Of a stretch of 64,000 nucleotides of DNA, positions 1 through 64,000 are shown piece by piece. Numbering within the stretch: the stretch's first letter is position 1; every line of letters starts with the position of its first letter. The position numbers and the translations under genes were made by a program. Location: contig JBHYGA010000006.1 of the NCBI GenBank assembly GCA_051859245.1, forward strand, positions 224,001-288,000, in the 5' to 3' direction. The DNA comes from Gemmatimonadaceae bacterium (GTDB taxonomy: Bacteria; Gemmatimonadota; Gemmatimonadetes; Gemmatimonadales; Gemmatimonadaceae). The notes beneath the pieces are model-generated. The model made no database searches. It saw only the letters and a program-made list of their open reading frames with translations, and was not told the DNA's origin.

Positions 1-1
1 A

Positions 2-1879
2 GGAGAGGTGCGCGAGTGGGCGGCTGCGCAGACGGCGTTCGCGATCCCGTACCTGCGCAACAACGACGTGCGCCCGTGGCTCTTGCAACGCGTGAACGAG
101 CTGAGCGCCCTGTTTCGCGAACCGTCCACGCGCCGCGCCGAGCGCGAACCGCCGTTGGTCGATGAAGAATCACTCGCGGCGGGCGAGTCACTCGATGGGA
201 TCTGGCCTTCGACTGATCGGCGATACGCGGCCTATCAGGTCTCCAGAGACGGGAGTGATTGGTCGGAGGGACGCGTGCGACGCGTGAGCGATGGCACCGA
301 CCTTTCCGAGCGACTCGAGGGACTGTACGGCGACGCGATGTCATGGACGCACGATGGGCGCGGATTCTTCTATGTGCGAGCAACGAAGCCGACGGACGGA
401 CGTGCGCAGCGTGCGGGTCGCGGTGTGTACTATCACGCGATCGGAACGCCGCAGTCGCGCGATGTTGTCATCCTGCGCCTGGATGCGAACGTGACCGATG
501 TAAACGTCGACCACGAACTCTCAGCCGACGGACGGTTCCTGTTTCTCTCGGAAGGGACCGGCCCATATGTAGATGATCTTGGCCACATCAACTCGCGCTT
601 GCACGTGCTCGACCTTCGCGATCCTGCGAAGCCAGCGATCGGCAACGTGCTCGTCTCACTCTCTGCTACGCGCGACGCGGCGTACCGCGTCGTGGCAACG
701 CATGGCGACAGCATCTACCTCTTCACCGACCGTGCCGCGCCGCGGCGCCGAGTTGTTGTGTTTGCCATCGGCACACCGAATGCCGAGCTGTGGCGCGAGT
801 TGGTTCCACCAAGTGACGATGTCATCGACCGCGTGGAGGAGATTGACGGCCGCCTCGTTGTGCGATTCGTGCGGAACGTGCAGCACGGCGTACGGGTGTA
901 CGAGCGCGACGGGCGTCTCGTGCGCGAACTGCCGATTCGTCCGATGACGACCATCATGAACATTCAGGCTGACACCACGGGCGCACTCGTGGTGCGCGCC
1001 GTTGAAGGATTCGCCCCCACGCGCCGTCGCTACGAGCTGCCGAGCGGCCGCGATTCGGCGGAGGTCGACGTGAAGACCCCGTCACCCGCCGATGCGTATG
1101 AGGTCAGGCAAGTCTGGTTCACATCGAACGACGGCGTGCGCGTGCCCATGTTCCTTGCGCACCGACGCGGACTCTCACTGGACGGATCACACCCCACTGT
1201 GCTCACTGGGTATGGCGCCTCGAGCTCGATTGAGATGCCGAACTTCGGGATCGGCGCGATTGCACTGCTCGAACTCGGCTTCGTACTGGCGGCGCCATCG
1301 CTGCGTGGCGGCGGTGAGTTCGGCCGGTCGTGGTATGAGGCGGCAATACTTGGACGCAAGCAGACAACGTTCGACGACTTCATCGCCGCGGCAGAGTTCC
1401 TGATCAACGAGCGGTACACGACAGCGGATCGACTCGCAATCCTCGGTGGCTCCAATGGTGGGTTGCTCGTGACATCCGTCATGAACCAACGGCCGGAGCT
1501 GTTCCGCGTCGCCATTGCGAACGTGCCGCCCACAGACCTGCTGCGGTTTGATCCGGGCACCCACCGCGCGCAATACGGATCGCCGAACAACCCGGCACAC
1601 TTGCCGTTCCTGCGCGCGAGTTCGGCGTTGCACAATTTGCGGCCGGGCACGTGTTATCCGGCAACATTGATCACGACGGCGTTCAATGACCAGGTGGTTC
1701 CCGCCTGGAACGCGTTCAAGCTTTCGGCGGCGCTGCAGGCCGCTCAGTCGTGCGACCGGCCGGTGCTGCTGCGCGCTGACACGACGGGCGGGCACGGAGG
1801 ACTCGGACTGGATGACCTCGGTGACGCGTTCGGATTCATCACATCGCAACTTGGCGTGAAGCGGCCGGGAGCGCGTTGA
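2..1879 (+). CDS. Prolyl oligopeptidase family S9A serine peptidase (5'-truncated by window edge)
   Basis: GGSNGG nucleophile motif, RGGGEFG, D(QVVP) and GGH catalytic positions, N-terminal propeller region; frame is open to the window start. Confidence 0.9.
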   Translation, partial: GEVREWAAAQTAFAIPYLRNNDVRPWLLQRVNELSALFREPSTRRAEREPPLVDEESLAAGESLDGIWPSTDRRYAAYQVSRDGSDWSEGRVRRVSDGTDLSERLEGLYGDAMSWTHDGRGFFYVRATKPTDGRAQRAGRGVYYHAIGTPQSRDVVILRLDANVTDVNVDHELSADGRFLFLSEGTGPYVDDLGHINSRLHVLDLRDPAKPAIGNVLVSLSATRDAAYRVVATHGDSIYLFTDRAAPRRRVVVFAIGTPNAELWRELVPPSDDVIDRVEEIDGRLVVRFVRNVQHGVRVYERDGRLVRELPIRPMTTIMNIQADTTGALVVRAVEGFAPTRRRYELPSGRDSAEVDVKTPSPADAYEVRQVWFTSNDGVRVPMFLAHRRGLSLDGSHPTVLTGYGASSSIEMPNFGIGAIALLELGFVLAAPSLRGGGEFGRSWYEAAILGRKQTTFDDFIAAAEFLINERYTTADRLAILGGSNGGLLVTSVMNQRPELFRVAIANVPPTDLLRFDPGTHRAQYGSPNNPAHLPFLRASSALHNLRPGTCYPATLITTAFNDQVVPAWNAFKLSAALQAAQSCDRPVLLRADTTGGHGGLGLDDLGDAFGFITSQLGVKRPGAR

Positions 1880-1967
1880 AGCTGCAGATGCGCGGCCGCA
1901 TCTTACGGAGTGTGGTCAGCACCGCTACACCGTAGTTCTTGCAACTTCAGCCTCTTGGTACACGGTT

Positions 1968-2351
1968 ATGAAACGCACGCTCATCAGTTCCGGCTCGCCG
2001 TTCGAAGAGCAGATTGCCTACTCAAGAGCCGTTGTCCAGGGTGACTGGATTTTTGTTTCTGGTACGACGGGTTTTGACTACGCAACAATGACCATTTCCC
2101 CGCTCGTTGAGGTGCAGGCGAAGCAGTGCCTCGAAAACATTTCGCAGGCGCTACACCATGCGGGTGCTTCGCTCGCGGACGTCGTGCGCGTTCACTACAT
2201 CCTGCCGAACGGCTCCGATTTTGAGCGGTGCTGGCCTGTGCTCCGCGAGTATTTCGGGAACGTGCGCCCCGCCGCCACGATGATTTCTGCGCAACTGCTC
2301 GATCCGCGCATGCTGATCGAGATCGAAGTGACCGCACTTCGTCAGGCGTAA
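1968..2351 (+). CDS. RidA/YjgF family protein
   Basis: YSRAV...FVSGTTG...RPAATM...IEIEVTA motifs, 127 aa. Confidence 0.9.
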   Translation: MKRTLISSGSPFEEQIAYSRAVVQGDWIFVSGTTGFDYATMTISPLVEVQAKQCLENISQALHHAGASLADVVRVHYILPNGSDFERCWPVLREYFGNVRPAATMISAQLLDPRMLIEIEVTALRQA

Positions 2352-2358
2352 CAACGAA

Positions 2359-3312
2359 CTACTGCGGCAGCGGAATAACTCGCGTCTCGTACACCGGCGT
2401 ACCGCCCGTGAGATGCGCATTCACAAAGAGCGCGGTTGTTCTAAGCATCGACTGGCCATTCAGCGAGAGCGTGGCGAAGGCGATTCCTGAGTAGTCGTGC
2501 TCACCGCCAGTGACGGTGTAAAACGTGTACGGCACGCCCACGCTCCTGGCGCGCTCCGCGAGCTCGATCGCTTCGGAATACGCGACCACGTCATCGGACG
2601 TGCCGTGCAGTACGAACAGTGGCGCCTCACCGGTCTCGATATCGGTATCTCGGGCCAAGGCACCCCAGTTGTTCACCACCACGCGCGGCGTTGGTCGTTG
2701 GATGCCGTACGCGTTGAGCGAGTACGCGACATGCATGACCGTGTAGCTCCCCGCTGAGCCGCCCCACAGCCCAATCCGATTCGCGTCAATGCAATATCTG
2801 CTCGCGTTGTTCTGCATCCAGCGCATCGCGCGCACGGCGTCCTCCGCTGCCGCCGCGAACGCGTTCATCTTTTCGTCGGTCTCCGTGGGAATCAATGCGC
2901 GGTAGTCCGCAGCGAATCGCGCAAACTCCGGCGAGATCACCGCTTCGTCGCGCACCAGGCGGTAGTCAATCGAAACCATGTTGATACCGAACGACGCGAG
3001 TTCTTCGGCGAACGACGCAATGCGCGCGCCTCGCTTGCTGCCACTCTGAAATGCACCACCGTGCACATACATCATGGTGGGACGCGGGACGGTGCAGGGC
3101 TGGTCCGGCTGGTAGACATCCAGCAACAGCGGAATCGACCCGCTCTTCGTTGGGCCGGTTCCGTACTGGACGTTTGGATCCATGACGTAGCCGGTCGGAG
3201 TTGGCACAACGTCAACATCGTCATCAGGCGCGATCGGATCGTCAGCGCCTCGGCAAGACGCGGCCAGAAGCGTGAGGTGGAGTAGCAGCAGGCTAGCGAT
3301 TTTGGACTTCAT
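2359..3312 (-). CDS. Alpha/beta hydrolase (carboxylesterase-like) lipoprotein
   Basis: HGGAF oxyanion motif, GGSAG nucleophile, HGTSD and GGEH; lipobox-like LAASC; start taken at MKSKIAS. Confidence 0.85.
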   Translation of the reverse strand: MKSKIASLLLLHLTLLAASCRGADDPIAPDDDVDVVPTPTGYVMDPNVQYGTGPTKSGSIPLLLDVYQPDQPCTVPRPTMMYVHGGAFQSGSKRGARIASFAEELASFGINMVSIDYRLVRDEAVISPEFARFAADYRALIPTETDEKMNAFAAAAEDAVRAMRWMQNNASRYCIDANRIGLWGGSAGSYTVMHVAYSLNAYGIQRPTPRVVVNNWGALARDTDIETGEAPLFVLHGTSDDVVAYSEAIELAERARSVGVPYTFYTVTGGEHDYSGIAFATLSLNGQSMLRTTALFVNAHLTGGTPVYETRVIPLPQ

Positions 3313-3387
3313 GTCTGCCTCAGAGCAGCTTGCGTAGTCAGCACACGTCGAGATTCCTATCACGACGCGTCACCCGCGCCGTGGGTA

Positions 3388-4290
3388 TCAACCCAGCAAC
3401 CGACGCACCTGTTCGCGATAGCTGCGACTTGAGGTGAGCTTCGCGCCGTCAGTCAGCGTGAGCTCGTACTCGCCGTGGCCGCAGGGCTCCAGCCGGCGGA
3501 TCCGGTCAATCCTCACGATGTGCGACCGATGCACCCGCACAAACTCTTCCGGGTCGAGACGCGATTCGAGCTGCTGCAGCGATTCGCGCACCAGGTGGCG
3601 TTTTCCTTTCGCGATGACCGCCACGTAGTTGCCGTCGGCCTCGATGCGGTCCACGTCGGCGACGGCCACAAAATACATCCCTTGGGCGTCGCGGATTACG
3701 AATCGTTTTGTGAACGCACCCTCTCGTGGCGGACGGGAGACGGAGCTCGCAGCATCGCTGGCTACAGCTGCCGCGTTACCGCTGAGTGCCTGCAGCGCCA
3801 GTCGGAGCGCCGCATCGGCGGCCGCGATGGCGCCGGTCTCGGGAGCTCGCGATGGTGTGCCAAGGGTCTCGAGCAACCGACGCATGGCCCGGTCGAACCG
3901 GTCAATGTCAACCGGCTTCACGAGGTAATCGACGGCATCGAGATCGAACGCGCGGATCGCGTGCTCCTCGCTCGCCGTGACAAACACAATGTGCGGAGGC
4001 CGCTCCAGCAACCACGGCGCTTCCTGCGCGAGGGCCTCGACCGTGGCGATGCCATCGAGACCAGGCATGCGGATGTCGAGCAGCAAAACGTCGGCGGGTC
4101 CATTGCGAAGGGCGGCGAGAACGGCCGTACCACTCCCGCATTCCGCCGTCAGTTCGAACTGGGGGTGTCGCGCGAGTAGCGCGCGCAGCCGAGCGCGTGC
4201 GAGTGGCTCGTCGTCGGCCACCAACACTTTCCATGTACGTGCGCTGTTGGCGTCGGCCACCATACTCGGAGTTCGCGGGGCGTCGCTCAT
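3388..4290 (-). CDS. LytR/AlgR family response regulator
   Basis: Receiver domain (DDEPLAR, LDIRMPG) plus LytTR domain (FVRVHRSHIV). Confidence 0.92.
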   Translation of the reverse strand: MSDAPRTPSMVADANSARTWKVLVADDEPLARARLRALLARHPQFELTAECGSGTAVLAALRNGPADVLLLDIRMPGLDGIATVEALAQEAPWLLERPPHIVFVTASEEHAIRAFDLDAVDYLVKPVDIDRFDRAMRRLLETLGTPSRAPETGAIAAADAALRLALQALSGNAAAVASDAASSVSRPPREGAFTKRFVIRDAQGMYFVAVADVDRIEADGNYVAVIAKGKRHLVRESLQQLESRLDPEEFVRVHRSHIVRIDRIRRLEPCGHGEYELTLTDGAKLTSSRSYREQVRRLLG

Positions 4291-5384
4291 TGATGCGTCT
4301 TCACGTTCGTGTACGAACTCTCTTCGACTGGCAGCGTGACCAATGCACGCGTGCCGCCACCCTGCGGTCGCTCGAGGATCAGTGAGGCACGTGTGCCGTA
4401 GAGCAGCGCGAGACGATCGCGTGTGTTCTGCAGACCAATGCCACGCACCGCGTTCACATGCCCGCGACCATTCGTTGACACGGCCGGCACATCAACACCC
4501 AGGCCATCGTCTTCCACGAACAGCATGAGCAGGTCGCTCACCCGATCCGCGCCGATGCGAACGCGTCCGCCCGACTCGCGCGCGGCGAGCCCGTGTTCGT
4601 ACGCGTTCTCGACCAGCGGTTGCAGCACAAAGAACGGCACGCGTGCGCTGCGCGCCGCATCGTCCACGTCCCATTCCACCACAATGCGATCACCAAAACG
4701 CAGTTGCATGAGTTCGACATAGCGCGCCAGCAAATCGAGCTCGCGTTCGAGCGCGTGCTCCTCCGTTTCCTCGTGCAGGGTCACGCGCAGCAGGTCGGCA
4801 AAGCGCGTGAGCATGCGGTCGGCGGCCATCGGATCCGCGTGCACGAGCGTTGTGACCGCGTTGAGCACATTAAACACAAAATGCGGTTGCAACTGCGTTC
4901 GCAGCGCCGCGAGCCGCGCCTCGGCGAGCCCGCGCGCAAGTCCGGCCTCGCGCACCTCGCGGGCGCGTTCCGAGCGATAGTAGTGAACGGCGTGTAGTAG
5001 TGCGACCATCACTACGAAGACGGTGAAGTAGGTGAGCGTCCGCGCGGTCGCGCTGGCTGCGACGTCGGGAACACCGGCGATGGCCACGACGACGGGCGTC
5101 ATCAACACGTGCCGGAGCCAGGCGGCTGCCAGCGTGCCGAGCAGCAGGATGCCCGCGTTCCGCCACGGCCGCGGGCGTCCGATCGGAAAGCGGCGAACGA
5201 GCGCGGCGAGCGGTGGCAAAAGCGGCAAACACGTCCACCACATCGCCAGCGACCAGACAATCTGTTCGACCCAGCGCGGGTCTTCACCACGGTCGAGGTT
5301 CGCAATGCTTCCGCGCAGCGCGTAGAGCAGGGCGAAGAACGTCGTCAGCACGACGGCGCCCACGGGCACGATGCGCCGTTCCAT
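4287..5384 (-). CDS. LytS-type sensor histidine kinase
   Basis: TM helices, QLQPHFVFNVLN, LQPLVENA, DDGLG, GIGLQN; 4-bp overlap with the regulator; start taken at MERRIV. Confidence 0.9.
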   Translation of the reverse strand: MERRIVPVGAVVLTTFFALLYALRGSIANLDRGEDPRWVEQIVWSLAMWWTCLPLLPPLAALVRRFPIGRPRPWRNAGILLLGTLAAAWLRHVLMTPVVVAIAGVPDVAASATARTLTYFTVFVVMVALLHAVHYYRSERAREVREAGLARGLAEARLAALRTQLQPHFVFNVLNAVTTLVHADPMAADRMLTRFADLLRVTLHEETEEHALERELDLLARYVELMQLRFGDRIVVEWDVDDAARSARVPFFVLQPLVENAYEHGLAARESGGRVRIGADRVSDLLMLFVEDDGLGVDVPAVSTNGRGHVNAVRGIGLQNTRDRLALLYGTRASLILERPQGGGTRALVTLPVEESSYTNVKTHQ

Positions 5385-5499
5385 GGCGGACTCCGGAGAG
5401 CCGATGTCCCCCTGTTCCCGCGCGCGTGTCGTCACGTTGCAGTATCGGGGCGGTGAGTTGGCGCGGTCAAGAGCGTTCGCACCACTGGGTGCGCTCAAC

Positions 5500-5994
5500 T
5501 CAGCGTGCCACGACGGGCCGCGTGCGTCGCGTGGCCGTCATCGGAAGCAGCGCGCCACCGTGATACTGGACAATGCCTTGCATTGAGCGCCCGTTGTCGG
5601 TTAATCGCCCGTTGAACGGTACGTCGCCTTCGCGAGACGCAACCACCATCTGCACGGAGTCGCCGCGCACGGTGAGCAGGCGGATCGCCAGCGTGTTCGT
5701 TGAGTCCGGCGTGAGCGATCCGGCCCACCCGTGTTCCACGGGACCGAGCGCAAAGAAGCCGCTCGACGTGCGTTCACCCACACGCATGGTGAAGTCCCAA
5801 ATGCCCTGCAAGTCGGGAACGCCGCCGAGTGTGGTCGCGCGTGCGGCGGGCTGCTCGGCGGGCGTCGCGGCGGGTGAACGGACCGGCTGTGCTCCAGCCG
5901 TTCCGGATGCCAGCAGGATGGCGGCCAGCGCCGCAACGGAAGGCGCCGAGCGTTTTGCTGCGTAAAGGTGGTGGTCGTTGAAAACGAGTGACAT
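5500..5994 (-). CDS. Hypothetical secreted small beta-rich protein
   Basis: Signal-like AGTAGAQ, GxW...F.G..G pattern; co-oriented upstream of the LytS/R pair. Confidence 0.6.
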   Translation of the reverse strand: MSLVFNDHHLYAAKRSAPSVAALAAILLASGTAGAQPVRSPAATPAEQPAARATTLGGVPDLQGIWDFTMRVGERTSSGFFALGPVEHGWAGSLTPDSTNTLAIRLLTVRGDSVQMVVASREGDVPFNGRLTDNGRSMQGIVQYHGGALLPMTATRRTRPVVAR

Positions 5995-6047
5995 GCTGAC
6001 GCTCCGGTGCGAGGTTGAGGTATTTGCACAGAGTAGGCGCAACCGGC

Positions 6048-6097
6048 ACGAGGTGTCGAAACGAAGACGTGAAGTGGACGTCGCGCGGGCTCAGTCG
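6048..6097 (-). promoter_or_regulatory. Possible LytTR-binding direct repeats
   Basis: Three imperfect 8-mers at exactly 21-bp period (minus strand CGACTGAG, CACTTCAC, CACCTCGT) upstream of the LytTR-associated operon. Confidence 0.3.
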
Positions 6098-6606
6098 GTC
6101 CTTAGAGCATGTTGACGGCGCGCTCGTCGCCCAGACACTGTCGGGCTGAGCTCACATGACGATCTCTGCAGCTATCGCTCCGGCGTCTGCGCGTCCTAGC
6201 AATAGCCACGGCAACGTCGCCGTGGGTGACACGCCCAGATTGCGCATGACGTTGCCGGAGTTCGGGCCGTACATGGAAAAACCTCGCGAGGTGTGAGATG
6301 GCGTGTTTGAGAATCACGAGCGGACGGGCGAGACAGTCTCCCCGCGTCTGTAAGCACACCAGCAAACTCGTACGCCACCGTCACCGGGCGATCGCCTCAC
6401 AATCACCTGACGGTCACCAGACGTTACGAAGGCTGTGCTTCGCAGGCATTTAGAGGACGAATCCTCCGAGCGGTGCGAGTTGCGGACGATCGCTTCGCTA
6501 GCCCATGATTCCTTTGTTCGCCGCCGAGCATCAAGGTGAGTCCTCACGCCAAAAGCATATGAGAGCGCGAAGGCCTCGTTCAAGCAAACCGAACTGGATA
6601 CTATCC

Positions 6607-7179
6607 ATGAAGCAGACAGCGCCTGCGCGCACCTTGCTCTTCTTCTCACAAATCGTCGGCGCAACGCTGCTGCTCGCGGCGGCTTCGCTTAGCGCCCAAT
6701 CGCCCACTCCCGGCACCTATCGACTGCATCTCTGCGCAGCGCGTTGTGCAGCGGCCGATTCAGCGCAGGCACTTGCCGCTGCGACCATCGTGATTGCGGA
6801 TGATTCAATGGCGAACAGCACTGCATGGAAGGATGCAATGACTGCGATCCGCGGGCGCCGACTGATGCGTCAATCCAGTCCAACGGACAACGTGTGCTTC
6901 AATATTGAGCAGCGAAGTAGCAACGTGGGAGCAGAGGAACTTTTCTTTGGTATCTACAGGAATGGCAGCACGCGCTGGAAGCGCACGAGTGCTGACACAC
7001 TGACACTGCGCGTTTTCCAGTCGCCCGACGCGAGCTATGACCTGCGATGGGTAGGAACAGGAGACAGCATCAGCGGCGAAGGCTGGTCAACGGGGTGGCA
7101 GGCAAACAACGCGCCGCACCGCAACGCGTTCTTTGTGGCCGTGCGTACCGGTTCGCCCGCGTCAATCGCGTGCCGATGA
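6607..7179 (+). CDS. Hypothetical secreted protein
   Basis: Signal peptide ending ASLSA-Q; no recognisable family. Confidence 0.6.
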   Translation: MKQTAPARTLLFFSQIVGATLLLAAASLSAQSPTPGTYRLHLCAARCAAADSAQALAAATIVIADDSMANSTAWKDAMTAIRGRRLMRQSSPTDNVCFNIEQRSSNVGAEELFFGIYRNGSTRWKRTSADTLTLRVFQSPDASYDLRWVGTGDSISGEGWSTGWQANNAPHRNAFFVAVRTGSPASIACR

Positions 7180-7390
7180 TTGCGGAGACCACGTCGTGCG
7201 TGTCGAAATCGCGACTGAGCCCTGCCTCGCAGTTGAGGCGCTTGGTGGTCGGTATTCGAGGACGAAGGCACGCCGTGTCAGGGTTTTGATGGCAGCGGGC
7301 GCGAGCCAGCGCAGCTAGCCTTGCACGGACGCACTCTCGTCGGGTAAACACGATGCCCGATCAACCTACCGAACGCAGTGTCAGCGGGAG

Positions 7391-9313
7391 ATGTTCGTGA
7401 TCGACCAGCTCATCCAGACGCCCCGCGACCTGCTTTATCGAGGCCTCTTCGAGCATTCGCTTGTGGAGGTACACATGTGGCGCGTCGTTCGCGATGCGTC
7501 CGGTGAAATCGTCACGTGGAAGCTTGTGGACGCCAACCCGAACGCACTCAAGGTCTGGGGGAAAACCCTCGACGAGGTGGTTGGCCTCACCACGGATGAA
7601 ATTTTCCCTGGTGTCGGTGCGTCCCGCACCTTCATGCCGATCGTGCGTGACATCATGACGACGGGCGCGCCGCACGAATGGGAGATCGATTTTCCAGTGA
7701 CCAATCAGATACTGCGCATGGTGAGCTTTCCCGTGGGCGAGTATTTCGTGAGCACCGGCTTCGATGTCACAGACCAACGTCGACAGGAGCAAGCACTCCG
7801 CGAGGCGCTTGACAGTTTGGAGCAGGCGTCTCGCGCTGGTGGTGTCGGTCTCTGGGACTGGGATCTGCGCACCAACCAAGTACACTATTCCGACGAGTGG
7901 AAACGGCAGCTTGGCCACGAACCGCACGAGATTGCCGACAACTATGATGAGTGGCAATCGCGGGTGCACGCCGATGACCTGGTCGACGCACTCAAAAACA
8001 CTCAGGAGCAGATCCAGTCTCCAGGCTCGCAGCAGTCAATGAGCTTCCGCATGCGGCACAAGGACGGATCGTATCGGTGGATCCTTGCGCATTCTACAGT
8101 CTTCACGAATGCGGAAGGCGAACCTGTCCGCATGCTTGGCTCTCACATCGATGTGACCGAACGGCGGCGGCTGGAAGAACAGTTACTGAAGTCGCAAAAG
8201 CTGGAGTCGGTGGGAACACTGGCCGCAGGTATCGCGCACGACTTCAACAATCTGCTTACCGCGATCATGGGCAACCTCTCGCTGCTCAAGTTCGGTGCGC
8301 CGTCAACCGCCGAGGGTCGCTCGCTCCTCACAGAAGTTGAGGAGGCTGCTGGACGGGCAAGGTCTCTCACATCGCAGCTGCTCACCTTTGCGAAAGGCGG
8401 CGCTCCGGTTCCACAGGTGGCCTCGATACAAAACGTGATTGTTGACTCCGCATCGTTTGTGAGCCGAGGCTCGCGCTCACGGTGCGAGTTTGTCATTGAT
8501 GCGCAGCTCAAGAACGTCAACGCCGACGTGGATCAAATCAGCCAGGTGGTTGAGAATCTCGTGATCAACGCGGCACAGGCCATGCCACATGGCGGCATCA
8601 TTACCATCCGCGCATCCAATGTCGTCGTGCATCGGCAAAACGAGTGGGACCTTGCACCTGGTGAGTACGTGAAAGTGTCAGTGACAGACTGTGGCAGCGG
8701 CATCCCGCAGACCCAGCTGGCACGGATCTTTGATCCCTTCTTCACGACAAAAGCCACTGGCTCGGGATTGGGGCTGTCCACTTCATATTCCATTGTCGCT
8801 CGGCACGGCGGCCGATTGACCGTTGAGTCACACGTTGGAACAGGGTCCACGTTCACCTTCTTCCTTCCCGCATCGAACGCCGATGCGCCTCAGCGGGAAG
8901 AACGCGCCGTTGTACGAGGTGCAGGCCGATTGCTGGTCATGGACGACGACGCGCAGTTACGTCGCTTGATGAAGCGGCTGCTCGAGGGGCTGGGTTACGA
9001 GTGCGATGTTGCGGAGGACGGCGACGAGACGCTGGCCCACTTTCGCAAAGCGGTGAGCGACCGTCGCCCCTACGCGGCCGTGATTCTGGACCTGACGATA
9101 CCCGGAAAGGACGGGGGGCGCGAGACACTGGCGCGTCTCAGGAATCTGGATCCCACGGTGGTCGCCGTTGTCGCCAGCGGCTACGATGATGACAACCTGC
9201 TTTCGGGATACAACAATCAGGGCTTTAACGGTCGTCTGAGAAAACCGATGGACATCGCGACACTCAGTGCCGAAATCGCCCGGGTCATCCGACAATCAGG
9301 GCGATCGGCGTGA
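7391..9313 (+). CDS. PAS-domain hybrid histidine kinase/response regulator
   Basis: PAS/PAC domains, AGIAHDFNNLL H-box, FDPFFTTK, GSGLGLS, C-terminal receiver (MDDD, LDLTIPG). Confidence 0.93.
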   Translation: MFVIDQLIQTPRDLLYRGLFEHSLVEVHMWRVVRDASGEIVTWKLVDANPNALKVWGKTLDEVVGLTTDEIFPGVGASRTFMPIVRDIMTTGAPHEWEIDFPVTNQILRMVSFPVGEYFVSTGFDVTDQRRQEQALREALDSLEQASRAGGVGLWDWDLRTNQVHYSDEWKRQLGHEPHEIADNYDEWQSRVHADDLVDALKNTQEQIQSPGSQQSMSFRMRHKDGSYRWILAHSTVFTNAEGEPVRMLGSHIDVTERRRLEEQLLKSQKLESVGTLAAGIAHDFNNLLTAIMGNLSLLKFGAPSTAEGRSLLTEVEEAAGRARSLTSQLLTFAKGGAPVPQVASIQNVIVDSASFVSRGSRSRCEFVIDAQLKNVNADVDQISQVVENLVINAAQAMPHGGIITIRASNVVVHRQNEWDLAPGEYVKVSVTDCGSGIPQTQLARIFDPFFTTKATGSGLGLSTSYSIVARHGGRLTVESHVGTGSTFTFFLPASNADAPQREERAVVRGAGRLLVMDDDAQLRRLMKRLLEGLGYECDVAEDGDETLAHFRKAVSDRRPYAAVILDLTIPGKDGGRETLARLRNLDPTVVAVVASGYDDDNLLSGYNNQGFNGRLRKPMDIATLSAEIARVIRQSGRSA

Positions 9314-9396
9314 CGGTCAGTGATAAAGCACCTGGTTCGAGGGTATGGGACATACGGCGGGCGTGTTGCTCGTTGTAGAATTTTCTGGGAGCACCC

Positions 9397-10275
9397 ATGC
9401 AGATCGACGTGCACATCGTCAACGCGTTCATTGACGGACCAACCGGTGGGAATCCGGCCGGTGTGGTTACGGATGCCAATGCACTGACGGCTTCACAAAA
9501 ACTCAAAGTTGCGCAACAGGTTGGCGTATCCGAAACGGCGTTCGTGTCGAAGTCGGATTCTGCCACCATCAAACTCGATTTCTTCACGCCGACACGACAA
9601 ATCGCGCATTGTGGCCACGCAACGATCGCGACATTCGCGCTCTTGCGCCAAATGGGTTTGGTAGGTGAAGGTCGACTTTCCAAAGAAACCATCGACGGCA
9701 ACCGCGACATTCTGATCGACGGCGAGATGGTCTTCATGGAGCAAGGCGCTCCGGCGTACACACGTGTTGCTGCGGCGTCGGATCTGGGAGGGCGGATTCT
9801 GCAGTCCCTTGGTCTCACGCAATCGCCGTTGCTCGAAGGAAGCGATCCATATGTGGTGAACACCGGGAACTCGTTCCTTGTGATTCCGCTACCGGATGAG
9901 CGCACCGTCTCGGAGCTTCGACCAGACCTCGCACTGGTGGAGTCCGTCAGCGAGGAGCTGGATCTGATCGGGTATTACGCGTTCTCTTTGGAGACGCGCG
10001 TACCAGGCCGTCACGCGGGTACGCGCATGTTTGCGCCACGCTACGGCATTCCGGAAGAAGCGGGAACCGGAATGGCCGCTGGTCCGCTGGCGTGCTTCCT
10101 GCACGATCATCTCGGCGTCGAAAGTCGAGAGTTGTTCATTGAGCAGGGCTGGTTGATGCAGCCGCCATCACCGAGTGTGATTCGCGTGGTGCTCGAAGGC
10201 GGGAACGGAGGAATAGCGCGTCTGATGGCAGGCGGTTCGGCACGTGCTCTGTCATCCATTCGCGTAGATGTGTGA
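9397..10275 (+). CDS. PhzF family epimerase/isomerase
   Basis: GNPAGVV, SETAF, CGHATIA, RMFAP..GIPEE.GTG. Confidence 0.92.
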   Translation: MQIDVHIVNAFIDGPTGGNPAGVVTDANALTASQKLKVAQQVGVSETAFVSKSDSATIKLDFFTPTRQIAHCGHATIATFALLRQMGLVGEGRLSKETIDGNRDILIDGEMVFMEQGAPAYTRVAAASDLGGRILQSLGLTQSPLLEGSDPYVVNTGNSFLVIPLPDERTVSELRPDLALVESVSEELDLIGYYAFSLETRVPGRHAGTRMFAPRYGIPEEAGTGMAAGPLACFLHDHLGVESRELFIEQGWLMQPPSPSVIRVVLEGGNGGIARLMAGGSARALSSIRVDV

Positions 10276-10293
10276 TCCGAAACAACTTCACTA

Positions 10294-10710
10294 ATGACCG
10301 ACATCCCTGATCTTGCGCTCATGCAGCAAGCGCTTGTTGGTGCGCCCGCTCCGGACATCGTGGCGCTTGAAGCGCGCATTCGCGCCGCACAGCTGGAGGC
10401 CGATGTGGCGGCGCTCGACGTGCTTATCTCTGAAGATCTCCTGTTCACCGGGCCCAACGGACAGCTTGGTACCAAGGCGGAAGACCTTGCTCTCCACGGC
10501 TCCGGGGCGGTGCGCTTTCGGGAGCACGAGCCCGAGGAGCTGCGAGTGCGCCGAGTCGGTCCTTCGGTCGTGGTGAGCGCGCTTCGTGCTCGACTGGCCG
10601 TTGATGTTGACGGCACGCGCGTTGAGGGGACGTTTCGCTACACGCGCGTGTGGGCGCAGGAGGACGACGGCGTGTGGCGTGTGGTGGGCGGACATGTGAG
10701 CCCCGCATGA
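10294..10710 (+). CDS. NTF2-like / DUF4440 protein
   Basis: DVAALD.L....FTGPNG...FRYTRVW....WRVVGGH pattern. Confidence 0.85.
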   Translation: MTDIPDLALMQQALVGAPAPDIVALEARIRAAQLEADVAALDVLISEDLLFTGPNGQLGTKAEDLALHGSGAVRFREHEPEELRVRRVGPSVVVSALRARLAVDVDGTRVEGTFRYTRVWAQEDDGVWRVVGGHVSPA

Positions 10711-11942
10711 CACCGCACCTCTTGCTGCTGTCACTCTCCCTGCTGCGTGCGGCGACGGTCGACACGCTCCACGCGGTCGACGTGTACGGTCTTCGCGCAA
10801 CGTCGGAGGCCGATGTTCGCACCGCAATCGGTCTGCGTGCCGGTGATCCGCTGCCACAATCGCTTGACGCTGTTCGTGCGCGGCTACAACGCCTTCCCGG
10901 TGTGGAGGACGTGGATCTCTCGCCCGTGTGCTGCAGTGAGAACGGTCGCACGATTCTCTATGTTGGCATCCGCGAACGTGGCACGCCACCGATCACCTAT
11001 CGACCAGCTCCTGTTGGTGCGGCGCGGCTTCCGTCGGACATCGTGGGCGCCGGCCGCCGATTTGAATCGGCATTGTTGCGCGCCGTACAACGCGGTGTGA
11101 CCGGTGAGGACCACGCACCAGGTTATGCGCTCGCTGAAGACTCGGCGCTGCGATCAGTGCAGCAGGAGTTCATTGCACTCGCCACTGAGCACACGGACAC
11201 GTTGGTTTCCGTGCTCCGGAACGCAGGTGATGCGCGTCACCGTGCGCTGGCTGCACAATTGCTGGCGTACGGTACAAGTCGGCAAGTAATCGCGCGTGAA
11301 TTGTTGCACGCGGTCAGTGACCCAAGTGATGATGTTCGCAACAACGCCGTACGCGCGTTGGCCGTGCTCGCCGATTGGGTGAATCAACACCCCGATAGTG
11401 GCGTTGCGATTCCGTCCGCGCCGTTTGCGGAGTTGTTGCACTCGGTGTCATGGACGGACCGCAATAAGGGCATCATGGTGCTTGTGCCGCTCACGGCTCC
11501 TCGCGACTCGACGCTGCTCGCCGATCTTCGCAGGCGCGCGCTCTTGCCGCTTGTTGAAATGGCGCGTTGGACAAATCCTGGACACGCGCTCGGTCCGTTC
11601 ATTGTTGTGGCGCGGATTGCAGGACTCACCGATGGCGATGCGTTTCAGGCCTTTCAGTCCGGCGCGCGTGAAGCGGTGATTGCGCGGGTGCTCAACAAGT
11701 CTGGCTCACCGCCAACGCATCACGTCTTCACGTCGCGACACACTGATCGCATCGAGCAGCGCCTCGTCGTGCGAGGCCACGATAATCGCACCGTCGTAGG
11801 AGCGCAGCGCGGCTTCCAACCCGTCCAACTGCTCAAGGTCGAGATGATTGGAGGGTTCGTCCAACAGCAGGCACCGTGGCACGTGTGGGCCTGCCATCAC
11901 ACACGCGAGCGCTGCGCGAATCCGTTCGCCGCCGCTCAATGA
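10707..11942 (+). CDS. Secreted POTRA-like + HEAT-repeat protein
   Basis: ATGA overlap with the upstream gene; VDVYGLR...VRTAIGLRAGD POTRA-like segment; DPSDDVRNNAVRAL HEAT repeat; true 3' end uncertain (overlaps ABC-F). Confidence 0.65.
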   Translation: MTPHLLLLSLSLLRAATVDTLHAVDVYGLRATSEADVRTAIGLRAGDPLPQSLDAVRARLQRLPGVEDVDLSPVCCSENGRTILYVGIRERGTPPITYRPAPVGAARLPSDIVGAGRRFESALLRAVQRGVTGEDHAPGYALAEDSALRSVQQEFIALATEHTDTLVSVLRNAGDARHRALAAQLLAYGTSRQVIARELLHAVSDPSDDVRNNAVRALAVLADWVNQHPDSGVAIPSAPFAELLHSVSWTDRNKGIMVLVPLTAPRDSTLLADLRRRALLPLVEMARWTNPGHALGPFIVVARIAGLTDGDAFQAFQSGAREAVIARVLNKSGSPPTHHVFTSRHTDRIEQRLVVRGHDNRTVVGAQRGFQPVQLLKVEMIGGFVQQQAPWHVWACHHTRERCANPFAAAQ

Positions 11943-13325
11943 CGCGACCGGCTGCAGCGCCGCGTCAGCCCGGAAATGAAATCGCGCGAGTGCGGCCCGT
12001 ATCTCCGTGACGTCGGAGGTGGGATGATGCGCTGCGAATGCGTCGAGCACCGTCGTGCCAACATCGAGCAGGGTGGCGTGCTGGTCGAGGAACGCGATCC
12101 GATGCGTTGGCACTCCTCGGTGAATGCTACCAGCAAGTGGGGCGATGTGACCAGCGATCACGCGGAGCAGGGTGCTCTTGCCGGCCCCGTTCGGTCCAAC
12201 CAGCGCCACGCGCTCAGGCCCTCGAATGGAGAGCGTGACGTCAGACAAGAGTGGTATTCCGGGTGCCGGCCCGGCAACGACACCGTCAAGTGAGACCACC
12301 GTGGTGCCCGCCGGCAGACCACTCGGAGGCAGCGTCACGGCGATCCCCTCGTGTGTACTGGCCAACATCGCCGCGTCGCGTCGCCTGGTCTCCGCCGCGG
12401 AAACCAGTCGTGCGGCGGTATCAGTGAGGCGTGCGGTGGTGCCCTCGCTGCGCTCACGCTTGGCGTTGAGCACGAGTTTCGGTTGGCTTCCCGTTTCACG
12501 CGTCCGCCGACCTGCGGCCTCACGCCGCGCCTGACGCTCGCGCACTTCCTGTGCGTGTTGTCGCGCGCGCGCCGCCTCGGCTTCTGCATTCGCGGCGTCG
12601 CGGAACGCTGCCGCGCGTTCAATCTCCCGCTGTTCGCGATAGAAATCCCAACCGCCACCATAGCTGCGAAGTGTCCCGCGTTCGATCGCGACAATGCGCT
12701 CCACGCGCTGCAACAGTGCTCGGTCGTGCGAGACGACAATCAGTCCGCGCGGCCAGTTTTCCACGAGGGATTCAACAGCCAGTCGGCTCTCGCGATCGAG
12801 GTCGTTAGTGGGCTCATCAAGCAGCAGCAGATCCGGTGCGGCAATCAGCTGCGCGGCGATGGCGAGACGCGTGGCTTCGCCGCCGCTCACCTCGTGGATT
12901 AGCCGCTCGAGCGGCAGATGTCCGAGGCGGAGGCGCGCAAGCGCGGCGTTGGCACGCTCTCGCGTGTCCCAGGCATCCCCAATCGTGAGCAGATCGTCGG
13001 CTGAGGCGAGTCCTTCGTCGGCACGGCTGAGCGCGTCAACGATGGGCGCCACGCCGAGACCGTGCGCCACCGTCTCGCCAAGAGCGCTGATTGCACGCTG
13101 GGGCGCGTAGCCTACGCGTGCCGGTCGCATGACATGCCCCGTCGCAGGCACGAGCTCGCCGGCGACCACTCTGAGCAACGTGCTTTTGCCAGAGCCGTTT
13201 GCGCCGATCAAGCCGACCCGTTCGTTCGCCATCGCGAACCGCGGGATTTCCAGCAACGGTCGACCATCGGGCAGCCGCAGAGAGACCCCGTCCAGTATGA
13301 GCGATGAATTGGCGTGTCTAGACAT
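11706..13325 (-). CDS. ABC-F family ATP-binding protein
   Basis: Two ABC cassettes (GANGSGKST/SGGE/LLDEPTN; GPNGAGKST/SGGE/LLDEPSN), no TM segments. Confidence 0.92.
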   Translation of the reverse strand: MSRHANSSLILDGVSLRLPDGRPLLEIPRFAMANERVGLIGANGSGKSTLLRVVAGELVPATGHVMRPARVGYAPQRAISALGETVAHGLGVAPIVDALSRADEGLASADDLLTIGDAWDTRERANAALARLRLGHLPLERLIHEVSGGEATRLAIAAQLIAAPDLLLLDEPTNDLDRESRLAVESLVENWPRGLIVVSHDRALLQRVERIVAIERGTLRSYGGGWDFYREQREIERAAAFRDAANAEAEAARARQHAQEVRERQARREAAGRRTRETGSQPKLVLNAKRERSEGTTARLTDTAARLVSAAETRRRDAAMLASTHEGIAVTLPPSGLPAGTTVVSLDGVVAGPAPGIPLLSDVTLSIRGPERVALVGPNGAGKSTLLRVIAGHIAPLAGSIHRGVPTHRIAFLDQHATLLDVGTTVLDAFAAHHPTSDVTEIRAALARFHFRADAALQPVASLSGGERIRAALACVMAGPHVPRCLLLDEPSNHLDLEQLDGLEAALRSYDGAIIVASHDEALLDAISVSRREDVMRWR

Positions 13326-13391
13326 GCGACCAGGGAACTCGTTTCTCAGGGGCCGGTGATAAGAGCTGCGCACACGTGACTAAACTTCAGT

Positions 13392-14819
13392 ATGTCCACA
13401 AATGCTCTCTCGGCCGATGTCGGCCGCGCGCACGTGGTACTTGATGCTACCACGCGTGACGCGAAGCCACACGTGGTGATCCTGGGCGGTGGCTTCGCCG
13501 GTTTGTCGGCGGCTCGCGAGCTTGAGGATGCCCCGGTTCGCGTGACGCTCATTGATCGCGCCAATCACCACGTGTTCCAGCCGCTGTTGTATCAGGTTGC
13601 CACCGCCGGACTTTCGCCCAGCGACATCTCCGTGCCGATTCGCTGGCGACTGCGCAAGCAGCGTAACGTGACCGTGTTGCTTGCGAGCGCGACACGCATT
13701 GATCCGCAGGCGAAGTTTGTCGAGCTCGACAGCGGTGAGCGACGGCTCAGCTACGACTATCTGGTGGTCGCAACGGGTGCACGGCATGCGTACTTCGGTC
13801 GCGACGAATGGGAAGCGCACGCGCCAGGACTCAAGTCGATTGAAGACGCACTCGAAATGCGGCAGCGTTTTCTCATGGCGTTCGAGCTGGCTGAAAAATC
13901 AGAGAGCGAGGCCGAGCGCGATGCACTGTTGACGTTCGTGATTGTGGGCGGTGGTCCGACGGGTGTGGAGTTGGCTGGTGCACTCGCCGAAATCGTCAAG
14001 GGTGCACTCCGACGGGACTTTCGGCGCATTGATACGCGTCGTGCACGTGTGTTGCTTGTGGAAGCGGGTCGGCGCATCCTGCCCACGTTTCCTGAGAAGT
14101 TGTCGTCTGTTGCGCAGCGTGATCTTGAAAAGCTTGGTGTTGAGGTGCGTTTGGGTGTACCTGTGACGCACATCGAAGATTCGGTTGTTACCGTTGGTGC
14201 GGAACAGATTCGCACCGGCGCGATTTTCTGGGCCGCAGGCAATGCTGCGTCTCCACTTGGCGCCATGCTCGGTGCCACTACTGACCGATCCGGGCGCGTG
14301 CAGGTAGCACCTGATCTGTCCGTGCCATCGCATCCGAACGTGTTTGTGGTCGGTGACCTGTGCACGATTGCGCGACGCGACGGGACGCCTGTGCCTGCCG
14401 TTGCGCCGACAGCAAATCAAACGGGCGCGCACGCCGGTCGCATGATTGTGCGCAGTGTGGCGGGCGAATCACGCGAGCCGTTTGTGTATTTTCACAAAGG
14501 GGATCTGGCAACGATCGGACGGCATAAAGCCGTCTCAGCGTTCGGACGTGTAACGGTCACCGGATACATCAGCTGGTTGCTCTGGGTGTTCGTGCATCTG
14601 ATGTACCTTGTTGGATTCCGCAATCGTGTCACGGTGTTTGTGCAGTGGGCGTACGCCTATCTCACCTATCAGCGAGGTGTGCGGCTGCTGTCCACCACAT
14701 GGATACGCGGTGCGCGTCTCGAGCCTGCGGTCACTGCGCCCGCACCGCCTCTGACGGATCAATCCGTGACGCGCGCACCGCCGGAAGCCAGCACGCTGCC
14801 ACACCAATCGCGGCCATGA
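13392..14819 (+). CDS. ndh: Type II NADH dehydrogenase (NAD(P)/FAD-dependent oxidoreductase)
   Basis: GGGFAG, FQPLLYQVAT, GGGPTGVELAG, WAAG, HLMYLVGFRNR. Confidence 0.88.
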   Translation: MSTNALSADVGRAHVVLDATTRDAKPHVVILGGGFAGLSAARELEDAPVRVTLIDRANHHVFQPLLYQVATAGLSPSDISVPIRWRLRKQRNVTVLLASATRIDPQAKFVELDSGERRLSYDYLVVATGARHAYFGRDEWEAHAPGLKSIEDALEMRQRFLMAFELAEKSESEAERDALLTFVIVGGGPTGVELAGALAEIVKGALRRDFRRIDTRRARVLLVEAGRRILPTFPEKLSSVAQRDLEKLGVEVRLGVPVTHIEDSVVTVGAEQIRTGAIFWAAGNAASPLGAMLGATTDRSGRVQVAPDLSVPSHPNVFVVGDLCTIARRDGTPVPAVAPTANQTGAHAGRMIVRSVAGESREPFVYFHKGDLATIGRHKAVSAFGRVTVTGYISWLLWVFVHLMYLVGFRNRVTVFVQWAYAYLTYQRGVRLLSTTWIRGARLEPAVTAPAPPLTDQSVTRAPPEASTLPHQSRP

Positions 14820-17169
14820 TCACTGCGACCGACAACATCGTGGCGGGGTCGTTCGGCTCCACGTTGAAAAGCAGTCCCTGAATCAATCGTGAGAGCGCGA
14901 GCGAGCCCACAACGCCGAGTGTGAGCCCGAGGCCAACGAGCAGCCCGCCTTCTTTCAGAATCATACGTTGCACGTGACCCGGCGACGCACCAAGGCTCAT
15001 GCGAATGCCGATTTCATTTGTGCGGGCGCTCACCGAGAACGCGAGCACCGCCGCAATGCCGATGGCCGCGATGACGAGTGCAAGCAAACCGAACGAGCCC
15101 ACGAGCATCGCGTTGAGTCGACGTGGCCCCACGCTCTCGTCACGAATGGCGTCGATCGTGAGCACGTTTTCCACCGGTTGTGTGGGCGCGACCGAACGCG
15201 CAATCTCGCGCGCTGCAAGCGCGAGGCTCGAGGCGTCGACGGTTGAACGCAGCACCATACCGCCTGACGGGAAATCACCCTGCGCAAACGGGATGAAGGT
15301 GACGGGCACCGGATTCTTGTCGAGTCCGCCGTCCTTGGTGTCGCGCACAACGCCCACCACTTCGCGCCAGTCGCCCGAGATGCCGGTGAAGCTCAGCACT
15401 TCACCCGTCCACGCCACGCGTCGCCCAATCGGATCGATGCCGGGAAACAGCAGCCGCGCGAGCGTCTCGTTGATGATCACCACTTTCGCGCCGCCTGCGC
15501 GATCACCGGCGGTGAAATCGCGCCCTTTGAGCAGCGTTATGCCCGACGCGCGGAAGTAGCCCGGGTCGGCGGTGCGATACTCGCTCTGCGGCACCGCTTC
15601 ACCCTGCGCGGTCACGCGACCTTCCGCTTTCATCTCGAGTTGAAACTGCGCGGAACGCAGCGGCATCGTGGAGCCCACGCCTACCAACTCAACACCAGGC
15701 AACCGCGAAAGCTCGCGCTGCATGCGCTCGTACATTCCCACCGCGCCCTGAAGGCTTGCCTGTTCGGTAAAGTCGATCGGTACTTCCATGGTGAGCACAT
15801 TCCCTGGCTCAAGACCCGGGTCCACCGCCGCTAGGCGCTGCATGGAACGCACCAGCAATCCCGCGCCAGTCAGCAGCACCAACGACACCGCGACCTGCGT
15901 GACGACCAACGCCTGCTGCAGTCGCTTGCGCCGCGAACCTCCAGTGGATTTGGTGCCTCCGGCTCTGAGCCCCGCACCCAGCGCGCCTTCGTCACCAATG
16001 CTCGGCGCGAATGCCAGCATGAGCGCGACCAGCATCGAGAGTGCAAACGTGAAGAGCAGCACCGTGCCGTCTACTACAATCTCATCCGCGCGCGGACTGA
16101 AGCGCGCCGCGAATGTGGACAGCATGCCGACGCCCGCAAACGCGACGACCAGGCCAAGCGCCGCACCCATCAGCGCCAAGACCGCGTTCTCGGCGAGCAG
16201 AAGCCGACGGAGCCGACTGGTGCCCGCACCGAGTGCGGCGCGCACTGTCATTTCATGCTCACGACGCACGCCGCGCATGAGCGTAAGGTTGGCGACGTTG
16301 GCACACGCAATCACGAGTACAAACGCGGCCGCGCCCATCAGCAGATAGAGCGTCAGTCGCGCGTCTTGTCCCAGCACTTCCTGCAGTGGCGTCATGGTCA
16401 CTTTGTAACCGGAGCCGGCGTCGTACGATTCCGGACTGGCCGCGTGCATGCGTTGCGTGATTGTCGCGACTTCGGCCTGCGCCTGTTCCACCGTCGCGCC
16501 AGGCGCGAGCCGCGCGATCATTTCCGTCATGCGATGCGTGCGTCCCTGCACCATCATCGCGCTCACGTGGTGTTCGCTGATGGACATGTTCATCAACGCT
16601 TCAATGCGTCCCGGAAAAAACGGCGCCGGCTGAAGCACGCCGATGACTTCCACCTGTCGGCCACCAATTCGCAGCGAGCGGCCGACGATCGAAGAATCGG
16701 CCGCGTACTGCGATCGCCAGTACCCGTCGGTGAGCATCACCACGGGTGCAGCGCCGGCCCCGTCGTCAGCGTCATTGAAGGACCGGCCAAGCACCGGGCG
16801 CAGTCCCATCACGGAGAGATAGTTGCCGGTGACGAGACCAACGTCGATCTGTCGGGCGTCCTGGTCCTCAACCAGGTTGAGGGTGAGCGGCGAGTATTCG
16901 GCGATCTGGCCGAGCGTTTTGGACTGTTCGCGAAAGTCGTTGATCTCGGGCACGGAGAACGCCGTGTTCTCCATCGCATTGGTCGCGTGCCGCAAGTACA
17001 TCAGGCGGTCGCCTTCCTGATGTGGCAGCGGGCGCAGCAAAACGCCGCGTACCACGCTGAAGATTGCCGTGTTGGCGCCAATCCCGAGTCCGAGCGTGAG
17101 GACTACCGCCGCGGTGAATCCCGGGGAGCGGGCGAGGCTGCGGAGGATGTAGCGGAGCATGATCTTCAT
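14731..17169 (-). CDS. ADOP family duplicated ABC permease (MacB/FtsX repeats)
   Basis: LGIGANTAIFS, LVIACANVANL, RTNEIGIRMSLGA; no cognate ATPase adjacent. Confidence 0.92.
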   Translation of the reverse strand: MKIMLRYILRSLARSPGFTAAVVLTLGLGIGANTAIFSVVRGVLLRPLPHQEGDRLMYLRHATNAMENTAFSVPEINDFREQSKTLGQIAEYSPLTLNLVEDQDARQIDVGLVTGNYLSVMGLRPVLGRSFNDADDGAGAAPVVMLTDGYWRSQYAADSSIVGRSLRIGGRQVEVIGVLQPAPFFPGRIEALMNMSISEHHVSAMMVQGRTHRMTEMIARLAPGATVEQAQAEVATITQRMHAASPESYDAGSGYKVTMTPLQEVLGQDARLTLYLLMGAAAFVLVIACANVANLTLMRGVRREHEMTVRAALGAGTSRLRRLLLAENAVLALMGAALGLVVAFAGVGMLSTFAARFSPRADEIVVDGTVLLFTFALSMLVALMLAFAPSIGDEGALGAGLRAGGTKSTGGSRRKRLQQALVVTQVAVSLVLLTGAGLLVRSMQRLAAVDPGLEPGNVLTMEVPIDFTEQASLQGAVGMYERMQRELSRLPGVELVGVGSTMPLRSAQFQLEMKAEGRVTAQGEAVPQSEYRTADPGYFRASGITLLKGRDFTAGDRAGGAKVVIINETLARLLFPGIDPIGRRVAWTGEVLSFTGISGDWREVVGVVRDTKDGGLDKNPVPVTFIPFAQGDFPSGGMVLRSTVDASSLALAAREIARSVAPTQPVENVLTIDAIRDESVGPRRLNAMLVGSFGLLALVIAAIGIAAVLAFSVSARTNEIGIRMSLGASPGHVQRMILKEGGLLVGLGLTLGVVGSLALSRLIQGLLFNVEPNDPATMLSVAVIMAAIGVAACWLPAVRASRIDPSEAVRAQ

Positions 17170-17377
17170 GGTGGTGCCCGTTGCTCGAACGACTGGGGAG
17201 GATGCTGGTCGCTGGTATATGCGCGCCGCCGCAGAGTGCCGCCAGCTGACGGCGAGCCTTCCGTGTGCGGTCGCATCTCAAATCAGTCGATTGGGGCGTC
17301 CGGAGTTCGACAGCGGGGCACCCAACGGTAGTGTCCACAGTCTCGCGGACCGGCGGTTCGATGCTATCCTGCAGTGC

Positions 17378-18241
17378 ATGAGCAGCGAACTCGATAGCCG
17401 GCGTAGCGCACTCGGCGCAGAAGTCCAGCCGTGGGACGGTGTGGCAGCCGGCTGGAAGAAGTGGTGGCCTGTGATCGAAAAAGGCGCGCAGTCCGTGAGC
17501 CAGCGCATGCTCGAGCTCGCGGTTGTGTCACCGGGTCAGCGCGTACTCGACATCGCCACCGGCATTGGCGAGCCCGCACTGTTGGCGGCGAACCGCGTCG
17601 GTCCCACGGGGCGTGTGATTGCAACGGACATCTCAGTCGCGATGCTCCAAATCGCGCGTGAACGGGCCGGCGCGTTGGGGCTGACGAACGTTTCGTTTGT
17701 GCAGGCCGATGCAGTGCAGCTTGATTTCGCGGATCGCAGTTTTCACAAGGTGCTGTGTCGCTGGGGCGTGACATCGCTTCCCAATCCATGGCACACGTTG
17801 GGAGAGATACGACGCGTGCTGAGGCCCGGCGGATCGTTCGCCACGGCGATTTGGGAATCGGGGCCGCGAGCGCGCCCGTTGGCGAGCATCGCGAACGTTG
17901 TTGCCGATGAGATGTTTGCTGAGAGAGCGTCGAGATCGACAACAGCTATTGCGTATGGCGCCGCGCGCAAGGAGCTCGTGCGAAACATGCTCGACGCGGG
18001 TTTCCCCGATGTGCGCGCAGAAGAGTGGACGCTCACGCTTGAGTGGCCCTGCGCCGACGACTGCACGCAATATGTCGTCGATGTCTCACCGGAGATTGCG
18101 GCGCTTCTAGCCAGCAAGACAATCGAACAGCAGACCGAGTACCGGCGACGCGTCGCCGAGAAGTTGATGCCGTATATCAGCGCTGATGGGCGCGTTCTCA
18201 TTCCGAACAAAACGATCTGTGCGGTGGGACGGGAATGGTGA
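17378..18241 (+). CDS. Class I SAM-dependent methyltransferase (UbiE-like)
   Basis: VLDIATGIG motif I, RRVLRPGG; start taken at MSSELD. Confidence 0.88.
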   Translation: MSSELDSRRSALGAEVQPWDGVAAGWKKWWPVIEKGAQSVSQRMLELAVVSPGQRVLDIATGIGEPALLAANRVGPTGRVIATDISVAMLQIARERAGALGLTNVSFVQADAVQLDFADRSFHKVLCRWGVTSLPNPWHTLGEIRRVLRPGGSFATAIWESGPRARPLASIANVVADEMFAERASRSTTAIAYGAARKELVRNMLDAGFPDVRAEEWTLTLEWPCADDCTQYVVDVSPEIAALLASKTIEQQTEYRRRVAEKLMPYISADGRVLIPNKTICAVGREW

Positions 18242-18768
18242 CGGCGAGCGACGCACCGTTTCGACTGCGATGGTTCAGCACGCTTGTTTCCGCGCGCACC
18301 GCTGGCACGTTGCTCGAAGTCGGTTGCGGCAACGGACAGCTGCTTGAAATGCTGGCGCTCCGTTGTACGAAATGCGTACTGCACGGCATCGATCGCTCGC
18401 CGCTGCAGGTGCACCGCGCCATCGCGCGACTGTCGTCGTTGCCGGAAGGAGTCCGACCGACCGTGCGTGAGTGTGCACTCGAGGATGCGCCGAAGGTGTT
18501 CGGCTCGAGAAGTGTGCAACTTCTGGTCGCCATGAACGTGAATCTGTTCTGGACGGACCCGGCCCTCGCCGGTTCGGCAACCCGCGAGCTTCTCTCATCG
18601 CGTGGCCGCGTGCTGCTCGGCTTCGAACCGCCAACAGCGCACGGACGGCAGGCGCTGCGAAAGCGAGTGTTAGATGCGTTGCCGAGCGCTGGCTTCAAAG
18701 TCGACAGCGAATGGGTTCCTGCTGATGCGGCGTCGGGTGCGTTTGCGCTGTCGCTGCGCCGTGCGTGA
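18235..18768 (+). CDS. Class I SAM-dependent methyltransferase
   Basis: LLEVGCGNG, GIDRS, NVNLFW. Confidence 0.8.
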   Translation: MVTASDAPFRLRWFSTLVSARTAGTLLEVGCGNGQLLEMLALRCTKCVLHGIDRSPLQVHRAIARLSSLPEGVRPTVRECALEDAPKVFGSRSVQLLVAMNVNLFWTDPALAGSATRELLSSRGRVLLGFEPPTAHGRQALRKRVLDALPSAGFKVDSEWVPADAASGAFALSLRRA

Positions 18769-19016
18769 TGCGCGTCTGCGCCGGGAAAAATGGCCGTTCT
18801 GACGCAACCGCTGTTGGCGAGTACGACTCATGGTGGCTCTGTCTCAGGTTCGCGTCATAAGACAATTCTGTTGCCGGCAGCGCGGCGGCGGAAGAGGAGC
18901 AGGCGAGTGGTGGTGTCCGATATGAACACGGAACTGCGTACGTCCATACGCAGTGTCTTGCAGGTCAAAGACATGCCTGCGCGAAAATCCAATCCCGTGA
19001 TCGAGGAATACCGCAC

Positions 19017-19574
19017 ATGAAGAACGTATTGAAGGCCGTGGCGTTGACCGCCGTCATGGCGAGTGTTGTTGCAGCACAAAAGCCATTGCGAGCGGCGCCT
19101 GGTACCGCTGTGAAGATCGCGGTGGTCGAGTTCACTCCGGTTGATGATGCCACAATCATGACCGACAACGCCAAGCGCTGGTTGCAGTCACAACTATCAG
19201 CCACGTTGCACGACACCCGAAAGTTTGATGTCTACGATACACGTCATACCCGGCGCGCAACGCAGAACAATCTTCCGGCGATCAACCATGACAGCTCCAC
19301 GGTGGCCGCGGTAAACGCAGGCAAAGAGCTCGGTGTCGCCTACGTGCTCACGGGCGTCGTGACCAGGTATACGCCCAAGGGAGACGGCGACTTCGGGTAC
19401 ACCACGATTCGCACGCGTCTGGTGGACGTTGCGACGGGCAAAGTCAAACACGTTGGTGAAACAACGCAGAAAGGCTGGGGCAAGATGAACACCACCGGTG
19501 AAGCCGAGATGCAGGCGAAGGTGATGAAGCCCGCGATTGACTCGATCACGGCCACGCTGTTCGCGGCCATGTGA
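19017..19574 (+). CDS. CsgG/HfaB/TolB-N-like secreted protein
   Basis: Signal peptide; IAVVEF...KFDVYD...GKELGVAYVLTG...RLVDVATGKV pattern; GAGG RBS. Confidence 0.75.
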   Translation: MKNVLKAVALTAVMASVVAAQKPLRAAPGTAVKIAVVEFTPVDDATIMTDNAKRWLQSQLSATLHDTRKFDVYDTRHTRRATQNNLPAINHDSSTVAAVNAGKELGVAYVLTGVVTRYTPKGDGDFGYTTIRTRLVDVATGKVKHVGETTQKGWGKMNTTGEAEMQAKVMKPAIDSITATLFAAM

Positions 19575-19581
19575 AACAACG

Positions 19582-19611
19582 TCGGCCGCTGTCTGAATGG
19601 ACAGCGGCCGA
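19582..19611. terminator. Hairpin between convergent genes (probable bidirectional terminator)
   Basis: TCGGCCGCTGTC-tgaatg-GACAGCGGCCGA perfect 12-bp stem. Confidence 0.6.
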
Positions 19612-19630
19612 TTGCCCCATACGCGAATGC

Positions 19631-20308
19631 TCAGGCGTGTCTGCGCGTGCGTCGCACGGCAATCAACGCCGCGGCGCCGACGACCAGTAGCGCGATCGAG
19701 GAAGGTTCTGGTACAGTGATCGCCGCGCTTTCGAAGGTGGCGACGAACTCGTTGTCGATGTCCGCGGTATTGCTCTCGGCCCATTGACACGTCGAGAGGA
19801 GCTCGGCCGTATCATCACCGCAGCTATATGCAAAAATCGAGGCGCCGCCGTCGTATGAGTTGAACCACTCACCATCGAGGCGGACACGTCGGTATGCGAG
19901 ATTGCCCGACGTGCTGAGCAGAAACGCAACGTACTGCGCGCCTGGCGTGACGGTCAGCTCGCCAGTGGTGAAGTCCACTCGCTCCTGCGGACAGCATTCG
20001 GGTGTATCCCTCGGCCCACTGCTATACAGCACTTCTCCAACCGGCATCGAGCCGTTCCACTGCATCAGATACGCTTCGTAGCTCGAGACCAGACCTAGGC
20101 CGCCGCCCGAAAGCCAGAACGAAAACTGCGTCAGTGTTGTTGCGCCAGCTGGTGCGGTGAACGTCTGACCGAAGCCACTGCTGACGCCGCTGGTGAGGTA
20201 TTCACCCGTTCGCGTGTCGATCGTTTGTGCACTTGCGACACCAGCACCGGCGAGTGTCGCAGCGCTGGCGACAAGCGCAACGGTCCATCGTCGAAAACTC
20301 ATGAACAT
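19631..20308 (-). CDS. PEP-CTERM sorting domain protein
   Basis: Signal peptide (ASA-Q); C-terminal VPEPSSIALLVVGAAALIAVRRTRRHA; GAGGAG RBS. Confidence 0.9.
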   Translation of the reverse strand: MFMSFRRWTVALVASAATLAGAGVASAQTIDTRTGEYLTSGVSSGFGQTFTAPAGATTLTQFSFWLSGGGLGLVSSYEAYLMQWNGSMPVGEVLYSSGPRDTPECCPQERVDFTTGELTVTPGAQYVAFLLSTSGNLAYRRVRLDGEWFNSYDGGASIFAYSCGDDTAELLSTCQWAESNTADIDNEFVATFESAAITVPEPSSIALLVVGAAALIAVRRTRRHA

Positions 20309-20552
20309 ATTCACTCCTCGAAAGAATCGATAAAGATGAGCGCGCTGAGCGCCAGCGTCTCGCCACTCGTCATACGGAATTCTCGCGTCCAGCCGGACAT
20401 TGTGATCCGTGTGCTTCAGCACGCGCGATGCGTGAGGTGTCAGCGGTGTTCGTGGTCGATGTCTGAAGTTCAGCCTGCTTTCCGTACGCAGGTGCAGGAG
20501 CAGTGCTTGTTGCTCCTTCGATACATCCACCATACGCGTTTCAGGAGTTCTC

Positions 20553-20969
20553 GTGAACATCAAACAACTCGCGCGGCGAAGTGTGCTCGCGGCGTCCGGC
20601 CTCGCGCTCGTTGCGTGTCAGGACGCGCCGACGACACCATCGATCCGTGAGGTACCAGTGTTGGCCAAGTCAAAACCGCAGTCGGCACCGACCGTCGTGC
20701 CATTGAGTCCGTCTGCGCTGCGCGTCGATGCCCTGCGCGATGCATTGGACCGCGTGCAAACCGCGTTGGTGTCGGACGATCGCGCGAAGGCAATTGCGGT
20801 TGGTCTGCGGCAGGCGATCAGCGCCCTTGAACGCGGCGATTCGCAGAGCGTCGCGCGGGCGCTCAAGGGCGTCGAACAGACACTCGAATCGTACACCGCA
20901 GCCGACGCGGCAATGGCTCCTGATCTCGATGTGCTGCGCCTCGCCTTGCGCACCGCCGCCTCAAGCTGA
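20553..20969 (+). CDS. Hypothetical helical lipoprotein
   Basis: AGGAG RBS, lipobox LVAC, amphipathic helical C-terminal half. Confidence 0.7.
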
Positions 20970-20994
20970 CCACACCACATCACACGCCAATTCC

Positions 20995-21669
20995 ATGACT
21001 ATGCGCGATACGCCATCACGCGCCGTTCGGCGGCGATTCTCTCTGCCGTTGCTGGCGCTCACCATCACCGCTGCCTTCGCCCTGCGTGCTGCACCAGTCT
21101 CCGCCGCGGCACTGCCTGAACGATCAACCGATTCCGATGTGCTGTACGCCTGCTTCATTCCTGGCAGCGGCACCATCTATCGCATCAAGACCACGGATCC
21201 CGCCGAAACCTGCAAGTCGGCCAATCACATCCCGCTGCAGTGGCTGGCGGATGGCCCGCAGGGGCCGCAGGGTCCGATCGGCCCACAGGGGCCGCAGGGA
21301 CCGGCAGGCCCCGCTGGCCCGATCGGGGACGCGGGTGCCATTGGCCCCGTCGGACCGGTGGGTGTCCAGGGAACGACGGGCCCGATCGGACCGGCCGGTG
21401 AGCGAGGACCGGGCGGATCGGCGGGCATCGAAGTGATTGAGGTGTCGATTGAGAACGCCGTTGGCGCCGAGGACCAGTCGCTGCTGGCCGAGTGCCCGGC
21501 CGGCAAAAAGATCATCGGCGGTGGATTCTCTCAGAATCCTTCGAACGGCAATGTCGGCGAGTCACGGCCCACCTCCGACAACACCGGCTGGTTCGTGTAC
21601 GTGAACGACCTCTGGCTCAGCTCACCAAATATCAAAGCGTTCGCAATCTGCGCGGTCTGGCTGCCGTGA
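20995..21669 (+). CDS. Secreted collagen-like protein, chain 1
   Basis: Signal peptide, Cys-containing N-domain (YACFIPGSG...TCKS), 20 Gly-X-Y triplets, C-domain [11 protein letters not shown]...CAVWLP. Confidence 0.88.
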
Positions 21670-21716
21670 TGCACGTCAAGCGCTCTCCACATTCTCAACC
21701 TGCGGAATACATCACG

Positions 21717-22373
21717 ATGTCTCTCCACAAATCTCAGCGCGTGTGGCAACGGTGCGCGCTTGCCCTCTTGCTTGGTAGCGCACTGGCTGCGCCCGCTCTT
21801 CACGCCGATTCGCTTCGGTCAACGTCCGCGCACGACCCGGAAGCCATCTACGCCTGTTATGTGCCTGGCAGCGGTGCCATGTACCTCATCAAGACCACAG
21901 ATCCGACCGAAACGTGCAAGTCGGCGAGCCACATCCCGTTCCAGTGGCAGGCGACCGGACCGGCCGGTGAGCCGGGTCCGCAGGGACCCGCTGGCACAGT
22001 GGGTCCGCAAGGGCCGATGGGTCCAATCGGTCCGGCGGGGCCTGCCGGACCTCAGGGCCCGACCGGCCCGGCCGGGCTTCAAGGCCCGACCGGCCCGCAG
22101 GGAGCCGCTGGGCCAGGCGGATTCTCCGGCGTTGAAAAAATTGACGCGGATATCTGGAATGCGTGGGCCGACACCGACGGGACCGTCGTTGCGCAGTGCC
22201 CTGCCGGCAAGAAGGTGCTCGGAGGCGGATTCACGTTCCATCCTATCATTGGCCGGGTCGCCGAGTCGCGCCCCTCTGCTGACCGGACCGCGTGGGTTGT
22301 CCACTACACGCACCTTGGCGCCAGCCAAGGATGGCTCGGCGCTTGGGCTTTATGCGCCAATTGGGTGCCATAA
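21717..22373 (+). CDS. Secreted collagen-like protein, chain 2
   Basis: Same architecture, 20 Gly-X-Y triplets; alternative start at 21669. Confidence 0.88.
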
Positions 22374-22429
22374 CAAGAGCATCATAAATACACTCGCTTT
22401 ACACAATAGCTCACACATAGGAGTTCACA

Positions 22430-23089
22430 ATGTTGGCTTTAGAATCGAGACGCCGTCGCACTGATGTACGGCGATCCGTGCTCGCCGCAGTGACAGTCTG
22501 CGTCCTGGCGCTGCCGATCGCTCGCGCCGGAGCCATGCCGAGTACGCATCTGGATGACGAGATCATCCACGCCTGCTTCGTTCCGCAGAGCGGCACGCTG
22601 TACCGCATCAAGGCCACCGACCCCACGGAGACGTGCAAATCGGCCCAGCATGTGCCCATTCAGTGGAACATCACGGGAGACGTTGGGCCGGAAGGCGCGA
22701 CGGGAAGCGCCGGGCCGGCGGGTCCATCGGGGGCGAAGGGTCCGCAGGGCGCTGCAGGACCCGTCGGACCGCAGGGCGACGCCGGGGCGGTGGGACCGGC
22801 TGGCGCCAAAGGCGCGCTGGGACCCGCCGGACCAAACGGCGTTGTCGGCATTGAAGTGGTGAAGGTCACGGAGCAGCACGACTGGATCAGTTTTGATCAT
22901 CAAGTCTGGGCGTACTGCCCTGCCGGCAAAAAGGTGATCGCCGGTGGCCATTCCGTTGCCCCGAACGTTGGGCGCGTCACCGAATCGCGGCCGGAACCCG
23001 ACAACAAATCGTGGTATCTCTACGTGGACAGTCTCGCTGGCAACTCGCCGGATGTCACGGTATACGCCGTGTGTGCACCGTGGCCGTAA
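22430..23089 (+). CDS. Secreted collagen-like protein, chain 3
   Basis: Same architecture, 20 Gly-X-Y triplets; AGGAG RBS. Confidence 0.88.
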
Positions 23090-23090
23090 G

Positions 23091-24653
23091 CTACCAGTCC
23101 GTTGGCTTGTAGTCCTTCAGAAACTTGCCCCACACATGCGTGCCGGTGTTGATGCCATCAATGATCGGATCAACAATGCGCGCAGCACCATCGAGAATAT
23201 CCAGCGGCGGATGAAAGCGATGCTCGGCCACCTTGCGCGCGGCAATCTCCGCTGGATCCTCGTCGGTCACCCAACCCGTGTCCACCGCGTTCATGTGAAT
23301 GCCGTCGGTGTAATAATCCGCCGCCGCTGTGCGCGTCATCATGTTGAGCGCCGCTTTCGCCATGTTCGTATGCGGATGACGCGTCGTCTTGAACTTGCGG
23401 TAGAACTGTCCTTCCACCGCTGACACATTCACAATGTGTTTGTCGCGGTTTGGCGTGCGCAGCATGAGTGGCTTGAGACGCGCATTGATCAGGAACGGTG
23501 CGACCGCATTCACCAGCTGCACTTCGAGCAACTCCACGCTCGGTACCTCCGCCATCAGCATGCGCCACGAGTTGCGATCGCGCAGATCCACCTGCTGCAT
23601 GTCCTGATCCAGCTGTCCCTGCGGAAACAGATGCGCCTGCGGTGACGCTTCGTCTGGCAACAACGCGATCTGCGACAGCTCGGCGGCGTGCGTGAGGCCG
23701 GCAACACTGCCGAGTTGTTTTGTGGCAATCGAGGTGCTGCTGTCGGCACCCGTGCTCTCTGGCAGCATGTTGTACGAGCGAACGCCCTCGTACGCGCCGA
23801 GCACTTTCTGGATGTGCGCTGGCATGTTGCCAATCGACGCCGTTTCCAGATCCATCATGTGCTTGTAAAAGTCAGGCGGGCGCCGCACCGTCTGACACGC
23901 ATTGTTGATGATGAAGTCAAGACGGTCGTGCGTTTCGTTCAACTGATGACAAAACGCTTCAACACTCGGCGTGTGACGCAGATCGAGACCAAAAATTTCG
24001 AGCCGGTGTGACCATTCTTCAAAATCCGGCTCCATCGCGTAGCGCGCCGCGGAATCGCGCGGGAAACGCGTGGTCACAATAAGATGTGCACCGGCGCGCA
24101 ACAGCTTGATGCCCGCCTGGTAGCCGATTTTTACGCGACCACCGGTGAGCAGGGCGACGCGTCCAGACAAATCCGCCAGCTCGGTGCGCTTGGCGTAGTT
24201 GAACGCCGCGCAACTCGGGCAGAGCTGGTCGTAAAAGTGATGCAGTACATCGAACGACTGTTTGCACACATAACAGTGCTGCGCTTCAATCGCCTCGCGA
24301 AAATCAGGATCGTCCACCGTTTCCTGTTCATCGCCGCTCGGCAGGGCGTAGTTCGGCGTGGTGAACACGGTTTGCCGGCGCAGCGAGCGGATACCGGTGC
24401 TATTGAGTTGCGCCTCGGCGTCTTTCACGCGTTCCTGCCGCTCCGACTTTTTCTGGCGCTTGGTGGCTTTGACCAGCTGGCGCCGCAGAATGGCATCCGG
24501 GCGGGACACCTCACCGGCGGCGCGCAGCAGGCGATTGCGCTCCTCTTCGGAAATCTCAAGCAGACGCGCACGGTCCGTGGCCAGCGCTTCGAGCAGCGCC
24601 GTGGCTTCGCGGACCTGGGCCAGGAAATCGGGGGACTGGGGCATAGCCTTCAA
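23091..24653 (-). CDS. Extended SDR family oxidoreductase with N-terminal CxxC..CxxC
   Basis: TGGRVKIG, INNA, VNVSA, NAVDTGW; CYVC...CPSC. Confidence 0.85.
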   Translation of the reverse strand: MKAMPQSPDFLAQVREATALLEALATDRARLLEISEEERNRLLRAAGEVSRPDAILRRQLVKATKRQKKSERQERVKDAEAQLNSTGIRSLRRQTVFTTPNYALPSGDEQETVDDPDFREAIEAQHCYVCKQSFDVLHHFYDQLCPSCAAFNYAKRTELADLSGRVALLTGGRVKIGYQAGIKLLRAGAHLIVTTRFPRDSAARYAMEPDFEEWSHRLEIFGLDLRHTPSVEAFCHQLNETHDRLDFIINNACQTVRRPPDFYKHMMDLETASIGNMPAHIQKVLGAYEGVRSYNMLPESTGADSSTSIATKQLGSVAGLTHAAELSQIALLPDEASPQAHLFPQGQLDQDMQQVDLRDRNSWRMLMAEVPSVELLEVQLVNAVAPFLINARLKPLMLRTPNRDKHIVNVSAVEGQFYRKFKTTRHPHTNMAKAALNMMTRTAAADYYTDGIHMNAVDTGWVTDEDPAEIAARKVAEHRFHPPLDILDGAARIVDPIIDGINTGTHVWGKFLKDYKPTDW

Positions 24654-24850
24654 AGATAGCCAATTCGGGGCTTCGCCGTCGCACTTCGCTTACCCGGAAA
24701 CGACCGTCCGCACCTGACATGTGTCCCATTACAGACCAGCCGCGACACTTGTCGGATACCGCCGTTGGGCATTCCCAACGATGCTGGAGTCGAGGGCGCG
24801 GGAATCACCCGTGCCTGCGTTGCATGCGACATTCGACGGGAGCCTGAACC

Positions 24851-25372
24851 ATGTGCACACATCCGGATGACACTTCGACCGCGAACAGCTCGTCGCCGGC
24901 GCTTGATCGCCGAACCTTCCTGCGGAACTCGGCGCTTTTCGCCGTTGGCGTGCTCGTCGCGCAGGGGCTCTCGCCCGACAGTGCGCTGGCTGACCACGCC
25001 CGCTTCATTAAGCCGCTGGAGTCGACCGCGCGCGAGCGTGCCTACGGGCTGCCCACGCACGACAGTGTCTCGGTCGACGAAGCCGAGCGCCTGATGCTCG
25101 TGCGGTCGAACCGCAAAGTGTACGCGTTTTCGCTGGAGTGCCCGCACCGGGGCCGTTTGCTGGAGTGGCAGCCCGATGGTCCGCAGTTCTATTGCCCCAA
25201 GCACAAGGCCCGGTTCTCCACCGAGGGGGCGAATATCGGGGGACGGAAAACAAGCGCGCTCGACCGCTACGCGCTGCGCCGCGACGGGATGCGGGTGGTG
25301 GTAGCGCTTGACCAGCTACTCTCCATGACCGACGCGCCAGCAGAATGGGCGGCGGCGGTGTTGAACGTATGA
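24851..25372 (+). CDS. Tat-exported Rieske 2Fe-2S protein
   Basis: DRRTFL twin-arginine signal; CPH and CPKH cluster ligands. Confidence 0.85.
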   Translation: MCTHPDDTSTANSSSPALDRRTFLRNSALFAVGVLVAQGLSPDSALADHARFIKPLESTARERAYGLPTHDSVSVDEAERLMLVRSNRKVYAFSLECPHRGRLLEWQPDGPQFYCPKHKARFSTEGANIGGRKTSALDRYALRRDGMRVVVALDQLLSMTDAPAEWAAAVLNV

Positions 25373-25422
25373 CTGCGCCGACGTGCGGCGCGACGTGTGT
25401 GATCACACGCCGCGCCGTTCTG

Positions 25423-25998
25423 TCATTGACGCCGCTGCTGAAAGCGCAGCCCCAATCCGAACGACACGATCTGATACCGCTCGCCGCGAAGGGACGGGAG
25501 TAGCATTCCGCGCACGTTCGCGGTCATCGCCACGCGCGTCTGTGCTGGTACGGCGAGATCAAGACGACCGGCAACACCGATGGTCGCCTGCTTCTCCTGC
25601 GCCAGCGTGGGACCAGCGAACACGCGCAGTAATCCGTTGGCGCTACGCCAGCCGGCAAGTGCCGTCAGGCTGGCGATCTCTCGGTGCGTTGGCACGCAGC
25701 CGCCGGACCCATCTGGTGTGCAGAGCAGATCGCGCGCGGCGCCCCCGTCAGCGGAGAGTGCCAAACCGAGCACGAGCCCAGACGCGCTGCGTTCCACATT
25801 CGATCGTGCGAGTAGAATGTTTCCGCCGTACCCATCTCCTTCGCCGGAATACGCACGCGACGACGCGCGTGTACCACCAAGCGTGACATCAGCGGAGTAT
25901 CGTGCCTGTGCGTGCGCAGCGCGTGCGCTCGCACCCGAAGTCAGGACAAACAGACACAAGACACACGCTGCGCCAACTGTGGCGCGCACCGTTAGCAC
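25423..25998 (-). CDS. Hypothetical secreted/outer-membrane beta-strand protein
   Basis: Signal peptide, alternating beta pattern, near-terminal FGLGLRF. Confidence 0.55.
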   Translation of the reverse strand: MLTVRATVGAACVLCLFVLTSGASARAAHAQARYSADVTLGGTRASSRAYSGEGDGYGGNILLARSNVERSASGLVLGLALSADGGAARDLLCTPDGSGGCVPTHREIASLTALAGWRSANGLLRVFAGPTLAQEKQATIGVAGRLDLAVPAQTRVAMTANVRGMLLPSLRGERYQIVSFGLGLRFQQRRQ

Positions 25999-26534
25999 GC
26001 GGGTATCGGAGAAAATCGTTCGAGATACACGGGCGTCCCTTCACGTTTCGGTACCAGCGCCATCGCCACCGGAGAACCAACCATAGCTTGTATGGCGGCG
26101 GGAACGCACTCGGGATTGCTGCCGTAACGTAGCACGAGTACGTAGAGCTGCCCGGAGTTCTCCATCACACCGGCAATGCCAACCTGCTCCCATGGCGCAG
26201 CTACTCGGCCGATCGCTTCAACAACGATCATTTCCGAGTCAAAGTCTACGGCTGGCTGCGGGCTCGGCGCTCGGAGCTGCTTCCACAAGACTTCCCACTC
26301 GCTTGATGTTCGCACGACAAAGCGAGATGGCGTCACGAGATCAGTGCGTCGCGGCAGTCGACTGACAATTTCATTGAACTCCGCATTGCGCGTGCTGTTG
26401 ACGATGAGCTGCACCGACCCGCTGGGGAGCTCTGTCGTCCAAGGATCAGACGGCAGTTCCCGACACGACAGCACAACGAGCGATATCGCCAGCATCGACA
26501 TCACGGCACCGCGGATACGTTCACGAGTGCGCAT
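25992..26534 (-). CDS. Lipoprotein with PrcB C-terminal-like domain
   Basis: Lipobox VLSC; W..LW...P.PAVDFDSEMIVV...SPVAMALVPK. Confidence 0.65.
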   Translation of the reverse strand: MRTRERIRGAVMSMLAISLVVLSCRELPSDPWTTELPSGSVQLIVNSTRNAEFNEIVSRLPRRTDLVTPSRFVVRTSSEWEVLWKQLRAPSPQPAVDFDSEMIVVEAIGRVAAPWEQVGIAGVMENSGQLYVLVLRYGSNPECVPAAIQAMVGSPVAMALVPKREGTPVYLERFSPIPAC

Positions 26535-26541
26535 CGCTGTC

Positions 26542-27393
26542 TCAGGGAAAGAGATTCAACGGTGGAGCGCCGCATGCGGTCCCGCTGCACATCCGCCGCG
26601 CCTGGGCCATACGATCCGCCAAACGTGCCACGGAAAACCGCTGCTCGCCAGCCGACATCTCGATCGCTGCACGCGTATCGATCAATGCGCGCAACGCCGC
26701 GCCGTCCGATGTGTTGCGCACACTCGCCACCTTGCTGTCCATGCGCAGTGCCGCCAGATCGTGCAGCACCCAATAGTTGTACGCGTTCGCGCCCTCGGCA
26801 ATCGGAACGGATCCGTCGCCACTGGCCAGACGATTGGCAATGTCGCGCGCATTGGTGAGCGTGCTCAGCGCGGCGCTTGCATTGCCAGCTGCAACCTGCA
26901 TAGCCGCTTCACCCAGCAAGTACGACACTGACTCACGCTTGATCGTGCGCGGTACATCGAGGCCGTCATACGCACGTTTGTGCAGCGCCCGCGCGTCGCT
27001 CACACGATTCTGTCGAGCGAGCCATCGCACATAACCGTCAACGGCATTGAGATCCCCCGGCTCCGCCATCTGCACCGCTTCCTGATACGCGACATCCGCC
27101 GAGTCGGCCCGCTTGAGCAACACCGCAAACACTTCCGCCATGCCCAGACGCGCCGCACTCGCCAAGCCCGGATCGCGCGCCGTACGCCCCTGCGCAAGCG
27201 CCCGCGTGTACGCCGCTAATGCAGAGTCCGCCTGGCCAGCCACGGCCAACTCCTGCCCGCGCGCCCACGCCACCTCACCTGACTCGCGCGTCTGCGCCGG
27301 AACATCCTGCAGCGCGATACTCAGTCCAAATACCGCTGTTGCGAGCGCGCGCGCAGCGGCAGCGATTGATGCATGAGGACGATTCACGAGCAT
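26542..27393 (-). CDS. Secreted TPR-like helical protein
   Basis: Signal peptide; DSALAAYTRAL and DSADVAYQEAV helical repeats. Confidence 0.6.
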   Translation of the reverse strand: MLVNRPHASIAAAARALATAVFGLSIALQDVPAQTRESGEVAWARGQELAVAGQADSALAAYTRALAQGRTARDPGLASAARLGMAEVFAVLLKRADSADVAYQEAVQMAEPGDLNAVDGYVRWLARQNRVSDARALHKRAYDGLDVPRTIKRESVSYLLGEAAMQVAAGNASAALSTLTNARDIANRLASGDGSVPIAEGANAYNYWVLHDLAALRMDSKVASVRNTSDGAALRALIDTRAAIEMSAGEQRFSVARLADRMAQARRMCSGTACGAPPLNLFP

Positions 27394-27470
27394 TGTTCTA
27401 CTCCGGTTTCAGGGTGGGCCACTCGCTTCCTACCCGTCGCTCGACTTGGCGTTCACAACCCCCAAATCTG

Positions 27471-27623
27471 TTGCAGTTTTCGTGTTCTTTGTGCCTTCGT
27501 GTCCTTCCCGCCGCTGTTCCCTCAGCACTAGGAGCATCTCGGCTTCAACGCCGGACGCTCTCCTAATGCAAGAGAACAGCGGGCAGGAAGGACACGAAGG
27601 CACGAAAGACACGAAAACTGCAA
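27471..27623. repeat. ~150-nt long inverted repeat (MITE/REP-like hairpin)
   Basis: 27471-27519 is a near-perfect reverse complement of 27574-27623; arms contain periodic CACGAA repeats. Confidence 0.8.
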
Positions 27624-27658
27624 AGCAAATAAAGGGGAGTCGCAGCCAAATGATGGCG

Positions 27659-27709
27659 AAAAAATCAACGCCCCGCCAACTCGCAAAAGCGAACTGGCGG
27701 GGCGTTGAT
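27659..27709 (-). terminator. Rho-independent terminator of the LVIVD gene
   Basis: ATCAACGCCCCGCCA / TGGCGGGGCGTTGAT stem followed by a U6 tract on the minus strand. Confidence 0.85.
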
Positions 27710-27750
27710 GTGAACAACGTTACCGGCGCGAACGCCGGCGAACGATGTGA

Positions 27751-29754
27751 TTACATCACCGTCACCTGCAAATCCTGCAGCGCCTTCTTGAGCAAGTCGA
27801 CGCGCTTGGCATCACAGCCACGCTCTGCTTCGATTTCCGTGCTCAGCTTCTGCAGCGCCGAGTTGCGCGCGGCACCAGAGGCGCGCTCGGCGCCCGCGAT
27901 CGACGAACGAATCGCACTGATGCGCGTAGCGTTTACACAGCCTTTGCGCTCGATCTGATCAGTGTACGCCTTGGCGAGTGCGAAGCTCGGCGGCCACACA
28001 ATCTTCGGCTGACCCTGCGCGTTCAGGTATTCCCACTTCACCGTCTTCGCCGCGTCGATTTCATTCTGCGACACGTACTGGCTCGGCACGAGCTCAGCAA
28101 TGTCGAGACCACGTGCGATTTCGGAGCTGATCATCGCGCCGTTGTACCAGTACACGGACCACGAACCACCGCTCACCATACGCGTGGAGTCCACCGGACC
28201 ACGGTCGAACGAGGCGATTTCAAACGGCTTGGCGGGGTCCGTCCAGTCGAACACCGAAATGCCACCCTGATACCACGCCTGCACCATCACGTCACGACCC
28301 GGAATCGGAATCAGTGAACCATTATGTGCCACGCAGTTTTCGAGCGACGACTGCACGGCCGGCAACTTGTAGTAGCTCTTGAATACGAGCTTGCGATTTT
28401 CAATGGCGAAGATCGCGTTCGAACCCCACTCCGGCTTGTCACCTTCGCGGCACTTCGGCGAGCTGCCACCGCCCCACTCGTCGGAGAAGAGCATCTGCGT
28501 GCCGTCGTTGTTGAACGTGGCCGAGTGCCAGTACGCAAAGTTCGAGTCAGCCACGGCGTCGAGACGACGCGGGTTCACCGGATCACTGATGTCGATGAGC
28601 AAACCATGTCCTTCGCACGCGCCACCGGCGAGTCCAAGCGCCGGATACACCGTGATGTCGTGGCACTGTGAACGATCAGAGACCGACTGATTGCTCGTGC
28701 CCGCCGTTGGCGCTGCGGCAAACGTGCGATTCATGATGTTCTGCAGTGCGCCGCGCAGCGTTGCACTGTCAGCAGCCGTTGGCGCGCCGGTTCCGCCGCG
28801 CACCTTCACCAGGCTGTCGAGCAGTGGTGCGGCCTGACGCGGGTTCAGTGCGGCCTCTGCACCAGACTGCGGATTGCGATAAATGAAGGCACCGCTGCGA
28901 CGCGCGGCATCAAGCGCGGCCGAGGCGGCGGCTTTGTCAGCGTCAGACAGACCGTGACGCGGCGGCGCGGACAGGCCGGCAAAAATGTTGGCGCGACCAA
29001 CAACCGCCGACTTGGCCGGATCGGCGAGTGGCACCTTGATGATTTCAATGCGCAAACGCGACGAGTTCGGATCGCTGGCGTCAAGATCGCCCGCGCAACC
29101 GGCGAGTTCCGCGGCCGGACGAATGCCCGACGAACCCGACACGTAGATGTAGACGTTCTGCTTGTCCTTCGGATCTTCGAGCACCGTGTGCGTGTGCGAA
29201 CCGCGGCACGTCTGCACATTGGCCACCAACTTCGGCGCCTTGATATCGGTGATGTCAAACACGCGCACGCCACGCATGCGGTCCTTGCTCACCGCTTCAC
29301 GCACGCCACCCGGCATGCAATCGGTGCGACCGTTGGCCGCTTCAGCCGACATGAACATCAGGTTCTTGTACACGGACACGTCGTTCTGCGACGCCGGGCA
29401 CGAGAACGCCGTGACGAGCTTGGGCGCGTTCGGGTTGCTCACGTCCCAGATCACGGGGCCGTTGTAGTTACCCTGAATGGCGTAGTTGCCCGTAAATGCG
29501 AGATCGGAATTCGTGACGCCAAGAAATCCGGCCGGTGACTGCGCCTTGGCCGTCACCTTGAGGTTCGACACGGCTTCTTCCGCGTCAAACAGACCCGCCT
29601 TGAGTCCGACGCGCGGATCATTCTGCGGCGACGGGGCGGTGTTGGGCTTGCTGCTCGAGCAGGCCGCGAGTCCGGCAAGCGCCGCAACCGTCGCGGCACG
29701 CGCGGCGAATGCGACAGCGGATGCGACGGTGCCGCGATGAGAAAGAACGGTCAT
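27751..29754 (-). CDS. LVIVD-repeat beta-propeller lipoprotein
   Basis: Lipobox LAAC; repeats IWDVSNP, VFDITD, LIDISDP, VFDWTDP; His/Cys motifs CRGSHTH, CHD, WHS, CVAH. Confidence 0.85.
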   Translation of the reverse strand: MTVLSHRGTVASAVAFAARAATVAALAGLAACSSSKPNTAPSPQNDPRVGLKAGLFDAEEAVSNLKVTAKAQSPAGFLGVTNSDLAFTGNYAIQGNYNGPVIWDVSNPNAPKLVTAFSCPASQNDVSVYKNLMFMSAEAANGRTDCMPGGVREAVSKDRMRGVRVFDITDIKAPKLVANVQTCRGSHTHTVLEDPKDKQNVYIYVSGSSGIRPAAELAGCAGDLDASDPNSSRLRIEIIKVPLADPAKSAVVGRANIFAGLSAPPRHGLSDADKAAASAALDAARRSGAFIYRNPQSGAEAALNPRQAAPLLDSLVKVRGGTGAPTAADSATLRGALQNIMNRTFAAAPTAGTSNQSVSDRSQCHDITVYPALGLAGGACEGHGLLIDISDPVNPRRLDAVADSNFAYWHSATFNNDGTQMLFSDEWGGGSSPKCREGDKPEWGSNAIFAIENRKLVFKSYYKLPAVQSSLENCVAHNGSLIPIPGRDVMVQAWYQGGISVFDWTDPAKPFEIASFDRGPVDSTRMVSGGSWSVYWYNGAMISSEIARGLDIAELVPSQYVSQNEIDAAKTVKWEYLNAQGQPKIVWPPSFALAKAYTDQIERKGCVNATRISAIRSSIAGAERASGAARNSALQKLSTEIEAERGCDAKRVDLLKKALQDLQVTVM

Positions 29755-29835
29755 GCGTGATCCTCAGAGTGAACGAACGTGAACACAAAACACAACAACG
29801 ACAGTGTGCTGAGCACGCCAATGTCGCGCGCCCAA

Positions 29836-30540
29836 CTATTCAAACGGCGGTACAAACCCAAGTTCGAGCATCATGGTGAGCATGCGACGAATTTCTGTGG
29901 ACTGATCCACTTCCACATCGTTCGCAAACTTGAACACGGTTTCATCCTGGCCGGCGCCCGGTGACTTGAACAGCTCCTTCACCATGCTCACCGCGCCACG
30001 GTGATGCGCCATCATGAAGGTCAGAAAGAGCCGGTCAAACTCTTCGCCGCGAGCGGCATTGAGTTCCTTGAGCTGCGCATCGGTCAGCATGCCCGGCATC
30101 GTCATGCCACCCATCTTCGACATATCGTGACCCGGCATGTCGTGTCCCGCATGCGCATCACCACCACCACTCACATTGCCCAGTGAATCGATTTCCGGCG
30201 CGGACTGATTGCGATCCTTGAGCCAGGTCTGCATGAGTTCGATCTCGTCTTTCTGCGCATTGATGATGCGTTCAGTGAGTCGAATCACGGCTGGATCGGC
30301 GCCATGTGAGGGCGCCCATTTGGAAATCACAATCGCCTGCGCGTGATGATGAATCATGCCGCGCATGAAATCGATGTCGGCCTGCGTGTACGGATAGCGC
30401 ATGCTGTCCGCGCGCGCGCGGAGAATCGCGCCCTCCTGACCCATCACAAAGGCGGGCGTGGCAGAGCGCGAGGAGGCGCAGCCAGCGACAAGGAGCAGCG
30501 ACCCAAGCGTCGCGCCGAAAAGAGCGGTGTGGCGAAGCAT
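29836..30540 (-). CDS. DUF305 (CopM-like ferritin-fold) lipoprotein
   Basis: ADIDFMRGMIHHHAQA, FLTFMMAHHRGAV, His/Met-rich loop HAGHDMPGHDM; VAGC lipobox. Confidence 0.88.
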   Translation of the reverse strand: MLRHTALFGATLGSLLLVAGCASSRSATPAFVMGQEGAILRARADSMRYPYTQADIDFMRGMIHHHAQAIVISKWAPSHGADPAVIRLTERIINAQKDEIELMQTWLKDRNQSAPEIDSLGNVSGGGDAHAGHDMPGHDMSKMGGMTMPGMLTDAQLKELNAARGEEFDRLFLTFMMAHHRGAVSMVKELFKSPGAGQDETVFKFANDVEVDQSTEIRRMLTMMLELGFVPPFE

Positions 30541-30722
30541 GTAGCGTTGGGGGACGGACGAGGCGGGCAACGTGGGCGCAGGTACTCGGCGCCATCCTGA
30601 GGGTGCGTCAGGGGTAATCCGAAATCTACCGTCTCGTGTCGGAATCCCAACCCGCGAGGGACGACAGGCTGCTGCTACCCGTTGGTACGCGCCACCCGGG
30701 CGGGGCGCTGATGCACGGCGGG

Positions 30723-31475
30723 CTAGGCCGCGAGCGCCGTCAGCACAAACGGCACGTTGTCCCGTCGAATCATGATCGTGTGCTCATGGTGGGCGCTGAG
30801 CGAGCGATTGCTGGTTCGGAGCGTCCAGCCATCCGACTCTTCCACCACACGGGCCGGTTTGGCCGATACCATGGGCTCGAGGGCGATCACGAGTCCCTCG
30901 TGCAGGCGATCCTGACAGGTCGGGTCGGCCCAGTTCGGCACCATCGGATCTTCGTGCAGCTTCCGGCCGATGCCGTGCCCGTAGAGCGTCCGAAAGACCG
31001 ATGCGCCCTCCGCCTTGGCCGCGGCTTCCACCACGCCGCCCACTTCACGGAGGGTACGCCCAACGAGCGCATGCTCCAGTCCGCGCTGAAACGCCACCCG
31101 GGCAGCCCGCATCACACGTGTGCCGGCCTCGCTCGCCGCGCCCACGGGCACGGTGAGGGCGCTGTCGGCCAGATAGCCCTCGAACTCAAGCGTCACGTCG
31201 AGCGTGACCAGATCACCTTCGGCGAGCGCCCGTGCGCCCGGAATGCCGTGCACGATCTCCTCGTTCACACTGATGCAGGTGAATCCGGGAAAGCCATAGG
31301 TGAGCTGCGGCGCAGACCGGGCACCGGCTGCACGGGCAAAGTCTTCACCAATAGCGTCCAGCTCGCCGGTCGTAATGCCCGGGCGAACCGCGGCGCGCAT
31401 GGTGTGAATCGTGCGCGCCACAAGCTGGCCCACACGCTGCATGCCTTCGAAGTCGGCGGTTGAAAGAATCGTCAC
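30723..31475 (-). CDS. map: Methionine aminopeptidase type I
   Basis: CISVNEEIVHGIP, GHGIG..LHEDP, ALEPM, SAHHEHT. Confidence 0.95.
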   Translation of the reverse strand: MTILSTADFEGMQRVGQLVARTIHTMRAAVRPGITTGELDAIGEDFARAAGARSAPQLTYGFPGFTCISVNEEIVHGIPGARALAEGDLVTLDVTLEFEGYLADSALTVPVGAASEAGTRVMRAARVAFQRGLEHALVGRTLREVGGVVEAAAKAEGASVFRTLYGHGIGRKLHEDPMVPNWADPTCQDRLHEGLVIALEPMVSAKPARVVEESDGWTLRTSNRSLSAHHEHTIMIRRDNVPFVLTALAA

Positions 31476-31564
31476 TATTGAGCGTCCCGTCTGGTTGGGG
31501 TGGTCATGTTCACGTTACACTGTGAGCAGAGGCACTGCTACTCTCGTACTCATTTCGCTCGATC

Positions 31565-32929
31565 ATGTCCGATTTGCTCGCCGCGCGAAGCCAAATGGCG
31601 ATGTCGCTCGGTTTTCACATACTGTTCGCGGTGGTTGGCATCGGTATGCCGGCGCTCATGGTGATCGCTGAGTACCGCTACCAGAAACATGGCGATCCGC
31701 TGCTCAAGGAGCTCGCCAAACGGTGGGCCAAGGGCACCGCGATCCTGTTCGCGGTGGGAGCCGTCTCCGGTACCGTGCTGAGTTTTGAACTCGGTTTGCT
31801 CTGGCCCACGTTCATGGAGCACGCGGGCGGCATTATTGGCATGCCGTTTTCTCTCGAAGGGTTGGCGTTTTTTACCGAAGCCATTTTTCTCGGCATTTAT
31901 CTCTACGCCTGGGATCGCGTCTCGCCGCGCGCGCATCTCGCTGCCGGTGTGGTGGTGGCCGTGAGCGGTGCGCTCTCCGGTGCGTTCGTGGTGACGGCCA
32001 ACGCGTGGATGAATGCACCCACCGGCTTTACCGTCACCAACGGGGTGATTGGCAACGTGGACCCGATCGCCGCCATGCTGAATCCTGCGGCGTTCACTCA
32101 GGTGCTGCATATGACACTCGCCGCGTACGCCGCGACGGGTTTCGCCACGGCGGGTATCCACGCCATCGCACTGCTACGCAACACGCCGCATCGCGTGTTT
32201 CATCGCTACGCGCTGCAGATCGGGTTGCTGGTGGGAGTGCCGGCGGCCTTGTTGCAGCCGCTGTCGGGAGATCTCTCTGCCCGACATGTGGCCGAGTATC
32301 AACCGGTGAAGTTCGCCGCCATGGAGGCGCATCATCACACTGGTCCGATGCCGTTTGTGATTGGCGGCTGGCCGGATGTCACCGCCGGCACGAATCGATT
32401 TGCCATTGAGATTCCGGGTGCGGTATCACTGGTCATGAAAGGTGACGCCAACGCCAGCATTCCGGGATTGGACAGCGTGGTCGAGGCAGATCGTCCACCC
32501 GTCGCCATCGTGCACGTGGCATTTCAGATCATGATCGCGTGTGGTGTGATCATGGGATTCGTGGGACTGTGGACCATTGTGCGCATCTGGCGACGCAAGC
32601 GCGGTCTCGGCGTGTCGCTGCCCAATGATCGACTGTTTCTGCGTTTGCTCGCGTTCAGTGCGCCGTTAGGCTTTGTTGCGGTTGAAGCCGGTTGGACGGT
32701 GACTGAAGTTGGGCGACAGCCGTGGATCGTGCAGGGATTCATGCGCACGGCTGATGCCGTGTCGCCCGTGCCCGGACTCGTGGTGCCGTTTATCGGATTT
32801 ACGTTGCTCTACATTGGCTTGGCGATCGCGGTGGTGTGGTTGCTGTATCGTCAAATCATCAAGACCGGTGTTGGCGCCAATCCGCGCGCCGGATTTACTG
32901 AAGAGCTGCCAGTGCCGGTGCGATCATGA
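31565..32929 (+). CDS. cydA: Cytochrome bd ubiquinol oxidase subunit I
   Basis: FHILF, FELGLLWP, QPVKFAAME, EVGRQPW. Confidence 0.95.
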   Translation: MSDLLAARSQMAMSLGFHILFAVVGIGMPALMVIAEYRYQKHGDPLLKELAKRWAKGTAILFAVGAVSGTVLSFELGLLWPTFMEHAGGIIGMPFSLEGLAFFTEAIFLGIYLYAWDRVSPRAHLAAGVVVAVSGALSGAFVVTANAWMNAPTGFTVTNGVIGNVDPIAAMLNPAAFTQVLHMTLAAYAATGFATAGIHAIALLRNTPHRVFHRYALQIGLLVGVPAALLQPLSGDLSARHVAEYQPVKFAAMEAHHHTGPMPFVIGGWPDVTAGTNRFAIEIPGAVSLVMKGDANASIPGLDSVVEADRPPVAIVHVAFQIMIACGVIMGFVGLWTIVRIWRRKRGLGVSLPNDRLFLRLLAFSAPLGFVAVEAGWTVTEVGRQPWIVQGFMRTADAVSPVPGLVVPFIGFTLLYIGLAIAVVWLLYRQIIKTGVGANPRAGFTEELPVPVRS

Positions 32930-33975
32930 GTACCGACACGCTGTTCACACTGCCGCACGCAGTCGCCGGCGTGATGGTGTTGTCGCTCAATGCGTATGTG
33001 CTGCTCGCTGGCGCCGATTTTGGTGGCGGTGTGTGGGATTTGCTCGCAAGCGGTCCGCGTCGCGAGCAGCAGCGTGCCACCGTGGCCGACGCGATCGGCC
33101 CGATCTGGGAAGCCAACCATGTGTGGTTGATTCTCGTGGTCGTGTTGCTCTTCTCCTGTTTTCCGCGCGCGTTTGCGCACTACTCCACCACGTTGCATGT
33201 GCCGCTCACGCTCATGCTCGTTGGGATCGTGTTGCGTGGATCAGCGTTCACGTTCCGCAGTTACGACAGCAAGGCCGACAACGTGCAGCGCCGCTGGGGT
33301 CGCGTCTTCGCCATTGCGAGCGTGGTGACACCCGTGCTGCTCGGCGTGTGCCTGGGCGCGGTCGCGAGCGGCCGCGTGCCGATGGTACCGCTCGATTCGT
33401 CGCGGACGTTTGCCGAGCTGTATCTGACGTCGTGGCTGAATCCGTTTGCGCTGGCCGTTGGTGTGCTGACGCTGGCGCTGTTTGCACATCTCGCGGCGGT
33501 ATATCTGGCGTGGGAGAGCACCGAAGCTGAGCTCAAGAACGACTTTCGGGAACGCGCGCTGCACGCGGCGGTGTGTGTGTTTGTTGCCGGCACGCTCACG
33601 ATTGTCCTGGCGCAGCGGAACGCACCGCTGGTGTACGCGGGTCTGACCTCGGGAGTCACGGCGCTCGGCATGCAGGGTGTGACGGCGATTGCCGGCCTCA
33701 CGGGTGTGTGGGCGCTCTGGAAACGCAAATGGTTTCTGGCGGTGGTGTGTGCGGCCGCGCAGGCCTCTTTCCTGCTCTGGGGCTGGGCCTGGTCGCAGTT
33801 TCCGTGGATGGTGCCACCGTCGCACACCATCACCGAGCTGTCGGCACCACGCGTCACACAACAGCTCGTGCTCGGCGTACTCGGGGTTGGTACGGTGATC
33901 CTGCTGCCGTCGTTCGTCTACCTGTTTCGGATTTTCAAGCGACGTGAAACGGCGTTTGAACGGCTCGACGCATAG
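32926..33975 (+). CDS. cydB: Cytochrome bd ubiquinol oxidase subunit II
   Basis: GADFGGG, IGPIWEANHVWL; ATGA overlap with cydA. Confidence 0.95.
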   Translation: MSTDTLFTLPHAVAGVMVLSLNAYVLLAGADFGGGVWDLLASGPRREQQRATVADAIGPIWEANHVWLILVVVLLFSCFPRAFAHYSTTLHVPLTLMLVGIVLRGSAFTFRSYDSKADNVQRRWGRVFAIASVVTPVLLGVCLGAVASGRVPMVPLDSSRTFAELYLTSWLNPFALAVGVLTLALFAHLAAVYLAWESTEAELKNDFRERALHAAVCVFVAGTLTIVLAQRNAPLVYAGLTSGVTALGMQGVTAIAGLTGVWALWKRKWFLAVVCAAAQASFLLWGWAWSQFPWMVPPSHTITELSAPRVTQQLVLGVLGVGTVILLPSFVYLFRIFKRRETAFERLDA

Positions 33976-34064
33976 CGTAGACTTCAGCTGCTCGTTGCCG
34001 ACGCCGGTGCGACTCTCGTGAGTATACCCTTGCTACCTGCACCAGCGAGCGCGACATTGCCCCC

Positions 34065-34760
34065 ATGCGACCAGACCTGATTCGCGTTGTGCTCATTGAT
34101 GATCACGCGATTGTTCGCGCGGGACTGAAAGCCATTCTCGCGACGGCCCGTGACATCATGGTGGTTGGCGAGGGCGGCAACGGACGCGAAGCGTTGTCAC
34201 TGGCTGAGCGGCTTGATCCGCACGTCGTGGTGATGGACCTGTCCATGCCGGAAATGGATGGCCTGGCCGCCACGCGTGAGCTGGTCAAAGCCAACGGCAG
34301 TCGACCGGTCGTGAGCGGCACACCACAAACACGTCGTGTGCTGATGCTCACCATGCACAGCGAAGACGAACATCTCGTGGCCCTGCTCGAAGCGGGCGCG
34401 GGTGGGTATTTGCTCAAGACGGTTGCCGATCGCGAACTGGTGGACGCGGTGCGCACGGTCGCGGCGGGCGATATCTACGTGCAACCCTCGGCGGCCCGCG
34501 CACTCGCACGCGGCCTGGCGCGCAAGGAAGAGCACGCCGACGATCGCACCAAGTTTGAACGGCTCACCGAGCGCGAGCAGGTGGTGCTCAAGCTGTTCGC
34601 CGAAGGTTACACCGCGCCGGAAATTGGCGAGCGGTTGTCGATCAGTCCGAAAACGGTGGATACGTACAAGCAGCGCATCAACGAGAAGCTGCACATCACG
34701 CATCGCACGGATTACGTGAAGCTGGCGCTGCGGCTCGGGTTGCTGAGTTCCGAGGATTAG
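34065..34760 (+). CDS. NarL/FixJ family response regulator (orphan)
   Basis: DDHAIVRAG receiver plus LuxR HTH (LTERE...ISPKTV). Confidence 0.92.
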   Translation: MRPDLIRVVLIDDHAIVRAGLKAILATARDIMVVGEGGNGREALSLAERLDPHVVVMDLSMPEMDGLAATRELVKANGSRPVVSGTPQTRRVLMLTMHSEDEHLVALLEAGAGGYLLKTVADRELVDAVRTVAAGDIYVQPSAARALARGLARKEEHADDRTKFERLTEREQVVLKLFAEGYTAPEIGERLSISPKTVDTYKQRINEKLHITHRTDYVKLALRLGLLSSED

Positions 34761-34787
34761 CCGCAGCGCTGGAAAATGCTTTTGCCG

Positions 34788-35945
34788 TTAGTTGGGCGGA
34801 TGCTTGTGCCCACCCACCATTTCGCCCCAGCCCATGCCGGTGTGTTTCCCGGTCTGATCATCGTGCTTCATCACAGCACCGCGTGACACAGTGGGAACAG
34901 GAAACTCCGCCGTGAACCCCACCGCCGGCCCTCCCTGATTTTCCACGCCCATCTCCTTGGACATCACCAACCACGCGGCCGTTGGCATCACATACGACGT
35001 GTCGTCGCGATAGCGCGACGCAGCGAGCATGATCTCCCGACGTTTATCGCGATCGGGCACGCTGTCGTTCGCGAGGATGTCACTGATGACATCGTGCATG
35101 GAATGCAGATTATCAAAGATGATCGCAACCGTCGGATAACGTGCGGCGAACGTTGGCGCAATCGTCGCCGTCATGGGCATCACTACGGGCATGTGCATCG
35201 GCGCGTGTTGAATCATGCCACGAAAACGATCGGTCGTTGCACGCACCAGACTGTCACGCTCAGCGTCGGTCTTCGCCACCATCAGCGGCTCGTACAGCCC
35301 CACCTGCAACCAGTGATACGCCCAGATCAGTCCGTTGAACTTGGGATACTGTTTGCGAAACGCCAGTGAGTACGGCATCTCCTGCATCAGCCGCATGCTC
35401 TTTGGCTTCGTGCTGAACGCGAGGTCGGGACGCGCGAAATAGGCGGCGATAATCCGTTCGGTTTCCCGATCCTTCGCCGCTTCATCGAGTCGCTGGTCTG
35501 ACCAGATGTCGTAAATCTGGCGGTGCAGAATATGCGCCCACTCGAACATGAGTTTGGCTTCGGGCGCCACACGCGCGTACGACGGCATGATCGCTTCTTC
35601 CGCCAGCGGCAAACGCGGCGGATTCACGAGCAGTTTGTTCACCAGAAAATTGAACTCACGCTCTTCGAGACGAGGAATCGCCTTTTCAACCGGTTCCTTC
35701 CACAAGACTTCATACAAAATCGCGTGGCCGTAGTCGAACGCGTTGAAGAGTTTGGCCGCGTCTGGATAGGTGCTCAGAAAGCGCCAGTTGAAGCTGCCGC
35801 CAGGGTAAAACTGTTCGGCGGTCGTGACCCACTGCGCGTGCAGTGACTTCGCCGGCGTAGACATCACCGCAGCAACGGCAACCAGCAGCGTGCTGCGTCG
35901 CACGATTCGTGACAGAATTCTCTCAGGCATCTGTTGTGTCTCCAT
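34788..35945 (-). CDS. Hypothetical exported His/Met-rich helical protein (putative metal-binding)
   Basis: Signal ending LHA-Q; internal duplication with HxxH motifs; HAPMHMPVVMPM; C-terminal GHKH. Confidence 0.75.
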   Translation of the reverse strand: METQQMPERILSRIVRRSTLLVAVAAVMSTPAKSLHAQWVTTAEQFYPGGSFNWRFLSTYPDAAKLFNAFDYGHAILYEVLWKEPVEKAIPRLEEREFNFLVNKLLVNPPRLPLAEEAIMPSYARVAPEAKLMFEWAHILHRQIYDIWSDQRLDEAAKDRETERIIAAYFARPDLAFSTKPKSMRLMQEMPYSLAFRKQYPKFNGLIWAYHWLQVGLYEPLMVAKTDAERDSLVRATTDRFRGMIQHAPMHMPVVMPMTATIAPTFAARYPTVAIIFDNLHSMHDVISDILANDSVPDRDKRREIMLAASRYRDDTSYVMPTAAWLVMSKEMGVENQGGPAVGFTAEFPVPTVSRGAVMKHDDQTGKHTGMGWGEMVGGHKHPPN

Positions 35946-35947
35946 GA

Positions 35948-36856
35948 TCAGAACAGGCGACGACCGAGGCCAAGCGCAATCGCGCTGCCCACGGTAAACG
36001 ACCACTGCTTATGCGTACCGCTCAACTCTCGGCCCACGCCCACATCAAACACGATCCGCGGCGAGACCTGATGACGAACACCCGCGCCGGCCGCCCAGAC
36101 CACGTCGGCCTCTGCCTCCAGACCGCGCTGCGCAAACACTTCCGCAGCGATCAGTGTGGACTTGAGCGGGAACGCACGATCCATCGAAACGCCTGCCATC
36201 CAGCGATGCGGCAGTTCAGCGATGGGTCCATTGTCGCTCAGTTCATCAACGGTTGGTGCATCTCCAAACGTGACGGACGCGTTGCCGTGCAATCGTACCG
36301 CGCCAAGCGCCGGGAGCGTTCGCGTCACGATGCCGGTGAGCGCGGGATAGGCGCGGTCTGGCGAGAACGCACCAACTGGCAACAACACTTCACCGCGCAC
36401 GGCAAACGCAGGTATGCGCGTCTCCACATTGAGCTGGTGAAACACTGACATGTGCAATCCCGAGAGGCCAGTTGTTCTCACGCTGCCATCAAACGGGACC
36501 GACGACGGAGACGGCGCGCGCAGCAAATCGCCGGTGGGCACGGACACCATGGGAAAGCCAAGCGACACGTGCGTGCGGGGAAACAGTCCGAACGCGAGCT
36601 CAGGTTCAACCTCGGCATGCCACGCGTCGCCGGCGCGTTCAAGACGTAACGGAGCGAACTGGAGCTCGATCGCACGCCACTCAATGGAAAGCGCATCCTG
36701 CACGCGCAGTGGACGTGAACCGTCGGTGTTGAAAAAGTCCGTTTGTGCCTGCGCGCTTCGGGGCGCAGCCGCTAAAACGATTGCAGCGCCAAGCGCAGCG
36801 GCGCTGGCAAATATTCGTACACGCGCGCGTCGTAGCGCACGAAGAGTGTACCACAT
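35948..36856 (-). CDS. Putative outer-membrane beta-barrel protein
   Basis: Signal AQA-Q, alternating beta strands, terminal Phe; GAGG RBS. Confidence 0.7.
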   Translation of the reverse strand: MWYTLRALRRARVRIFASAAALGAAIVLAAAPRSAQAQTDFFNTDGSRPLRVQDALSIEWRAIELQFAPLRLERAGDAWHAEVEPELAFGLFPRTHVSLGFPMVSVPTGDLLRAPSPSSVPFDGSVRTTGLSGLHMSVFHQLNVETRIPAFAVRGEVLLPVGAFSPDRAYPALTGIVTRTLPALGAVRLHGNASVTFGDAPTVDELSDNGPIAELPHRWMAGVSMDRAFPLKSTLIAAEVFAQRGLEAEADVVWAAGAGVRHQVSPRIVFDVGVGRELSGTHKQWSFTVGSAIALGLGRRLF

Positions 36857-36872
36857 GCAAACCTCAGAATTG

Positions 36873-36950
36873 TGAGTGATCGATCGCGGCGATTGTCGCG
36901 CGAGCAGAATCCAATCAGCCGGTCGCTATGGGCCGGCTGGCGATCACTCA
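36873..36950 (-). promoter_or_regulatory. Structured intergenic RNA linking the leader stop codon to the downstream translation start region
   Basis: Minus strand TGAGTGATCG...CGATCACTCA 10-bp closing stem with two inner hairpins; ends 7 nt before GAGG. Confidence 0.6.
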
Positions 36951-37427
36951 GGCTCGTGGCGGCGGTACGTCTGGGGCGTTGGCCGGTCCAGGAGGCGCAA
37001 TCGGGCTCGGCGCGCGATTGAGCGCGGCCACGATGCGGAGTGCGCCTGACGCACGCTCGTCGTGGTTGCTGACGGCGACGGTGCAGCCAGACGCACCACT
37101 GCAGTGTTCGGGTGCGCCCTGCTGCGGGCAGCAATCGTGAGGGGCAGCATCCCCGATGTCGTTCGCGGAGACCTTCGCTGCCACGGAAACTGGTGCGTCC
37201 GAAGTCTCGGCTACGGCGTCGTGTCCCGCGTGGTGTCCTGCGGACACCGGTGCGTTCTGTGACGCATCTGCGCCATGCGCAGCGGTCGCCGCGCCATGGG
37301 ACGCGTGCGACGACCACGCCTCTGCCTCGCCGAGTAAATGCGACAAACAGGCGCCGCCGCCCAGAAGAGACGGAACCAGCACCGCTGCCAACCACACCGC
37401 CATCACTCGTCGCCAGATCGAACGCAT
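36948..37427 (-). CDS. His/Cys-rich leader-type protein with C-terminal PPPRA (DUF2946/CutF-like)
   Basis: Hydrophobic N-terminus; HASH, GHHAGH, HDCC, HCSGASGC; ends RAPSPIAPPGPANAPDVPPPRA. Confidence 0.65.
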   Translation of the reverse strand: MRSIWRRVMAVWLAAVLVPSLLGGGACLSHLLGEAEAWSSHASHGAATAAHGADASQNAPVSAGHHAGHDAVAETSDAPVSVAAKVSANDIGDAAPHDCCPQQGAPEHCSGASGCTVAVSNHDERASGALRIVAALNRAPSPIAPPGPANAPDVPPPRA

Positions 37428-37458
37428 GACCCAAGGTAGCAAAACCGTCCGGAAAAAG

Positions 37459-37475
37459 ATACCCCCTAGGGGTAT
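37459..37475. promoter_or_regulatory. CsoR/RcnR-family operator-like palindrome
   Basis: ATACCCC-CTA-GGGGTAT, ~30 bp upstream of the leader start; matches the TAC-C-tract/G-tract-GTA operator style. Confidence 0.7.
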
Positions 37476-37489
37476 TTATCCGGTGGCGG

Positions 37490-39337
37490 TCACGTTGTGC
37501 CGACGGGCTCCGCTGCGCGCGCCGTTTGCGCCGGCGGTGTGAGGGTAGGAGCGGCCCGGTCCGGCGCCGGGATCTCCATGAGTGCACCCGAGATCTGGTA
37601 CCCGCTGTCCTCGCGCAGCGACCGTGCGATCGAACGGCGTCTATCGTCGATCGTTTCGCCGCCGTCTTCAAGCGCGATGCGGAGATCGCGGAACCGACGC
37701 CCGGAACTCACACAGAACAAGTCGCACAAATCGAGCTCGCGCGCGCACGCGTCGACACCCTGCTGCTCGATCAATCGCTGCGTGCGTGAAATGGTGGCCG
37801 TGCGTGCGTAGAGCTCCGCCGCCATATCCGCCAGGCGTTCCACGACCATCTGTCGCTCGATCAGCTTTTTCTTGTGTTTCATGACCGCGCGCTCGGTGGC
37901 CTGCGCCAACTCTGCGGTGTGCTTCTCGACAAAGCGCGCGTGTGGTTCAAGTCGCGCGTGCAACTTCACGTCAAATCGCTCGTGACGGCCAAGCGCCGAT
38001 TTCACGCGACCACCTACATACTCGGCCACGCGCTCCCAATGTTGCAACGGACTCTTGAGCGCGTCGGCCACTTCCTGGAGCTGCGCCGCGGGTCCCTGCA
38101 CACCATTCAAGCCAACATACAATCGCAAAATCTCGTTCGCGCCTTCAAAGATTCGATTGATGCGGGCATCGCGCAGATACCGCTCGTACGGCCATGGTTT
38201 CACAAAGCCGCGACCGCCCGCGAGTTGCACCATCTCATCACTTGCGCGCCAGATCAACTCAGACGCGAACACTTTGACAATCGCGGCCTCAAGTGACGCG
38301 TCAACGTCTTTACCATCGAGCGCCGCGGCAAGTGCCCCAACCATCGCGTCCGCCGCATACACGTCCGCGGCCATCGTGGCCGCTTTGCGCTGCGTGACTT
38401 CGAACGAGGCGAGTGGCGCGCCAAACTGCTGACGTAGCTCACCGTAGGCGATGTACTCGCTCACGAGCAACTTGGCGGCGGTCGTGCAGCCGGCCGCGAG
38501 TGACAGTCGACCGGCGTTCAGTGCGTTGACGGCAACCTGAAATCCCTTGCCCACTTCGCCGAGCACGTGATCATCGGGTACATACAGTCCGTCAAAAATC
38601 AGCTCGGCTTGTGTGCTCGCGCGAATGCCAAGCTTACGCACGGTACCGTGCACGTGAAACCCGGGCATATCGGGACGAATGATGAACGCCGTTGGGCGTT
38701 GCACCATCTTGCCGTTCCGTTCAACGAGCGTTTGTGCAAAGGTGACAATGACGCCGGCGCGCTGTCCGTTGCCAATCCAATGCTTGCGGCCATGCAACAA
38801 CCAGCCGTGTCCATCCGGCGCACGTTCGGCGCGCGACACAATGTTCTGCGCGTCGGAGCCCGTTTCGGGTTCGGTGAGCGCGTATGCGCCGAGTGTTTCG
38901 CCGCGTGCGAGCATTGGCAGGTAGCGCGCTTTCTGCTCGTCGTTGCCAAAGAGTACGATGGCCTTTGACGACAATCCGCAGTGCACGCCAATCAGCACAG
39001 CAAGCGACGCATCAACCGCGGCCACCGCGCCTGCAACAACGGCGTAGCCGGACGCCGAGAGCCCAAGACCGCCGTACTCGCGCGGAATGGAGATTGAGAG
39101 CATGCCACACGCGGCGAATGCTTCAATCACGGCTTCCGGAATCATCTCGGCTTCGTCCATCGCGGCCGGATCAATCACTCCGTCGCGCACGAGGCGGTGC
39201 AACTCCGCCACGAGGCGCGCTGCGACCGCCGCGTCCTCCGGCGCCCGCTCAGTGAGCGGGGCCGGATACGGGAACATCAGAGACTCGTGCAGCTCGCCTT
39301 CGAACAGCCCTCGAACGAACGACGATGGCATCGTCAC
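37490..39337 (-). CDS. Acyl-CoA dehydrogenase (ACAD9/VLCAD-like)
   Basis: YALTEPETGSDA, RQQFG, GGRGF, RIFEGANEILR. Confidence 0.93.
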   Translation of the reverse strand: MTMPSSFVRGLFEGELHESLMFPYPAPLTERAPEDAAVAARLVAELHRLVRDGVIDPAAMDEAEMIPEAVIEAFAACGMLSISIPREYGGLGLSASGYAVVAGAVAAVDASLAVLIGVHCGLSSKAIVLFGNDEQKARYLPMLARGETLGAYALTEPETGSDAQNIVSRAERAPDGHGWLLHGRKHWIGNGQRAGVIVTFAQTLVERNGKMVQRPTAFIIRPDMPGFHVHGTVRKLGIRASTQAELIFDGLYVPDDHVLGEVGKGFQVAVNALNAGRLSLAAGCTTAAKLLVSEYIAYGELRQQFGAPLASFEVTQRKAATMAADVYAADAMVGALAAALDGKDVDASLEAAIVKVFASELIWRASDEMVQLAGGRGFVKPWPYERYLRDARINRIFEGANEILRLYVGLNGVQGPAAQLQEVADALKSPLQHWERVAEYVGGRVKSALGRHERFDVKLHARLEPHARFVEKHTAELAQATERAVMKHKKKLIERQMVVERLADMAAELYARTATISRTQRLIEQQGVDACARELDLCDLFCVSSGRRFRDLRIALEDGGETIDDRRRSIARSLREDSGYQISGALMEIPAPDRAAPTLTPPAQTARAAEPVGTT

Positions 39338-41061
39338 GGTGTGTCGAGCACCGTGACGCGTATCCTCGTAGTCTTGCCTTCAGGGTTTCCGTTGGCGTTG
39401 AGCGCACGCACCGAGATCACGGCTTCGCCCACCTTGCCCACGGCCGTGGACTGAATCGTGAGAATGCGCGAGCCCTGATTCCACGTGGCGTTGGCCACGT
39501 CCGGGTTGGACGAGCTGATGAGCAGATTGCGGTTGAGTACCGTGGCGCCGTCTGCATCAACCAGCTCGAGCTGTACCAGCTTGCGGTTGTTGGGCAACGA
39601 ATCGTTGATCACAACCGACGTGTCCGATGTGTTGGCCACGAGGATTGAGTCGACTGAGATTGGCAGTACCGTGACGGTGGCGTTGTCGCTGCGGTTTTCA
39701 ACCGAGGCGGTGATCGTGGCGGAACCGGTCGCAATGCCAGTTACGACACCGTTGTTCACCGACGCGGTGGTTGGATTGCTGGTGAGCCATGTGAGCACGC
39801 GATCGGTGACTTCATTGCCGATGGAGTCTTTGACCACCGCGGACAACGTGATCGACTTGCCCTGTACCACACTGGCCTGCGGCGGTGTGACGGTCACTTC
39901 GCCAACGGGGATGCGTGTGACGGTGAACTGTACCGTGTCGGCAGCGCCATCAATGCTGGCGCGCAACCTCGCAGTCCCGAGTGCGAGCGGATTGATCGTA
40001 CCATTGGGACCAATGCTGGCAATCGTTGGTGTCAGACTCTGCCACTGCACCACACGACCAGTGACCGTCTGGTTGAGCGAGTCGAGCAACTGCGCCGAAA
40101 GCTGGCGCGGCACGGCCAATCGCAAGAAGCCAGTGCGCGGCGAGATCACGACGGTCTTAACCGTACGTTCCACCACGTTCACATCGAGAAACGCGTTGAT
40201 CGCAGGATTCGCAGGCGAGGACACCGTGATGCGTGCTGGGCCGACGCGACGTCCGGTGACGACGCCCGTGTTTGATACCGACGCATTGAGCTCGTTGTTG
40301 CTGCTCCAGTCAAGTGCACGGCCGAGCGACTGCAGTACGTTGGACGCCGTGTCACGAAGCGTAACGTCTGGAATGAACGTCTCGTTTACCTGAATGGTCT
40401 TGCTTGTCGGTGCAACCGAAATCGAGCCGATCGGAATTTCGGTGACAGTGACCTGAGCGCTACCTGACACCTGATTCACCGATGCCGTGATCACCACGTT
40501 GCCCGGTGCGACGGCGCTGGCTTCACCCTGCGGCGAGATGCTCACGATGGCAGAGTTACTTGACTGCCAGGTCACGGTGAGCCCAGAGATCGGCGTGCCG
40601 GCGGAGTTTCGCGGCGTGGCCGTGAACTGACGCACATTACCGCGACGCAGCGTCACCGGGCTCGGCGTCACCAGAATACTCGCCGGCGCCTCAGGAATCA
40701 CCGTGACCGTGGTCTCGCCACGCGCGCCATCGGCTTCACCGGCAATGATCGTCTGACCGGGTGCCACGCCAATCACCAGACCGTCACTCGTGATCGTGGC
40801 GATGGTGTTGTTCTGCGACGAGAAACGAATTGTCTTCGATCCAATCGTATTGCCGTCCTTGTCGAACGCCGTTCCCACCACGCGGACGCTCGAGTTCACC
40901 GGCACCTCGAAATTGGTCGGTGCCAGCGAAATGGATTCCGCATCTCGTGTGCGCACGATCAAATCCCGGCAACCACCGAGGGTGAGCATGGTGGAGGCGG
41001 CAAGCACGGCGGCCGCAATGCGGCGGGAGTGCGATGGGGCGAACATGGGCGTGACCCGCAT
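39334..41061 (-). CDS. Big_2 (bacterial Ig-like) repeat lipoprotein
   Basis: Lipobox LGGC; repeated VTW.SSN..IASV...G.V.G...G...ITA units. Confidence 0.88.
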   Translation of the reverse strand: MRVTPMFAPSHSRRIAAAVLAASTMLTLGGCRDLIVRTRDAESISLAPTNFEVPVNSSVRVVGTAFDKDGNTIGSKTIRFSSQNNTIATITSDGLVIGVAPGQTIIAGEADGARGETTVTVIPEAPASILVTPSPVTLRRGNVRQFTATPRNSAGTPISGLTVTWQSSNSAIVSISPQGEASAVAPGNVVITASVNQVSGSAQVTVTEIPIGSISVAPTSKTIQVNETFIPDVTLRDTASNVLQSLGRALDWSSNNELNASVSNTGVVTGRRVGPARITVSSPANPAINAFLDVNVVERTVKTVVISPRTGFLRLAVPRQLSAQLLDSLNQTVTGRVVQWQSLTPTIASIGPNGTINPLALGTARLRASIDGAADTVQFTVTRIPVGEVTVTPPQASVVQGKSITLSAVVKDSIGNEVTDRVLTWLTSNPTTASVNNGVVTGIATGSATITASVENRSDNATVTVLPISVDSILVANTSDTSVVINDSLPNNRKLVQLELVDADGATVLNRNLLISSSNPDVANATWNQGSRILTIQSTAVGKVGEAVISVRALNANGNPEGKTTRIRVTVLDTP

Positions 41062-41303
41062 GCAGGTCTATCCTGGGCTACTGGTAGGGAAGAACGCGGC
41101 GAAGCGCCCGGTCAGGCAATTCTGCCTGGCGACGGCGCACACTCAAAGACGCGCGGGCACGAACGGCGGTAACCGTCACACCACGGGAACAATCTCACAT
41201 ACAATATGAACCTCTCAGTCTACCCGATTGGTCACCAGGAGTTCTATAGCGCTGCTATTACGAAACTCGACCGATCTGGGGCTGTGACAGACGCCACCAA
41301 GGT

Positions 41304-42899
41304 GTGACCTTACGCTACGTGTCTGCCCCTGACGATCCGCTGTCGCCCCGCTCGCCCGCCGCCAGTCGGCGGCTTTGGCGCATCGCCGCCCTTTGGTGGC
41401 TGGCCGGAGCCGTTACACGCGCCGGTCTCGCGCTACTGGTCCCGTTGCTGCCCGACGAGACCTACTACTGGGAGTGGACGCGTCGCCTTGAGGCCGGCTA
41501 CTTCGACCATCCCCCCGGCATCGCGCTGCTACTGGCGGCCGGCACACGCCTCCTGGGTGATACGCTGCTGGGCGTGCGCATCGGTCCATGGGTTGCCGGT
41601 GGCATTGCCCACGCGGCAGTGATCGGGCTCGGCGGGCATCTGGGCGGCCCGAGGGCCGCTGCCCGGGCCGGTCTGCTCATGTTCGTGCTCCCGATCGCCA
41701 CGCTCGGCTTTGTCCTGGCCACGCCAGACGCACCATTTCTGGCCATGCTCTCCGTGGCCTGTCTGCTGCTGATGTACGCGCTCTCCTCGCAAATGCGCTC
41801 GGTTTCGTCGCTGGTGTGGTGGGCGCTCACTGGCGCGGCCGTGGGCGCGGCGATGGTGTCCAAGTACACCGCGGTGCTTATGCCTGGCGCAGTCACACTG
41901 GCCGCACTGGTGCATCCGGCGCTGCGCAAACGATTCGCCGAGCCGGGCCCGTATGTGTCCGTGATTGTGGCATCGCTCGTGTTTGCGCCGGTGGTGGTGT
42001 GGAACTGGTTCTATGAATGGGTGTCGTTTGCCTTTCAGTTCTCGCACGGCTTCACGCCCGCCCGTGGATCGCCGCTGCTGCGCGAGCTGGAATTGCTCGG
42101 CGGACAAATGGGGCTCGCCTCGCCGATTCTGTTTGTGTTGCTCATGGGCGCCGTGTATCTCGCGCTGCGCGACGGATGGGAGGTGCGCAAACGACTGTCC
42201 GCGACGGACATTCTCGCGCGCCGATTTGCGTTGGCGTTCATTGTGATTGTGCCGCTCGGTGTGTTTGCGTTCAGTGCGTGGCGACGCTCTGTAGAAGCGA
42301 ACTGGCCGGCACCGATCTATCCGGCTGCGGTGGCATTGCTTGCGGCGGGTACCGCCAAGTGGGCGTATGGCCGTTGGTATCGCGCGGGCGTTGTGCTCGC
42401 GAGCGTACTGCTCGTTGTCGTGGCGGTGCAGGCGTGGCAACCGGTATTGCCACTCAAGGCACCGCGTGATCCGTTGGCGCGCGCGTATGGATGGGACACG
42501 CTGGCCGCCGCCACACACGCCGCGCGTCGCGATCCGTTTCTTGATGGCAGTGTTGACGTGTGGGTTGCGGCCAATCGGTATCAAGACGCGTCTGAGTTGG
42601 CGTTTCACTTGCCGGATCAGCCCACCGTGTTCGCGCTCAACCTTGCATCACGCCGCAATCAGTACGATCTCTGGGATACCGCGCACGATCGGGTGCGCCC
42701 CGGTGATGGACTGGTGGCGGTGTTCGAAGCCAACGCCAAAGGTGATTCGCTCGCAAGTGTTGTTGGGACCTGGTTCCGTGAGCACCGCGCGGCGAGCACC
42801 GTCGATCTGAAGCGAGGAGACGGTGTGATTACGCAACGTCGCATCTGGGTGTATCGCATTGCGGTGGATATTCCGCCGCTCGGTCGCGAAACGTGGTGA
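41304..42899 (+). CDS. GT39/ArnT-PMT family membrane glycosyltransferase
   Basis: DETYYWEW...GYFDHPP, TPDAP, SKYT, many TM helices. Confidence 0.88.
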   Translation: MTLRYVSAPDDPLSPRSPAASRRLWRIAALWWLAGAVTRAGLALLVPLLPDETYYWEWTRRLEAGYFDHPPGIALLLAAGTRLLGDTLLGVRIGPWVAGGIAHAAVIGLGGHLGGPRAAARAGLLMFVLPIATLGFVLATPDAPFLAMLSVACLLLMYALSSQMRSVSSLVWWALTGAAVGAAMVSKYTAVLMPGAVTLAALVHPALRKRFAEPGPYVSVIVASLVFAPVVVWNWFYEWVSFAFQFSHGFTPARGSPLLRELELLGGQMGLASPILFVLLMGAVYLALRDGWEVRKRLSATDILARRFALAFIVIVPLGVFAFSAWRRSVEANWPAPIYPAAVALLAAGTAKWAYGRWYRAGVVLASVLLVVVAVQAWQPVLPLKAPRDPLARAYGWDTLAAATHAARRDPFLDGSVDVWVAANRYQDASELAFHLPDQPTVFALNLASRRNQYDLWDTAHDRVRPGDGLVAVFEANAKGDSLASVVGTWFREHRAASTVDLKRGDGVITQRRIWVYRIAVDIPPLGRETW

Positions 42900-43279
42900 C
42901 GTGGCTGGCGGTGGCTGCGGGTGGCGCGGCCGGGTCCGTCGCGCGCTACGCGGTTGGTCTCGCGCTGTCATGCACCACGATTGGCTTTCCCGTTGGCACG
43001 CTCGTAGTGAATGTGCTGGGATCGTTTCTCATCGGATTGTTCGCGCGCTGGCTGAGTGCGCCCGGTCTTGATCCGGTGTGGCGCATCGCACTCACCGTGG
43101 GATTCTGTGGTGGCTTCACCACCTTCAGTACCTTCAGCGCGGAACTGATCACGCTTGCCAATGAAGGGCGCGTGACGCGCGCTGCGGTGTATGTGGTTGT
43201 TTCGGTGACGTTGGCCGTGCTTGCAACACTGCTCGGTCTTGCGGCCGGTGATCGCATCTCTGGTCTGATGCGTGCCTGA
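42893..43279 (+). CDS. crcB: Fluoride efflux channel CrcB/FluC
   Basis: GGAAGSVARY, FPVGTLVVN, GFCGGFTTFSTF. Confidence 0.95.
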   Translation: MVTWLAVAAGGAAGSVARYAVGLALSCTTIGFPVGTLVVNVLGSFLIGLFARWLSAPGLDPVWRIALTVGFCGGFTTFSTFSAELITLANEGRVTRAAVYVVVSVTLAVLATLLGLAAGDRISGLMRA

Positions 43280-43351
43280 CGTTGTCCGTGTTGTTGCGCC
43301 TGATTGTGCTTCCGAGATAGCACGCGGTCTTTTCCCTCAGCTCAAGCTCTT

Positions 43352-44746
43352 GTGACTACGGCATCAGTTCCTTCCGATCTTGATCAGTGGCTGCACGCGC
43401 ATCGTGACGAAGCGATGCACGAGCTCTTTGAGTTCTTGCGCATTCCAAGTGTGAGCGCGCGCACGGAGCACCAGGCCGATTGTCGCGCCGCCGCGCAGTG
43501 GTTGGCCGACAAACTCTCGGCATCAGGTTTCTCTACGACTTTGGAAGAAACGCCCGGTCACCCGATTGTGCTTGCGGAATGGCGCGGCGCGGGAAAGGAC
43601 GCACCAACCCTGCTGGTGTACGGCCACTACGATGTGCAACCGGCGGAGCCGCTCGAACTGTGGACGTCGCCGGCGTTCGAACCCGAAGTGCGTGATGGTC
43701 GCATCTACGCACGCGGCAGTGTGGATGACAAGGGTCAGCTTTACTTGCACGTGAAAGCGCTGCAGGCACATCTCGCGGTGCGTGGCACGTTGCCGGTGAA
43801 TGTGATTGTGCTGGCAGAAGGCGAAGAAGAAGTGGGCAGTGTGAATCTCGAAGCGTTTCTTGAGCAGAACCGCGAGCGCCTGGCGTGCAACGGCGTGGTA
43901 ATTTCTGACAGCACGATGTTCGCGCCCGGTACACCGAGCATTTTGTCGTCGCTGCGTGGATTGGCGTACGTGCAGATTGACGTGCGCGGCTCAACGAGTG
44001 ATTTGCACTCAGGGATGTACGGCGGTGCCGTCGTGAATCCGGCCATGGCCTTGGCGCGCATTCTGTCCACCTTGCACGACGAGAACGGTCGCGTTGCGAT
44101 TGCCGGGTTTTATGATCGCGTACAGGAATGGCCCGCGGCTGTTCGCACCCAGATGAAATCCCTGCCGTTCAACGAAGCACACTTTCGCGAAGAAGTGGGC
44201 TCGCCCGCGCTGGGTGGAGAAAAAGGTTACACGGTGCTGGAGCAGCTGTGGACGCGTCCCACGTGCGAAGTCAACGGTTTGCTGAGCGGCTACACCGGTG
44301 AAGGCGCAAAGACCGTGTTGCCCGCTGTGGCCATGGCCAAGGTGAGTTTTCGTCTGGTGCCGGATCAGGATCCGAAAGTGATCGAACAACTCGTGGCCGA
44401 ACACGTGGCGCGCGTGTCACCACGCGGTGTCACCACCACCGTGACTGCGCTGCACGGCGGTCGCCCGTGGCGTTCGGAGCTCGGTGGCCCGCTGCACGAT
44501 GCGGGCGTAGCGGCGCTCGAGGCTGCCTTCGGAACGCCACCCGTGATCACGGGCGAGGGTGGTTCTATCCCGGTGGTCGGTGATTTCGAGCGCATACTTG
44601 GTGCGCCCGTGTTGCTGATGGGATTTGGATTGCCGGGTGAAAACGCACATGCCCCTGACGAATGGATCTCCGAAGAGAACTTTCGTCAGGGGATGCGTGC
44701 GGCCGCCACACTGCTCGACCAATTTGCCGCAGCGGCGACTACTTGA
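43352..44746 (+). CDS. M20 family dipeptidase
   Basis: YGHYDVQP, RGSVDDKG, EGEEEVGS, DLHSG, HAPDE. Confidence 0.92.
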   Translation: MTTASVPSDLDQWLHAHRDEAMHELFEFLRIPSVSARTEHQADCRAAAQWLADKLSASGFSTTLEETPGHPIVLAEWRGAGKDAPTLLVYGHYDVQPAEPLELWTSPAFEPEVRDGRIYARGSVDDKGQLYLHVKALQAHLAVRGTLPVNVIVLAEGEEEVGSVNLEAFLEQNRERLACNGVVISDSTMFAPGTPSILSSLRGLAYVQIDVRGSTSDLHSGMYGGAVVNPAMALARILSTLHDENGRVAIAGFYDRVQEWPAAVRTQMKSLPFNEAHFREEVGSPALGGEKGYTVLEQLWTRPTCEVNGLLSGYTGEGAKTVLPAVAMAKVSFRLVPDQDPKVIEQLVAEHVARVSPRGVTTTVTALHGGRPWRSELGGPLHDAGVAALEAAFGTPPVITGEGGSIPVVGDFERILGAPVLLMGFGLPGENAHAPDEWISEENFRQGMRAAATLLDQFAAAATT

Positions 44747-45173
44747 CGGCGATGACCTTCACGCCGTCGGTTGACGCACCACCGCTCACGTAACCAATCG
44801 CGCCAGGCGTCGACTTCACGAACGCGATGATGTCGGCGTCTGAGTTTTTCACGGCAGGCGGTACTTCCTTGCCCGAAAAGATCTGCTGCTGCCAGAACGT
44901 TTCAACGGCGCCAACCGCGCGGCCGTGAACCGCTTTGCTGAATGCTGCACGCACATCGGAATCCTTGGCCAGGTCCACCGGAGTCACCGTGGTTCCGTCG
45001 GGCAACTTCTTGCTCTGCTTGAGGAAGACTTTCGAAAGCGCCGCGGCCGGCACATCGGATTCCGTCACGCTGCTGTGCGCGATCACTTTGAACGCCTGCG
45101 CGTGCGCGGTGCGCGCACTGACCATCACGACACACGCAACGGCGGCCAGTGCGAACATCTTGAGATGTTTCAT
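44739..45173 (-). CDS. Small periplasmic binding-protein-like (PBP2/PstS half-domain) protein
   Basis: Signal AHA-Q; FW.QQIFSG..PP...VKSTPGAIGYV. Confidence 0.75.
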   Translation of the reverse strand: MKHLKMFALAAVACVVMVSARTAHAQAFKVIAHSSVTESDVPAAALSKVFLKQSKKLPDGTTVTPVDLAKDSDVRAAFSKAVHGRAVGAVETFWQQQIFSGKEVPPAVKNSDADIIAFVKSTPGAIGYVSGGASTDGVKVIAVK

Positions 45174-45189
45174 GGGAGTCAGTCCTCGC

Positions 45190-46347
45190 TTAAAAACTCA
45201 CCGCGACACTGGCCAATGCGTAGAACGCTTTGGCAGCAGGCGCGAGTGATGCGCGGAACGGCGGGCCCGTTGGCGGCACAACGGTCGGCACGGCGGTATC
45301 AAACGCGTAGCCTTCCTGACGATGCCCTTCAAGCTTGAACACGAGACCAGGATTCACCGCCCACGAAGCGCCAACTGCGAAGTCTTTGCTCACGGGCACC
45401 GTGATCGGCTCCACCGGCGACGGCAGGTTGATCAGATTGTTGGACGCTGAGTATTCCACCGCAAGCGTGAGCTTCTCAATCGGCTTCACACCGGCGAGCA
45501 CGTACCAACCGTCGTAGTGACTCTTGGTTGTCGGGTTCTTGCTGTTGAAGCTCGTGTATTCGGCGCGCGCAAAGCCCTTGTCACGAACGGCGTCAAACGA
45601 ATAGAGCGCCGTGGTCGTGCGGCCTGAGCGAGACGCCTTCGGTACGGTCGCGTTCGGTGTCTGCATGTAGTTGTTCACGAACGCACCCAAACGCACGCCG
45701 TCAAGCGGCGTATTGAGCCACAGCTGCGTGCCCACGGAGTTCTCCGCGCGCAACTTGATCGCCTGCGAACCCGTGGACGAAGGCAGCACGGCGCGAATAT
45801 CAAAGCCACCACCAAACGCCGAGGCATCAATGCTCCAGCTGTCGTTGATGTCGATTGATTTGGCGACAACCGCGCCATCGATGTACTCGAGCGTTTCGCC
45901 GTACACCGTCGAACCCACGCGATAGAACGGAAGCAACGTGCCGACAAAGCGCACTTCGTTGAAGACGCCACGCGGCAGTGGATTACGACCGAGTTTTACA
46001 GTGGCGCCGTTATCAAACTTGCGCTCGTAAAACGCCCACACGGCGCCAACGGCAGGCTCCGTCGCAGCCAACGGGCTCGTACCGATACGACGATGCAGCA
46101 ACTGCGTGACCACGCGATCCTTTGACGAAATCTGATAGCCGAGCAGCATGGCAACGGCGCGATAATCGCTGGTGCCGTCCTTGTTGATGCCGAACACACC
46201 CAGTCCATCCGACTTGGCGATTGCGGCATTGATGGAACCGTGGAACGAAAAGCGTTCGTCCTGCGCATGCAGTGACGTAGAAAGCGCCATGCTGGCCGCT
46301 ACGGTGACCGCAGCGAGCGCGGCCACCGGCGAATATTTGATCAACAT
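45190..46347 (-). CDS. Putative outer-membrane porin/beta-barrel
   Basis: Signal LHA-Q, beta pattern, terminal ASVAVSF. Confidence 0.75.
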   Translation of the reverse strand: MLIKYSPVAALAAVTVAASMALSTSLHAQDERFSFHGSINAAIAKSDGLGVFGINKDGTSDYRAVAMLLGYQISSKDRVVTQLLHRRIGTSPLAATEPAVGAVWAFYERKFDNGATVKLGRNPLPRGVFNEVRFVGTLLPFYRVGSTVYGETLEYIDGAVVAKSIDINDSWSIDASAFGGGFDIRAVLPSSTGSQAIKLRAENSVGTQLWLNTPLDGVRLGAFVNNYMQTPNATVPKASRSGRTTTALYSFDAVRDKGFARAEYTSFNSKNPTTKSHYDGWYVLAGVKPIEKLTLAVEYSASNNLINLPSPVEPITVPVSKDFAVGASWAVNPGLVFKLEGHRQEGYAFDTAVPTVVPPTGPPFRASLAPAAKAFYALASVAVSF

Positions 46348-46396
46348 GTTCAAAGTGGTGTTGGGGAGTGTCGTGACGTGCGACGAGCGGGTCTGC

Positions 46397-48544
46397 TTAG
46401 AACTCCGCAAAAATGTCGGTGTCATCGTCAAACGGAATCACGTCGGCGGCATCAGTAGCGCTTGATGTCGTGGCGTGTGCTGCAGCCGCAGCACGCGGCT
46501 TCCGGGTTGTCGCAGCGGCCGCCGGCGAGGCGGCGCGAGCCGTCCGACGTGCGGGTGCAGCCGGCTTCGTCGCCGCTGCAGGTACGTCGGGGCGCGTACG
46601 CGTGGCGCTGCCATTGCGGGCAGTGGACGCGTCCACGGTGAACTGCGACGCCATGTCGTGCATCTCGCCGGCCTGCGCCTGCAACTCGGCCGCGGCACTC
46701 GCCGATTCTTCGGCGTTGGCCGCAACGCGCTGTGTCAGCTGCGCGATCTGCGAAATCGCCGACGTGACTTCCTGCAGTTCCTGCTCCTGCTCACGTGCAC
46801 CATCGGCAATGTTGGCCATCATGGTGCTCGCGCGTTCCACACCCGTGCGAATCTCCTCAAGACGACGGCGTACACCATCGTTGAGCTTCACACCGGTTTC
46901 CGTCTTCTGCACCGACTCTTCAATGAGCGCTGCCGTGTTGCGTGCGGCTTCGGCCGCACGAATCGCGAGGCTGCGCACTTCGTCGGCCACCACTGCGAAA
47001 CCCTTGCCGGCGTCACCAGCACGTGCTGCTTCGACAGCGGCGTTCAGCGCCAGCAGGTTCGTCTGGAACGCGATTTCGTCAATCGTCTTCACGATCTTGG
47101 CCGTTGAGTCGGCCGACTTCTTGATGTCGGTCACCGCTTCGGCCAGCGCCTGCATGCGTTCCACACCCTGCACGGTATCCGTGCGTGCACGCTCCATGGC
47201 AGCACGCGCTTCGTGTGCATCTGCGGCACTCGCCTTGGTGCGTTCACCAACAATCGCGAGACGGTTCGACACCTGATCAATCGAGCCGGCCTGATCCGAG
47301 GCGCCGCTCGCGAGGTCCTGACTGCCAGAGCCAATCTCGGTCGCGGCCGCATTCACTTGCGCCACCGCCGATGTGAGCGAAGCAAACGCTTCACCAATCT
47401 TGGCGAGCGCGGCGTTGAGCGAGTTCTTGATGACCGCGTGATCACCCTTGTAGTCGCCCTGCATGCGCACCGTGAGGTCACGCTCCGCCACGCGCTCCAG
47501 CACAGAGCGCGCTTCGTCGATCGGTGCGTTCACGGCGTCAAGCATGGCGCCCGTGCCAGTGAGTACTTCGGCATACGCGCCTTCAACGCCATTCGCCGAG
47601 GGACGCTTGGCCAGATCGCCAGACTGCACGGCGCTGATCGTGGTGCTGATTTCTCCAACCACGGTGCGCAGCGCGTCTGAAACACGATTCACGTTGCGTG
47701 ACAGCACATCGTGCTCTGAACGCGGCGTCACACTGGCAGCGTTCAGGTCACCCATGGCCAGACGATCTGCCGAGTGCGCGATGTCACCGATGTACGACAC
47801 CATATTGCGGAACGCGTCGGCAAGCGCGCCGATTTCGTCTTTCGACGTGACATCAATGCGCTGCTCAATGCGTCCACTCGCAATTTCCGTCGCCGCATTC
47901 GACAGCTCCCGAAGCGCGCCGAGAATGCTGCGCAGCGTGCCCGCGGCAATCACGGCCAACACCGCGAGTGCAATCACGAGTACAGCGGCGGATCCATACA
48001 GCGCAGTGCTTTGCATGCCGCGCGCCGTTTCAAAGGCGGCGGCGATGCGCTCTTCTTCGGCCACACGACGACTCGCGAGCGTGGCGGCCAGATCACTGTA
48101 CTGCGAGCGCATGGCCTGCATGCCCGAAACCAGATCGAGCTCCATGTTACCGGAGATCATGCCAAGGCTGGTTTCGCGCGCGACTTTCGCATACGCCGTA
48201 AAGACGGCGGTGACGCTATCGATGCCGGCCTGTTCCACCAGGTCGTTGGCGCTCAGCGTGTCGGCGAGCGCGGCGAACTGCGTCACGAGTGAGTCGGCGC
48301 CCGTTGCGGCAGCTTCATCACTCGCACCGACTGCATCGCGTAACGCGCGCTGATAGTTCTCAAGCGAGCGCTCCAAACGCTGACTCACTTGCAACGCGGG
48401 CGAGTAGCCGGTCTGAATGCGGCGCTGTTCCGCCTGCGCGGAGAGGCCGAGTGTCACGACGACACCCAACGTCAGCACGAAGCCAACGGCGGCGACAACG
48501 GGCAGAGCAAGAATCTTGGCGCGGAGAGTCAGATTGCGAAACAT
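46397..48544 (-). CDS. Methyl-accepting chemotaxis protein
   Basis: Two TM helices, HAMP domains, [35 protein letters not shown]-terminal DIFAEF; start taken at MFRNL. Confidence 0.95.
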
Positions 48545-48620
48545 GCCGGATACGGGAGAGAGGGGAGCAAGGCACAGCGCAGCGGCCCCGATGTGTGATC
48601 GGGCCCGCGTCCTCCTCTGG

Positions 48621-48647
48621 GTATCGGCGCGTGCCCGCGACTCTTTA
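48621..48647 (-). promoter_or_regulatory. Sigma28 (FliA) promoter
   Basis: Minus strand TAAA-N15-GCCGATAC vs consensus TAAA-N15-GCCGATAA, upstream of the MCP. Confidence 0.8.
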
Positions 48648-48687
48648 GCCGTTGCGCGAATTGCAGACGGGCTGTGCGCACGTCTGT

Positions 48688-48755
48688 GCGGTCGGGCGGT
48701 CGGGCGGGCGGTCGCACGAGCAGTCGCATGAGCAGTCGCACGAGCAATCGCGCGT
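48688..48755. repeat. Short tandem repeats (8-mer x2, then 12-mer x4)
   Basis: GCGGTCGG x2; GCGGTCGCACGA GCAGTCGCATGA GCAGTCGCACGA GCAATCGCGCGT. Confidence 0.7.
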
Positions 48756-48760
48756 GCCAG

Positions 48761-48880
48761 GAGGTCGGGCGGGGACCGGTCCCTCGCGCAGACGGCCGGC
48801 CGGGCGCGCCGGGAGCGGGCGGGGCGCCCGCCCGGCGCTGGCCGACCGATAGCGCGCCGGACCGGCCCCCGTTCGACCTC
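48761..48880 (+). repeat. Dispersed hairpin element copy A
   Basis: Core GGCCGGGCGCGCCGGGAGCGGGCG-ggg-CGCCCGCCCGGCGCTGGCC with 22-bp outer stem. Confidence 0.85.
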
Positions 48881-48994
48881 GGCTGGAGGCGCCACGCCGC
48901 ACGCGAGAGAGTGGCGTCGCTGGGGCTTGCACAAGCCCCCAGCCCCAAGCAAAGCGTTGGCAGGGCCGAGCCGACCCCAGCCCGGCCCCAGACA

Positions 48995-50098
48995 TCAACG
49001 TCGCGGCCGATCGCTCCGAGGGTAGAGAAACGCTGACGGCTCGACGCGCGCGCCCCGCTCGTCGCACACCGCAAACGACGAACCCTCGTAGCACGAGACG
49101 CCCGCGTAGCGCCCGTCCTTGGTGACGGCGTAAAAGTCGAGATCAAAAAACGGTCGGCCGCGCGCGTCGAGCAGCCGCGATTCCGTCATCGCGATCACGC
49201 GCTCCACCACCTTGAGCAGCGCTTGCTCGGGCGACAGCCCCTGACGCATGAACTCGACCGCCAGGAACGCGCCGCACACCTTGATATTGGCTTCGCCTCG
49301 CCCCGTGGAGCCGGCCGCGCCCACGGTGTTGTCGCAATACTGGCCCGCGCCAATCACGGGCGAATCGCCCACGCGGCCAGGGACTTTCCACGACATGCCA
49401 CTCGTTGTGGTCACCGACGCGATATCACCGCTCGCCGTGACGGCGTTCATGTTGATCGTGCCGGTGTGGAACTTGATGTTCACGTTGCCGTCGTAGTCGA
49501 GCCACGCGTCGTTGGCGTTCAGTCGCGCGCGCCAGCGCAGCCAGTCCTGGCGACTCTTTTCGGTGAGCAGATTCTGCGGCGTGAATCCCATTTCGAGCGC
49601 GAATCGCTTCGCGTGCGAACCAACCAAAAAGATGTGATCGGTGTAGTCCATTACCGCTTTTGCCACGAGCGACGGTGTGGCGATGTCCTCAATGCAGGCC
49701 ACCGCGCCGGCCCGCCGCGTGGGGCCGTGCATGCATGATGCGTCGAGCTGCACCACGCCCTCGGCGTTGGGCAGGCCGCCCAGCCCCACGGACTGATCGT
49801 TCGGGTCGAGCTCCTGAATGTTGACGCCGGCGATAATCGCGTCGAGCGGATCGGTGCCCGAGACAATCTGATCGTAGGCCACCTTCACCCCCCGAATGCC
49901 GTTCGCCGAGCCCACCACGCAGGGACGAGCGCGCACGACCGCGGGCCCGGGCGACATGCGCAGCGACGGTTCCTCCGCCCCCAGAGCACGCGGGAGGAAG
50001 CCGGCGGCGGCCAACGCGGCCGCTGTTTCAAGGAAATCGCGACGATTCTGGGACACGGGCGGCGGGGTGGTGAGGAAAGAGGGTCGAGCGGTCGACAT
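48995..50098 (-). CDS. N(4)-(beta-N-acetylglucosaminyl)-L-asparaginase family (Ntn hydrolase), Tat-exported
   Basis: NRRDFL signal; SVGLGGLPN, LDASCM, TGTIN, TTTSG, GRVGDSPVIGAG, TGRGE. Confidence 0.88.
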   Translation of the reverse strand: MSTARPSFLTTPPPVSQNRRDFLETAAALAAAGFLPRALGAEEPSLRMSPGPAVVRARPCVVGSANGIRGVKVAYDQIVSGTDPLDAIIAGVNIQELDPNDQSVGLGGLPNAEGVVQLDASCMHGPTRRAGAVACIEDIATPSLVAKAVMDYTDHIFLVGSHAKRFALEMGFTPQNLLTEKSRQDWLRWRARLNANDAWLDYDGNVNIKFHTGTINMNAVTASGDIASVTTTSGMSWKVPGRVGDSPVIGAGQYCDNTVGAAGSTGRGEANIKVCGAFLAVEFMRQGLSPEQALLKVVERVIAMTESRLLDARGRPFFDLDFYAVTKDGRYAGVSCYEGSSFAVCDERGARVEPSAFLYPRSDRPRR

Positions 50099-50320
50099 TA
50101 CGATGTGATCCACGATGCGGGAAGGGCGCCGCGGATCAGCGCCCAATGTTCACCGTGCTGATTGCCGATCCGAGGTCAAATCGTCATACCACTGGCACGG
50201 CGCCGCGCGGTTCGCCATCGATCAGGCTTGGCGCGCGTTACAGAGCGGCACCTACTCGACTTTCACCCGAAACGCCTTACGGGCTTTCGGTGACGCGCAT
50301 TCTTCGATCATTCCGCACTC

Positions 50321-52189
50321 ATGTTGAGCCCTGCAGATATCGCTTCACGTCTCGAATCCGCCAGCTTTGTTTCCGGCTTTTCCGAGGCGTATCTCTGGCG
50401 CCTCGCACGCGCCGTCAAGTCGCGCACGCTGGCGGTTGAAGAAACGCTGTTCGAGGAGGGCGACAAGCGCACGCTCTTTGCAATTCTGCTGAGCGGCTCC
50501 GTCGCGGTGGAAAAGGCGCACGAAGGACGCATCACGCGTCTGGCTACGCTTGGCCCGGGCGAAGCTGTGGGCGAAGGCATTTTTCTCGACGACGAAGAGC
50601 ACGGCACCACGGCCCGCGCGATCATGCCGGCCGAGTTGCTGGTGATGACGCGCAATGATCTCGACACGCTGATCCGCGAACATCCGCAGCTGTACGCCGC
50701 GCTGGTGAATCGCGCCGCGCGCACCATTTCTGGTCGACTGCGCGCCGCCGACGCCACACTCGTTGGTCGCGGCCGAGCGCTCGGTTTTGGCGGACATCGC
50801 ACGCGCACTGAGAAGGATCTGCTCGGCGAACGCGAAGTACCGTTCGAAGCGCTCTATGGCGTGCAGACGTTGCGCGCGCTTGAAAACTTCCCGATCACGG
50901 GCATTCCCATTCGCGAAATGCCGGAACTGATTGACGGACTCGCCGCGGTCAAGGAAGCGGCCGCGCACGCCAATCATGAACTCGGTTTGCTGCCCACAGA
51001 GATCTACGAACCGATTGTGAAGGCCGCGCGTGAAATTCGTGCCGGCCGTCATCATGAACAGTTTCTGGTTGACGTCATTCAGGGTGGTGCAGGCACGTCC
51101 ACCAACATGAACGCCAATGAGGTGATTGCGAATCGTGCGCTTGAACTCACGAATCGCCAGCGCGGTGACTACCACGCAATCTCGCCGAACAGTCATGTCA
51201 ACCTGAGTCAGTCCACCAACGACGTGTATCCAACGGCCGTCAAGCTCGGCATGTACACGTCGATGGGCGAATACCAGAAAGAACTCTCGCTGCTCGCCGA
51301 CGCGTTTCTGGCCAAGGGCAAAGAGTTTGCGCCGTACATCAAGATGGGGCGCACGCAAATGCAGGACGCGGTACCGATGACACTCGGACAGGAGTTCACC
51401 GCGTACGGCAATACGCTCAAGGAAGATGTCGATCGCATTCACGAAGCGCGTCAACTGATTCGTGAAATCAATCTTGGTGCAACTGCGATTGGTACGGGTA
51501 TCACGGCGAGTCCTGAATACACCGCGTCGGTGTGTCGTCACCTGAGTGAAATCACGGGCATCAGTCTCATTACGGCGCCCGACCTGGTCGAGGCAACGAG
51601 TGATACCGGCGCGTTTGTTCAGCTCTCCGGCGTACTCAAGCGCACCGCGACCAAGTTGTCCAAGATCTGCAACGACCTTCGCCTGCTCTCATCCGGACCA
51701 CGCGCAGGTTTTGGTGAGATCAATCTGCCCGCCGTTCAGCCGGGTTCGTCGATCATGCCGGGCAAGGTGAATCCGGTCATTCCAGAAGTTGTAAATCAGG
51801 TCTGTTTTGATGTGATCGGCGCCGACGTCACAGTCACGCTCGCCGCCGAAGCCGGACAGCTGCAGCTCAACGCGTTCGAGCCGATCATCACGTATCGCCT
51901 CATGCGTTCGCTGCTGTCACTGCGCAATGCGTGCATCACGTTGCGTGAACGCTGTGTGGTGGGCATCACCGCCAATCCGGATCGCATGCGGTACTTCGTT
52001 GAACATTCGGTTGGCATTGTCACGGCACTCGTGCCGATACTCGGCTATGAAGTCGCCACTGAGATTGCCAAATCGGCGTACGAAAATGATCGGGGAGTGT
52101 TCGAGATTGTGCTTGAGCGTGGTCTGCTCACGCGCGAACAGCTCGATGACATTCTGAATCCTGCTTCCATGACCCGCACGAGTAGCTGA
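50321..52189 (+). CDS. aspA: Aspartate ammonia-lyase with N-terminal cNMP-binding domain
   Basis: QGGAGTSTNMN, SQSTND, KMGRTQMQDAVP, GSSIMPGKVNP; N-terminal LFEEGD..LSGSV..LGPGEAVGE. Confidence 0.92.
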   Translation: MLSPADIASRLESASFVSGFSEAYLWRLARAVKSRTLAVEETLFEEGDKRTLFAILLSGSVAVEKAHEGRITRLATLGPGEAVGEGIFLDDEEHGTTARAIMPAELLVMTRNDLDTLIREHPQLYAALVNRAARTISGRLRAADATLVGRGRALGFGGHRTRTEKDLLGEREVPFEALYGVQTLRALENFPITGIPIREMPELIDGLAAVKEAAAHANHELGLLPTEIYEPIVKAAREIRAGRHHEQFLVDVIQGGAGTSTNMNANEVIANRALELTNRQRGDYHAISPNSHVNLSQSTNDVYPTAVKLGMYTSMGEYQKELSLLADAFLAKGKEFAPYIKMGRTQMQDAVPMTLGQEFTAYGNTLKEDVDRIHEARQLIREINLGATAIGTGITASPEYTASVCRHLSEITGISLITAPDLVEATSDTGAFVQLSGVLKRTATKLSKICNDLRLLSSGPRAGFGEINLPAVQPGSSIMPGKVNPVIPEVVNQVCFDVIGADVTVTLAAEAGQLQLNAFEPIITYRLMRSLLSLRNACITLRERCVVGITANPDRMRYFVEHSVGIVTALVPILGYEVATEIAKSAYENDRGVFEIVLERGLLTREQLDDILNPASMTRTSS

Positions 52190-52194
52190 TTTCT

Positions 52195-55100
52195 ATGTTG
52201 AAGTGTTTCCAGCGCCCCGCGCTGCGCGCGTCGTTTGCCTTGGTCGCGCTGCTCGGTTTCGCACAAGGTTGTGGTGGTGGCGGAGACGGTGAAGGCGGCA
52301 CGGGCGTGCCCACACCGGTTCCCTCGTCGATCACGCTGTCGACGTCTGCGGTCACGATCAATGTGATTGACGGCACGAGCACGGCCTCCGCCGTTGTGCG
52401 CGATGCATCGGGGGCCACGATTCCGGGCGCCTCGGTGAGCTGGAGCAGTGACACGCCCGACGTGGCCAGTGTGGCCGCGAGCGGTGCGTCGGCAACGATC
52501 ACGGCCCGCAATCGCGGCGTGGCGCTGATCACGGTGCGCAGCGGAACCGTTACGTCTAGTGTGACGGTGCTTGTGCGTACCGCGTTCGCGGTCACGGTGT
52601 CGCCGCCCGATGGGGCGATTCGTGTGGGCAATTCGCTGCCGCTGCTCGCCACGGTCAGCGCGGATGATGGCGCCGCCAGATCGGTGACGTGGACAAGCAG
52701 CGCCCCAACAATTGCGAGTGTGACGTCGCAAGGCGTTGTGACGGGTATTGCGGCTGGCACCGCCACCATCAGTGCTCGCAGCACCAGCGATCCGCGCGTG
52801 ACCGCATCGGCCACGATCACCGTCGCGCCGCCGCGCAGCATTGTGGTGACGCCATCCGAAAAGAACGTGGGTCGCAACGAATCCATTGCGCTGACGGCGC
52901 AGGTGTTTGTTGATCCCGGCATGTCGAGTGCCATCACGTGGCGCACCAACCGGCCGCTTATTGCCACGGTCACACAGCAGGGTGTCGTGACCGGCGTGAC
53001 AGACGGCGACGCTACAATCACCGCCGTGTCGGTCGCGGATACCACACTGCGCGCATCGGCGCTGGTCCGGGTGCTGAATGTGGTGCGCAGCATTAGCCTG
53101 GCGCCTACGAGTGCGACACTGCAGGTTGGACAAACGCGTGAGTTTGCCGCAACGATCGTGGCCGACCAGGGCGTATCGAGAGCGCTTGCGTGGACATCGA
53201 GCAATCCCGCAGTCGCCACCGTGAATGCGCAGGGTGTCGCCACCGCGGTAGGCGTTGGCAACGCGGTCGTGCGTGCGCGTGCTGTTGCCGATAGCACGCG
53301 CGAAGGCACAGCTACCATCAGCGTGGTTGCGCGTCCGGTTGAGCTCACACTGGCCACGCGTTCGGTTGGCTTGATCATTGGCGGCAGCACCACCATTGCC
53401 ACCACCGTGACTGGGGATCCTGGCATCTCCACGGCGGTTCGCTGGAGCAGTCGCAACAGTGCGGTTGCCACGGTGAACGATCAGGGCGCGGTGTCGGCCG
53501 TGAGCAGTGGCAACACGTATCTCGTTGCAGAAGCCGTTGCCGATATCACCAAACGCGACTCCGTGCGCGTGAACGTGGTGCCGCGTCTCGCGAATGCGTG
53601 GACTTCATCGCGTCTTGGTGGTCCACTCATTGAAGACATTGTGTCGATCTGGGCGCCGAGTGGCTCGCTGGCGTACGCCGTGAACTCACTGGGTGATGTG
53701 TTTCGCTGGAACGGTTCTGCGTGGGCGATTTCAGCGCGCGGTGCACAATTCAATACACTGTTCAGCGCAGTGCATGGTGCCACAGAGAACGCGATTACCG
53801 CGGTAGGCTCAAACGGGGTGATTGTTCGTTTCGATGGAACGAACTGGACGGCCATGACCTCTGGTACCACAGCCGCACTCACGAATGTGTGGATGCAAAG
53901 CGCCGATACCGCATGGGCGGTTGGTGCGGCGGGCACCGCGCTGCGTTTCGTGAATGGTGCGTGGACGCAAAGCGCCACCAACACCACCGCGCGACTGCGA
54001 GCGGTCTCCGCGGCAGGCAACTCGGTATTTGCGGTAGGCGACGGTGGCACGATTCGCCGCTGGTTGTCGGGCAGCTGGCAACCGATTGAATCTGGCACGT
54101 CCGAAGTGCTGCACGATGTGTGGGTATCTGCTGACGGTGGCAGCAACATCATTGTGGTTGGCGACTTCGGTACGATTCTGCGCTGGAACGGATCCGTCTT
54201 CCGCAGTGAAGCAAGCAGCACGAGCGGTTCACTGTTCAGCATTACGGGCAACGCGGCTGGTGTGCTCTTCGCAACCGGTGACGGTGTGGCGTTGCGCTTT
54301 ACCAACGGTGTCTGGGTGGACCAGTCCGTGCCGTACCGCACGCGCTTTGGTTCGAACTGGATTGACGAATCGAGTCGACTGTGGGTTGGTGGTCAGCGCG
54401 GGTTGCTGATGACCACCACCGCGCCGAATGTGTGGTCAACACTCAGTCTCACACCCGACTTGCTCGACGTGTGGAGCTCGAGTGCAACGCACGCGATCAC
54501 CGTGGGTGAACTCGGTTTCATTTTCCATTACAACGGTGCCGAGTGGACGCGTCGCGTAGCACCGACACTTGAGCGATTGAACACCGTATGGGCGGCGTCC
54601 TCAACGCTGGCGTTTGCAGCCGGCGACAATGGTGTGCTGATCCGATGGAACGGTACTGCGTGGACGGAACAAGACTCACCAACCAGCGATCACATTTACG
54701 CCATGTGGGGCGCATCACCGAATGCTGTGTGGGCGGTGAGTGACGGCGGCGAAATCCTGTTCTGGAACGGTACCGCGTGGACCGTTGCGCTGGCACAGTC
54801 GGAACCGCTGTACGGTATTCACGGCGACAGCGAACAAAGTGTGTACGCTGTGGGACTGTCGGGCACCGTGCTGTACTGGAACGGCAATACGTGGAACCGT
54901 CGTGACGCGGGCACCAACAACGTACTGGTCGGCGTGTGGGGCGAAGACGCAACGCATGCGGTTGCGGTTGGCGCGCGCGACTTTTCATCAGGCGTCACGC
55001 TCCGCTACAACGGCACCTGGTCAGAAGTAAGCGTTGGCACGTCGCGCATTCTGAGTGCGGTGTGGGGAGTGGTGCCGTTCGATCTCTACGCCGTCGGGGA

Positions 55101-55398
55101 TCTGGGCGCGATTGTTCGCTATAACGGTACAAGTTGGAGTACGATGACCTCGGGCACGACTGAGTTCCTGTGGGCGGTAACGGGCGCACCGGATGCATCG
55201 GGCGCCGGCTTCGCGGTCGGCCTCAACGGCGTGATGCTGCAGGCACAGCCATCGGCGTCTGCGAGTGTGTCGAACACGCGCGCCGGCGTGTTGCGCAACG
55301 CCCGTCAGAATCTCGCGCCAGCGCGAGGCGCGACGCGCACATCACGCGGCGCACTTCCGGCGGCTGCAGCACGCAAACGCGGAATGCGCCAGCGTTAA
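52195..55398 (+). CDS. Lipoprotein with Big_2 repeats and C-terminal beta-propeller repeats
   Basis: AQGC lipobox; about five Ig-like units, then many VW...AVG..G.I.RWNG..W blades. Confidence 0.85.
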   Translation: MLKCFQRPALRASFALVALLGFAQGCGGGGDGEGGTGVPTPVPSSITLSTSAVTINVIDGTSTASAVVRDASGATIPGASVSWSSDTPDVASVAASGASATITARNRGVALITVRSGTVTSSVTVLVRTAFAVTVSPPDGAIRVGNSLPLLATVSADDGAARSVTWTSSAPTIASVTSQGVVTGIAAGTATISARSTSDPRVTASATITVAPPRSIVVTPSEKNVGRNESIALTAQVFVDPGMSSAITWRTNRPLIATVTQQGVVTGVTDGDATITAVSVADTTLRASALVRVLNVVRSISLAPTSATLQVGQTREFAATIVADQGVSRALAWTSSNPAVATVNAQGVATAVGVGNAVVRARAVADSTREGTATISVVARPVELTLATRSVGLIIGGSTTIATTVTGDPGISTAVRWSSRNSAVATVNDQGAVSAVSSGNTYLVAEAVADITKRDSVRVNVVPRLANAWTSSRLGGPLIEDIVSIWAPSGSLAYAVNSLGDVFRWNGSAWAISARGAQFNTLFSAVHGATENAITAVGSNGVIVRFDGTNWTAMTSGTTAALTNVWMQSADTAWAVGAAGTALRFVNGAWTQSATNTTARLRAVSAAGNSVFAVGDGGTIRRWLSGSWQPIESGTSEVLHDVWVSADGGSNIIVVGDFGTILRWNGSVFRSEASSTSGSLFSITGNAAGVLFATGDGVALRFTNGVWVDQSVPYRTRFGSNWIDESSRLWVGGQRGLLMTTTAPNVWSTLSLTPDLLDVWSSSATHAITVGELGFIFHYNGAEWTRRVAPTLERLNTVWAASSTLAFAAGDNGVLIRWNGTAWTEQDSPTSDHIYAMWGASPNAVWAVSDGGEILFWNGTAWTVALAQSEPLYGIHGDSEQSVYAVGLSGTVLYWNGNTWNRRDAGTNNVLVGVWGEDATHAVAVGARDFSSGVTLRYNGTWSEVSVGTSRILSAVWGVVPFDLYAVGDLGAIVRYNGTSWSTMTSGTTEFLWAVTGAPDASGAGFAVGLNGVMLQAQPSASASVSNTRAGVLRNARQNLAPARGATRTSRGALPAAAARKRGMRQR

Positions 55399-55508
55399 CG
55401 CTGGCGGTGGGTGTGCCAGCCGTGCAGTTCAGAACTCGTGTTCATATTCGATCTCCGCTCCGCACCCAGCATCCCAGCGAGCCGCTACTCGCGCTTGCAC
55501 CGCCGGTC

Positions 55509-55635
55509 GGCGCGGGGGCGCGGGCTGGGGGCGCGACGCGCTGTCGGTCGGCCAGCGCCGGGCGGGCAACGCCCGCTCCCGGCGCGCCCGGGCCGGCCGT
55601 GAGCGCGGAGTCCCCCCAGCCCGCGCCCCCGCGCC
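55509..55635 (-). repeat. Dispersed hairpin element copy B
   Basis: Same core on the minus strand (55537-55600); perfect 23-bp outer stem 55509-55531/55613-55635. Confidence 0.85.
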
Positions 55636-55650
55636 CACACCAAAGAGAGT

Positions 55651-57276
55651 TCAGCGCGAGAAGGACGCGAGCGTCGGCCCCATGGCGTCGATCGTTTCGC
55701 GCGCGTTCCATCGATCCGCGCCGTTGTACAGGAACGCAAACGCGAGGATCTCACCATTCTCGGCGGTCACGTAGCCCGAGAGCGAGATCACATCATTCGT
55801 GGTGCCCGTTTTCGCGTGCAGGTTGCCCTGCGCCGAGGTACCGCGCATGCGTGTGCGCAGTGTTTCCGACTCGCCGGCCACCGGCAACGATCCGTGAAAC
55901 ACGCTCGACCATGACGCACCGTGCGCGTAACTCATGAGCTGCACGAGAGCACGCGGTGTCACGCGATCAAGCACCGACAGACCGCTGCCATCGGTGGCCG
56001 TGATCGCATTCGGCGAGATGCCCATGCGCGACACTGCGAACTCGCGAAGCTGCGAGTACGCGTTGTCTGCAGACCCTTCCTGATCGCGCAGCGGACCGCG
56101 GGCCGCCCCACGAAAAATCTGCTCGGCGTACAGGTTGATGCTTTCGCGATTCATCACCGACACCAGTCGCGATAAGGGCGGCGACGGCATGGAGGTCACG
56201 AGCAACGAACCCTCGGGCGTGCGTCCCACCTTGATGGCACCGGCGACCTCAATGCCCTGAGCGCGCAACGCTTCGCGGAACGCACCGGCGGTGAACGTGA
56301 CAGGATCCGCAACCACCAGCTGCACGCGATACGGTGCTGCGTTCACGCCAATCGTGCCAGTCACCACCACTTGGGATTCGCCAATCATGCGCACCGACAG
56401 TCTGGTGCTGCGCCCTGGGACCACGCGAACACTCGACACCGTTTTCAGCGCGCTCGATGCGGGCTCCAGCCGCACCTCGGCGCCGCCCTTTTGCGGATAC
56501 ACACCCACGATCACGATGTTTTCGTTGAGCGACAACGCACTGAACGGCGCCGCGTACGACGCGCCAGCGTACCGGGTGAGCCAGCCTTCGGGAATGCGTC
56601 GGCCTTCCATGCCACTCGCGTCGGCAATCAGATCACCGTCGATTCTTTTAACGCCCGCACCGGCCACAAAGCGCGCCAGCATGTCCATGGGCGCGTCGGG
56701 GCCACCGCGCACGAATCGTGGCGACAAACCCGGATCACCATCGCCGCGCAGAATCAGATTGCCGTGCACCACACCGTCTGGTCCCAACGCACCATCGCGC
56801 AGCACATCGGTGGAAAACGCGAAATCGGGGCCCAGCCGTTCAAGCGCCAGCGCGGCGGTGAACGTTTTCATGGTGGAAGCCGGCACCATGGGCGTGTCGG
56901 CCGACTGCTTGAACAGCGTGTCACCACGCGTGAGCGAAACAACCATCACGCCCCACTGCCCATTTCGCGTTTTCGCGCCGAGCATGCTCGACAGATCTGA
57001 CGAAAGCGCCGAAGCGCCGACCGGCGACGTTGCCTTGAGGACCACCGGCGCTTTGCGCGCGCTAACTGGTGTGGCCTTGGGTCTTTTCGCGGGCGCGGGG
57101 CGACGCGTTGTTTGCTGCAACGCGGGCATCACACGATGCAGCGGCGATGTTTCGCTCGCGTGCGAACTCGTGGGGGCCACCAGCAGTGCGGCAAGCGCCA
57201 CAAATGTGGGACCAATCGAAGACAGCGCGCGAAACGCGGGCCGCGAGCGAGACAAATAATCGCTGCGTGGATTCAT
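55651..57276 (-). CDS. dacB: D-Ala-D-Ala carboxypeptidase/endopeptidase PBP4 (S13)
   Basis: PASTMK (SxxK), SIN (SxN), DGSGLS, KTGT. Confidence 0.93.
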   Translation of the reverse strand: MNPRSDYLSRSRPAFRALSSIGPTFVALAALLVAPTSSHASETSPLHRVMPALQQTTRRPAPAKRPKATPVSARKAPVVLKATSPVGASALSSDLSSMLGAKTRNGQWGVMVVSLTRGDTLFKQSADTPMVPASTMKTFTAALALERLGPDFAFSTDVLRDGALGPDGVVHGNLILRGDGDPGLSPRFVRGGPDAPMDMLARFVAGAGVKRIDGDLIADASGMEGRRIPEGWLTRYAGASYAAPFSALSLNENIVIVGVYPQKGGAEVRLEPASSALKTVSSVRVVPGRSTRLSVRMIGESQVVVTGTIGVNAAPYRVQLVVADPVTFTAGAFREALRAQGIEVAGAIKVGRTPEGSLLVTSMPSPPLSRLVSVMNRESINLYAEQIFRGAARGPLRDQEGSADNAYSQLREFAVSRMGISPNAITATDGSGLSVLDRVTPRALVQLMSYAHGASWSSVFHGSLPVAGESETLRTRMRGTSAQGNLHAKTGTTNDVISLSGYVTAENGEILAFAFLYNGADRWNARETIDAMGPTLASFSR

Positions 57277-57341
57277 GAACCAGGACGTGAGGGAACGTTG
57301 CGTCGTGCTACACTCAAAGTGTCGACACGTGCCGCACCACG

Positions 57342-58595
57342 CTACAGCTTGACCACGATTCCTCGTTTGTGCATCAACGACAAGATACCGTACCAAAGCA
57401 CGACGAAGGCAATCGCAAAGAGCAACGAAGCGTTCTTGGGCGCGAACCACGGCGCAAACACCTCGCGATAGATAAATGCCTGCAGCGACGTGCGACCGGT
57501 TTCTGTCTCCCACACAATCATGCCGCCAATGAGTCGCGCCATCAGCCCCGAACCCAGAAAGGCGACGAGCGGGTTGATGCCGTACACCACAAAAAACCGA
57601 GTCCAGCCGCGAATACCGAGTCCATCAATGAGCCAGAGGCAGGTCGCAAGCATCACGGACGCCATGCCACCGGCCAACAGTACGTAAGAGCTTGTCCACA
57701 GCCCTTTGTTAATGGGGAACACCCAACCCCAGCATGTGCCCACCACCATGAGAATCGCGCCCACCGCGAACATGGCCGCCAGACGATCGCCAAGCGCGCG
57801 CTCTCGCTGGGCCAACCACGCGCCGGTGAGTGCGCCGAGCAACACGGTCCCCACAGCGGGCAACGTGGAGAGCAGCCCTTCCGGGTCCCACGTTTTGGTG
57901 CCCGAATACAAATGCGCTTCACCGAGGACCGCACGATCCACCCACGCGCTCAGCACGAGTCCGGGTTCGTCGAGCAATGCGGCGCCGATCTGTCCAGTGC
58001 CCGGCACCGGTACCAGCGTCATCAGCGCCCAGTAGCCGAGCAGAATGCACGCGGTGAGCACAATCTGCGCCCGCCACGCGAAACGCAGTGTGAGCAATCC
58101 ACCAATCGTGTACGCCAGGCCGATGCGCTGCAGCACGCCGAGGATTCGCAGATGTTCGATGCGGTAGATCACACGATCCATGAAACTCGGATCAGCAACG
58201 TCAGGAATCGCCGTGTACGTCCATCCGGGAAACCACGAGAGAAACAGGCCGCAGAGAAAAATCAGCAGGCCACGGCGGAGCACCTGTCGCACGAGCATGG
58301 CATCGCTGTCACCGCGCGCACGTCGACTTTGCAGTGACAGATGCGTGGTGATGCCAACAATGAACAGAAAAAACGGAAAGATGAGATCCGTGGGTGTCCA
58401 TCCGTGCCACGCCGCGTGCGCGAGTGGCGGATGAATTGCACCCCACGTGCCGGGGTTGTTGACGAGCAACATGCCGGCCACGGTAATGCCGCGAAATACA
58501 TCGAGCGCGAGCAATCGCTCCGTTGTATTGGCGCGCGGCGCAACCGGATTCGGTCGCGACGCCGGCACTATTTCAGGCTGCGCAACCGCGCTCAC
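57342..58595 (-). CDS. HGSNAT/NagX-like membrane acyltransferase
   Basis: RLLALDVFRG, LVNNPG, WHGWTPTDLIFPFF, GVLQRIG, DPEGLLS, INKGLWTSSY. Confidence 0.9.
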   Translation of the reverse strand: MSAVAQPEIVPASRPNPVAPRANTTERLLALDVFRGITVAGMLLVNNPGTWGAIHPPLAHAAWHGWTPTDLIFPFFLFIVGITTHLSLQSRRARGDSDAMLVRQVLRRGLLIFLCGLFLSWFPGWTYTAIPDVADPSFMDRVIYRIEHLRILGVLQRIGLAYTIGGLLTLRFAWRAQIVLTACILLGYWALMTLVPVPGTGQIGAALLDEPGLVLSAWVDRAVLGEAHLYSGTKTWDPEGLLSTLPAVGTVLLGALTGAWLAQRERALGDRLAAMFAVGAILMVVGTCWGWVFPINKGLWTSSYVLLAGGMASVMLATCLWLIDGLGIRGWTRFFVVYGINPLVAFLGSGLMARLIGGMIVWETETGRTSLQAFIYREVFAPWFAPKNASLLFAIAFVVLWYGILSLMHKRGIVVKL

Positions 58596-59125
58596 GCGCC
58601 TCCCGTGCTGTCCATGACCCACGTGGCCACCGAGTCGACCTGACAGCGAATGGTGTATCGACGTTCGGGGCTCTCCCGTCCGTCATGTGGACGTCCCACG
58701 TAGCGTCCGCCCACGCGCACCACCGTGGTGCCAGCGCCGTTGTCCGTCAGCTCGCGCACGAGCACGAGCATGTTCGGCCATTCACCACCACTCTCCAGCT
58801 TATCGCGAATCTGCTGCTGATTTTTTTCGTTCGGCAGCCAGTAAAACGTGGGTCCCTTTTCTTTCACGACCGCTTCGGCGGCTGGTGGCAGCGCGGAATC
58901 GGTCGTGGCTGCATTCAAAAAACGCAGCGGCTTCGGATCAGCCGTGGTGATGTAGTCGAGCACCGCGATCGCCACCGGCGACGGCGTGAGACTGGTGCAC
59001 GCCGTCGCGGGATCGAGTTGTACCACTTCGCTGGCGCGATCCGCCGTTCCTGCACCGCCACCACACGCCGCACCGAGCATCAGAAGTGAAAGTGACGCGG
59101 TGCGAAGGGAACGAAGGACGGTCAT
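58592..59125 (-). CDS. Hypothetical lipoprotein
   Basis: Lipobox GAAC; GTGA overlap with the downstream gene. Confidence 0.7.
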   Translation of the reverse strand: MTVLRSLRTASLSLLMLGAACGGGAGTADRASEVVQLDPATACTSLTPSPVAIAVLDYITTADPKPLRFLNAATTDSALPPAAEAVVKEKGPTFYWLPNEKNQQQIRDKLESGGEWPNMLVLVRELTDNGAGTTVVRVGGRYVGRPHDGRESPERRYTIRCQVDSVATWVMDSTGGA

Positions 59126-59375
59126 GGTGGGGTATCAGAGGGGAGAACGACGATCCTGTTTCGGCCGGTGTGTATCCGGAAACGCGATGTCCGTTAGCCG
59201 CGTTGACACAGATGGCTGAGTGAATCTGATGAGCGGAGCGTCAATCGCGCCACTTCTCACGATTTGGCTCTGGCGCAAAGCCTGTACAGTCTGAACATTC
59301 GAGCATCCCACCTCGCGCGTGAACGGCATCGCCCCCGCGCACCCTCCGCAAGCCATTCCACGAGGAACGACCTGC

Positions 59376-59870
59376 ATGCCCATGGATCGAAACACGGTCA
59401 TCCGCGAAGGCGTCTCCGCCGGTCTGATCGGCGCCACCGCCATTGCGATCTGGTTTGGAATTCTTGACGCCATTGCCGGCAGCCTCCTGGCCACGCCGAT
59501 CATGCTGGGCTCGTCACTGGCCTCGGTTTTTCAGGGGGTGGGCGCACCGAGTGCCCCCGCGTCCTTCTTGCTGTACACGGTCTTCCACTTCGCCCTCTTC
59601 GTCGGCATCGGTCTGCTGTTCGCCTGGGTGGTGAGCAAGGCCGAAGAGACCCCGTCGGCGCTGATCGGCTTTATCGGCCTCTTCATCGTGTTCGAGGTCG
59701 GCTGGGTGGGTTGGACGTCGGTGCTCTCGCAGGGTTTTGGCCAGCTGACGTGGCTGCAGGTGTTCATTGCAAACCTGATCGGTGCCGCGTCCATGGGTTA
59801 CTACATGTACCGCCAGCACCCGGCGCTCCCGGGTCGCGTGGGTCAGGTGCTTGCTGGGGCCGACTCGTAA
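59376..59870 (+). CDS. Hypothetical four-TM membrane protein
   Basis: Four hydrophobic segments, YTVFH, GAGG RBS. Confidence 0.7.
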   Translation: MPMDRNTVIREGVSAGLIGATAIAIWFGILDAIAGSLLATPIMLGSSLASVFQGVGAPSAPASFLLYTVFHFALFVGIGLLFAWVVSKAEETPSALIGFIGLFIVFEVGWVGWTSVLSQGFGQLTWLQVFIANLIGAASMGYYMYRQHPALPGRVGQVLAGADS

Positions 59871-59917
59871 CCGCTTTGGATCTGCTCGCTGGTTAGAGCT
59901 GGGGTGCTGGAAGTCCC

Positions 59918-60037
59918 GGCCCCGGTCGGGTGCCCCCTCTTCGCGCCCCCTGCCGGCCGGGCGCGCCGTGAGCGGGCGGAGCGCCCGCCCGGCGCTGGCC
60001 GACAGAAGGCGCGGCGCGGGGGCACCCGACCAGGGCC
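59918..60037 (+). repeat. Dispersed hairpin element copy C
   Basis: Core 59951-60013; outer stem GGTCGGGTGCCCCC/GGGGGCACCCGACC. Confidence 0.85.
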
Positions 60038-60176
60038 TGCGTTTGCGCGGGGGCTGCGGGCAGCGACAAGACCACGAAGGTAAGTAGCTCCCGCCGCGCA
60101 GCGGGTCCGACCTCAAGTCCGGCGCGCGCGCCGGGTTCGGCACCACACTCCGCTGGCACTAGCGCTTCCCCAAGGA

Positions 60177-60280
60177 CCGGGAGCCCGTCCGCCGCGCCTT
60201 CTGCAGGCCAGCGCCGGGCGGGCGCCCCGCCCGCTCCCGGCGCGCCCGGCCGGCAGTGGGCGCGAAGGACGGGTTCCCGG
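60177..60280 (-). repeat. Dispersed hairpin element copy D (inverted relative to C)
   Basis: Core 60193-60255 on the minus strand; outer stem CCGGGAGCCCGTCC/GGACGGGTTCCCGG. Confidence 0.85.
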
Positions 60281-60312
60281 GCCGCCGGCCGAGCACCCAC
60301 AAGGGCGCAGCG

Positions 60313-61206
60313 CTACGCCGGCTCCCCGAGCGCCGTATCCTCGGCGTCCCGGTTGACCCAGCGGAAGAAGACCACCGTCATCACCGCGTAGAAGAACACC
60401 CCACCCGGAATCCACATGATCAGCCCACCATACTGCTGATCATCGAGTGGTGTGATGCCCATGATGCGCGGCGCTGTGGCGTAGGCCGGGTACAACAAGG
60501 AGTCGGCCATCACGATGTAGATGGACACCACCGACATCGGAATCACCATCAAAAAACAGAACAACATCTGACCTGGGAACGCGAGTCGCGGAAGCTCCGC
60601 CATGCGACTCGTGAGCGGCCACCACATGAGCACCGCGGTGCTGATGAACATCAGATGCTGCGTAATGTGCACCGCGTGAAACTCAAGCGCTGCGTTGTAC
60701 ATCGGCGGCAAGTGCCACACCGCGAGCACCACATTGAACCAGAGAAAACTGCTGGCCGTTGTGGTGAGCATGCGAAAGACGCGGCCAACCACCGGCACGC
60801 GCAACAACGGACGCAGCATCCACCCCGGCGTGCCGAACAACAACAGTGGCGGCACCACCAGTGTGAGAATCAAGTGCTGCACCATGTGCGCACTGAACAG
60901 GTAATAGTCGCTCAAATCATGCAGCGGACCGTTCAGTGTGAAGAACAGCAGGAACAGCGCCTGAAAAAATGACGCGCGCTGCGCAATGCTTGGTCCGTCG
61001 GCTTCGTCGCCCGCCGCAGGCGTGCCAGTGAGTGAATCGCCGTGCGCCGTTGGCGCGAGCGGAAGCGCGGGTTGCAGATCAAGTGCAGACGGCCCTTGAC
61101 GCGCTCTCCAGAGGTAGAGCGCGCCAAGGGCCGAAAGTCCGATCACTGTACTCGGGTGAACCGTGAAGCTCGCGCCGAGATCTACTGCAGGGTGCAACAG
61201 CAACAT
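60313..61206 (-). CDS. ctaG: caa3-type cytochrome c oxidase assembly factor
   Basis: LFSAHMVQH, WHLPPMY, DQQYGGLIMWIPG. Confidence 0.88.
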   Translation of the reverse strand: MLLLHPAVDLGASFTVHPSTVIGLSALGALYLWRARQGPSALDLQPALPLAPTAHGDSLTGTPAAGDEADGPSIAQRASFFQALFLLFFTLNGPLHDLSDYYLFSAHMVQHLILTLVVPPLLLFGTPGWMLRPLLRVPVVGRVFRMLTTTASSFLWFNVVLAVWHLPPMYNAALEFHAVHITQHLMFISTAVLMWWPLTSRMAELPRLAFPGQMLFCFLMVIPMSVVSIYIVMADSLLYPAYATAPRIMGITPLDDQQYGGLIMWIPGGVFFYAVMTVVFFRWVNRDAEDTALGEPA

Positions 61207-61225
61207 GATGGTGCCGGAAACGGCC

Positions 61226-61573
61226 TCAGCTCAGCAGGCCGAGTCGAATCGACAACTTGCTGAACAGGAACATCAGGCCGATCAAAGTGAGTGCCGCAAT
61301 GATGAGCGGCCCGGTAAACAATGAACGGAACAGTTTGTGATCGTACTTGAGGTGCATGTAGTACATGACCACCAGCACGAACTTGATCGTTGACAGCGTG
61401 AGCATGCTCGGCACGTACACCCAGCTCGTTTCCCACGCCGGGATGTAGAACGCGGAAACTTCCACCGCCGTGATCACAAACAGGATAACGGCAATCTTCC
61501 AATACGTGCTCCAACCCGGATGCTCGTGACCATCAGCGTGCGCCCCTGCAGCGGGCGCGTGTTCATTAGCCAT
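61226..61573 (-). CDS. Cytochrome c oxidase subunit IV family
   Basis: ITAVE, KFVLVVMYYMHLKYD. Confidence 0.88.
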   Translation of the reverse strand: MANEHAPAAGAHADGHEHPGWSTYWKIAVILFVITAVEVSAFYIPAWETSWVYVPSMLTLSTIKFVLVVMYYMHLKYDHKLFRSLFTGPLIIAALTLIGLMFLFSKLSIRLGLLS

Positions 61574-61582
61574 TTGCGCCCC

Positions 61583-62269
61583 TTACTTGATGAGGTACAC
61601 GAGCGTGAAGATCACGATCCAGATCACGTCAACGAAGTGCCAGTACAACGCGGCAATGTCCACATTTGTGGCATCACTCGGCTGCAAACCACGCTTGTAA
61701 TCAATCGCGAGCAACGAGAACAACCAGCAGACACCAACCGCCACGTGCGCACCGTGGAAACCGGTGAGCGTAAAGAAGCTCGAACCAAACAGGTTCGTGC
61801 GAATGCTCAGTCCTTCACGAATGAAGGCGGTGAACTCGAACGCCTGGAAGCCCAGAAACGATACGCCCATCAGGCACGTGACCCAAAGCCACAGCTTGCT
61901 CGAGCCAAGAATTTTTTCGCCGAGCGTGTGCTTGGGCAGGTTCTTGTTCTGTACAGCCGCGAGCGCCAGCACCATCGCGAACGATGACATCAGCAGCACA
62001 AACGTGGACGCCGATGTGACCGGAATATCGAGAATGGCCGGGAACACCTTCCCTGTCGCGGGCTCCGTCCACGGCTCATGCGGGAACGGGCCCTTGATCG
62101 AACGTCCCTTGTAAATCAGGTACGTGGAAATGAGCGACGCAAAGAGCATGCATTCGGACCCGATGAAGGTCCAGATCGCCACCTTGCGGTTGTCGAGACC
62201 GAGCGTGGTGTAGTGGCCGCCGTGGCCAGGTTCACCATGTTCGACATGGGGAGCAGTGGTCGCGGTCAT
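61583..62269 (-). CDS. ctaE: Cytochrome c oxidase subunit III
   Basis: WTFIGSE, FFTLTGFHGAHV, LYWHFVDVIW. Confidence 0.95.
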   Translation of the reverse strand: MTATTAPHVEHGEPGHGGHYTTLGLDNRKVAIWTFIGSECMLFASLISTYLIYKGRSIKGPFPHEPWTEPATGKVFPAILDIPVTSASTFVLLMSSFAMVLALAAVQNKNLPKHTLGEKILGSSKLWLWVTCLMGVSFLGFQAFEFTAFIREGLSIRTNLFGSSFFTLTGFHGAHVAVGVCWLFSLLAIDYKRGLQPSDATNVDIAALYWHFVDVIWIVIFTLVYLIK

Positions 62270-62270
62270 A

Positions 62271-64000
62271 CTAGTGTGCATCCTCGAGCGGCGTCATCAG
62301 CCAGTTGTACAGTGCAGTAATCCACCACAGCGCGCCGGTGATCATGATGCCGATGGCGAGCTTGATGTTGGAATCGGTGAAGAGCATGCCGCTGAACATG
62401 AAGATGACACCCGCTGCGCAGATGAGCGGCATGATCGACGGATTCGGCATCGTAATGCCGAGCTGCTTCGCGGTTTTCTGAACGTGTCCCGCTTCTTCGG
62501 CGACCGTGGTCGGCTTGGAGACCACTGTGCCCTTGAGATCCCACAGCGGATAACGCGACGTGATCTTGGGCAGCTCGTCGAAGTTGTGCTCCGGCGGCGG
62601 TGAAGGAATCGCCCACTCGATCGTTGGCGCGCCCCACGGGTTGCTCGAGGCACGCTCGCCAGACTTCCACGACTTCCACAGGTTGATCAAACCAAACAGT
62701 GTGCCGAGCATGAGCACGAGCGTGCCGATGGACGAGAGCATGTTGAACAGGTCGAGTCCCTGACCGGCGTCGTACTGATACGTGCGGCGCGGCATGCCGA
62801 GCAGTCCGCTGAAGTGCATCGGGAAGAACGTCAGGTTCATGCCGATCAGCGACAGCCAGAAGTGCCAGTTACCGAGCTTCTCGCTCATGAAACGGCCGCT
62901 CATTTTCGGGAAGTAGTAATACAACCCGGCAAAGAGACCGAACATCGAGCCACCAAAGAGCACGTAGTGAAAGTGCGCCACGATGAAATATGTATCCGTC
63001 TGCTGCAAGTCGGCCGGCGGCGACGAGTGCATCACGCCGGAAATACCACCGATCGTGAACATGCCCACGAGTGCCACACCAAACTTCATGGCCACGGTGA
63101 AGCGCAACTGGCCGTCCCACATGGTGGCCATCCAGTTGAAGATCTTCACACCGGTTGGAATCGCGATCAGCATCGTGGTGAGTGAGAACACCGCGTCGGC
63201 GATCGGGCCCATGCCCACCGAGAACATGTGGTGAGCCCACACGCCGAATCCGAGGAAGCCGATGAGGATACCGGAGTACACCATGACCGGATAACCGAAC
63301 AGCGGCTTCTTGGAGAACGTGGGCAACACTTCGGAGACGAGACCGAAGGCCGGCAGAATGAGGATGTAAACCTCGGGGTGTCCGAACACCCAGAACAGAT
63401 GCTGCCACAGCAGCGGGTCAGCGCCGGCGCCAATCGCGTAGAAGTTCGTACCAAAGAATCGGTCGAACTGCAGGAACACGAGCGCCACGGTGATGACCGG
63501 GAACGCGAGTGCCACCAGGAACTGCACCACGAACGACATCCACGTAAAGATCGGCATGCGCATCAGGTGCATACCTGGCGCGCGCATGTTGATGATCGTG
63601 GTGATGAAGTTGAACGCGGCGGCAAGTGACGAGATGCCGAGGATCTGCAGACCCAGCACCCAGAAATCCATGTTGATCTGGGGCGAGAACTGCTTCGTGC
63701 TCAGCGGCGCGTAACCGAACCATCCACCATCTGGAGCCACCGAGAAGAAAATCGGCACCGTGATGAAAATACCGCCCAGCAAATACACCCAGTAACTGAA
63801 CGCGTTGAGTCGCGGAAACGCCACGTCTCGCGCGCCAATCTGGAGCGGTATGAGGAAGTTGAAGAACGCAGCCGATAGCGGCATGATGGCGAGGAACACC
63901 ATCGTGGTGCCGTGCATCGTGAACAGCTGGTTGTACATGTCGGCCGACAACACCTGTCCGTTTGGTGTGGCGAGCTGCGCACGAATCAGCGCGGCCTCCA
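62271..64000 (-). CDS. ctaD: Cytochrome c oxidase subunit I (5'-truncated by window edge)
   Basis: TMHGT, WVFGHPEVY, VWAHHM, AHFHYV, GMPRR; frame is open to the window end. Confidence 0.97.
   Translation of the reverse strand, partial: EAALIRAQLATPNGQVLSADMYNQLFTMHGTTMVFLAIMPLSAAFFNFLIPLQIGARDVAFPRLNAFSYWVYLLGGIFITVPIFFSVAPDGGWFGYAPLSTKQFSPQINMDFWVLGLQILGISSLAAAFNFITTIINMRAPGMHLMRMPIFTWMSFVVQFLVALAFPVITVALVFLQFDRFFGTNFYAIGAGADPLLWQHLFWVFGHPEVYILILPAFGLVSEVLPTFSKKPLFGYPVMVYSGILIGFLGFGVWAHHMFSVGMGPIADAVFSLTTMLIAIPTGVKIFNWMATMWDGQLRFTVAMKFGVALVGMFTIGGISGVMHSSPPADLQQTDTYFIVAHFHYVLFGGSMFGLFAGLYYYFPKMSGRFMSEKLGNWHFWLSLIGMNLTFFPMHFSGLLGMPRRTYQYDAGQGLDLFNMLSSIGTLVLMLGTLFGLINLWKSWKSGERASSNPWGAPTIEWAIPSPPPEHNFDELPKITSRYPLWDLKGTVVSKPTTVAEEAGHVQKTAKQLGITMPNPSIMPLICAAGVIFMFSGMLFTDSNIKLAIGIMITGALWWITALYNWLMTPLEDAH

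Follow-up and report, generated by a model that had tools for sequence, protein, structure and literature searches.

The three adjacent collagen-like genes of a Gemmatimonadaceae bacterium raise the question whether their products assemble separately, as three homotrimers, or together, as one mixed trimer. A preliminary description of this DNA, made from the sequence alone, had proposed a heterotrimeric, C1q-like collagen. We analysed the window, that is the whole stretch of 64,000 nucleotides carrying these genes (GCA_051859245.1 JBHYGA010000006.1:224001-288000, positions counted from its first letter). The genes, here called A, B and C, and the two genes upstream of them are arranged as follows.

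19631-20386, divergently upstream: gene for a PEP-CTERM protein, with a 47% identical homologue in the related locus L002
20553-20969, + strand: gene for a small lipoprotein of 138 aa with lipobox ..LVAC and a helical C-terminal part, first in the cluster and separated from A by 25 nt
20995-21669, + strand: gene A, 224 aa; leader, then N-domain (nt 21130-21252), 20 Gly-X-Y triplets (21253-21432) and C-domain (21433-21666)
21717-22373, + strand: gene B, 218 aa; leader, then N-domain (21834-21956), 20 Gly-X-Y triplets (21957-22136) and C-domain (22137-22370)
22430-23089, + strand: gene C, 219 aa; leader, then N-domain (22553-22675), 20 Gly-X-Y triplets (22676-22855) and C-domain (22856-23086)

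Frame-by-frame counting bore out the earlier account of three tandem genes with equal stalks: each frame contains a single unbroken run of exactly 20 triplets, ending with GIE in A, GVE in B and GIE in C. Protein alignment likewise agreed with the domain plan given there. Each protein carries two Cys in an N-domain of about 40 aa and two in a C-domain of 77-78 aa, and the first Gly follows the conserved Trp of the N-domain after three further residues in A, B and C. The claim of a gap-free alignment from the first Cys onward holds throughout with a single exception near the C-terminal end, where C lacks one residue two positions before its C-terminus (W-P vs WLP/WVP). Inspection by eye supported the proposed signal peptides, as all three leaders show a basic start, a hydrophobic run and an Ala-rich end. 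The sequence AGGAG is located 9 nt before the ATG of gene C. Pfam Collagen (PF01391) matched A, B and C with 31.6, 34.1 and 36.6 bits against a cut-off of 27.2, and Pfam gave no other family for these proteins. Within the window, neither the N-domain nor the C-terminal module was found in genes other than A, B and C.

Proteins B and C are 50% and 45% identical to A, and the identity is unevenly distributed. The N-domains are the best conserved part (64-75% nt identity; mean column identity of 75% between paralogues), while among the globular parts the C-domain heads differ most (36-45% aa identity). The collagen parts, compared in register, have diverged further than any other region, with 51-61% nt identity and, at the X and Y positions, 23-38% aa identity, in line with the strong divergence noted before. 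As the stalks have diverged most, their equal length does not come from recent duplication or gene conversion, and the identical triplet count is due to common descent, not to chance. The stalk DNA is at most weakly repetitive, and stalk length may therefore be stable for lack of slippage.

The intergenic gaps are short (25 nt between the lipoprotein gene and A, then 47 and 56 nt) and contain no terminator-like site, and the lipoprotein gene, A, B and C are probably transcribed together as one transcript. The promoter scan detected no sigma-70-like site, a sigma-70 scan being uninformative for this phylum. Homologues of the lipoprotein gene, with the lipobox Cys, immediately precede the collagen genes in L003 (5441-5902, 50% identity) and a two-gene D/E pair, described below, in L001 (5480-6004, 39% identity). 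It is the sole neighbour found beside both locus types (L001 and L003), and, as judged by this comparison of sequences, it is a member of the collagen cluster. Its assignment to FIMAH was rejected with a Pfam score of 18.7 bits against a cut-off of 24.8, all of its Pfam matches being below threshold, and a protein atlas search with it gave a best score of 0.82, to an unnamed cluster. The other neighbours include an ABC transporter and permease, methyltransferases, a dehydrogenase, a Rieske protein and cytochrome bd.

The nature of the C-domain bears directly on how many chains would be needed for one head. A profile built from the C-domains of A, B and C was searched against 1.84 billion representatives and matched 2552 proteins at E<=0.001. 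The best matches are mostly secreted proteins without collagen that carry several copies of the module per chain, and the module is without any Pfam or NCBIfam model. When the modules were counted by HMM in 153 relatives, ranked by a summed score that favours multi-module proteins, one module was found in 8, two in 13, three in 102, four in 11, five in 15 and six in 4. Four is rare among these 153, and three and six are common; relatives of about 500-530 aa are taken as six-module proteins because they have about 12 Cys each.

The three-module relative P0036 was modelled from an alignment comprising 53 proteins of this kind. The model forms a single compact body (pLDDT 83.8, pTM 0.82) with six strands per module and the three modules arranged around a pseudo-threefold axis. 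Foldseek against PDB placed the C-terminal V-domain of PCSK9 at the top (E 1.7e-8; 7anq_A with TMt 0.66), followed by the APCbeta domain of T. gondii PLP1, and the profile of the three-module family matched an APCbeta sequence of PDB (5ouo_A, E 5.1e-6). The profile of the A/B/C C-domains alone gave nothing significant against PDB sequences (best E 0.053), and the sequence link from A, B and C to a solved prism member is thus transitive. In another bacterial relative, P0026, an I9 propeptide, an S8 protease and three modules follow one another in the order of PCSK9.

A model of A itself, built with an alignment of 46 family members, has a three-stranded N-domain and a C-domain of six strands (residues 142-222, pLDDT 88-96) bracketed by Cys167 and Cys219. 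Its top Foldseek match in PDB was resistin (1rgx_C, E 0.053, prob 0.85), with none at E<=0.001. Further matches were obtained with PCSK9 modules (prob up to 0.99, about 80 columns, rmsd 3.3-3.9 A) and with resistin 1rfx_A and 1rh7_A, and the PDB title of 2qtw refers to the resistin likeness of the PCSK9 domain. In PMC5943054, APCbeta is described as three repeats of about 80 aa, each a 4+2 six-stranded, disulfide-tied sandwich, forming a beta-prism with threefold pseudosymmetry; 10.1101/399204 calls this a "double-layered beta-prism" common only to APCbeta and the PCSK9 V-domain. Resistin, according to PMC8253364, is a trimer in which each chain contributes one such head behind an N-terminal coiled coil. 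As judged from the models, the C-domain of A, B and C is one module of the double-layered beta-prism found in the PCSK9 V-domain, APCbeta and the resistin head. As the module family works in threes, there are good grounds for the idea that one head takes three chains, and the natural reading is that three chains would close one prism, each A/B/C chain giving one third.

Orthologues of the three genes were collected with an N-domain profile, which gave 46 proteins, and with a search by the head of B, which gave five more B-types. The tree of N- plus C-domains contained five starred clades; the B-types from the head search stand outside the tree and are included in the counts. Clade A (5 proteins) has 20 triplets, interrupted in two of the five (P0002 and P0164) as 10 triplets, one extra residue and 10 triplets. 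Clade B (8 proteins including that of the window) has 20 triplets, reduced to 19 in 6 of the 8 by replacement of the last Gly, and clade C (8 proteins, again including that of the window) has 20. Clades D and E (7 proteins each) have 18 triplets, with one D member of 17 and one E member in which a Gly is replaced. The distance from the Trp to CPAGKK is accordingly 84 in 3/5 A, 8/8 B and 8/8 C proteins (19/21 in total), 85 in the other two A proteins, and 78 in 6/7 D and 7/7 E proteins (13/14 in total). The last stalk Gly is kept in all A (5/5) and C (8/8) proteins and lost only in B, and the one-residue insertion is confined to the A-types P0002 and P0164, whose B and C partners are without it.

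In all four loci that are long enough, A, B and C are present as 1:1:1 orthologues. These are the window, a contig of 634918 nt (P0002/P0173/P0155), a contig of 5986 nt (P0164/P0197/P0161), and the loci L002 and L003 of one MAG, in which A' is split over two contig ends, B' has 19 triplets plus Asp in place of the last Gly and C' has 20. Each of the window proteins pairs with its own L002 counterpart with starred support. The sister locus type D/E consists of two genes with 18 triplets, as represented by L001 (18/18) and by P0171+P0174 on a contig of 1793 nt. Co-location on the second and third triad contigs and of P0171 with P0174 was deduced from identical contig sizes in the search tables. 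Other proteins with the A/B/C N-domain have 0, 5, 8, 11, 23 or 30 triplets (P0191-P0194, P0172, P0185-P0187, P0177, P0180, P0003 and L005), indicating that the stalk is a spacer, variable in the family as a whole and fixed within each clade.

The best tree contains a weakly supported D+E clade, an A+B+C clade is also compatible with the data (p-AU 0.474), and tree tests do not resolve the relations of the five clades. As both arrangements are compatible, the difference between 20 and 18 triplets is explicable by one ancestral length change followed by inheritance. A parallel length change was considered and is not demonstrable, since neither clade was rejected in the tree-shape tests. Stalk length is thus matched within loci and different between locus types, and co-variation is not proven. 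The expected co-variation of triplet counts by locus therefore stood as far as the 84 and 78 spacings of the two locus types are concerned, but a single ancestral change explains these, and one tandem pair described below is clearly unequal.

For a wider view we scanned 185,579 species genomes with the patterns TDP[AT]ETCK and CPAGKK[VI][IL][GAS] and obtained 66 loci, the closest of which are from Gemmatimonadaceae MAGs. A module ORF was present in 64 of the 66, and a Gly-X-Y run of at least 7 triplets together with the module in 36, above all in Actinomycetota and also in Gemmatimonadota, Thermomicrobiota, Nitrospinaceae, Paceibacterota and Steroidobacteraceae. The junction motif (S/A)G(Y/I/V)E, such as SGYE, is conserved before the module. 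Triplet totals in these collagen-plus-module loci range from 7 to 162, so that the singleton homologues do not all share the length of 20. A single collagen-plus-module gene was found in 30 of the 36, within the fetched flanks, some loci being cut by contig ends. Copy number, which the preliminary description had made a test of its proposal, is therefore three in all four A/B/C loci, two in the D/E type and mostly one elsewhere. Besides L001 and L002/L003, tandem genes were found in L010 (10/10 triplets), L007 (16/17) and L045 (41/14), and L054 has two copies 3.5 kb apart (12/11). The pairs of L010 and L007 are independent and give mild support to length coupling, single-gene relatives that share their N-terminal repeats having 7-15 triplets, and L045 is a counter-example. 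Two proteins contain three unlike units in one chain, each unit consisting of a dibasic site, a Gly-X-Y run and a module, with 8/9/8 triplets in P0087 and 7/8/7 in P0107. In P0094, one collagen run is followed by three modules in the same chain; collagen is thus not always combined with one module per chain.

With these data the chain composition can be weighed. In our view the chance is close to even that A, B and C join in mixed trimers, in the simplest case with one copy of each chain. From the gene and protein sequences, co-assembly would be favoured by the occurrence of exactly three genes at 1:1:1 on one probable transcript, with stalks of the same length and little variation in the N-domain, by three modules per chain as the commonest state of the module family, and by P0087 and P0107 with their unlike stalk-module units of near-equal length. 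The matched or near-matched stalks of the further tandem pairs (L001, L010 and L007), as compared with the spread among single genes, point in the same direction, and the loss of the last Gly in B only is an asymmetry that a fixed chain order would allow; irregularities confined to one chain, to which the insertion in A also belongs, have a counterpart in the C1q chains. Against co-assembly, a mixed helix would be expected to bulge at the insertion found in A only; outside the A/B/C type most loci have a single gene, D/E loci have two, the lengths in the L045 pair are unequal, and P0094 has three modules behind one collagen run. Complex prediction for mature A+B+C gave a score of 0.34, a control in which chain 1 was replaced scoring 0.20, and speaks for neither reading. 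The data do not separate ABC from AAA/BBB/CCC and leave the heterotrimer, neither established nor excluded, as a sound hypothesis that can be put to the test.

Co-assembly is favoured only slightly over three separate homotrimers, a reading to which we give somewhat less than even weight. AAA, BBB and CCC would then be a small set of binding proteins on stalks, each with its own head, their equal length being inherited and perhaps kept for the same reach from a common anchor. As most relatives are single genes, homotrimers are presumably the default for the collagen-plus-module architecture; the two-gene locus L001 agrees with this, one ancestral length change suffices, and the insertion in two of the five A-types fits more easily. 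The marked divergence of the heads is as expected for different ligands, and PMC8968730 describes the characterised bacterial collagens as homotrimers, as the preliminary description had stated. Adhesin batteries, however, are usually variable in number, whereas the copy number here is exactly three, at 1:1:1, in 4/4 loci; it is not apparent how chains with so conserved an N-domain would be kept from mixing, and three unlike modules per assembly are the commonest form in the module family. The Gly-X-Y segment could also be a flexible spacer that forms no triple helix, the proteins being monomers with a single module. The existence of the same N-domain and module with 0, 5, 8 or 11 triplets (P0191-P0194, P0172, P0177 and P0180), and of single modules without collagen (for example L026-L031), is in agreement with such a spacer, but the 20 triplets are unbroken, Pro occupies 9-14 of the 20 X positions in the A/B/C stalks, Gly is invariant across the family apart from the replacements given above for clades B and E, the module family strongly prefers threes, and the junction motif is conserved. 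We consider a flexible spacer very improbable. Least probable of all, with hardly any weight, is a phage or tailocin remnant or cargo, in which the proteins would be collagen-like tail fibres with a receptor-binding head. PHROG tail-fibre families do match, with E down to 1.7e-17, but mainly on the Gly-X-Y part (residues ~80-146, few matches reaching ~160-194). The R1 pyocin fibre 6cl5_A is among the weak matches of the A model (prob 0.97), and the N-domain also occurs on the fibre-like P0195 with YadA-type and S74 chaperone domains; a viral fold library, in contrast, gave two matches at E<=0.001, with TM 0.31-0.36 and unnamed or uncharacterised. The neighbours are housekeeping genes, with no phage gene seen among them, and scans detected no tRNA or Rfam match in the window.

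For mixed trimers of A, B and C, the mode of action may be pictured as follows; secretion, the forming of a triple helix, the closing of one prism by each trimer, the make-up of the trimer and its function are all what we infer. A, B and C would be exported, collagen-stalked binding proteins, each chain composed of a small disulfide-bonded N-terminal beta domain, a Gly-X-Y segment of 60 residues, about 17 nm long as a triple helix, and one six-stranded, disulfide-bonded module. Three chains would zip into the triple helix, and their modules would close to a single prism head, the likely ligand-binding end; the overall plan would be that of resistin with a collagen stalk replacing the coiled coil. 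The head of a mixed trimer would be asymmetric, comparable to that of single-chain relatives with their three unlike modules. The lipoprotein may serve as a membrane tether or as an assembly partner or factor. The stricter version, an obligate one-of-each heterotrimer of fixed chain order in which the modules act as the chain-selection domain closing an asymmetric prism and the lipoprotein is the tether, appears rather unlikely. If it is true, a natural heterotrimeric collagen would be known outside animals for the first time, and it would have arisen by the splitting of a three-module prism over three genes, or else be the precursor of fused chains such as P0087.

Our literature search found no description of a heterotrimeric collagen native to bacteria, none of collagen-like proteins from Gemmatimonadota, none of a collagen stalk linked to a prism module, and none that treats PCSK9 and resistin together as trimers. 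What is new in A, B and C is a collagen stalk, of that predicted length, carrying one prism third per chain, encoded by a diverged gene triad behind a lipoprotein gene. Heterotrimeric collagens in bacteria currently need borrowed animal chain-selection domains, according to PMC8968730; if the head module sorts the three chains, it would offer a compact selection domain for collagen engineering. Whatever the chain composition, an unannotated bacterial module family of 2552 representatives is tied to the PCSK9 V-domain/APCbeta/resistin fold, and the same prism can be built from one three-module chain or, presumably, from three one-module chains.

Among known systems, resistin and the RELM proteins (1rgx, 1rfx and 1rh7) share with A, B and C one six-stranded, disulfide-bonded head per chain behind an N-terminal stalk. 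The stalk is an alpha-helical coiled coil in resistin and collagen here, the module of A, B and C has two Cys whereas the resistin head is disulfide-rich, the fold match is weak, and Pfam Resistin gave no match to A, B or C. With the PCSK9 V-domain and APCbeta, the modelled C-domain of A shares the six-stranded, disulfide-linked module of about 80 aa; three such modules lie in one chain there, in contrast to one module per collagen-stalked chain and three genes here.

In C1q, the chains A, B and C are encoded by three tandem genes, a collagen stalk and a globular head are formed by three chains, and the chains also have chain-specific collagen irregularities. The likeness to C1q is in the overall plan, a collagen stalk followed by a C-terminal head and encoded by three adjacent paralogous genes, and to this extent the term C1q-like was appropriate. 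It does not extend to the head fold: A, B and C are without the gC1q/TNF-like (jelly-roll) domain, no C1q being among the Pfam matches at E<=1, and carry the resistin/PCSK9-V-like module instead, on a stalk of merely 20 triplets and with no sign of a bouquet of six trimers. If the heterotrimer of A, B and C is true, the C1q plan would have evolved convergently.

The bacterial collagens Scl1/Scl2, BclA and Lcl resemble A, B and C in having a Gly-X-Y segment beside a globular trimerising domain and in the match to Pfam Collagen. The NCBIfam models of Scl1/Scl2 and Lcl (NF038330, NF038329 and NF046116) gave 31-44 bits against cut-offs of 325-500, essentially on the Gly-X-Y part. A, B and C differ from these collagens in the absence of an LPXTG anchor and in the fold of the head, and they are distinguished by fixed length among orthologues, by hardly repetitive DNA and by a conserved triad together with the lipoprotein gene.

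Three further genes lie close to the collagen-like genes A, B and C in the window, and a homologue of one of these lies beside the orthologous triad at locus L002.

19017-19574, + strand, 185-aa protein with a signal-like start, immediately upstream of the PEP-CTERM gene
19631-20386, - strand, PEP-CTERM protein (23.3 bits with the Pfam PEP-CTERM model, whose cut-off is 20.7)
23091-24653, - strand, short-chain dehydrogenase of 520 aa with a long N-terminal extension
L002, 2173-2823, - strand, homologue of the window PEP-CTERM protein (47% identical)

The PEP-CTERM genes adjoin both the window cluster and the L002 triad, but on opposite sides. Pfam search of the 185-aa protein gave no family. 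The dehydrogenase gene is convergent with gene C, the two stop codons being 1 nt apart, and its N-terminal extension contains a CxxC...CxxC zinc-ribbon-like stretch, for which the Pfam Zn_ribbon_8 match was weak (E 0.28). Within the A-type leaders (window 20995-21060 and the related proteins P0002, P0164 and P0004), RRR is followed by F/L-rich residues, as in RRRFSLPLL, an arrangement reminiscent of the twin-arginine motif.

The two-cysteine N-domain was also observed outside collagen chains. In four proteins, P0191-P0194, it is fused straight to the C-terminal module without collagen, and in P0195 (473 aa) precomputed Pfam annotation places YadA-type repeats and an S74 chaperone domain alongside it. 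From its presence on these proteins, the N-domain appears to be a generic N-terminal building block for trimeric fibres.

Three matches of the C-domain profile, P0087, P0107 and P0042, each carry three consecutive units on one polypeptide. Each unit opens with a basic or His-rich linker terminating in KR/RR (or KP/KT); a run of 7-9 Gly-X-Y triplets follows (8/9/8 in P0087; 7/8/7 in P0107), and one module completes the unit. Judged from sequence, these proteins look like a fusion of three collagen-plus-module genes in a single chain. Such a chain could be a polyprotein cleaved at the dibasic sites, or could form an intramolecular triple helix.

Other combinations were also detected. In P0094 a stretch of 13 Gly-X-Y triplets precedes three modules on one chain; if trimeric, it would bear three prisms, so one module per chain plus collagen is not the sole design. 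Small single-module proteins of 121-175 aa (measured stop-to-stop) without a Gly-X-Y run were found at Acidobacteriaceae/Terriglobales loci L026-L031, L035 and L036. In the bacterial protein P0026, three module copies come after an I9 propeptide and an S8 subtilase, a domain order identical to that of human PCSK9.

Follow-up and report, generated by a model that had tools for sequence, protein, structure and literature searches.

A candidate copper-induced operon with two regulatory layers, encoding an outer-membrane barrel and a Met-rich exported protein, in a Gemmatimonadaceae bacterium

Three consecutive genes in the genome of a Gemmatimonadaceae bacterium (GCA_051859245.1, contig JBHYGA010000006.1, positions 224,001–288,000; this stretch of 64,000 nt is referred to as the window) probably form a copper-induced operon that is controlled at two levels, with an outer-membrane barrel and an exported Met-rich protein, here called P3, as its cargo. 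What is new is this undescribed cargo, placed under a known regulatory logic. An earlier note on this DNA had read the locus in the same way, and that reading is supported by the CsoR site, the presence of a csoR gene, the anatomy of the leader and the linkage to copA; the leader, which the note had likened to those of the DUF2946 family, is not a member by the Pfam model. The five elements claimed on the minus strand (palindrome, leader, intergenic structure, barrel and P3) were all recovered at their positions (Table 1).

Table 1. Features of the locus (positions in the window).
Feature	Position	Strand	Basis
CsoR-type operator ATACCCCTAGGGGGTAT (TAC-N9-GTA with C/G tracts)	37459..37475	.	sequence match
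Possible -10-like TACCTT	37433..37438	minus	ends 5 nt before leader ATG; inferred
Leader ORF, 159 aa from ATG	36948..37427	minus	ORF and alignment
Leader-tail/start-region RNA pairing	36848..36968	minus	predicted fold across the 91-nt spacer
Intergenic region leader-barrel, 91 nt	36857-36947	minus	
Barrel ORF, 302 aa	35948..36856	minus	PF13557 and structure model
P3 ORF, 385 aa, exported Met-rich	34788..35945	minus	sequence, alignment, complex model

We propose that in the first layer CsoR, encoded elsewhere in the genome, would bind the TAC-N9-GTA operator, which is located some 40 nt ahead of the leader ATG, and would leave it as cytoplasmic Cu(I) rises. In the second layer, by analogy with CutF, the leader would be exported during translation, and periplasmic copper at its Cx5C/His region would make the ribosome linger on the PPP-R-A-stop, which follows the Cys motif at a distance of 39 residues. 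While stalled, the ribosome would cover the last ~30 nt of the leader ORF, which otherwise may pair with the Shine-Dalgarno sequence and AUG of the barrel gene; the barrel start would be freed, and the barrel and then the closely placed P3 would be translated. The COG4313-type barrel would carry P3 docked on its periplasmic turns, and the pair may take the Cu(I) that is pumped to the periplasm by CopA and pass it out or detoxify it there. Copper-induced periplasmic copper handling or export is the most likely function of the cargo, and barrel and P3 together are likely to represent a new copper-handling machine.

The known copper arrest-peptide leaders, CutF and CruR, are mostly proteobacterial and have been defined through DUF2946. 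The same design appears to be present in Gemmatimonadota in a family that is missed by Pfam and has a ruler of its own (Cx5C, 39 residues, PPP-R-x-stop), and this family could serve as an independent test bed for how extracellular metal binding stalls a ribosome inside the cell. In addition, two sensors appear to be stacked on one operon, CsoR in the cytoplasm and a nascent chain in the periplasm, and the cargo of this operon combines a channel family for which the literature searched gave no link to metals with an abundant protein family without known fold or function. If confirmed, this would be a novel copper system of the outer membrane, in a phylum that is widespread in soil and freshwater.

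The barrel and P3 genes are separated by only 2 bp in the window (TGA tc ATG), and they are neighbours in 79 of the 80 Gemmatimonadota loci compared (573 kb) and in all 20 loci of a smaller set, which overlaps with the larger one in species; the loci are kin and not independent samples. In 19 of the 80 loci the barrel-P3 pair immediately follows copA-csoR in the same orientation. Further loci have copA alone, which precedes the pair in 2, follows it in 8 and lies on the opposite strand in 3. This gene order suggests that barrel and P3 are tied to copA-csoR. The leader is present in 36 of the 80 loci and absent from 44, and a recognisable CsoR-type box was found in 20. Both regulatory layers are lineage-specific.

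The leader was described previously as an exported His/Cys-rich peptide with a Pro-rich end, and its composition agrees with this (His 6.3% versus 2.9% background, Cys 3.1% versus 1.2%, Pro 9.4% versus 5.2%). Its N-terminus is basic and then hydrophobic, resembling a signal peptide, and is followed by a His-rich middle, a Cx5C motif (C109 and C115, positions 37083–37103) and the tail ...APDVPPPRA-stop, with PPPRA-stop at 36948–36965. The family to which it belongs has 335 representatives at E≤0.001, with lengths of 93–224 residues (mean 142). Conservation is limited to the N-terminal segment, the Cx5C motif and the last ~10 residues; Cx5C and PPP are invariant in the 13 leaders aligned, and at the N-terminus of the aligned leaders a hydrophobic run of 15–18 residues comes after a basic region. 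A crude pattern for this N-terminus was found in 95 of 163 family members. PPP-[RK]-x-stop ends 33 of the 36 leaders upstream of barrels. Operons for metal homeostasis are headed by this family, i.e. barrel-P3 beside copA-csoR and also OEP genes; in other genomes, 7 of the 10 downstream ORFs that were scanned are OEP (CusC-like) genes, and in 3 loci the leader is followed directly by P3.

The family is unnamed and is missed by the Pfam DUF2946 model (PF11162). This model did not match the leader of the window at E≤1, nor was the leader among the three weak matches obtained at E≤10 when its own genome was searched in six frames. With the 13 aligned leaders there was no match at E≤10, and among 32 representatives of the family one match was found, with an E-value of 0.078 that lies below the cut-off.

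Judged from sequence, the leader nevertheless appears to be built like CutF and CruR: its N-terminus is predicted to direct export, the spacing between its Cys motif and PPPRx-stop is fixed, and the spacer behind it is short, structured and predicted to pair with the region where the next gene starts. In the cutFOG operon of Rhodobacter capsulatus, CutF ends in P109-EPEGPPPRL-118, and the most common neighbour class of CutF-like genes is OEP (PMC9973294, bioRxiv 10.1101/2025.02.05.636593). Both CutF and the present leader come from upstream ORFs, are exported (as predicted here for the latter) and carry a Cys motif some 40–45 residues ahead of PPPR-x-stop (...GPPPRL in CutF, ...VPPPRA here), both have a short spacer structure, predicted in the present case, that conceals the next gene's ribosome-binding site, and both head copper-homeostasis genes. 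They differ in the Cys motif and its distance (Cx5C at 39 residues versus CxxxC at 45) and in the cargo, which is a multicopper oxidase for CutF. Moreover, in the present locus the strand predicted to pair with the start region is located inside the last codons of the leader, and a CsoR operator is found upstream. Compared with the rules for CutF-like leaders (PMC9973294), the leader has its Pro repeat within the last 15 residues (PPPRA-stop), and its family keeps a fixed Cys-to-Pro distance, albeit with another motif and distance than CxxC/CxxxC at 45; with its 159 residues it exceeds the length of <150 aa. For DUF2946 proteins, PMC9426467 describes a CxxC-to-RAPP spacing of 45 residues that is kept within 1–2 residues.

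The leader is long for an arrest peptide, has stretches rich in His as possible metal ligands and an invariant Cys right behind its hydrophobic segment, and would be co-transcribed with the cargo; it could therefore be a working membrane-anchored or periplasmic copper chaperone for barrel and P3 rather than an arrest peptide. We consider this unlikely, since the middle of the leader varies freely in length as well as sequence while the distance from Cx5C to the terminal PPP is fixed at 38–40 residues in 162 of 163 family members, and in 156 of these 162 PPP is followed by exactly two residues before the stop codon. The family also heads OEP genes and is missing from the 44 barrel-P3 loci mentioned above, and CutF itself is degraded after export (PMC9973294, bioRxiv 10.1101/2025.02.05.636593).

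The region between leader and barrel had been claimed to be structured, and this was borne out by a predicted fold of −50.6 kcal/mol (z −3.28) for positions 36840–36975, which was equalled in stability by 1 of 200 dinucleotide shuffles; for a slightly different segment and mononucleotide shuffles, z was only −1.57. In the minimum-energy fold, 36950–36956 (CGAGCCU, which takes in two bases of the stop codon) pairs with 36858–36864 (AGGUUUG, the Shine-Dalgarno sequence), and 36962–36968 (GUACCGC, the Val-Pro-Pro codons) pairs with 36848–36854 (GUGGUAC, from the G of AUG), with inner hairpins located between these two helices. In 37 loci, the share of start-region bases that pair with the leader tail is 0.34, compared with 0.11 in shuffles. 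It is at least 0.25 in 24 of the 37 loci, and in 11 of 12 loci of the same genus, and below 0.25 in 13. The overall stability of the folds is unremarkable (mean z −1.0, with 7 of 37 below −2), and pairing of the start region as a whole is not above that of shuffles (0.50 versus 0.59). RNAalifold on a MAFFT alignment gave no consensus structure, and no Rfam family matched the spacer RNA. Outside the genus, many leaders precede barrels without a clear Shine-Dalgarno sequence.

The same elements could also work in the opposite direction. According to PMC9426467, copper relieves the stall on CruR (DUF2946) of Bordetella pertussis, whereupon Rho terminates transcription and the downstream TonB-dependent transporter for uptake is repressed. 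Applied to the present locus, Rho would terminate before the barrel, and the cargo would be a copper acquisition channel that is made when copper is scarce. The locus and CruR-BfrG share a uORF that senses copper (predicted here), a fixed spacing between Cys and Pro motifs and an outer-membrane protein gene as the next gene, and the 3' part of the present leader is C-rich. The genome also holds a separate CruR-like uORF before a TonB-dependent receptor gene; such logic may exist in the organism. We regard this reading as a little less probable still than that of a chaperone. A CsoR operator implies induction by copper, which is at odds with copper-triggered termination, and in 19 of 80 loci the cargo directly follows csoR and the exporter gene copA. 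In addition, PMC9426467 ties the Rho site of CruR to a part of the cruR mRNA that is unstructured, and the cruR spacer is 162 nt and the motif is RAPP, whereas the present spacer is short, structured and predicted to pair with the start region.

A scan of the window that allowed ≤3 mismatches hit the palindrome ATACCCCTAGGGGGTAT, proposed previously to be of the CsoR type, on both of its strands and no other site, and at least two matches were obtained in 0 of 100 shuffles. Its core of 15 nt, TACCCCCTAGGGGTA, is identical to that of the copZA1 and copZA2 operators of Streptomyces lividans as listed in Table 1 of PMC3902906; these operators are reported there to be bound experimentally by CsoR, with the rule TAC-N9-GTA. 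The palindrome has the features of a type 2 CsoR site, i.e. a TAC-N9-GTA inverted repeat flanking G/C tracts, and is taken as a putative site. In the genome of 4,698,531 bp, ATACC-N7-GGTAT occurs at two sites, the present locus and the promoter of a cupredoxin-like/HMA P-type ATPase (copA) operon. A related G-box, TAGGGGG-N-GGGGTATA, is found in this genome only in the copA and csoR promoters, and a loose form of it has three occurrences in the 4.7 Mb. The CsoR-type boxes in 20 of the 80 barrel-P3 loci comprise 13 palindromes and 7 G-boxes, placed before leader, barrel or copA. Within the genus the palindrome is kept in 10 of 11 loci; a leader start was assigned in 10 loci, and in 9 of these the box precedes the leader ATG by 27–48 nt, beginning at −47 or −48 in 7 of the 9.

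A sigma-70 scan found no promoter at the candidate operator. By our own reading, a TAnnnT element ends 4–7 nt before the ATG in 9 of 10 leader copies of the genus, including that of the window. The leader ATG in the window has no Shine-Dalgarno sequence and, taken together with the position of the -10-like TACCTT, this suggests that the leader mRNA would be leaderless or nearly so.

The palindrome could instead serve solely as an intrinsic terminator for the acyl-CoA dehydrogenase gene upstream, the operon then not being under CsoR control. Its stem of 7 bp and loop of 3 nt, with CTTTTTCC behind them, lie 15 nt past the stop codon of that gene, and with the CTTTTT that follows it scores as a terminator-like hairpin with a T-run. 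This is improbable as the sole role, since the arms ATACCCC/GGGGTAC are kept in relatives of the same genus while the centre varies, and since by our reading only about 3–4 of these 11 relatives have a T-run after the palindrome. The identity of the core to proven CsoR operators, the second genomic site in the copA promoter and the conserved placement of the box before the leader argue in the same direction. In the window, the roles of terminator and operator do not exclude each other.

The observation that no csoR gene is present in the window is correct; the search of the genome that had been recommended identified a single csoR on another contig (G000:C5:571276-571515; PF02583, 96 bits). 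The best PDB relatives of its product are CsoR structures, 4M1P (E 1.6e-20) and, from S. lividans, 4ADZ (E 1.3e-19), and the Cys/His/Cys and RLxR (RLRR) positions are kept relative to 4M1P, 4ADZ and 2HH7. Compared with the CsoR-controlled copZA and csoR promoters of S. lividans (PMC3902906), the operator core and the RLRR and Cys/His/Cys positions of the repressor are the same; the present locus differs in that it controls no CopZ/CopA pair and adds a translational layer, predicted here from sequence. Response to another metal (Ni, Co, Ag, Zn) or another stress through a sensor of the CsoR/RcnR family is very improbable: relatives in this family sense Ni, Co or formaldehyde, InrS and FrmR are among the PDB matches, and some CutF-like leaders with His-only motifs are found beside Ni/Co genes (PMC9973294, bioRxiv 10.1101/2025.02.05.636593), but the regulator shows the Cys-His-Cys pattern and its nearest structural relatives are CsoR proteins, its operator is common to the cupredoxin and HMA-ATPase operon, and the leader Cys motifs and the tails of P3 homologues (see below) point to copper.

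The assignment of the second gene to an outer-membrane barrel was corroborated by PF13557 (26 bits, cut-off 22) and by a structure model with pLDDT 83, for which 4RL8 is the best PDB match (Foldseek E 5.2e-7, TM 0.54/0.60). The model has 12 strands by our own reading of the DSSP string, and the signal peptide ends in AQA|QTDFF. In this model the protein is a 12-strand outer-membrane channel of the COG4313/PF13557 type. Two distant homologues score just under the PF13557 cut-off (19.4 and 21.5 bits). The COG4313 channel of Pseudomonas putida F1 (4RL8) belongs to the same Pfam family and is the best structural match, yet the sequence identity is only 13–14% and that channel has no P3 partner. 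In the literature searched, no paper was found that links COG4313 or PF13557 to copper.

In the pco/cop systems of copper resistance, which are copper-induced, an outer-membrane barrel (PcoB/CopB) is likewise combined with a periplasmic Met/His-rich copper protein (PcoA/CopA), and copper induction is predicted for the present pair as well. The similarity does not extend to sequence: the barrel matches PF13557 and not PF05275 (CopB), for which the barrel gave no match at E≤1 and the genome gave none either, and P3 is all-helical and no multicopper oxidase, unlike PcoA/CopA. Members of the CopB/PcoB and CusF families were not found in the genome, which is 99.87% complete.

P3 had been described as an exported His/Met-rich protein with duplicated HxxH helices. 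Its N-terminus resembles a signal peptide and its Met content is clearly raised (5.7% versus 1.7% background), but its His content is hardly so (3.4% versus 2.9%). The duplication is evident from HxxH at 138–141 and 281–284, and the two halves are related by hhalign (probability 95.1%, E 3.2e-8, 118 columns). Invariant residues are H74/E79/H138/H141/D146 in the first half and H211/E219/H281/H284/D285/D289 in the second, including six invariant histidines. In addition, there is a Met/His patch at residues 244–258 and a His/Met C-terminal tail, and homologues carry Met/His tails of the MDHSKMP type, which are typical of Cu(I) sites. No match was found in Pfam or NCBIfam, nor with Foldseek at E≤0.001; the best match in a PDB profile search had an E-value of 0.39, and the best VIA-align Z over 48,161 chains was 4.3. 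Neighbours in the Atlas are unnamed Gemmatimonadota clusters, and among the 3,798 database matches of the family all listed names are 'hypothetical'. No protein of known function is related to P3, so its role could be in export, oxidation, storage or uptake.

The predicted binding of P3 to the barrel is supported by a complex model, which scores 0.81 compared with 0.61 for the best of three controls, in which the barrel was swapped for an unrelated protein. The margin lies exactly at the mark, which is reached by 116 of 157 solved complexes and by 2 of 215 mismatched pairs. At least 85% of contacts are common to the runs, and the partner has a pLDDT of at least 90. By our own reading of the strand order, the barrel residues at the modelled interface are those of the periplasmic turns and of both termini. 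We tentatively suggest that P3 might be a periplasmic copper protein of new fold, in which the duplicated helices would form a binuclear site of six His, and which would act as a cuprous oxidase or as a Cu(I) gate and cap the periplasmic mouth of the barrel. The two proteins would then be an as yet undescribed machine for copper export through the outer membrane that completes CopA-driven efflux in Gemmatimonadota, and their synthesis would be AND-gated by copper in the cytoplasm, through CsoR, and by copper in the periplasm, through a new arrest-peptide family (Cx5C-39-PPPRx) on a leaderless mRNA. In one genome (G047), the barrel and P3 are fused in frame, and the signal peptide of P3 is missing.

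The three open reading frames on the minus strand, coding for a leader, an outer-membrane barrel and an exported Met-rich protein (P3), very probably constitute a copper-responsive operon linked to CsoR, the Cu(I)-responsive repressor. They are preceded by a palindrome that is predicted to be a CsoR-type operator. This palindrome is the sole site of its type in the window, and none of 100 shuffled sequences reached as many matches. Its 15-nt core, TACCCCCTAGGGGTA, is identical to the operator cores of copZA1 and copZA2 of Streptomyces lividans, which according to Table 1 of PMC3902906 are bound by the CsoR of that organism, and it satisfies the TAC-N9-GTA rule that was shown in the same paper to be a requirement for CsoR binding. 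The CsoR-type palindrome described in the earlier note is thus borne out, both by its core and by its uniqueness in the window.

Features of the leader, barrel and P3 locus and its flanking genes
Feature	Position	Strand	Remarks
Acyl-CoA dehydrogenase gene	37490-39337	minus	first element, 5' of palindrome
Palindrome ATACCCCTAGGGGGTAT	37459-37475		15 nt past dehydrogenase gene end
Leader ORF, 159 aa	36948-37427	minus	ATG 32 nt past palindrome; C-terminus ...APDVPPPRA-TGA
Leader-barrel spacer, 91 nt	between leader and barrel ORFs	minus	
Barrel ORF, 302 aa	35948-36856	minus	
P3 ORF, 385 aa	34788-35945	minus	2-bp gap after barrel
NarL-type response regulator gene	34065-34760	plus	convergent with operon end

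The earlier note had found no csoR in the window and had proposed to look for it elsewhere in the genome, where a single csoR gene is indeed present on another contig (PF02583, 96 bits), namely C5, the window being part of C6. The best aligned solved proteins are the CsoR structures 4M1P (E 1.6e-20) and 4ADZ from S. lividans (E 1.3e-19), and alignment to CsoR structures indicates that the gene product retains the Cys, His, Cys and RLRR residues. In the entire 4.70-Mb genome the pattern ATACC-N7-GGTAT occurs twice, i.e. at the window locus and, at a distance of 95 nt, in front of a cupredoxin-like gene, which is followed by an HMA-domain P-type ATPase gene (genes of this kind are referred to here as copA). 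A G-rich box, TAGGGGGAGGGGGTATA, is located in the copA promoter, and its only other copy is found just upstream of csoR. In the copA promoter (L002:5100-5160, equivalent to G000:C1:256100-256160 of the window's own genome) both box types are adjacent, in the order TTGACA, G-box, palindrome ATACCCACGGGGGGTAT; the csoR promoter has the G-box alone, without a palindrome. The presence of both boxes at copA and of the G-box alone at csoR suggests that a single CsoR has operators of two classes. Judging from the shared palindrome and the distribution of the G-box, the copper regulon of this genome seems to comprise three promoters, one of them at the window locus.

The palindrome was also detected as a hairpin resembling a terminator, followed by a T-run, and therefore it may double as the terminator of the dehydrogenase gene in the window. 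However, in same-genus relatives the arms are conserved and the centre is variable, the T-run is missing from most copies (judged by eye from the printed sequences), and the box starts 27-48 nt before the leader ATG, at -47 or -48 in seven of the nine loci with a box upstream of the assigned leader start. Next to the predicted CsoR-type operator, a sigma-70 scan detected no promoter at the leader.

The identity of the barrel is supported by a match to PF13557 (26 bits, cut-off 22) and by a model (pLDDT 83), with 12 strands in our own reading of the DSSP string, whose best structural match is the COG4313 channel 4RL8 (E 5.2e-7, TM 0.54/0.60), in agreement with the outer-membrane barrel claimed earlier. 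Database relatives of P3 at E<=0.001 number 3,798, all those listed being named 'hypothetical'; the organism names attached to homologues assign the source of the window to the Gemmatimonadaceae; among the 600 matched stretches listed there are at least 578 relatives when one genome per species is counted, and the best 80 of the listed stretches are nearly all labelled Gemmatimonadota, two having no phylum in the title. The core is highly conserved, with invariant H74, E79, H138, H141, D146, H211, E219, H281, H284, D285 and D289. Both halves of P3 are homologous to each other by hhalign (probability 95.1%, E 3.2e-8), confirming the duplicated HxxH helices proposed in the earlier note; of its description as His/Met-rich the Met part holds (5.7% vs 1.7% background), but His is barely enriched. 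Many P3 homologues have long C-terminal tails with MDHSKMP-type repeats.

The P3 model is confident (pLDDT 87, pTM 0.83) and all-helical. No match was found for P3 in Pfam and NCBIfam, or for its model in the PDB by Foldseek at E<=0.001; VIA-align over 48,161 chains gave a best Z of 4.3, the sequence profile gave no credible PDB match (best E 0.39), and the Atlas returned unnamed Gemmatimonadota clusters only. Such weak or missing fold matches of a model are not proof of a new fold. Several longer homologues (P0063, P0095, P0099, P0105, P0110, P0111 and P0086) have extra Pfam domains, presumably in the added length, namely DUF4440/SnoaL_3 (PF14534, PF13474) in six of the 120 listed and DUF305 (PF03713) in one.

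Twenty-six of 61 relatives turned out to encode P3; this tally includes the unpublished genome G021. The barrel gene is located directly upstream in 20 of 20 fetched loci and in 79 of the 80 loci of the best-80 set, these two sets overlapping in species; the one exception is truncated by its own contig end. The leader is present in 36 of the 80 loci, so the conserved neighbourhood that the earlier note had wished to see checked was found for the barrel-P3 pair, and in part for the leader. Copper genes are located near the pair as follows: copA-csoR directly upstream on the same strand in 19 (two of which, L093 and L125, also have the leader; L093 belongs to a cultured organism, Roseisolibacter sp. 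H3M3-2, and has the order copA-csoR-leader-barrel-P3), copA alone upstream in two, copA downstream in eight, and copA on the opposite strand in three. None of these contexts was seen in 14 loci, seven of which have less than 800 bp of upstream sequence. In the window genome (99.87% complete) the CopB/PcoB and CusF families gave no match, and multicopper-oxidase domains gave six.

In one relative (G047; 99% complete, in 10 contigs) a single ORF of 581 residues encodes both barrel and P3, with a Gly-rich linker in place of the P3 signal peptide and no signal-like sequence in the other frames. Another candidate fusion, in locus L081 (2500-4900), was rejected, as its barrel is split over two frames and the P3 signal peptide is retained; this is a frameshift or assembly error in a long-contig MAG. 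A model of the barrel-P3 complex scored 0.81, compared to 0.61 for the best of three controls; among solved complexes 116 of 157 attain the mark used, among mismatched pairs two of 215. The runs share at least 85% of contacts, with a partner pLDDT of at least 90. The modelling supports, but does not show, binding of P3 to the barrel. In the model, the barrel takes part in the interface with its periplasmic turns and with both termini (our own reading of the strand order), which fits with a periplasmic P3 and with the C-terminal fusion.

The 13 leaders aligned from relatives have a mean column identity of only 30%, yet the Cx5C pair, P152 and PPP155-157 are invariant. An exhaustive profile search, used instead of a word-based search with the leader profile that retrieved six proteins only, identified 335 cluster representatives at E<=0.001. 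In a sample of 163 sequences (the 13 aligned leaders and the best 150 of the 335 representatives), Cx5C and a terminal PPP are both present in 162, separated by 38 residues in 11, 39 in 112 and 40 in 39, and the stop follows exactly two residues past PPP in 156 of the 162; although this count is partly circular, because the profile favours these features, such a gap-free ruler within an otherwise free leader sequence is notable.

A comparable C-terminus, P109-EPEGPPPRL-118, is found in the Rhodobacter capsulatus leader CutF (PMC9973294, bioRxiv 10.1101/2025.02.05.636593), in which PPP is required for copper control; its terminal GPPPRL resembles the VPPPRA end of the window leader. DUF2946, the Pfam family of CutF, did not match the window leader at E<=1, any of the 13 aligned leaders, or the leader in a six-frame search of its own genome at E<=10; one of 32 family representatives was matched over the full length (E 0.078). 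The leader family is absent from Pfam. The DUF2946-leader logic of the earlier note therefore survives as a likeness in working, seen in the Cys motif-to-PPP ruler and the terminal PPPRx, without a claim of homology: by analogy with CutF the leader is rather likely to be an arrest peptide that controls the operon.

Matches to the leader were found in 14 of 201 sampled genomes of the phylum, the window genome included. In the other genomes among these, P3 comes immediately after the leader in three loci, and seven of ten long ORFs scanned 3' of the leader encode OEP (TolC/CusC-like) proteins, the class most often reported next to CutF-like genes; the remaining three had no Pfam match. Its presence in part of the barrel-P3 loci and its association with other downstream genes elsewhere argue that the leader is a putative portable regulatory module rather than a cargo subunit.

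Variants of the upstream arrangement were also observed. In L149, L151 and L153 (genomes G215, G103 and G144, from another family of the same class) a leader ending in ...SPDTPPPRTA immediately precedes a homologue of P3 (E about 5e-47), without a barrel between the two. Upstream in L049 (G045), a leader-like ORF with the C-terminus PPPPGTPPPEA is separated from the barrel by an ORF of 154 residues; the latter has a CWCHC motif along with additional Cys and His residues and may encode a further metal protein of that operon version. The window genome itself has a second exported His/Cys-rich upstream ORF (L157:400-837, plus strand, 146 aa, CxCxxxC, ending ...WPTAPPVLFA), about 175 nt 5' of a TonB-dependent receptor with Plug and beta-barrel domains (L157:1013-3385, plus strand), the pair corresponding to G000:C1:1687399-1690384. 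This ORF aligns with DUF2946 over the full length but below threshold (E 0.072) and matches the leader profile weakly (E 0.0011); the arrangement resembles that of CruR, the DUF2946 leader preceding bfrG in Bordetella pertussis (PMC9426467).

Folded to minimum energy, the stretch 36840-36975 (-50.6 kcal/mol, z -3.28) has two helices that join the leader tail to the barrel start region. CGAGCCU (36950-36956, last leader codons and part of the stop) pairs with AGGUUUG (36858-36864, Shine-Dalgarno region), and GUACCGC (36962-36968, Val-Pro-Pro codons) with GUGGUAC (36848-36854, from the G of AUG). A ribosome on PPP-R-A-stop would cover exactly that pairing strand, freeing the barrel start site. 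The folds of relatives differ in sequence but recur in topology, the proline codons CCUCCG pairing with a CGGAG Shine-Dalgarno; in more distantly related families, where the spacer measures 45-63 nt, the pairing is between CAGCUCCUC and GAGGAGUUG. Outside the genus, a clear Shine-Dalgarno is missing for many barrels.

Per-sequence folds were used because the MAFFT alignment of ten same-genus spacers was poor, RNAalifold giving three pairs and no covariation on it. Over 37 loci, which are kin, 0.34 of the start-region bases (-16 to +6) pair with the 3'-terminal 33 nt of the leader, vs 0.11 in mononucleotide shuffles, a weaker control than dinucleotide shuffles; this share is at least 0.25 in 24 of the 37 and, within the genus, in 11 of 12. 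Total pairing of the start region is not above shuffles (0.50 vs 0.59), and spacer stability is ordinary overall against the same shuffles (mean z -1.0, below -2 in seven of 37). The structured intergenic region claimed previously is thus upheld for the window fold and for tail-to-start pairing, but not as a generally stable or consensus structure. No Rfam family was found over 34500-37800 at E<=1.

From the observed anatomy, conservation and linkage of the locus we infer the following course of events. Cytoplasmic copper would release CsoR and the operon would be transcribed, possibly as a leaderless transcript, since nine of ten same-genus copies have a TAnnnT element that stops 4-7 nt short of the leader ATG, and no Shine-Dalgarno precedes this ATG (both our own reading). 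Periplasmic copper would hold the exported nascent leader, so that the ribosome would pause on PPP-R-A-stop; the tail-to-start-region helix would then be kept open, and barrel and P3 made. P3, at the periplasmic mouth of the barrel, might take over the Cu(I) delivered by CopA and either expel it or render it harmless, export being a tentative and somewhat doubtful assignment for the role of the cargo.

The CsoR operator and the CutF/CruR-type leader are of known kinds, here as new variants in a new combination, and the cargo consists of a channel family for which no link to metals was found in the searchable literature and a protein family without a described relative. No description of the barrel-P3/leader module was found in the searchable papers on copper, CsoR, Gemmatimonas, DUF2946 and COG4313; the neighbour tables of PMC9973294 may already list such leaders. 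The locus is of real interest for work on metal homeostasis and on arrest peptides.

As to the flanking genes, a counterpart of the NarL/LuxR-type regulator (E about 1e-80) is located directly 3' of P3 and on the same strand in five loci of other genera (L104, L106, L112, L126 and L127); the neighbourhood therefore appears to survive rearrangement. At 31565-33975, 5' of the response regulator and on the same (plus) strand, two long ORFs resemble in sequence the cytochrome bd oxidase subunits CydA and CydB.
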